In this document: piece after piece, positions 1 to 20,208 of the stretch
Numbering within the stretch: position 1 is the stretch's first letter
Layout of the letters: each line of letters begins with the position of its first letter
Source of the DNA: an uncultured bacterium
GTDB taxonomy: Bacteria; Lernaellota; Lernaellaia; Lernaellales; Lernaellaceae
Direction of reading: 5' to 3'
Length of the DNA stretch: 20,208 nucleotides
NCBI GenBank assembly: GCA_964534375.1
Contig: CAZHPN010000112.1
Location: 1-20,208 of the forward strand
The notes under the pieces: generated by a model
Databases searched by the model: none
Seen by the model: only the letters and a program-made list of their open reading frames with translations
What the model was told of the DNA's origin: nothing
Program-made: the position numbers and the translations under genes

Positions 1-341
1 CGCTGCTACGAGCTCCCTTAAGGAGCTCTTCGCCCGTCCTGTGTTCAAATCGGTGATGGTATAAGGTCTGCGCGACCAACAAAGAGCGCAATTCTGCGCC
101 ACTTGAAGCATCGCCGCTTTTAATCCTAAAGCCTACGCCCCGTCGCGGGGAGGGGCTCGCGATTGGGCGGCAAACGCCGCCCAATATTCGATTCGCGCCG
201 TTGCGCGAATGATGAACCCAGGCGCGTACCCGTGCCCGCGTTAACGGAACGTCCGCAATGCAGCGAAACGCGCCACATTTCGCGGCTCTTTGCCGCGAAT
301 TCCTAAGAAGGCAAAGAAGCCTGCACGCTGACCGCGGTCGC

Positions 342-375
342 TCGCTGTTCGCTGTTCGCTGTTCGCTGCTCGCCG
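342..375. repeat. Heptamer tandem repeat (TCGCTGT)x3 plus degenerate units
   Basis: TCGCTGT at 342, 349 and 356, then TCGCTGC at 363 and TCGCCG at 370. Confidence 0.85.
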
Positions 376-415
376 CCCCGATTGCTTTGGGCCGCCGTTC
401 CGCTAATTTGACGGC

Positions 416-1342
416 ATGAGTCCGAACGGCAATCGGCGCGCTGCGCCGCGTTGGTGGAAACGCCTGCTGGCCGCGACGGTGAGTCTGGCGCTGGCGCTGG
501 CGGCGCTGGAATTCGGGTTTTTCGCCTACCAGCACGTTCGTTTTCGTGAGCCGCCCGCGCCGCTGCCGGCGTCCGGAAAGCCGCCGCTGACGATCGTTTG
601 CGCGGGCGACAGCTACGTGCAGGGCGTCGGCGCGTCGTCGGCCGTACACGCCTATCCGGCGCAGCTCGAGCAGATCTTGGCGCAACGGCTGCCGGGCCGC
701 GCGGTGCAGGTCGTCAATATCGGCTCGGGCGGGCACAACACGTCGGAGGTGCTCGACGACTTGCAAAAGGCCCTGCCGCGCTTGCCGCGCCGGCCGGAAC
801 TGGTCGTCGTCACCTGCGGCATCAACAATTTCTGGAACCTGCACCTATCGAGCGCGTTGGAAGAGGGCTACGCCGAACTGCCGGTCAGCAAACGGTGGCT
901 GCGCAAGCTCGAAGCGGCGCACGTCGGCAAAATGGCGGTCATTCTCTGGGAGAACGCCCGCTCGCTCGCGCGCCAATTGGCCGCGCAGGAAAATTGGTTG
1001 AGCGAGGAGCAAAAATCGGTGTCGCTGTTCGACGAGAAAAATCCGGTCGAGATGGCCTTCGTGCGCGCCTGGATTCAGCACGATCTCGTCGCGATCGGCC
1101 ATGCCGTGCAAGCGGCCTGCGCGCGGCCGGTGTTCACCCAATACGTCATCGGCAAGACCAACGAACTGGTCGCGCAAACGGCGCGCGACAACGATTTTGC
1201 GGTCTGCCCCTCGCCGGGCCATAGCGATATTTGGGAAAAGGCGGAGCAGTTTGCGGCGGACGGATGGCATTTGAACGATCGGGGCTACGCGGCGTATGCG
1301 AGGAAGGTGGCGGACTGCGTGGCGCCGTTTGTCGGCGAGTAG
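416..1342 (+). CDS. SGNH/GDSL-family hydrolase (lipase/esterase-like) with N-terminal membrane anchor
   Basis: Block I GDSYVQG, block II NIGSGG, block III GINN and block V DGWHLN; hydrophobic N-terminal helix. Confidence 0.85.
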   Translation: MSPNGNRRAAPRWWKRLLAATVSLALALAALEFGFFAYQHVRFREPPAPLPASGKPPLTIVCAGDSYVQGVGASSAVHAYPAQLEQILAQRLPGRAVQVVNIGSGGHNTSEVLDDLQKALPRLPRRPELVVVTCGINNFWNLHLSSALEEGYAELPVSKRWLRKLEAAHVGKMAVILWENARSLARQLAAQENWLSEEQKSVSLFDEKNPVEMAFVRAWIQHDLVAIGHAVQAACARPVFTQYVIGKTNELVAQTARDNDFAVCPSPGHSDIWEKAEQFAADGWHLNDRGYAAYARKVADCVAPFVGE

Positions 1343-1362
1343 TCAGAAGACAGAAGTCAGAA
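1342..1362. repeat. Short heptamer tandem (GTCAGAA/GACAGAA) x3
   Basis: gtcagaa gacagaa gtcagaa starting at the hydrolase stop codon. Confidence 0.6.
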
Positions 1363-1392
1363 GGGCCTTTTGCAAACTTTCCTCGCGACGTC

Positions 1393-1411
1393 AGCCCCTG
1401 ACGGGGCTTTT
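1393..1411 (+). terminator. Possible intrinsic terminator between convergent genes
   Basis: AGCCCC-TGAC-GGGGCT hairpin followed by TTT. Confidence 0.45.
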
Positions 1412-1428
1412 CGGCGGGCAGCGCACCC

Positions 1429-1452
1429 GGGCGCGGCAAGCGGCGCCCCTAC
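1429..1452 (-). repeat. GTAG-tagged REP-like palindrome
   Basis: Minus strand reads GTAG-GGGCGC-CGCTTGCC-GCGCCC, directly after the mdh stop. Confidence 0.6.
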
Positions 1453-1453
1453 G

Positions 1454-2404
1454 TCACGCCAGCGCTGCCTTCTGCTGATAGATCTTCAGGTTGTCACGCA
1501 GTTCGAGCACCGCGGCGGCCGACTCGTCGAGCTTTTTCTTTTCCTCGGCGGTCAGTTCCAGCTCGAAGATTTTCTCGACGCCGTAGCCGGAGAGCAAGAT
1601 CGGCACGCCGAGGTAGATGCCGCGGTGGCCGTATTCGCCTTCGAGGTAGGCGGCGCACGGCACGATGCGTTTGGTGTCTTTGATGATCGCCTCGACCATC
1701 TGCACGGCGCTGGCGCCCGGCGAATTGAACGCGCTGCCGGTCTTGAGCAGCGAGACGATTTCGCCGCCGCCGTTGCGCGTGCGTTCGACGATGGCCGCCA
1801 GGCGATGCGGCTTGATCAGCATCTCGATCGGCACGCCGCCGACGGTGCAGTAGCGGATCAGCGGCACCATGGCGTCGCCGTGGCCGCCGAGCACCAGGGC
1901 CGTGACGTCTTCGATCGACACGCCGAGTTCCCAACTGATGAACGTGCGAAAGCGGGCGGTGTCGAGAATGCCGGCCATGCCGATCACCCGCTGCCGCGGG
2001 AAACCGGACACCTCCAGCGCCACGTGGCACATCGCATCGAGCGGATTGCTGACGATAATCAGCACCGCCTTCGGGCTGCGCGGGGCGACCTGCTCGACGA
2101 CGGATTTCATGATCGCCTCGTTGGCGAACAACAGATCGTTGCGGCTCATGCCCGGCTTGCGCGCCATGCCCGCCGTAATGACCACGACCGTCGAATTCCT
2201 GGTTTCCTCCCAATCGTTCGTGCCCACGACCTTGCAGTCGAAGCGCACCAGCGGCCCCGCCGCCGCCATGTCGAGGGCCTTGCCCTGCGGCATGCCGTCG
2301 ACCACGTCGATCAGCACGATATTTCCCAGGTCGGCCGCGGCGGCCCACGCCATCACCGACGAGCCGACATTGCCGGCCCCGACGATCGTTATTTTCTTGC
2401 GCAT
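1454..2404 (-). CDS. mdh: Malate dehydrogenase (LDH-like MDH)
   Basis: MRKKITIVGAGNVG Rossmann motif, GKALD, ITAGMARKPGMSRNDLL, VSNPLDAM, GILDTARF and VLGGHGDAMVP; true ATG at 2404 inside the longer track ORF 1454..3598. Confidence 0.95.
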   Translation of the reverse strand: MRKKITIVGAGNVGSSVMAWAAAADLGNIVLIDVVDGMPQGKALDMAAAGPLVRFDCKVVGTNDWEETRNSTVVVITAGMARKPGMSRNDLLFANEAIMKSVVEQVAPRSPKAVLIIVSNPLDAMCHVALEVSGFPRQRVIGMAGILDTARFRTFISWELGVSIEDVTALVLGGHGDAMVPLIRYCTVGGVPIEMLIKPHRLAAIVERTRNGGGEIVSLLKTGSAFNSPGASAVQMVEAIIKDTKRIVPCAAYLEGEYGHRGIYLGVPILLSGYGVEKIFELELTAEEKKKLDESAAAVLELRDNLKIYQQKAALA

Positions 2405-2455
2405 CGGAAGTTCCGCCTTTGAAAAACGTGGCTGGTTTCGAAGCTGAACGGCAAC

Positions 2456-2485
2456 TTGCCAGAACCGCCGGCAATCGCCTATTCT
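2456..2485 (+). promoter_or_regulatory. Putative sigma70-type promoter for selD
   Basis: TTGCCA-N18-TATTCT, 33 nt upstream of the selD ATG. Confidence 0.4.
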
Positions 2486-2518
2486 CTGTCCCCGGATGAC
2501 TCGAATATGGGTGTCGAT

Positions 2519-3562
2519 ATGGCCAAAGTCAAGTTGACGCAGTTCTCGCACGGGGCCGGCTGAGCCTGCAAACTGGCTCCGGGCGAGCTGGCGAAAGTAC
2601 TGGCGAGGCTGCCGAAGCCGACCGATGCGCGGGTCCTGCTGGGCCAAGGCGACGACGCAGGCGTGTACCTGCTGCGGGACGACCTTGCCCTCGTGCAAAC
2701 GGTCGACTTTTTCACGCCCATCGTCGACGACCCCGTCGCGTTCGGCGCCATCGCCGCGGCCAACGCCCTTTCCGACATTTTCGCGATGGGCGCGACGCCG
2801 CTGACCGCGCTGAACATCGTCGCGTTCCCGCAAAAAGGCCCGCCCGGCCTGGAGGTCTTGTCGCAGATCCTCGAGGGCGGCTATCGCAAGGCCGCCGAGG
2901 CCGGCGCGGCGATCATCGGCGGCCACACGGTCGACGATCCGGAGCCGAAGTACGGCCTCGCGGTGACGGGCGTCGCGCATCCTGCCGACCTGCTCACCAA
3001 AGCCGGCGGGCGGCCGGGCGACCTGCTGGTTTTGACCAAGCCGCTGGGCGTCGGCATCCTCGCGACCGCGTTGAAAGCGGGGATGGCCCCGCCGGAAACC
3101 GAAGCGTTGCTGATCGAAATTTGTTCTTTCCTTAATGATCGCGCCGCGCGGGCCGCCCGGCGTTTCGGGGCGCACGCGTTGACCGACGTCACCGGCTTCG
3201 GCCTGATTCTGCACGCGATGGAAATGACCGAAAAAAGCGGCGTGGGCGCGGAATTGTGGCTCGAGCGGCTGGCGTGGCTGCCGGGCGTCCGCGAGTGCGC
3301 CGCGCTGGGGTTGGTCCCCGGCGGCGGCTACGCCAACCGCGATTTCGCCGCGGCGCGGCTCACGGCCGACGCGGCGATCGGCGCCGACGAACTGCTGCTC
3401 GTCAACGACCCGCAAACCAACGGCGGCCTCTTGATGGCCTTGCCGCCGGAGAACGCCGACGAGGCCGTCGCCGCCTTGCGCGCCGATGGCATGCCCGCCG
3501 CCGCCGTCATCGGCCGGCTCACCGGCGAACGCGGCGTCTTCCGCCTGCGGCCCGGGCGTTGA
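2519..3562 (+). CDS. selD: Selenide, water dikinase (selenophosphate synthetase), selenoprotein form with Sec at codon 15
   Basis: ATG 2519 reads MAKVKLTQFSHGAG-U(TGA 2561-2563)-ACKLAPGEL, in frame with DDAGVY, QTVDFFTPIVDDP, ANALSDIFAMG, GGHT, TDVTGFGL and DPQTNGGLL. Confidence 0.95.
2573..2591 (+). promoter_or_regulatory. Candidate bacterial SECIS hairpin
   Basis: CUGGCUC/GAGCUGG stem (two G-U pairs) with G-containing loop CGGGC, starting 16 nt after the in-frame UGA. Confidence 0.6.
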
Positions 3563-3563
3563 C

Positions 3564-4568
3564 GTGCGCCTCCGGAATCTCGATTTCGGCGAACGCACGC
3601 CGGTGGCCCTGGCGCCGCTCGCCGGCTACACGGACGCCGCGTTTCGCGCGATCTGCCGGCGCTTCGGCGCGGATTTGACCGTGAGCGAAATGGTCAGCGC
3701 CGACGGGTTGACGCTGGCGCGCCGCGCCTCGAAGGGCTTTCGCAAAACCATGGGACTGCTCGCCGCGGAGGCGGACGACCATCCGTTTGCCGCGCAGTTG
3801 TTCGGCAAGGATCCGCCGCGCCTGGCCGAAGCCTGCCGCATCGTGGCCGGTGAAATGCGTCTCGAACTGATCGACCTGAACGCCGGCTGCCCGGTGCGCA
3901 AGGTCGTCGCCAGCGGCCACGGCGTCGCGCTGATGCGCGACCCGCCGCTGCTCGGCCGGATCGTCGCCGCCATGCGCGCCGCGACCGACCTGCCGCTGAC
4001 CGTCAAGCTGCGCGCCGGGGCCGAAACGGTCAACGTCGTCGAATGCGCCCGCGTCTGCGAACAGGAAGGCGCCGACGCGCTCGTCATCCACCCGCGCACG
4101 CGGGCGCAACTTTTCGCGGGCCGCGCCGAGTGGCCGTTGATCGCGCAGGTCAAGCAGGCGACGCGGCTGCCCGTGATCGGCAACGGCGACGTGGCCGCGC
4201 CCGACGACGCCCTGCGCCTGCGCCGCGAAACCGGCTGCGACGGCGTGATGATCGGCCGCGGGGCCGTGGCGCGGCCGTGGATTTTTGCGCAAGTGCGCGC
4301 GGCGCTGGCCGGCGAACCGGTTCCGCCCGATCTCGACGGTCCGGCGCGCCTGGCGGTCTTGCGCGACCTGGCCGCGCTGCTCGAAGCGCGCAAGGGCGAA
4401 CTGCGCGCGGCGAAGGAAATTCGCAAATTCGCCCTGTATTTCGTCAAGGGCCTGCCGGGGACGGCCGCGGCCCGCCGCGGCATCGCCGGCGCGCCGACCG
4501 TCGCGGCCCTGCTCGAACTCGCGGCGGCGGCGCTGGGCGCGGCCCGGAAAGGCGAATGCGATGGCTGA
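3564..4568 (+). CDS. dusB: tRNA-dihydrouridine synthase, DusB-like
   Basis: LAPLAGYTD, SEMVS, QLFG, IDLNAGCPVRKV, TVKLR, IHPRTR, VIGNGDV and DGVMIGRG; GTG 1 nt after the selD stop. Confidence 0.9.
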   Translation: MRLRNLDFGERTPVALAPLAGYTDAAFRAICRRFGADLTVSEMVSADGLTLARRASKGFRKTMGLLAAEADDHPFAAQLFGKDPPRLAEACRIVAGEMRLELIDLNAGCPVRKVVASGHGVALMRDPPLLGRIVAAMRAATDLPLTVKLRAGAETVNVVECARVCEQEGADALVIHPRTRAQLFAGRAEWPLIAQVKQATRLPVIGNGDVAAPDDALRLRRETGCDGVMIGRGAVARPWIFAQVRAALAGEPVPPDLDGPARLAVLRDLAALLEARKGELRAAKEIRKFALYFVKGLPGTAAARRGIAGAPTVAALLELAAAALGAARKGECDG

Positions 4569-4812
4569 TCCACTCGACAAAAATCTGGCGGCCGCCTTCG
4601 ATGAATTTTGCCTGCGGGTGCTGCGCTCGATGCCGGCGGATCGGCCGGGCGACGCGCACCGCACGGTCGTCGGGCTGCTGGAAACACGGCTGCTGCGGCT
4701 GGCGTTGCGCGAGTGCGGCGAAAATCAAACCGCAGCGGCCCGGCTGCTCGGCCTGCACCGCAACACCCTGCGGCAGAAACTTCGTGATTGCCGAAAGTTA
4801 GTGGGCGATTAG
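4561..4812 (+). CDS. fis: Small Fis-like helix-turn-helix DNA-binding protein (83 aa)
   Basis: LETRLLRLALRECGENQTAAARLLGLHRNTLRQKL is a Fis HTH; ATG overlaps the dusB stop; dusB-fis is a known gene order. Confidence 0.75.
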   Translation: MADPLDKNLAAAFDEFCLRVLRSMPADRPGDAHRTVVGLLETRLLRLALRECGENQTAAARLLGLHRNTLRQKLRDCRKLVGD

Positions 4813-4820
4813 GGCTTGAT

Positions 4821-4979
4821 TCCCCCTGGCTTCTTGACTAAGAATTGAGTGTTGAGGGACGGGCCTTTCGTTCAAAAAGGAAGCTGTGACGCTTTCTTCC
4901 GCTTTTGAAATAAGGGCGAAACGACCTCACAGGGCCGGTAAATAGAAAGAATCGGGGATTCAAAGTAAGACCAACGGGA
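4821..4979. ncRNA. Candidate rod-shaped structured RNA (strand unknown)
   Basis: Nested complementarity across the AT-richer intergenic region: closing stem, central bubble and long terminal hairpin, folded by eye. Confidence 0.3.
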
Positions 4980-5026
4980 GGGCGCCGCGCTGATCTGCGC
5001 GGCGTTTGGGGACGAGGGCGAGTCGT

Positions 5027-5818
5027 TTGCGCCGAGAACCGTTGGTGCTGTGCATCGCCGGATTCGATCCGACAGGCGGGGCGGGGTTGCTGGCGGACGC
5101 GCGGGCGTTGGCGTCGGAAGGGGTGCGCGTCGCGGCGGCGATCACGGGTTTGACGCGCCAGCGGCCGATCGACGAAGCAACAATCGAACAACTGATGGAA
5201 CCTGTGAAAGTCGGCGAAGTTGTCTCGACGTTGATGCAGGACTTGGCGCCGGATGCCGTGAAAATCGGTATGCTCGGCTCCGCGGCGACCGCGCACGCTG
5301 TGGCGCAGGCGCTGGCGCCGTTCGCCGGGCGCACGCCGATTATCGTGGATCCGGTGCTGGCCGCCGGCGCCGGCGGGCGATTGGCCGACGACGAAACCGC
5401 CGCGGCGCTGCTGGCCGAACTGGCGCCGCTGGCGACGCTGGTCACGCCGAACATCCCGGAAGCGGAATTGCTGACGGGCGTGCGCATTGACGGGCCGGCG
5501 AAGATGGAAAAGGCCGCGCGGCGCTTGTGCGAGCGCGGCGCGAAGTGGGCGCTGGTGAAGGGCGGGCACCTCGCCGGCGACCCCGTGGACGTGCTGGTGG
5601 GACCGGCGACGGTCCGCCGCTGGCGCCGCCGCCGGCTGGCGACGCGGACGGTGCACGGCACCGGCTGCACGCTGTCGTCGTTGATCGCCGGGGCGCTGGC
5701 GCAGGGCCAGCCGATTCCGGAGGCGGTCGCGCGGGCCGCACGGCGGCTGCGCCGCGGCATCGCGACGGCCTGGCCGCCGCTGCCCGAGGGGTGGATGTTT
5801 TTGGGGCCGATGCGCTGA
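5027..5818 (+). CDS. thiD: Hydroxymethylpyrimidine/phosphomethylpyrimidine kinase
   Basis: VLCIAGFDPTGGAG, AVKIGML, IVDPVL, LVTPNIPEAE, LVKGGH and HGTGCTLSS; TTG 5027 has GAGGG upstream (TTG 5006 is an alternative start). Confidence 0.9.
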   Translation: MRREPLVLCIAGFDPTGGAGLLADARALASEGVRVAAAITGLTRQRPIDEATIEQLMEPVKVGEVVSTLMQDLAPDAVKIGMLGSAATAHAVAQALAPFAGRTPIIVDPVLAAGAGGRLADDETAAALLAELAPLATLVTPNIPEAELLTGVRIDGPAKMEKAARRLCERGAKWALVKGGHLAGDPVDVLVGPATVRRWRRRRLATRTVHGTGCTLSSLIAGALAQGQPIPEAVARAARRLRRGIATAWPPLPEGWMFLGPMR

Positions 5819-5856
5819 CGGCAACGGTCGGGCGCCTGTGGGGGAACGCAAGCGAG

Positions 5857-7734
5857 ATGCAGGGGAACACCCAAAATCCGGCCGACCGCGAATTTCGCCA
5901 CCCGCCGATGAGCGCGCGGGAAATGGAATGGCGCGGCTGGGACCAATTGGACGTGATCCTGATCACCGGCGACGCTTTCATCGATCATCCGTCGTTCGAA
6001 ATCGCCATCATCGGCCGCATTCTGGAGGCGATGGGCCTGCATGTCGGTTACATCGCCCAACCCGATTGGCGCGTCGCTGCGGAACTGACCAATCTCGGCC
6101 CGCCGCGCCTCTTCTACGTCGTCAGCGGCGGCAAGAGCGACTCGATGATCGCCAACTACAGCCCCACGCGGCGGCCCCGCAAAATCGACTTTTTCAGCCC
6201 CGGCCGCCTGCCCGGCTTGCGGCCCGACCGCGCCGCGGCGGCCTACGCCGGTTGGTGCAAGTCCGTTTATCCCGACTCGATCGTCATCATCACCGGCGTC
6301 GAGGCGACCGGCCGCAAACTCGCGCACTTCGATTACTGGGACGACGGCCTGCGGCGCGGCCTGCTCGCCGATTGCCCCGCCGACCTGGTGGCCTACGGCC
6401 CCGGCGAACGCGCCGTTTCGCAGATCGCCCAGATCGCGGCGCGCGGCGGCTCGGCGCGCGACTGCCGCGGCATCCGCGGCATCGTCTATCGGCTGGCGCG
6501 CGAGGAACTGCCCGAGGCCGAGCGTCTGCTGCCGCCGGATTTCGCCGAATTGCCCAGCTATGCGACGCTGCAACTGGCCAAACCGGCGCTGGTCGACGCC
6601 TTTCGCCTCGAATACGCGAACGCCGACTACCACCGCAACCCGCGCGCGCTCGTGCAGCGCTATGACGATTGCATCCTGGTGCAGACCCCGCCGCAGCGCC
6701 CGCTGACGACGCTGGAAATGGACCGCATTTACGCGCTGCCGTATTCGCGCACGCCGCACCCGCGCTACCGCGAGGCCGGCCCGATCCCCTCGTTCGAAAC
6801 CGTGAAATTCGCCCTGACCACGCACCGCGGCTGCTTCGGCGATTGCACATTTTGCAATATGCGGCAGCACGAGGGCCGGCACATCAGCCAGCGGAGCCGC
6901 GAATCGGTGATCAAGGAAGCGCTGCTCGTTTCCGGCTTCAAGTATTTTCGCGGGTGGATCAGCAATATCGGCGGCCCGGCCGGCAACACGTACGGTTGCG
7001 GCTGCCGGCTGAATGTCGACGACAAAACGGGGTGCGATCGCGAGAGTTGCCTGTTGCCCGCGCCGTGCCCGAACTTCCGCCTGGATTGCAGCGAGTATCT
7101 GGATTTGCTCCGCGGCGTCCGCGGGGTGGACGGCGTCGAGCGGTGCTACCTCGCGAGCCATCTGCGCATCGACCTGATCGAGCGCGATCCGCTGGGCGAC
7201 ATGTTTTTGGAGGAGATCGTCCGCTATTTTCTCTCGGGCCATTTGAAAATCCCGTTCGATCACGTCGCGGCCGAGGTCAATCGCCGGCTGCGGACGTACG
7301 ATCGCCCGTGCATCGAGAGCTTCATCGACCGTTTCGAACGGATTCGCCAGCAACTCGGCCTCAATGACGTCACGATCACGCCCTATTTTATCAGCGGCCA
7401 CCCCGGCAGCCGGATCGAGGACGCGATCGAAATCCCCCTCTTCATGAAGAAGCGCCAGTTGAACGTGTGCCAGATTCAGGATTTCGTGCCGCTGCCCGGC
7501 ACGGCGTCGGCGGTGATGTACTACACGGGGATCGACCCGTTCACCGGCGACGAGGTGTACCGGGCGATTTCCTTCCCCGAGCGCAAACTGCAGCGCAGCT
7601 TGTTCCAGTTCTACAAGCCGCAAAACGAACGCCCCGTCTACGAGGCGCTGAAAGAGGCCAACCGCCTGGACCTCGTCGGCGACGGCCCGGATTGCCTCCT
7701 CGCGGCCGAACCCGAGTGGACCGAGTTCGACTGA
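5857..7734 (+). CDS. YgiQ/UPF0313-family radical SAM protein
   Basis: GWDQLDVILITGDAFIDHPSF, IAQPDW, DSMIANYS, RPDRA, AHFDYW, RGCFGDCTFC (CxxxCxxC), PYFISGHPG and MYYTGIDP. Confidence 0.9.
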   Translation: MQGNTQNPADREFRHPPMSAREMEWRGWDQLDVILITGDAFIDHPSFEIAIIGRILEAMGLHVGYIAQPDWRVAAELTNLGPPRLFYVVSGGKSDSMIANYSPTRRPRKIDFFSPGRLPGLRPDRAAAAYAGWCKSVYPDSIVIITGVEATGRKLAHFDYWDDGLRRGLLADCPADLVAYGPGERAVSQIAQIAARGGSARDCRGIRGIVYRLAREELPEAERLLPPDFAELPSYATLQLAKPALVDAFRLEYANADYHRNPRALVQRYDDCILVQTPPQRPLTTLEMDRIYALPYSRTPHPRYREAGPIPSFETVKFALTTHRGCFGDCTFCNMRQHEGRHISQRSRESVIKEALLVSGFKYFRGWISNIGGPAGNTYGCGCRLNVDDKTGCDRESCLLPAPCPNFRLDCSEYLDLLRGVRGVDGVERCYLASHLRIDLIERDPLGDMFLEEIVRYFLSGHLKIPFDHVAAEVNRRLRTYDRPCIESFIDRFERIRQQLGLNDVTITPYFISGHPGSRIEDAIEIPLFMKKRQLNVCQIQDFVPLPGTASAVMYYTGIDPFTGDEVYRAISFPERKLQRSLFQFYKPQNERPVYEALKEANRLDLVGDGPDCLLAAEPEWTEFD

Positions 7735-7980
7735 GGCGGCGGCCGGGCGCCGGCCGGGAGCCGGCCGCGCGCCCGCTTCGAATTGTGATGTCATGAATAG
7801 CGCCGCCTCGCGCCCGGCGGGGCGGCGTTTTCCGCGGACCGCTGAAGAGTCATGGGAATTATGGGAGTCATGAGGTTGATGCGGACGCGGTTCCCAGAAG
7901 TCCCACAGAAACCGTCGATTTTCTCCGTCATCCACAATGATCGTTGCGCCCGACGTCAAGCGGGCCGCGCCCTTTGATAA

Positions 7981-8250
7981 GTCATTCCCGCGGAGAGGCT
8001 GCCCCCGCGAAGGCGGCGGCGGCAATCCAGGATCATCCGTTGCGCCCCTTGCCACGGCGGCTCCGCCCCGTCACACGTCATTCCCGCGGAAGCGGGAATC
8101 CAGGAGCATCACGGCGCCCCCACGATGACACGGCTTCGCCCCTTGAGACGTCATTCCCGCGGAGGCGGGAATCCAGGAGCATCCGTTGCGCCCCCACGAT
8201 GACACGGCGTCGCCCCTTCAGACGTCATTTCCGCGAAGGCGGGAATCCAG
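7981..8250 (+). repeat. Left array of CGTC-type palindromic repeats, 73-74 bp period
   Basis: CGTCATT(C/T)CCGCGRARGCGGGAATCCAG at 8076, 8149 and 8223, plus a disrupted copy at 7981-8030. Confidence 0.9.
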
Positions 8251-8290
8251 ATTCATCACGGCCGCCCCACGTTGGGGCGGCGTCGCATCA

Positions 8291-8587
8291 TCACACGCAC
8301 ACTTCCTCATAAAGGTTGCGCCAATTCGGATTTGTTTTCTCAATCATCTTCATTTTCCACGCGCGATTCGACTTTTTGACTTGTTTCTTGCGCTGAATGG
8401 CGCTGACTGCGTTCGAATGTCTTTCGCAATAAACCAAATCGTGAACAGCATATTTCGACGTGAAGCCGTCGGCGACATTGTTCTTGTGCTGCCAGACGCG
8501 TTGAGCCAAATTCGACGTAACTCCCACGTACAGCGTGCCGTTGCGGCGGCTGGCCATGATGTAGACGTAGAATTCCTACGTCGTCAC
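8291..8587 (-). pseudogene. GIY-YIG nuclease (small Slx1/YhbQ-like type), probably inactivated
   Basis: GGAGA SD, then GTG 8587: MTT*EFYVYIMASRRNGTLYVGVTSNLAQRVWQHK...FTSKYAVHDLVYCE...AIQRKKQVKKSNRAWKMKMIEKTNPNWRNL; in-frame TAG at 8578-8576; family REK motif reads RKK. Confidence 0.8.
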
Positions 8588-8660
8588 GAGTTGTCTCCGC
8601 CCTTTCGACTGCGGAACGGACAATGACATATTTCAGATCGGCGCAAAGATCCGGATGATC

Positions 8661-8848
8661 CTGGATTCCCGCCTCCGCGGGAATGACGTGTAACGGGACG
8701 GCGGCGCGCAATCGTGGGGGACGCCACGATGATCCTGGATTCCTGCCTCCGCGGGAATGACGTCTCAAGGGGCGGCGCCGCGTCGTCGTCGGGCGCAACG
8801 GACGATCCTGGATTCCCGCTTCCGCGGGAATGACGTCTCAAGGGGCGA
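8661..8848 (-). repeat. Right array of the same palindromic repeats, inverted orientation
   Basis: CTGGATTCC(C/T)GCYTCCGCGGGAATGACG at 8661, 8735 and 8808 (periods 74 and 73). Confidence 0.9.
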
Positions 8849-8962
8849 ATCGGCGTGATCGCTGGGAAAACGACGAATGTTTTGCATCGCCAAAGATGCT
8901 CGACAGGCAGTGAATCGCTGCGCCAACGGCGGGAACGTCAGCCGATCCGGCGGGTCGCGCGG

Positions 8963-9004
8963 CAATCCGCAATCCGCAATCCGCAATCCGCAATCCGCAA
9001 TCCG
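8963..9004. repeat. Perfect heptamer tandem (CAATCCG)x6
   Basis: Six exact units counted directly. Confidence 0.95.
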
Positions 9005-9045
9005 AAACTTGCCTTTGGCCGACGGCCGCGCCCCGGTTCCTCTTG

Positions 9046-9074
9046 TTGACTTTTCCTCGCCGTCGCGTTTTGAT
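9046..9074 (+). promoter_or_regulatory. Weak putative sigma70 promoter upstream of the lipoprotein gene
   Basis: TTGACT-N17-TTTGAT. Confidence 0.25.
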
Positions 9075-9188
9075 TCGCCACGCACGAGCAGATTGGATGG
9101 ATAGTCGAGACCTTCGCCGTCGAAAAGTGCGATTCCGCGGCGAAGCAGCGGGAGCGCGGATCGAGCCGCGCGGACAAGGAGTCGAAAA

Positions 9189-10406
9189 TTGAAGAACTAT
9201 TTTTCGCTGGCGCTGCTGCCCGTCGCGTTCTTATTGCTTCTGATGGTTTCCTGCGGCGGCGGCTCCGCCAGCAGCAAGAGCGTTGTTGATGACGACACGT
9301 CGGTCGCGGATGACGACGACAACGACGATGACGATGCGAGCCCGCCGGACGACGACGCCTCGCCAGATGATGACGATAACGATAACGATGACGACAACGA
9401 CGACAGTTCGCCCACAGACGACGACGACGACAACGACGACGACGGCGCAACCAACGTGTTTGCGGTTGGCGCGAATGGTATGATTTTGCATTACGATGGG
9501 GCAACGTGGTCGGCGATGACGAGCGGGTCGACGCTGCCATTGGAGTCGGTCTGGGGTTCTTCGGGAAGCGATGTTTACGCCGTCGGCTTTTCGGACGGCA
9601 ACGCGTCCGCAATTCTGCATTATGATGGTTCGGCCTGGTCGAGTGTGTCGAACGTACCAAACGCCGCGTACGCCGGGCTTGCGGGCATCTGGGGAACGTC
9701 GATATCGGATGTGTATGCCGTCGGCTACGACCCGAGTGAAATCGGCATTATCCTCCACTACGATGGGATCGGATGGACGGTTGCGTGGACGGCCGACCCT
9801 TCCGTGGGACTTTCCCAGTTTCTGGGGGTTTGGGGAAGTTCCGATGGCGGCATATTTGCCGTAGGCCAGTGGATCGACTACATCACCCCCGGGGGTCCTG
9901 GCCTGGTCGGCGGAATGGTTGTGGACAACCCCGGCGGCTCCTGGGGCGCGGCCGGCATCAGCTATGCGTTTCCGCCACTTAGCTCCGTTTGGGGAACCTC
10001 GCAGTCAGACGTCTTCGCCGTGGGGTGGGTTCCGACCGACGGCGGCGGACCAGGCGGCGATTTCGTCATGCATTACGACGGCGTATCTTGGTCGAATGTC
10101 GCAGTGCCGACGCAAGATGTCGGCGGTGTTTCCGGAATTTGGGGGTCATCGCCGTCCGACGTGTTTGCCGTCGGCGAGTATTACATCACCGGATTTGTGC
10201 TCCATTATGACGGCTCATCGTGGTCGCAATCGGCCACCGCGCCCATGGGCCTGGGCGCGATTTGGGGAGCGTCGGCCGCCGATGTCTTTGCGGCCGGCGG
10301 AGACGGCAGCGCCGGCTTGATTCTTCACTACGACGGCTTGTCGTGGTCAACGAGTGCCGCCGGGTTGCCAAATTCCCTAAACGCCGTTTGGGGCGTCGCC
10401 CGATAA
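9189..10406 (+). CDS. Lipoprotein with Asp-rich linker and 7-repeat beta-propeller domain
   Basis: AAGGAG SD then TTG; signal peptide ending LMVSC; long D/N-rich tract; seven repeats of VWGSS-x-DVFAVG...ILHYDG-x-W. Confidence 0.85.
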   Translation: MKNYFSLALLPVAFLLLLMVSCGGGSASSKSVVDDDTSVADDDDNDDDDASPPDDDASPDDDDNDNDDDNDDSSPTDDDDDNDDDGATNVFAVGANGMILHYDGATWSAMTSGSTLPLESVWGSSGSDVYAVGFSDGNASAILHYDGSAWSSVSNVPNAAYAGLAGIWGTSISDVYAVGYDPSEIGIILHYDGIGWTVAWTADPSVGLSQFLGVWGSSDGGIFAVGQWIDYITPGGPGLVGGMVVDNPGGSWGAAGISYAFPPLSSVWGTSQSDVFAVGWVPTDGGGPGGDFVMHYDGVSWSNVAVPTQDVGGVSGIWGSSPSDVFAVGEYYITGFVLHYDGSSWSQSATAPMGLGAIWGASAADVFAAGGDGSAGLILHYDGLSWSTSAAGLPNSLNAVWGVAR

Positions 10407-10501
10407 GGCCATCCGCCGATCGGCGATCGCGGCCGGGCTGACGCCGGCGTCCGCCGGCCCGACGGCGGGGAAAAAGCGGAACTAAATCGAATGGATGGCA
10501 C

Positions 10502-10530
10502 TTGCCAAACGGCAAGGCTTTTTTTATTCT
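10502..10530 (+). promoter_or_regulatory. Putative sigma70 promoter of the moxR-bat operon with an overlapping palindrome
   Basis: TTGCCA-N17-TATTCT; CTTGCC-AAAC-GGCAAG inverted repeat at 10501-10516. Confidence 0.5.
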
Positions 10531-10633
10531 TCGGCGGCTTTTCGGCGCCAAACCAGTTGGCCGAACGGCGTGTCCGATACGTGATTCGGTGCGGGGAACG
10601 TGCGAGATATTTGTCTCATTCAGGGGGTGCGGG

Positions 10634-11629
10634 ATGATCTCCAGCGAGTTGGAAAACCTGGAACGCGAAATTGCGACGCAGGGCGCGTTTGTCGAACGCC
10701 TGCTGACCGAGGTCGGCAAACGCATCGTCGGCCAGCGCGCGATGATCGAGCGGATTCTGATCGCCATGCTTGCCGACGGCCACATTCTGCTCGAAGGCCT
10801 GCCGGGTCTGGCCAAGACGCTGGCGGTCAAGACCTTCGCCGAGGCGATTGCCGCGCAGTTCGCCCGCATCCAGTTCACGCCCGACCTGCTGCCGGCCGAC
10901 CTGATCGGCACGATGATCTACCGCAAGGAAACCGGCGAGTTCGTGCCCAAGCTCGGGCCGCTGTTCGCCAACCTGATCCTCGCCGACGAAATCAACCGCG
11001 CCCCGGCGAAGGTGCAAAGCGCGTTGCTCGAGGCGATGGAAGAGCGGCAGGTGACGCTGGGCGACGCCAGCCACAAGCTGCCCGCCCCGTTCCTCGTCTT
11101 CGCCACCCAGAACCCGATCGAGCAGGAAGGCACGTACCCGCTGCCCGAGGCGCAACGCGACCGCTTCCTGCTGAAGCTGAAGGTCGAATACCCGACCCGC
11201 GAAGAAGAGCGCCTGATCATGGACCGCATCGGCGGCGGCGACCTGGCCAAAATCGACAAGGTCATCACGCCGGCCGACCTGACCGCGACGCGCCAGGTGG
11301 TCCGGCGCGTGCGCGTCGACGAAAAAATCGTGCAATACATCCTCGACCTGGTTTTCGCGAGCCGGTATCCGGACCGCGTCAAAGGCCTGCAGGATTGGGC
11401 GGGGCTGTTCGAATACGGCGCCAGCCCGCGCGCCAGCCTGGCGCTGCTCAACTGCGGCCGCTGCCACGCGTTCCTGCGCGGCCGCGGCTACGTCACGCCG
11501 GAAGACGTGAAAGCGATCGGCCCCGACGTGCTGCGGCACCGCATCATCCCCAGTTACGAGGCCGAGGCCGAGGATAAAACGGTCGAGGATTTGGTGCGCG
11601 CGATCTTCGACAACGTCGAGGTGCCGTAA
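10634..11629 (+). CDS. moxR: MoxR-family AAA+ ATPase
   Basis: HILLEGLPGLAKT (Walker A variant), RIQFTPDLLPADLIG, ILADEINRAPAKVQSALLEAMEE, ATQNPIEQEGTYPLPEAQRDRF, GASPRA and VLRHRI. Confidence 0.95.
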   Translation: MISSELENLEREIATQGAFVERLLTEVGKRIVGQRAMIERILIAMLADGHILLEGLPGLAKTLAVKTFAEAIAAQFARIQFTPDLLPADLIGTMIYRKETGEFVPKLGPLFANLILADEINRAPAKVQSALLEAMEERQVTLGDASHKLPAPFLVFATQNPIEQEGTYPLPEAQRDRFLLKLKVEYPTREEERLIMDRIGGGDLAKIDKVITPADLTATRQVVRRVRVDEKIVQYILDLVFASRYPDRVKGLQDWAGLFEYGASPRASLALLNCGRCHAFLRGRGYVTPEDVKAIGPDVLRHRIIPSYEAEAEDKTVEDLVRAIFDNVEVP

Positions 11630-11641
11630 GGTGTTTGGCGC

Positions 11642-11842
11642 GAATGCGGAATGCGGAACGCGGAATGCGGAATGCGGACCGGCCGGCCGGAAATTCCGCA
11701 TTCGCCATTCGCCATTCGCCATTCGCCGAATCCCGAACCCCGAAACCCGAGACCCGAACCCCGAGTCCCGAAACCCGAGACCCGAATCCCGAGACCCGGA
11801 CTCCGGAACCCGGAACCCGGAACCCGGAACCCGGACCCCGAA
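11642..11842. repeat. Composite heptamer cassette: (GAATGCG)n, core, inverted (CATTCGC)n, then (CCCGRRN)n
   Basis: Read directly in the moxR-DUF58 junction. Confidence 0.9.
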
Positions 11843-11848
11843 CGCCAA

Positions 11849-12727
11849 ATGCTGACCCAAGACGCCATTCGCCGCATTCGCCGCATCGCGATCACCACCC
11901 GCAAAGAGGTGGAGACCGGCTTTTCCGGCGCGTACAGCAGCGTGTTCCGCGGCCGCGGTTCGCAGTTCGACCAGGTGCGCCCGTATCAAGAGGGCGACCC
12001 GATCCGCGACATCGACTGGAACGTCACCGCGCGCACGGGCGAGCCGCACATCAAGGTTTACACCGAGGAGCGCGAACTCACGCTGCTGCTCGTGGTCGAC
12101 GTCAGCGCCTCGGGGATTTTCGGCTCGGTCCGCGCCAAGCGCGAACTGGCCGCCGAGACCGCGGCGATCCTCGCCTTTTCGGCGATCTACTCCGGCGACA
12201 AAGTCGGCCTGCTGCGGTTCACCGACCGCGTCGAGCAGTACGTGCCGCCGCGCAAAGGCACCTCGCACGTCTGGCGCGTGATCCGCGACCTGCTCGCGGG
12301 CACGGCGACCGGCCGCGGCACCAATATCGGCCTGGCGTTGACGCACCTGCGCAAGATCCGCCGGCGGCGCGCGGTCGTCGTGCTGCTCAGCGATTTCCTC
12401 TCGCCGCTCGGCTTCGAACGCGAGTTGCGCGCCGTCGCCGGCCGGCACGACCTAGTGGCGGCGGAGATCGTCGATCCGCTCGATCTCGCGCTGCCCAATG
12501 TGGGCCTGATCGAGGTCGAAGACGCGGAAGACCGGCGGCGGCTGTGGCTGGACACCTCGCACGCCGGCGTGCAGCGGACCTACGCCGATCGCGCGGCGCG
12601 GCGGCGCAAGGCGCTCGCCGACCTCTGCGCGCGCAACGGCGTCGATCTGCTGCCGCTGCGCACCGACGAAGGGGCGGCGCCGGCGCTGACCCGGTTTTTC
12701 GAGACCCGCAAACGGAGGCGCCGGTGA
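11849..12727 (+). CDS. DUF58 family protein (vWA-like, MoxR-associated)
   Basis: GAYSSVFRGRGSQFDQVRPYQEGDPIRDIDWNVTAR, KVYTEERE, VVDVSAS, DKVGL and VVLLSDF; the frame is also open back to ATG 11651. Confidence 0.9.
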   Translation: MLTQDAIRRIRRIAITTRKEVETGFSGAYSSVFRGRGSQFDQVRPYQEGDPIRDIDWNVTARTGEPHIKVYTEERELTLLLVVDVSASGIFGSVRAKRELAAETAAILAFSAIYSGDKVGLLRFTDRVEQYVPPRKGTSHVWRVIRDLLAGTATGRGTNIGLALTHLRKIRRRRAVVVLLSDFLSPLGFERELRAVAGRHDLVAAEIVDPLDLALPNVGLIEVEDAEDRRRLWLDTSHAGVQRTYADRAARRRKALADLCARNGVDLLPLRTDEGAAPALTRFFETRKRRRR

Positions 12728-14118
12728 GAAAGCGGAACACGCCGGCGAGCGAAAATTCCGCGCGGGCCGCGGCCGCGCGGAAAGATAAGCCCGTGGTACG
12801 GGCGCAGGTAGTTAGCCCGGGAATTTATTCCTGGGGTTCGAGCGGTGGTTTTGTTTTGTCCCCCCCAAACTCGCAAAACGGCCGCAGCCGTTTTGCGAGC
12901 TTGGGGGGGACAAAGGCGGGAATCCTCCCGGCGGCCTCCCCAGGAATAAATTCCTGGGCTAATCACCTCCGCCCCTCCGGGGCTTTGAAGAGATTGTCGA
13001 TTTTCTTCGTGCCGGCCGACCGTGCAGGGGCGGGTTCCCGCGCCCAAAAAGATGACGCGCCTGCGGGCGCGACCCCTCCCCAACCCCTCCCCGACGCGGA
13101 GAGGGGCTGTTTTTGGGCGGTAAATGCCGCCCGAATGTGGAAGCCCGGGCTTGCTGCGCTAACCTCCCTCATCATTTGGCTCGTCGCCGCCGCCGCCCAG
13201 GCGTCGCCGATCGCGCTGGGCGTTTCGGTGTCGCCGCGCACGGCGCCGGTCGCGGCGAAGGTCCTCTATACGTTCTACGCCGAATGGCCGGACGGCTGGA
13301 CGGTCACGCCGCCGCGGCTGAAGCCCGAGCAAGACTCGTTCGACGTCGTCAATTGCCGCGAACCGGTTTACGACACTCTCGCTTCGGGCCGGCACCGCCT
13401 ACGGCTGACGTGCGAGTTGGTCATCTTCGACTCCGGACGCGTCGATCTGCCGGCGCTGAAGACCAAGATCGGCGGCCCCGACGGGCTGACCTACGAAGAC
13501 ACGGCCCCCGATCTGCAAGTGGAGGCGATCGCGCCGCTGGTCGGCGACCAGCCGCGGCCGCTCAAGCCGCCGGAGGTCATCCGCCGGAATTGGGCCAAGA
13601 TCGCCCTGGTCGCGCTGGCCATTGCCGCGGCGCTGGCGGCGCTCTCCGCGGCCATCTGGTTCGCGATGCGCGGCTGGAAAAACCGCACGCCGAAAGAGCG
13701 CCGCGCCAAGCCCGCGGTGTACGAGCCGCCGGACGTCCGCGCCCTGCGCCGGCTCGGCGAACCGCTGCTCGACGAGTACGCGTTCAAACAGGATGCGAAT
13801 CGCTACTATACGGAATTGAGCGACATCGTGCGCGAATACCTGGAAGGCCGGTTCGCGGTGCCGGCGCTCGAACGCACCAGCGCCGAAATCGGCGCCGAGA
13901 TCGCGGCCCTCGATTTGCGGGGCCATGACGGCTACCTGCGCGACCTGCTGCGCGTGGCCGACCTCGCCAAGTTCGCCGGCATCGCCGCGGCGTACGAGCG
14001 ATGGTCGACCGATCGCGACAGCGCCCGCCAATTCGTGACCGACACGCGCCCGGTCGCGGTGGCCGCCGCCGTGCCGGACGCCGAACCCGTACCGCCCCCC
14101 GCGGAGGAAGCGCCATGA
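12724..14118 (+). CDS. Conserved bat-operon membrane protein (BatD-like/DUF4381-type) with a repeat-derived N-terminal extension
   Basis: GGAGG SD and GTG overlapping the DUF58 stop (GTGA); signal-like segment after about 140 aa; TM helix; YYTELSDIVREYLEGRF...ALERTSAEI and ADLAKFA; alternative start ATG 13135. Confidence 0.75.
   Translation: MRKRNTPASENSARAAAARKDKPVVRAQVVSPGIYSWGSSGGFVLSPPNSQNGRSRFASLGGTKAGILPAASPGINSWANHLRPSGALKRLSIFFVPADRAGAGSRAQKDDAPAGATPPQPLPDAERGCFWAVNAARMWKPGLAALTSLIIWLVAAAAQASPIALGVSVSPRTAPVAAKVLYTFYAEWPDGWTVTPPRLKPEQDSFDVVNCREPVYDTLASGRHRLRLTCELVIFDSGRVDLPALKTKIGGPDGLTYEDTAPDLQVEAIAPLVGDQPRPLKPPEVIRRNWAKIALVALAIAAALAALSAAIWFAMRGWKNRTPKERRAKPAVYEPPDVRALRRLGEPLLDEYAFKQDANRYYTELSDIVREYLEGRFAVPALERTSAEIGAEIAALDLRGHDGYLRDLLRVADLAKFAGIAAAYERWSTDRDSARQFVTDTRPVAVAAAVPDAEPVPPPAEEAP
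12800..12974. repeat. Nested palindromic element (inverted REP-like pair enclosing a 28-bp hairpin)
   Basis: TTAGCCCGGGAATTTATTCCTGGGG (12812-12836) versus CCCCAGGAATAAATTCCTGGGCTAA (12938-12962); inner hairpin 12855-12914. Confidence 0.9.
13073..13106 (+). repeat. CCCCTCCCC...GGAGAGGGG palindromic repeat, copy 1
   Basis: CCCCTCCCC-GACGC-GGAGAGGGG hairpin; second copy at 20169-20191. Confidence 0.7.
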
Positions 14119-15095
14119 GCCTCGGCCAGCCGTGGTTCTTGCTGCTGCTGCTCGCGCCGGCCGTGGTTTATCTGCTGCGGCGCAAGGGCACGCGCGACGC
14201 CACGGTGCTGGTCGGCGCCGCCGCGGCCTTCGACGGGCTGCCGCGCGGCTGGCGGCAACGCCTGCGGGCCGCGCCGCTGATCCTGCGGCTGGCGGCGCTG
14301 GGCTTCCTGGCGCTGGCCGCGACGCGGCCGATGTCGGAGAAAGTGACCGAGCGCATCACCAGCGAGGGCGTCGACATCATGCTGGCGCTCGACGTTTCCG
14401 GCTCGATGCACGCGCTGGATTTCAACCCGGAAGACCGCATCACCGTGGCGCGGCGCGTCTCGGCCCAGTTCGTCCTTGGCCGGCCCGGCGACCGCGTGGG
14501 CCTTGTGCTCTTCGGCACCGACGCGGTGACGCAGTGCCCGTTGACCGTCGATCACGAGGTGCTCGTGCAACTTATTTCGCAGGCGGAGCCGGGCATGCTG
14601 GGCGACTCGACGGCGATCGGCATGGGGATCGCGGCGGCGGTCAACCGCTTGCGCGACGCCCCGGGCAAAAGCCGGATCATCGTCTTGCTCACCGACGGCG
14701 TGAACAATGCGGGCAAGGTCGACCCGATCACGGCCGCGCGGCTCGCCAAATCGCTGGGCGTCAAGATTTACGCGATCGGCGTCGGCAAGGTCGGGCCGGC
14801 GATGATCCCGGTCAAGGGGCCGTTCGGCACGAAACTGGTGCAGATCCCCGACGAACTCGACGAAAAAACGCTGCGCCAGGTGGCGGCCGACGGCGGCGGC
14901 AAGTACTACCGCGCCACCGACGCCGCGGGCATGGCGCGGATCTTCGCCGAAATCAACGAGATGGAGAAAACCAAGGTCGAGCGGGAAAAGGCCTCGCATT
15001 TTCAGGATAAGTTCGAGCCCGTGTTGTGGGCGGGGTTGGCGTTGCTGCTGCTCGAACTGGGCCTCGCCAACGGCCCGCTGCGGAAGGCGGCGTAA
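14115..15095 (+). CDS. batA: BatA-like vWA domain membrane protein
   Basis: GGAGG SD and ATGA overlap; PWFLLLLL, DIMLALDVSGSM (MIDAS), DRVGLVLF, TAIGMG, IVLLTDGVNNAG and DEKTLRQVA. Confidence 0.9.
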   Translation: MSLGQPWFLLLLLAPAVVYLLRRKGTRDATVLVGAAAAFDGLPRGWRQRLRAAPLILRLAALGFLALAATRPMSEKVTERITSEGVDIMLALDVSGSMHALDFNPEDRITVARRVSAQFVLGRPGDRVGLVLFGTDAVTQCPLTVDHEVLVQLISQAEPGMLGDSTAIGMGIAAAVNRLRDAPGKSRIIVLLTDGVNNAGKVDPITAARLAKSLGVKIYAIGVGKVGPAMIPVKGPFGTKLVQIPDELDEKTLRQVAADGGGKYYRATDAAGMARIFAEINEMEKTKVEREKASHFQDKFEPVLWAGLALLLLELGLANGPLRKAA

Positions 15096-16097
15096 ATGCG
15101 GTTCGCCCATCCCGAAATCCTGTTCTTCCTCTTGCTCGTCCCCGCGTACGGGCTCGCCGCTTGGTTTTCGCGCCGCGTCTCGCGCCGCCGGCTGGCTGCG
15201 CTGCTGCCCGCCGAGGAGCAGCGCACGACCTTGAGCACGGCCAATCCGACCCGCGCGGTCGTGCGCGCCGTGCTGCTGGCGACGGCGCTGATTCTGCTGA
15301 TCTTTGCCGCGGCGCGGCCGCAGTTCGGCTTCGATTTCGTCGAGGTCGAACGCCGCGGCGTCGACGTCGTGCTGGCGATCGACGTCTCCGCGTCGATGCT
15401 GGCGCGCGACGTGGCGCCCGACCGCCTCGGCCAGGCCAAGATCATCGCCGCGCGGCTCGTCGATTCGATGGGCAGCGACCGCGTGGCCGTGCTGCCGTTC
15501 GCCGGCGATTCGGTGCTGCGCTGGCCGTTGTCCTTCGATCACGGCGCGGCGAAAATGCTCATCGAGGCCGCCGACGTGATGTCCGCCGGCCGCCCGGGCA
15601 CCGGCCTGAAAACGGCCGTCGAGGGCGCGCTGAAGCTGTTCGGCCCGGAAGACGCCTACGAAAAGGTGCTGGTGATTTTCTCCGACGGCGAAGACCACCT
15701 CGGCGGGCTGGAAAAGGCCGCGCAGCAGGCGGAAAAAGAGAAGATGATCATTCACACGATCGGCATCGGCGATCCGCACGGCGTCCCGATTCCCAATCCG
15801 GAAGGCGACAAAGACACCTTCAAACGCGACCGTTCCGGCGCCATCATCTATACCCGCCTCGAACCGGAGCCGCTGCAAGTGCTGTCGGCGATCACGCACG
15901 GCCTGTTCGTACAGGCCGGCTACTCGGGCGACGAGGTCAAGAAGATCGCCCACGCGATCCGGGCCATGAAGGGGCGCGATCTCAAATCCAGCCGCGTCGC
16001 ACGGTACCGCGAACGCTATCAGTGGTTCTTGATCCCGGCCGTCGCGCTGCTCGCCATCGAAGGCGGCCTGAGCCGGCGCAAACGGAGGCTGCCATGA
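15096..16097 (+). CDS. batB: BatB-like vWA domain membrane protein
   Basis: MRFAHP, ARPQFG, DVVLAIDVSASMLARDVAPDRL, VIFSDGEDH, IHTIGIG and ERYQWFL. Confidence 0.9.
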   Translation: MRFAHPEILFFLLLVPAYGLAAWFSRRVSRRRLAALLPAEEQRTTLSTANPTRAVVRAVLLATALILLIFAAARPQFGFDFVEVERRGVDVVLAIDVSASMLARDVAPDRLGQAKIIAARLVDSMGSDRVAVLPFAGDSVLRWPLSFDHGAAKMLIEAADVMSAGRPGTGLKTAVEGALKLFGPEDAYEKVLVIFSDGEDHLGGLEKAAQQAEKEKMIIHTIGIGDPHGVPIPNPEGDKDTFKRDRSGAIIYTRLEPEPLQVLSAITHGLFVQAGYSGDEVKKIAHAIRAMKGRDLKSSRVARYRERYQWFLIPAVALLAIEGGLSRRKRRLP

Positions 16098-17071
16098 AAC
16101 GGCGGCAGCGCAATGCGGAATGGCGAATGCCAAATGGCGAATGCCGAATGGCGAATGCCGAATGGCGAATTGGCGCCGCCCGACATTCTCCATTCTCCAT
16201 TCAACATTCGCCATTTGCCGCTTTCATTGTGGTGGTCCTGGCGGCATTGCTGCTCGCGCACGCGGCTTGGGCCGCGCCGAGCATTTACGAGTTGCTGCAG
16301 CAAGGCAACGATCTCTACAAGGCCGGCAAATACAAAGACGCGCTCGCGGCCTATCAGCAGGCGGCGCAACTCGAACCGAACCGCGCCGAGGTGCAAATCG
16401 ACATCGGCAACGCCCTGGTGCAAACCGGCGACGTGCCCGGCGCGATCGCGGCCTATGCCAAGGCGCTGCCGACGGCGGATGAGCCGCTGCGGGCCCGCGC
16501 GCTGTACGACCGCGGCACGGCGCAGATCGCCGCGCAGGACTGGGACGGCGCGATCGCCAGCCTGCGGCGTTCGTTGCGGATCAACCCGAAAGACGAAGAC
16601 GCGAAATACAACCTGCTCTACGCGATGAAGAAGAAACGCGAGAAGAGCGAGCAGCCGCCGGAAGGCGGCAAGGACCAGAAGGACGACAAGGGCGACAAAG
16701 GCGGCGACCAGGACAAGAAGAGCGACGAGGAAAAAGAAAAGCCCAAGGGCAACGACAACAAACAAAACAGCCCCGAGCCGCAGGACAAATCGCAGACGAC
16801 GCCGACCGAGCCGACGCCGATGCAGCCGCCGCCCCAGGGGTCGCCCGAGCCGTCGCAAGAGCAGGCCGCGCAGCAGGAGCAAAGCGACAAAACCCCCGAA
16901 CCCAACGGTCCGGAGAAAGCGCGCCAGCGGCCGGATCAGGAGGCGGCGAACGAGGTCGATCCGACCGTCGCCGCGGCCATTCTCGACGCGCTTCAAAAAG
17001 ACGAGCAACAGGAATTGAAACTGCGCATGCAGCGGGGCAAGGCGAACGTGGATGTCGATAAGGATTGGTGA
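16094..17071 (+). CDS. batC: BatC-like TPR protein with charged low-complexity linker
   Basis: GGAGG SD and ATGA overlap; signal peptide; TPRs (GNDLYKAGKYKDALAAYQQA, DAKYNL); C-terminal AILDAL...DKDW. Confidence 0.85.
   Translation: MKRRQRNAEWRMPNGECRMANAEWRIGAARHSPFSIQHSPFAAFIVVVLAALLLAHAAWAAPSIYELLQQGNDLYKAGKYKDALAAYQQAAQLEPNRAEVQIDIGNALVQTGDVPGAIAAYAKALPTADEPLRARALYDRGTAQIAAQDWDGAIASLRRSLRINPKDEDAKYNLLYAMKKKREKSEQPPEGGKDQKDDKGDKGGDQDKKSDEEKEKPKGNDNKQNSPEPQDKSQTTPTEPTPMQPPPQGSPEPSQEQAAQQEQSDKTPEPNGPEKARQRPDQEAANEVDPTVAAAILDALQKDEQQELKLRMQRGKANVDVDKDW
16112..16216. repeat. Inverted heptamer arrays inside the batC 5' end
   Basis: (GAATGGC/GAATGCC)n followed by (CATTCTC/CATTCGC)n. Confidence 0.85.
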
Positions 17072-19082
17072 GCCGCACCCGTGGGGTTCGGCGAATGGCG
17101 AATGGCGAATGGCGAATGCGGAATTTCCGGCCGGCCGGCCCGCACTCGGCATCCCGCACTCGGCATTCCGCATTCCGCATTCCGCGTTCGGCGTTCCGCA
17201 CTCGGCATTCCGCATTCCGCATTCCGCGTTCGGCATTCCGCATTCCGCATTCCGCATTCCGCATTCTGCAATTGCGCTTGGCGTAACGATTTTGCTCCTG
17301 GCGCTCACGCTGCCCGGCCGCGCGCTGGCGGCCGACGCTCTGCATTTGTCCATCGAGCCGGCGACGGTCGGCGTGGGCGACGACGTGACGGCCACGGTCA
17401 GTGCGGAAAGCAAAACCGCCGGCCAGCCCCATTTGAACGGCATCGACGGCTTCGACGTCGTCGGCACGGTGTCGCAGAGCTCGGTGCAGTTCATCAATTC
17501 GCAGTTTTCCATCAGCCGGCAAACCGTATTCACGCTGCGGGCGCGGCGCGCCGGCCGCTACACAATCGTCGCCGAGGCCGGCGGGGCGCGCTCCAGCCCC
17601 GTCACGGTCGTCGTCGGCGCCGGCGGCGGCCCGGCCGCCCCGCCGCCTCCGCCGCCCAGCGTCCCGCCGCCGGCGTCCGGCCGCGGCGGCGGCGCGGGCC
17701 GGCCGTTTTTCGTCCAGGCCGTGGCGCGACCGACCAATCCGGTCGTCGGACGGCAGGTGATCGTCGAGTACTACCTGCACATCCGCGAAGGCGTGCAGGC
17801 GGAAAAATACGAATTGGCGGGCGTGCCGGAATTCGTCGGCTTCACGCAAACGGAGCTGCCGACCTCGCCGAAGCTCGTTTTCGCCCAAGAGTCGATCGGG
17901 GGCGTGCCGTACCAAACGGCGCTCGTCAAGCGGTTCGCCGTGTTCCCGACGGCAGCCGGCGACCAGACGATCGGCCCGATGGAGATGCGCATCCATTACC
18001 TGAAACGCGACCGCTCGTCGCGGTCGATGGACCCGTTCGGCATGTTCCCGTCGCTGTTGCGCGAACGCGACGTGGCCGAGGTCGAGTCCGAACCGCTGAC
18101 GCTCAACGTTCAGCAGTTGCCCGCGGCCGGCCAGCCGCCCGATTTCGCCGGCGCGGTCGGCCGGCTCGACATCAAAGACGAAGTCGATCGCGCGAACGTG
18201 CCGACCGGCGAGCCATTCACGCTGAAGGTGACCATCGAGGGCGAGGGCGACGTGGAAACCGTCCATCGGCCGAAGCTGGAGCTCAGCCCCAATTTGCACG
18301 TGTACAGCGACAAGGACCGCAGCGAGGTCACCCCCGGCTTCGACAAGGTCACCGGCAAGAAATTTTTCGAGACGATTCTGATCGCGACCGCGCCGGGCGA
18401 TTACCAGATCCCGCCGCTGCGCCTGCCGTATTACGATCCGGAGGCGCGCGAATACAAGGTCGCGACGACGGCGGCGATCGCCGTGCGCGCGTCGGGCGAC
18501 GCCGGGGCCGCGGCGTCGCACTCGCTCGGCGTCATGTCGCGCGAGGCGGTGGAGTTGCGCGGCCGCGATCTGCGTTACATCCATCGCGACAAGCCGGCGC
18601 TGCGGCGCAAGCAGACGCCGCTGGTCGCTTCGACGCTGGTCTGGATCGCGCTCGGCTTGTGGCCGCTGCTGGCCGCGGGCGTGGTGGTTTATCAGGTCCG
18701 CCAGGGGCGGCAGCGGGCGGACCGGCGGACCTACCGCAGCCGGCGCGCGTTCAAAGAGGCGCAACTGCGGCTGCGCGCGGCGCGCCAGGCGATCGACGGC
18801 GCCGACCCGACGCCGTTTTACGCCGAGCTGCACCGCGCGGTCATCGGCTTCATCGCCGACAAGCTCGACGCGGCGGCCCCGGGTCTGGACCGCGCCGATC
18901 TGCTGCGGTCGCTGGCGGGAAAAGGCGTCCGGCCGGAGGCGCTCGAAAACCTCGATGCGCTCTGGAAAGCCGCCGACGCCGTACGCTTCGGCGGCGCCGT
19001 CGCCGACCACGCCGCGCGCCGCGAGGCGCTCGACGACGCCAACCGCCTGCTGGCGGCCCTGGGCGAGGGGCTCTCGTTATGA
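17052..19082 (+). CDS. batD: BatD-like protein (start uncertain)
   Basis: SSVQFIN, VGRQVIVEY, FAGAVG, LKVTIEGEG, PYYDP...YK and DLRYI, TM helix, C-terminal helical domain; in-frame ATGs at 17052 and 17109; coupled GTG 17068 is out of frame. Confidence 0.8.
   Translation: MSIRIGEPHPWGSANGEWRMANAEFPAGRPALGIPHSAFRIPHSAFGVPHSAFRIPHSAFGIPHSAFRIPHSAIALGVTILLLALTLPGRALAADALHLSIEPATVGVGDDVTATVSAESKTAGQPHLNGIDGFDVVGTVSQSSVQFINSQFSISRQTVFTLRARRAGRYTIVAEAGGARSSPVTVVVGAGGGPAAPPPPPPSVPPPASGRGGGAGRPFFVQAVARPTNPVVGRQVIVEYYLHIREGVQAEKYELAGVPEFVGFTQTELPTSPKLVFAQESIGGVPYQTALVKRFAVFPTAAGDQTIGPMEMRIHYLKRDRSSRSMDPFGMFPSLLRERDVAEVESEPLTLNVQQLPAAGQPPDFAGAVGRLDIKDEVDRANVPTGEPFTLKVTIEGEGDVETVHRPKLELSPNLHVYSDKDRSEVTPGFDKVTGKKFFETILIATAPGDYQIPPLRLPYYDPEAREYKVATTAAIAVRASGDAGAAASHSLGVMSREAVELRGRDLRYIHRDKPALRRKQTPLVASTLVWIALGLWPLLAAGVVVYQVRQGRQRADRRTYRSRRAFKEAQLRLRAARQAIDGADPTPFYAELHRAVIGFIADKLDAAAPGLDRADLLRSLAGKGVRPEALENLDALWKAADAVRFGGAVADHAARREALDDANRLLAALGEGLSL
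17087..17270. repeat. Composite heptamer cassette at the batD 5' end
   Basis: (GGCGAAT)x4, core, then a long (CATTCCG/CATTCGG)-type array. Confidence 0.9.
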
Positions 19083-20053
19083 ATGGCGAATGGCGAATGG
19101 CGAATGGCGAATTCCTGCGCCCCATCTCGAGGAATGGCGAATTTTTTCACGCCATCTCCCGCGCACCCCGGACCCCGGAACCCGGACCCCGGACCCCGGA
19201 CCCCGGATCCCGAATCCCGAATCCCAAATCCCGAATCCCGAGCAGTGAGCGCCGCCGGTTATTCGCCATGCGCCATGCGCCATTCGCCATTCTGCGGGTC
19301 GCGTTGGCGGGCGCTGTTCTCGCCGCCGTCCTGCTTGCGGCGCTGCCCGCCGCCGCCGACCCGGCCGCCGACCAATACGATCGCGGCAACCGCTTTTTCG
19401 AGCAGAAAGATTATCTCCAGGCGTTCGAGGCGTATCAGGCGGCGGTCGACGCCGGCGCCGACGACCCCGATCTCTATCTGAACCTGGGCAACGCCGCCTT
19501 CCGGCTCAATCACATCGGCGTCGCGGTCTGGGCCTACGAAATGGGCCTGCGGGTCGCCCCGCGCGACGGCGATCTGCGCTTCAATCTGCGCTATGCCGAA
19601 GCGTTCCAGCGCGACGAATTGCCGAAGGCCGACGAAGTGCTCATTTTGCGCGCCGCCCGCGCTTTGGCCTCGTGGTTTACCGCGGGCGAGGCGACCGGCG
19701 TCGCGGCCGTCGGTTGGCTGGCGCTGGGCGTGGCGGCGATGCTCTGGCCGCGCGCGCGGCGGCGCACCGCGCTGCTCGTCGTCGGCTGCGTGGCGCTGGG
19801 CGTGCTGGTCGCGTTCGGTCCGCTGGCCGGCTGGCGGCTCTACGAGCAATTCGGCATGCGGCAGGCCGTGATCACCGCCGATCAGGCGACGGCCCGCACG
19901 GCGCCCGCGCCCGACGCCGCCGAGGCGTTCACGGCGCACGGCGGCCTGCTGCTGCAAATCATCGACGAACGCGACCAGTATTCGCGCGTGCGCCTGCCCA
20001 ACGGCATGGAAGGCTGGATGGAGAAGACGGCGTATCGGCCGCTGGGACGGTGA
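19079..20053 (+). CDS. batE: BatE-like TPR plus C-terminal SH3-like protein
   Basis: GAGGGG SD and ATGA overlap; GNRFFEQKDY, LYLNLGNAAFR, DLRFNL, two TM helices and RVRLPNGMEGWM. Confidence 0.85.
   Translation: MNGEWRMANGEFLRPISRNGEFFHAISRAPRTPEPGPRTPDPGSRIPNPKSRIPSSERRRLFAMRHAPFAILRVALAGAVLAAVLLAALPAAADPAADQYDRGNRFFEQKDYLQAFEAYQAAVDAGADDPDLYLNLGNAAFRLNHIGVAVWAYEMGLRVAPRDGDLRFNLRYAEAFQRDELPKADEVLILRAARALASWFTAGEATGVAAVGWLALGVAAMLWPRARRRTALLVVGCVALGVLVAFGPLAGWRLYEQFGMRQAVITADQATARTAPAPDAAEAFTAHGGLLLQIIDERDQYSRVRLPNGMEGWMEKTAYRPLGR
19081..19291. repeat. Nested heptamer cassette inside the batE 5' end
   Basis: (GAATGGC)x4, internal (CCCGGAC/CCCGAAT)n at 19167-19241, inverted (GCCATTC/GCCATGC)n at 19261-19291. 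Confidence 0.9.
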
Positions 20054-20136
20054 GCACGAAAGCGCTGACCTTAAGTTCTTGAGAAAAAAGAGCCTCTTGC
20101 AAATATGACTGTTCGATAATCGGCATTTCGCGTGGA

Positions 20137-20192
20137 CCCCTCCCCCGGCCACGCACGGCGTGGCCGCGCCCCTCCCCGCCACGGAGAGGGGC
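20137..20192 (+). repeat. CCCCTCCCC...GGAGAGGGG palindromic repeat, copy 2, with an extra internal hairpin
   Basis: GCCCCTCCCC-GCCAC-GGAGAGGGGC and GGCCACGC-ACG-GCGTGGCC, downstream of the operon. Confidence 0.7.
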
Positions 20193-20208
20193 GAGAGGAC
20201 GCCGTTGC

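Follow-up and report, generated by a model that had tools for sequence, protein, structure and literature searches.

The DNA analysed here (the window, 20,208 nucleotides) carries an operon of the bat (Bacteroides aerotolerance-type) family, whose genes and associated repeats are listed in Table 1. The host is an uncultured wetland bacterium. By Pfam assignment, the gene order moxR–DUF58–g3–batA–batB–batC–batD–batE follows the arrangement that defines such operons, namely a MoxR ATPase, DUF58, a small membrane protein, BatA, BatB, BatC (TPR), BatD and BatE (TPR), and the same order is shared by relatives. In the Pfam search of the operon genes, g3 had no match to any family.

Table 1. Genes, gene 5′ ends and repeat cassettes of the bat operon (positions in the window)
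Feature	Position	Strand	Evidence and remarks
moxR-type AAA ATPase gene, which opens the operon	10634..11629	+	Pfam AAA_3 9e-63
Cassette 1, moxR stop to DUF58 ATG	11630..11848	+	TRF; fold z = −4.5
DUF58 gene	11849..12727	+	Pfam DUF58 1e-73
Cassette 2, DUF58–g3 mosaic, 407 nt	12724..13134	+	frame stops, BLAST, Rfam, fold z = −9.7
g3, exported/membrane protein	13135..14118	+	ATG 13135 leads into a normal signal peptide, MWKPGLAALTSLIIWLVAAAAQA-SP (predicted)
batA, BatA N-terminal domain from residue 1 + VWA	14115..15095	+	Pfam; no cassette
batB, BatA N-terminal domain + VWA	15096..16097	+	Pfam; no cassette
batC 5′ end	16094..16228	+	SD GGAGG, ATGA start, MKRRQR, then cassette 3 at 16112–16215
batC core (TPR)	16229..17071	+	Pfam
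batD 5′ end	17052..17282	+	ATG 17052 (MSIRIG) overlapping batC end; cassette 4 at 17083–17277
batD core	17283..19082	+	Pfam BatD 1e-25
batE 5′ end	19079..19292	+	ATGA start 19079; cassette 5 at 19081–19292
batE (TPR)	19268..20053	+	Pfam; ATG 19268 leads into a normal signal peptide, MRHAPFAILRVALAGAVLAAVLLAALPAAA-DP (predicted)

Five of the seven operon junctions are occupied by repeat cassettes of 131–407 nt, counted between the stop codon before the cassette and the nearest start past it (moxR–DUF58, 219 nt; DUF58–g3, 407 nt; batB–batC, 131 nt; batC–batD, 211 nt; batD–batE, 185 nt). Four of them are tandem arrays of heptamers, identified by TRF at period 7, and their units vary between junctions. 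Cassette 1 comprises (GAATGCG)×5.3 at 11642–11678, the mirror unit (CATTCGC)×4.1 at 11699–11727 and CCGAAAC-type units ×16.7 at 11726–11842; cassette 3 is laid out as a GAATGGC/GAATGCC arm, a loop and a CATTCTC/CATTCGC arm; cassette 4 consists of (GGCGAAT)×4.1 followed by (CCGCATT)×18.7, with an in-frame ATG at 17109 within the first arm; and cassette 5 contains (GAATGGC)×4.6, (ACCCCGG)×6.9, (CCCGAAT)×5.7 and (ATTCGCC)×4.6, with ATG 19268 in the last of these arrays. The long arrays are imperfect, with 80–93% matches, and perfect runs of four to five units are also present (TRF). The DUF58–g3 cassette is not a heptamer array and is instead a mosaic of other dispersed palindromes, with nested inverted arms at 12787–12974, a CCCCTCCCC/GGAGAGGGG element near 13066–13108 and the Rfam motif Acido-Lenti-1 (RF01687) at 12939–12984, where the full 46-position model is matched at 46.2 bits (cut-off 37). 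Components of this mosaic have further copies elsewhere in the genome (BLAST); the 14 genome-wide copies of Acido-Lenti-1 above the cut-off are distributed in the manner of a dispersed repeat, frequently in pairs or clusters.

The two remaining junctions, read directly, confirm that batA and batB have no cassette, as had been proposed: g3 and batA overlap in an ATGA at 14115–14118, and the TAA of batA is followed immediately by the ATG of batB at 15096. The initial annotation had also stated that cassettes are absent from gene bodies, and TRF indeed finds no period-7 array inside any gene body of the operon. Its description of five hairpin-forming cassettes of roughly 100–400 nt holds for number and size and for only three of the five as regards hairpins: RNA folding exceeds that of shuffled sequences at moxR–DUF58, DUF58–g3 and batB–batC (the last with z = −3.7), and the batC–batD and batD–batE cassettes show no folding beyond that of shuffles (z = −0.2 for both). 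No terminator or promoter signals were found on the + strand within the cassettes.

Alignment with orthologous bat operons, which had been suggested as a means of defining empty sites, supplied them. Compact junctions, with ATGA or GTGA overlaps, are the rule in eight relatives (41 of 42 bat junctions), so that the positions of the bat cassettes are empty sites there. Between moxR and DUF58 the relatives have a spacer of 19–28 nt with a Shine–Dalgarno (SD) site, and their DUF58 proteins begin MLT[EA]...; g3 orthologues start M/V-R-R... at the GTGA/ATGA overlap; in batC orthologues MKR runs straight into the h-region; and batD orthologues start about 20 nt ahead of the batC stop (M-x-x-R-[TI]-G-S...). 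Nine hits to BatD homologues were obtained, and all seven that were fetched start M-x-x-[RW]-x-[RK]-[TI]-G-S and are repeat-free. G006 has an independent batD–batE cassette of different units, in frame and with no start past it.

The ancestral starts are retained in the cassette-bearing operon. The frames of g3, batC and batE are open, as initially annotated, from starts that overlap the upstream stop (GTGA 12724, preceded by the SD GGAGG; ATGA 16094; ATGA 19079). The ancestral ATG of batD at 17052 likewise opens a frame that continues through the array, and the earlier description of batD as out of frame arose from taking GTGA 17068 as its start. The ancestral start is therefore in frame through the cassette in four of the four exported genes (g3, batC, batD and batE), with the start and n-region preceding the cassette and the hydrophobic core following it. 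The chance of this outcome is ∼0.004–0.012 before allowing for locus selection, a figure that replaces the mis-specified 1/27 given originally and that must be read with the bias of the tally in mind: the locus was picked for looking in frame, and several extra cases came from lists requiring an upstream start. The stop-free state of the cassettes, which had seemed worth remark, is trivial for the heptamer cassettes of the operon, in which stops are essentially lacking whatever the frame, and is selective only at the g3 junction, where the gene frame has no stops and the other two have six and four (the baseline chance of an open 408-nt intergenic frame is 0.118).

The starts available past the cassettes bear on how much of each cassette is translated. 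DUF58 begins at ATG 11849 (MLTQDAIRRIRR...), the start common to its orthologues, and has an additional in-frame ATG at 11651. Past its cassette, batC has a single start, GTG 16229, which gives a signal peptide without a charged n-region, and batD has neither ATG nor GTG there, the only in-frame codon being TTG 17292, which leaves an h-region of 7 residues; the public gene call for BatD (P0001) starts at 17109, inside the array. As batD thus has no usable start past the cassette, part of the cassette must be translated. From these frames and candidate starts we infer that ribosomal read-through would be needed for batD and is likely for batC, and that it would be optional for g3 and batE. ATG 13135 of g3 and ATG 19268 of batE are ordinary starts after or at the cassette end with textbook signal peptides, and they argue against read-through; so does the Acido-Lenti-1 motif at the DUF58–g3 junction, a structured RNA that is more natural as non-coding sequence. 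Any peptide encoded by the cassettes would be expected to be removed by signal peptidase.

The arrays belong to a family of about 650 cassettes spread through the genome, for which all counts given here rest on a crude custom gene caller. Of arrays with 3.5 or more copies, 736 have period 7, 78 period 8, 89 period 5 and 17 period 10. Cassette lengths span 22–385 nt, and the units differ by site, with AATGCGG, AATGGCG, AATCCCG, AACAGTG, AAAAAGG and many others coexisting. Intergenic DNA, which makes up 15% of the genome, holds 546 of 763 cassettes; co-directional gaps contain 364 of 651 and convergent 3′–3′ gaps 117 of 651. Among the 364 co-directional cassettes, 150 begin between −16 and +14 nt from the upstream stop and only 34 end that close to the next start: the cassettes are anchored to stop codons rather than starts. 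In mirrored pairs the purine-rich arm comes first in 27 of 27, and a purine arm of the form GAATGNG supplies an ATG in every frame.

The initial annotation had proposed mapping the repeats genome-wide to test for preserved frames and enrichment in signal-peptide n-regions, and had named random frames or the lack of a bias towards secreted-protein N-termini as grounds for refutation; the genome-wide pattern is of that refuting kind. Cassettes are stop-free in the gene frame, the +1 and the +2 frame in 232, 234 and 225 of 284 cases, respectively, 199 being open in all three, and at stop-anchored junctions the corresponding numbers are 48, 48 and 45 of 101. Export-like hydrophobic N-termini are not enriched among genes with a 5′ cassette (104 of 281, compared with 1834 of 4821 for all genes; p = 0.75), and stop-bearing cassette orientations are not avoided genome-wide. 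The idea that selfish repeats use signal peptides as safe harbours thus receives partial support, from the bat operon, where cassettes lie in frame between a retained start and n-region and the h-region, at sites empty in relatives, and is not supported as a general rule. Since frame, secretion and orientation biases are all lacking, the apparent safe harbour is better described as survivorship than as targeting, and the cassettes stand at bat gene starts because the cistrons overlapped.

Copies in frame with coding sequence also occur outside the operon. A DnaE-type polymerase has an in-frame insert of ∼45 amino acids, including (CGGGATT)×14.6, that is absent in three of three relatives, and a PD-(D/E)XK/UvrD_C protein has an in-frame insert absent in five of five. 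At C55:17295 an SD site and a GTG are followed by a 101-nt array and then TM1, with no alternative start, and a like architecture is seen in a pseudopilin leader (C38), two lipoproteins (C12:23137 and C2:71569) and a CoA-transferase (C9:25183); cytoplasmic proteins also have arrays in frame at their starts. Judged by these reading frames, the genome demonstrably tolerates translated arrays of this type. A literature search found no paper on translated heptamer hairpins.

On balance, we consider it somewhat probable that stop-anchored heptamer cassettes invaded overlapping bat cistrons, and that the survivors are read as disposable extensions of signal-peptide n-regions. This account builds on the observed repeat family, its stop anchoring, the empty sites, the continuity of frame and the in-frame copies elsewhere. 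The bat cassettes would be local copies of a lineage-specific, genome-wide heptamer family, many of them mirrored (purine-rich arm, loop, pyrimidine-rich arm), with one junction additionally holding other small palindromic repeats. Cassettes accumulate directly 3′ of stops, and the ancestral bat cistrons overlapped by ATGA or GTGA; an insertion after the stop would therefore at g3, batC, batD and batE have fallen inside codons 2–12 of the next gene; at DUF58 it would have fallen between the moxR stop and the ATG. Copies that persisted would be those that let translation of the next gene continue, having no stops and keeping the frame of the retained coupled start with its SD. The 45–137 added residues may be tolerated in the n-region of a cleavable signal peptide and lost on export, and in batA and batB the conserved membrane domain from residue 1 may make insertion costly.

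It is possible, though in our view rather doubtful, that the cassettes are instead untranslated intercistronic spacers, that the genes restart afresh at or after them (ATG 11849, ATG 13135, GTG 16229, TTG 17292 or ATG 17109, and ATG 19268), and that the continuity of frame is coincidental, aided by arrays open in all frames. The absence of a genome-wide frame bias agrees with this, as does the common arrangement of stop, cassette, SD and ATG; tgt (C17:33878) and C158:1004 start 3–4 nt past cassettes in which the gene frame is closed, DUF58 and C55:26981 retain the ancestral ATG past the cassette, and g3 and batE have good ATGs after or at the cassette end. C27:42650, which retains the ancestral ATGA yet is out of frame with it, also speaks against read-through. 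An SD site is present at 574 of 1161 unambiguous starts (49%), and with about half of the genes lacking one, SD-less restarts are plausible. Fresh starts nevertheless account poorly for batC, which would be left without a charged n-region, and for batD, where TTG 17292 leaves the short h-region and ATG 17109 already implies 57 translated repeat codons; moreover, all four ancestral starts keep the frame, openness at the g3 junction is selective, and several other genes have no start of any kind past their cassette. We regard as very improbable the view that selection maintains the cassettes as RNA structures, for instance to stabilise the upstream cistron, to mark processing sites or to act as roadblocks in the form of G-quadruplexes or hairpins, which would balance translation among the Bat subunits, with coding continuity incidental. 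Three of the five junctions fold far beyond shuffles, one holds an Rfam sRNA-like motif, and stop anchoring resembles that of REP-type 3′ stabilisers and of the heptamer repeats of Xanthomonas and Nostoc, which are published as similarly stop-anchored and mostly transcribed (PMC4692102). Two junctions do not fold in this way, however, relatives operate the same operon cassette-free, the cassettes lack + strand terminator and promoter signals, and their units vary from junction to junction.

Phase variation, in which gain or loss of a 7-nt unit would shift the frame between the coupled start and the mature protein and so act on individual Bat subunits as an on/off switch or adjust their amounts, appears very unlikely indeed. 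The unit length is not a multiple of three, perfect runs of four to five units exist, and in batC, batD and batE a non-triplet simple sequence repeat stands between the start and the mature protein, as in Neisseria opa (PMC3960869); arrays also form the ends of 56 contigs, as might follow from heterogeneous lengths or difficult assembly. Yet the long arrays are imperfect, the one further assembly found shows no difference over 8926 nt, and the same arrays abound in 3′–3′ gaps, where switching is impossible. A change of one unit does not equate to a silent gene, other frames being open across the batC and batD arrays; with no frame closed and an ATG available in each frame of the 5′ arm, most shifts would be buffered and leave the gene on. 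A further proposal, which we hold to be unlikely, is that stop-anchored heptamer hairpins are ‘frame-proof’ invaders of compact operons, and dimmers of Bat stoichiometry through slippage by one unit. With the purine arm first, offering ATG in three frames, and the stop-free pyrimidine arm second, an insertion would never silence the cistron, whatever the landing frame or the gain or loss of units. The cost would be a disposable N-terminal peptide, cut off with Sec, lipoprotein or prepilin leaders. Slippage by one unit would move initiation back and forth between the strong coupled SD start and weak ATGs internal to the array, and the cassettes would then act on Bat stoichiometry as heritable dimmers and not as on/off switches.

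If, as we favour, the cassettes are stop-anchored invaders whose survivors are read as leaders, the operon offers a view of heptamer arrays, which are abundant in scattered bacterial lineages and still unexplained. It amounts to a natural experiment, with five junctions invaded in one lineage and eight relatives providing clean empty sites, and it reveals where the arrays land, straight after stop codons. Where intergenic space is absent, the array would enter the start of the next gene, which would survive by reading it as a throw-away leader. The cassettes may thereby indicate how much added n-region Sec, lipoprotein and prepilin leaders tolerate. They also make start annotation ambiguous in repeat-rich metagenome genomes, as the public BatD call illustrates, and the whole suggests that selfish or neutral repeats can be a source of new N-terminal and linker sequence.

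Heptanucleotide repeats of the cyanobacterial STRR type are abundant in intergenic DNA and possibly regulatory. The TAACTGA direct repeats of marine Beggiatoaceae are also intergenic and possibly regulatory (PMC4679880). The arrays described here resemble both in being abundant, lineage-specific heptamer direct repeats of intergenic DNA with a patchy distribution across distant phyla; TAACTGA contains stops and so could not be read through, unlike the present arrays. A close comparison is with the heptameric repeats of Xanthomonas (GGGAATC) and Nostoc (GGGGA[C/T]T), present in 2 to ∼26 copies (Rehm et al., 2015; PMC4692102). In that work, 7-nt units are strongly over-represented relative to other non-triplet periods, lie genome-wide in mostly intergenic positions between co-oriented ORFs, are concentrated within 50 bp of stop codons and frequently form convergent inverted pairs, and each of these features recurs here, the last in the 27 mirrored pairs. 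The present genome differs in that many units coexist, most of which, judged by sequence, are unable to form G-quadruplexes: the main units of the window, GAATGCG, GAATGGC and CCGCATT, have no GGG, and only units of the CGGGATT/CCGGGTT type have the G-tract of GGGNATC. The available part of the Xanthomonas and Nostoc account (PMC4692102) describes neither arrays read in frame nor arrays that separate a retained start from the core of a signal peptide.

Rickettsia palindromic elements (RPEs) and other intragenic MITEs are small palindromic repeats, usually intergenic, that are found also in frame within unrelated housekeeping genes, to which they add a peptide (PMC10969869). As with RPEs, a single family here occurs both between genes and in frame in ORFs that lack the insert in relatives. 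RPEs are described as having a fixed length of ∼150 bp and a conserved peptide (PMC10969869), whereas the arrays here vary in length and are built from 7-nt units that are interchangeable; neither terminal inverted repeats nor target duplications were recognised in them. In Neisseria opa, CTCTT pentamer coding repeats lie in the leader-peptide region (PMC3960869), and the likeness is that of a non-triplet tandem repeat translated within a cleaved leader and then removed with it. The opa repeats are there reported to be perfect, to encode the hydrophobic core and to be proven on/off switches; the present arrays, in contrast, are imperfect and sit in the n-region, with all frames open, spare ATGs and no known length variation. 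Finally, the Acido-Lenti-1 (RF01687) copy of this operon is set apart by its position inside the open reading frame that leads into g3.

In four exported genes of the moxR-DUF58-g3-batABCDE operon, namely g3, batC, batD and batE, a block of repeats at the gene junction (a cassette) separates an ancestral start codon, kept upstream and matching the start of orthologues, from the hydrophobic core (h-region) of the signal peptide, which lies downstream. The operon is on the + strand, and the identities of its genes were confirmed with Pfam. Its source genome (G000; its contigs bear C numbers, the window being C112) is a 6.3-Mb metagenome-assembled genome of 381 contigs with 64% G+C, contained in five listed DNA sequencing runs, all labelled wetland metagenome, and in no listed RNA run. 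A BatD homologue from the same family carries the NCBI label Candidatus Lernaella stagnicola.

Genes, junction cassettes, ancestral starts and other repeats in the window
Feature	Position	Strand	Detail
moxR	10634-11629	+	Pfam
DUF58 gene	to 12727	+	Pfam
g3	to 14118	+	exported protein of no family (Pfam search)
batA	14115-15095	+	Pfam
batB	15096-16097	+	Pfam
batC	to 17071	+	TPR; Pfam
batD	to 19082	+	Pfam
batE	to 20053	+	TPR; Pfam
moxR-DUF58 array	11642-11842		GAATCGC-type units: GAATGCG x5.3, mirror CATTCGC x4.1, CCGAAAC-type x16.7
DUF58-g3 junction	12728-13134		non-heptameric mosaic of other dispersed repeats
Acido-Lenti-1 (Rfam)	12939-12984		in DUF58-g3 junction
batB-batC array	16112-16215		arm GAATGGC/GAATGCC and arm CATTCTC
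batC-batD array	17083-17277		GGCGAAT x4.1, then CCGCATT x18.7
batD-batE array	19081-19292		units GAATGGC, ACCCCGG, CCCGAAT, ATTCGCC
g3 ancestral start	12724	+	GTGA; MRKR...
batC ancestral start	16094	+	ATGA; MKRRQR...
batD ancestral start	17052	+	ATG; MSIRIG...
batE ancestral start	19079	+	ATGA
Short heptamer array	1344-1363
Short heptamer array	342-373
Short heptamer array	8962-9004
Array of 73-74-nt repeats	8013-8297		about three repeats
Array of 73-74-nt repeats	8652-8876		about three repeats
Small ORF	8291-8557	-	flanked by the 73-74-nt arrays

As the initial annotation had described, cassettes occupy five junctions of the operon, its gene bodies are free of them (Tandem Repeats Finder found no period-7 array there), and batA and batB have none, the g3-batA and batA-batB junctions being compact. 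Four cassettes are heptamer arrays (Tandem Repeats Finder and direct reading). The fifth, between DUF58 and g3, is built from repeats with about 10-20 genomic copies each; a 188-nt nested palindrome lies within this junction, and Acido-Lenti-1 is matched there over its full length (46.2 bits, cut-off 37). The description of the cassettes as hairpin-forming holds for three junctions, which as RNA fold much better than dinucleotide-shuffled sequences (z = -4.5, -9.7 and -3.7), and fails for the other two (z = -0.2 and -0.2). No terminator or promoter consensus was found on the + strand of the cassettes, except for one weak 6-pair stem at 17272-17286.

All four ancestral starts are in the frame of their genes with no intervening stop codon. 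This upholds the earlier reading for g3, batC and batE, each from a start overlapping the upstream stop; batD had been called out of frame by reference to a GTGA at 17068, which was wrong. All three frames run essentially open through the heptamer cassettes, the other-frame stops being one late in the +2 frame of batE, one past the array in the +1 frame of batD, and the remainder at or before the upstream stop codon. Stop-free status is therefore uninformative for them, and the informative quantity is the frame relation of the ancestral start to the gene, with a 1/3 chance in each case. The g3 junction is selectively open, with no stops in the gene frame versus six and four in the others; by a conservative empirical baseline, an intergenic frame of 408 nt is stop-free with probability 0.118. 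Combining the frame relations with the g3 baseline gives a chance of roughly 0.004-0.012, before discounting for a locus that was flagged as in-frame-looking. The cassette ahead of DUF58 sits between the upstream stop and the conserved ATG (11849), and therefore raises no frame question.

The starts left after each cassette bear on whether it is translated. In batD no ATG or GTG lies downstream of the cassette, a start at TTG 17292 would leave only a 7-residue h-region, and the nearest ATG (17109), used by the public gene call P0001 (17109-19082), is inside the GGCGAAT array; the deposited BatD therefore has 57 repeat-encoded N-terminal residues. The sole start past the batC cassette, GTG 16229, has neither a Shine-Dalgarno (SD) site nor a charged n-region, and ATG 13135 in g3 and ATG 19268 in batE give ordinary signal peptides. 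Judged from these sequences, batD would thus need read-through, batC would likely need it, and g3 and batE could do without it. An SD site is present at 574 of 1161 unambiguous starts of the source genome versus 52 of 1161 at a control position, and starts without one make up about half. We infer the initiation sites and leader cleavage at the bat cassettes, the signal-peptidase sites (AWA|AP, ALA|AD, AAA|DP and AQA|SP) being our own reading by the -3,-1 rule.

The bat operon was compared in eight relatives, six of the same family (G001-G006) and two of the same class (G010 and G015), and the empty sites expected from such an alignment are present. Of 42 junctions, 41 place the projected start at -34 to +38 nt relative to the preceding stop, usually as an ATGA or GTGA overlap with GGAGG before it. 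The sole exception is the batD-batE junction of G006, which carries a separate cassette built from other units (CCTCAAG, ACCCGGA); this reads in frame from an ATG immediately past the stop, and no start codon lies downstream of it. Orthologous N-termini read M/V-R-R in g3 and M-K-R in both BatC and BatE, in each case followed by the h-region. BatD orthologues start about 20 nt before the batC stop with M-x-x-[RW]-x-[RK]-[TI]-G-S and then the h-region, a pattern also seen in 7/7 database homologues examined (of 9 matches), and DUF58 orthologues begin M-L-T-[EA] after a 19-28 nt spacer bearing an SD site. Among metagenome contigs, a scan recovered a single one that matches the window exactly over 8926 nt, together with five distant loci.

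The operon arrays belong to a large genomic family. Among non-triplet arrays of at least 3.5 copies in the source genome, period 7 stands out with 736, against 78, 89 and 17 for periods 8, 5 and 10, respectively, and the coexisting heptamer units include AAAAAGG, AACAGTG, AATGCGG, AATCCCG, AATGGCG, AATCCGC and AAGTCAG. The expansion is lineage-specific: (GAATGCG)x3, with one mismatch allowed, occurs 107 times in the source genome versus 0-14 times in each of 30 relatives, (CCCGAAT)x3 occurs 121 times there and, among these relatives, only in G006 (11 times), and a single marginal array was seen in about 255 kb of orthologous DNA from G001-G005. Every genome-wide positional count rests on our own crude codon-usage gene caller (4929 genes, 85% coding). 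By this measure 15% of the genome is intergenic and holds 546 of 763 cassettes, and the 651 cassettes with A/T-containing units fall in co-directional (364), convergent (117) and divergent (95) gaps, at contig ends (56) and in gene bodies (19). Cassettes are anchored to stop codons: among the co-directional cases 150/364 start within -16 to +14 nt of the preceding stop, only 34/364 end comparably near the next start, and the medians of the two distances are 22.5 and 100.5 nt, respectively. In the AACAGTG family, arrays start at the stop of the upstream gene or ahead of it (for example G000:C27:13355-13638, C17:33878-33932, C330:1731-2019 and C95:20365-20458); since the TGA and last codons (..GAA CAG TGA) are themselves repeat units, such an array supplies a stop in any frame.

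Further repeats were observed alongside these. Acido-Lenti-1 is a dispersed repeat in the source genome, often paired or clustered, with at least 14 copies over the cut-off (the window copy and 13 others) and at least 37 at E<=0.001, from 150 of 1373 candidates scored. The short heptamer arrays of the window comprise CAGAAGA x2.9, beginning 2 nt past a stop at 1342, and TCGCTGT x4.6 and GCAATCC x6.1, upstream of + strand genes. The two arrays of 73-74-nt repeats (core GTCATTCCCGCGGAGGCGGGAATCCAGGA) are inverted and 81% complementary, and their unit has 22 BLAST matches on 15 contigs. Heptamer cassettes terminate 56 contigs of the assembly, and in the relative G004 batD is split over two contig ends (C52/C55); repeats of this type may fragment these assemblies.

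The initial annotation had proposed that the cassettes use signal peptides as safe harbours and preserve the reading frame. Neither part extends to the genome as a whole. Hydrophobic N-termini are not enriched among genes with a 5' cassette (104/281 versus 1834/4821 of all genes, p = 0.75). Stop-free cases among the 284 cassettes located at the 5' ends of genes number 232, 234 and 225 in the gene, +1 and +2 frames, with 199/284 open in all three. Across 101 stop-anchored co-directional junctions the corresponding counts are 48, 48 and 45 for an open cassette, 23, 15 and 20 for a start near the upstream stop, and 5, 4 and 3 for such a start that also has an SD site. Avoidance of a stop-bearing orientation was rejected: of the co-directional junctions, 27 have the stop-bearing unit AACAGTG in sense and 15 in antisense orientation. 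The usual genomic order is stop, cassette, SD site, ATG, and tgt and the gene at C158:1004 start 3-4 nt past cassettes with a closed frame. From the frame, secretion and orientation counts, therefore, arrays do not generally seek signal peptides or preserve frames. Selection of an ATG-first polarity for translation was likewise rejected: in all 27 mirrored pairs, one of which is at 16118-16215 in the window, a purine-rich 5' arm is followed by a pyrimidine-rich 3' arm whatever the gene context, 3'-3' and 5'-5' gaps included. This uniformity points to a mechanism of formation rather than to selection at individual sites.

Filtering of insertions, and not targeting, is the best reading of the bat pattern. 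In an operon without intergenic space, only insertions that leave the next cistron translatable and lie in a tolerant N-terminal segment would persist. In batA and batB, which carry no cassette, the conserved BatA domain begins at residue 1 (Pfam).

Array translation, as read from sequence, also occurs elsewhere in the source genome; the cases below come partly from lists that required an upstream start, and show occurrence rather than frequency. A DnaE-type polymerase III alpha gene on C42 (Pfam PHP, DNA_pol3_alpha, finger, HHH_6 and OB) contains, within its HHH_6 region, an insert of about 45 aa that keeps the frame (G000:C42:28316-28417, locus L074), including 34 aa from (CGGGATT)x14.6, PRIPNPESRIPNPEP...; the insert is absent and the gene continuous in 3/3 same-family relatives with both flanks. 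A PD-(D/E)XK nuclease/UvrD_C protein on C54 (G000:C54:4843-4972, locus L075) likewise carries an in-frame heptamer-array insert, DCGLRIADCGLP...SRIPNPESR..., absent in 5/5 relatives. At C55:17295 the only start is a GTG with an SD site (AAGGAG), from which a 101-nt array leads into TM1, and a pseudopilin at C38:17756 has a 128-nt cassette in its leader, upstream of G|FTLVE. In two lipoproteins a cassette separates the start from an h-region with a lipobox: at C12:23137 the start is a stop-overlapping ATGA (MKVR), and at C2:71569 an ATG within TGATG (MQGR). A cytoplasmic CoA-transferase (C9:25183) retains ATGA and an SD site upstream of a 74-nt in-frame cassette. A counter-example is the peptidase_MA-like gene at C27:42650, where the ancestral ATGA is retained but out of frame; the gene frame opens with TGA, followed by an ATG within the first GAATGCG unit, so that translation can only start inside the array.

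Near-stop SD starts out of frame at C11, C5:46483, C52 and C57 were rejected as spurious, conserved ATG starts following the cassettes. The junctions at C30:23788, C9:32769 and C2:71569 are uninformative on the ancestral start because relatives have spacers there and not overlaps; C50:14040 matched only non-syntenic paralogues in relatives, and an orthologue search for C16:14272 gave no match in five relatives. Stop-free arrays also lie between two apparent genes or domains in single ORFs (G000:C256:2283-2375, locus L077; C51:2640-2725, locus L076; C36:24895-25026), one joining radical-SAM/SPASM to a sulfatase and another having a Rossmann-type N-terminus directly past the array. Such long ORFs may be gene fusions, with cassettes removing or bridging a stop codon.

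The repeat family itself is of a known kind, represented by heptameric SSRs (PMC4692102) and TAACTGA repeats (PMC4679880). The former places the heptameric repeats of Xanthomonas and Nostoc in intergenic DNA between aligned ORFs, at most 50 bp from stop codons and as convergent inverted pairs, and the G000 cassettes match this published placement. Among translated repeats, RPEs are intergenic palindromes known to insert in frame (PMC10969869), and opa has a non-triplet repeat inside its leader-peptide region (PMC3960869). Our literature search found no paper on heptanucleotide repeats translated in signal peptides. Nor did it find a description of what is proposed for the bat operon, namely heptamer arrays lying between a retained coupled start and a signal-peptide core and read as a disposable n-region, repeatedly within a single operon and with orthologous empty sites.
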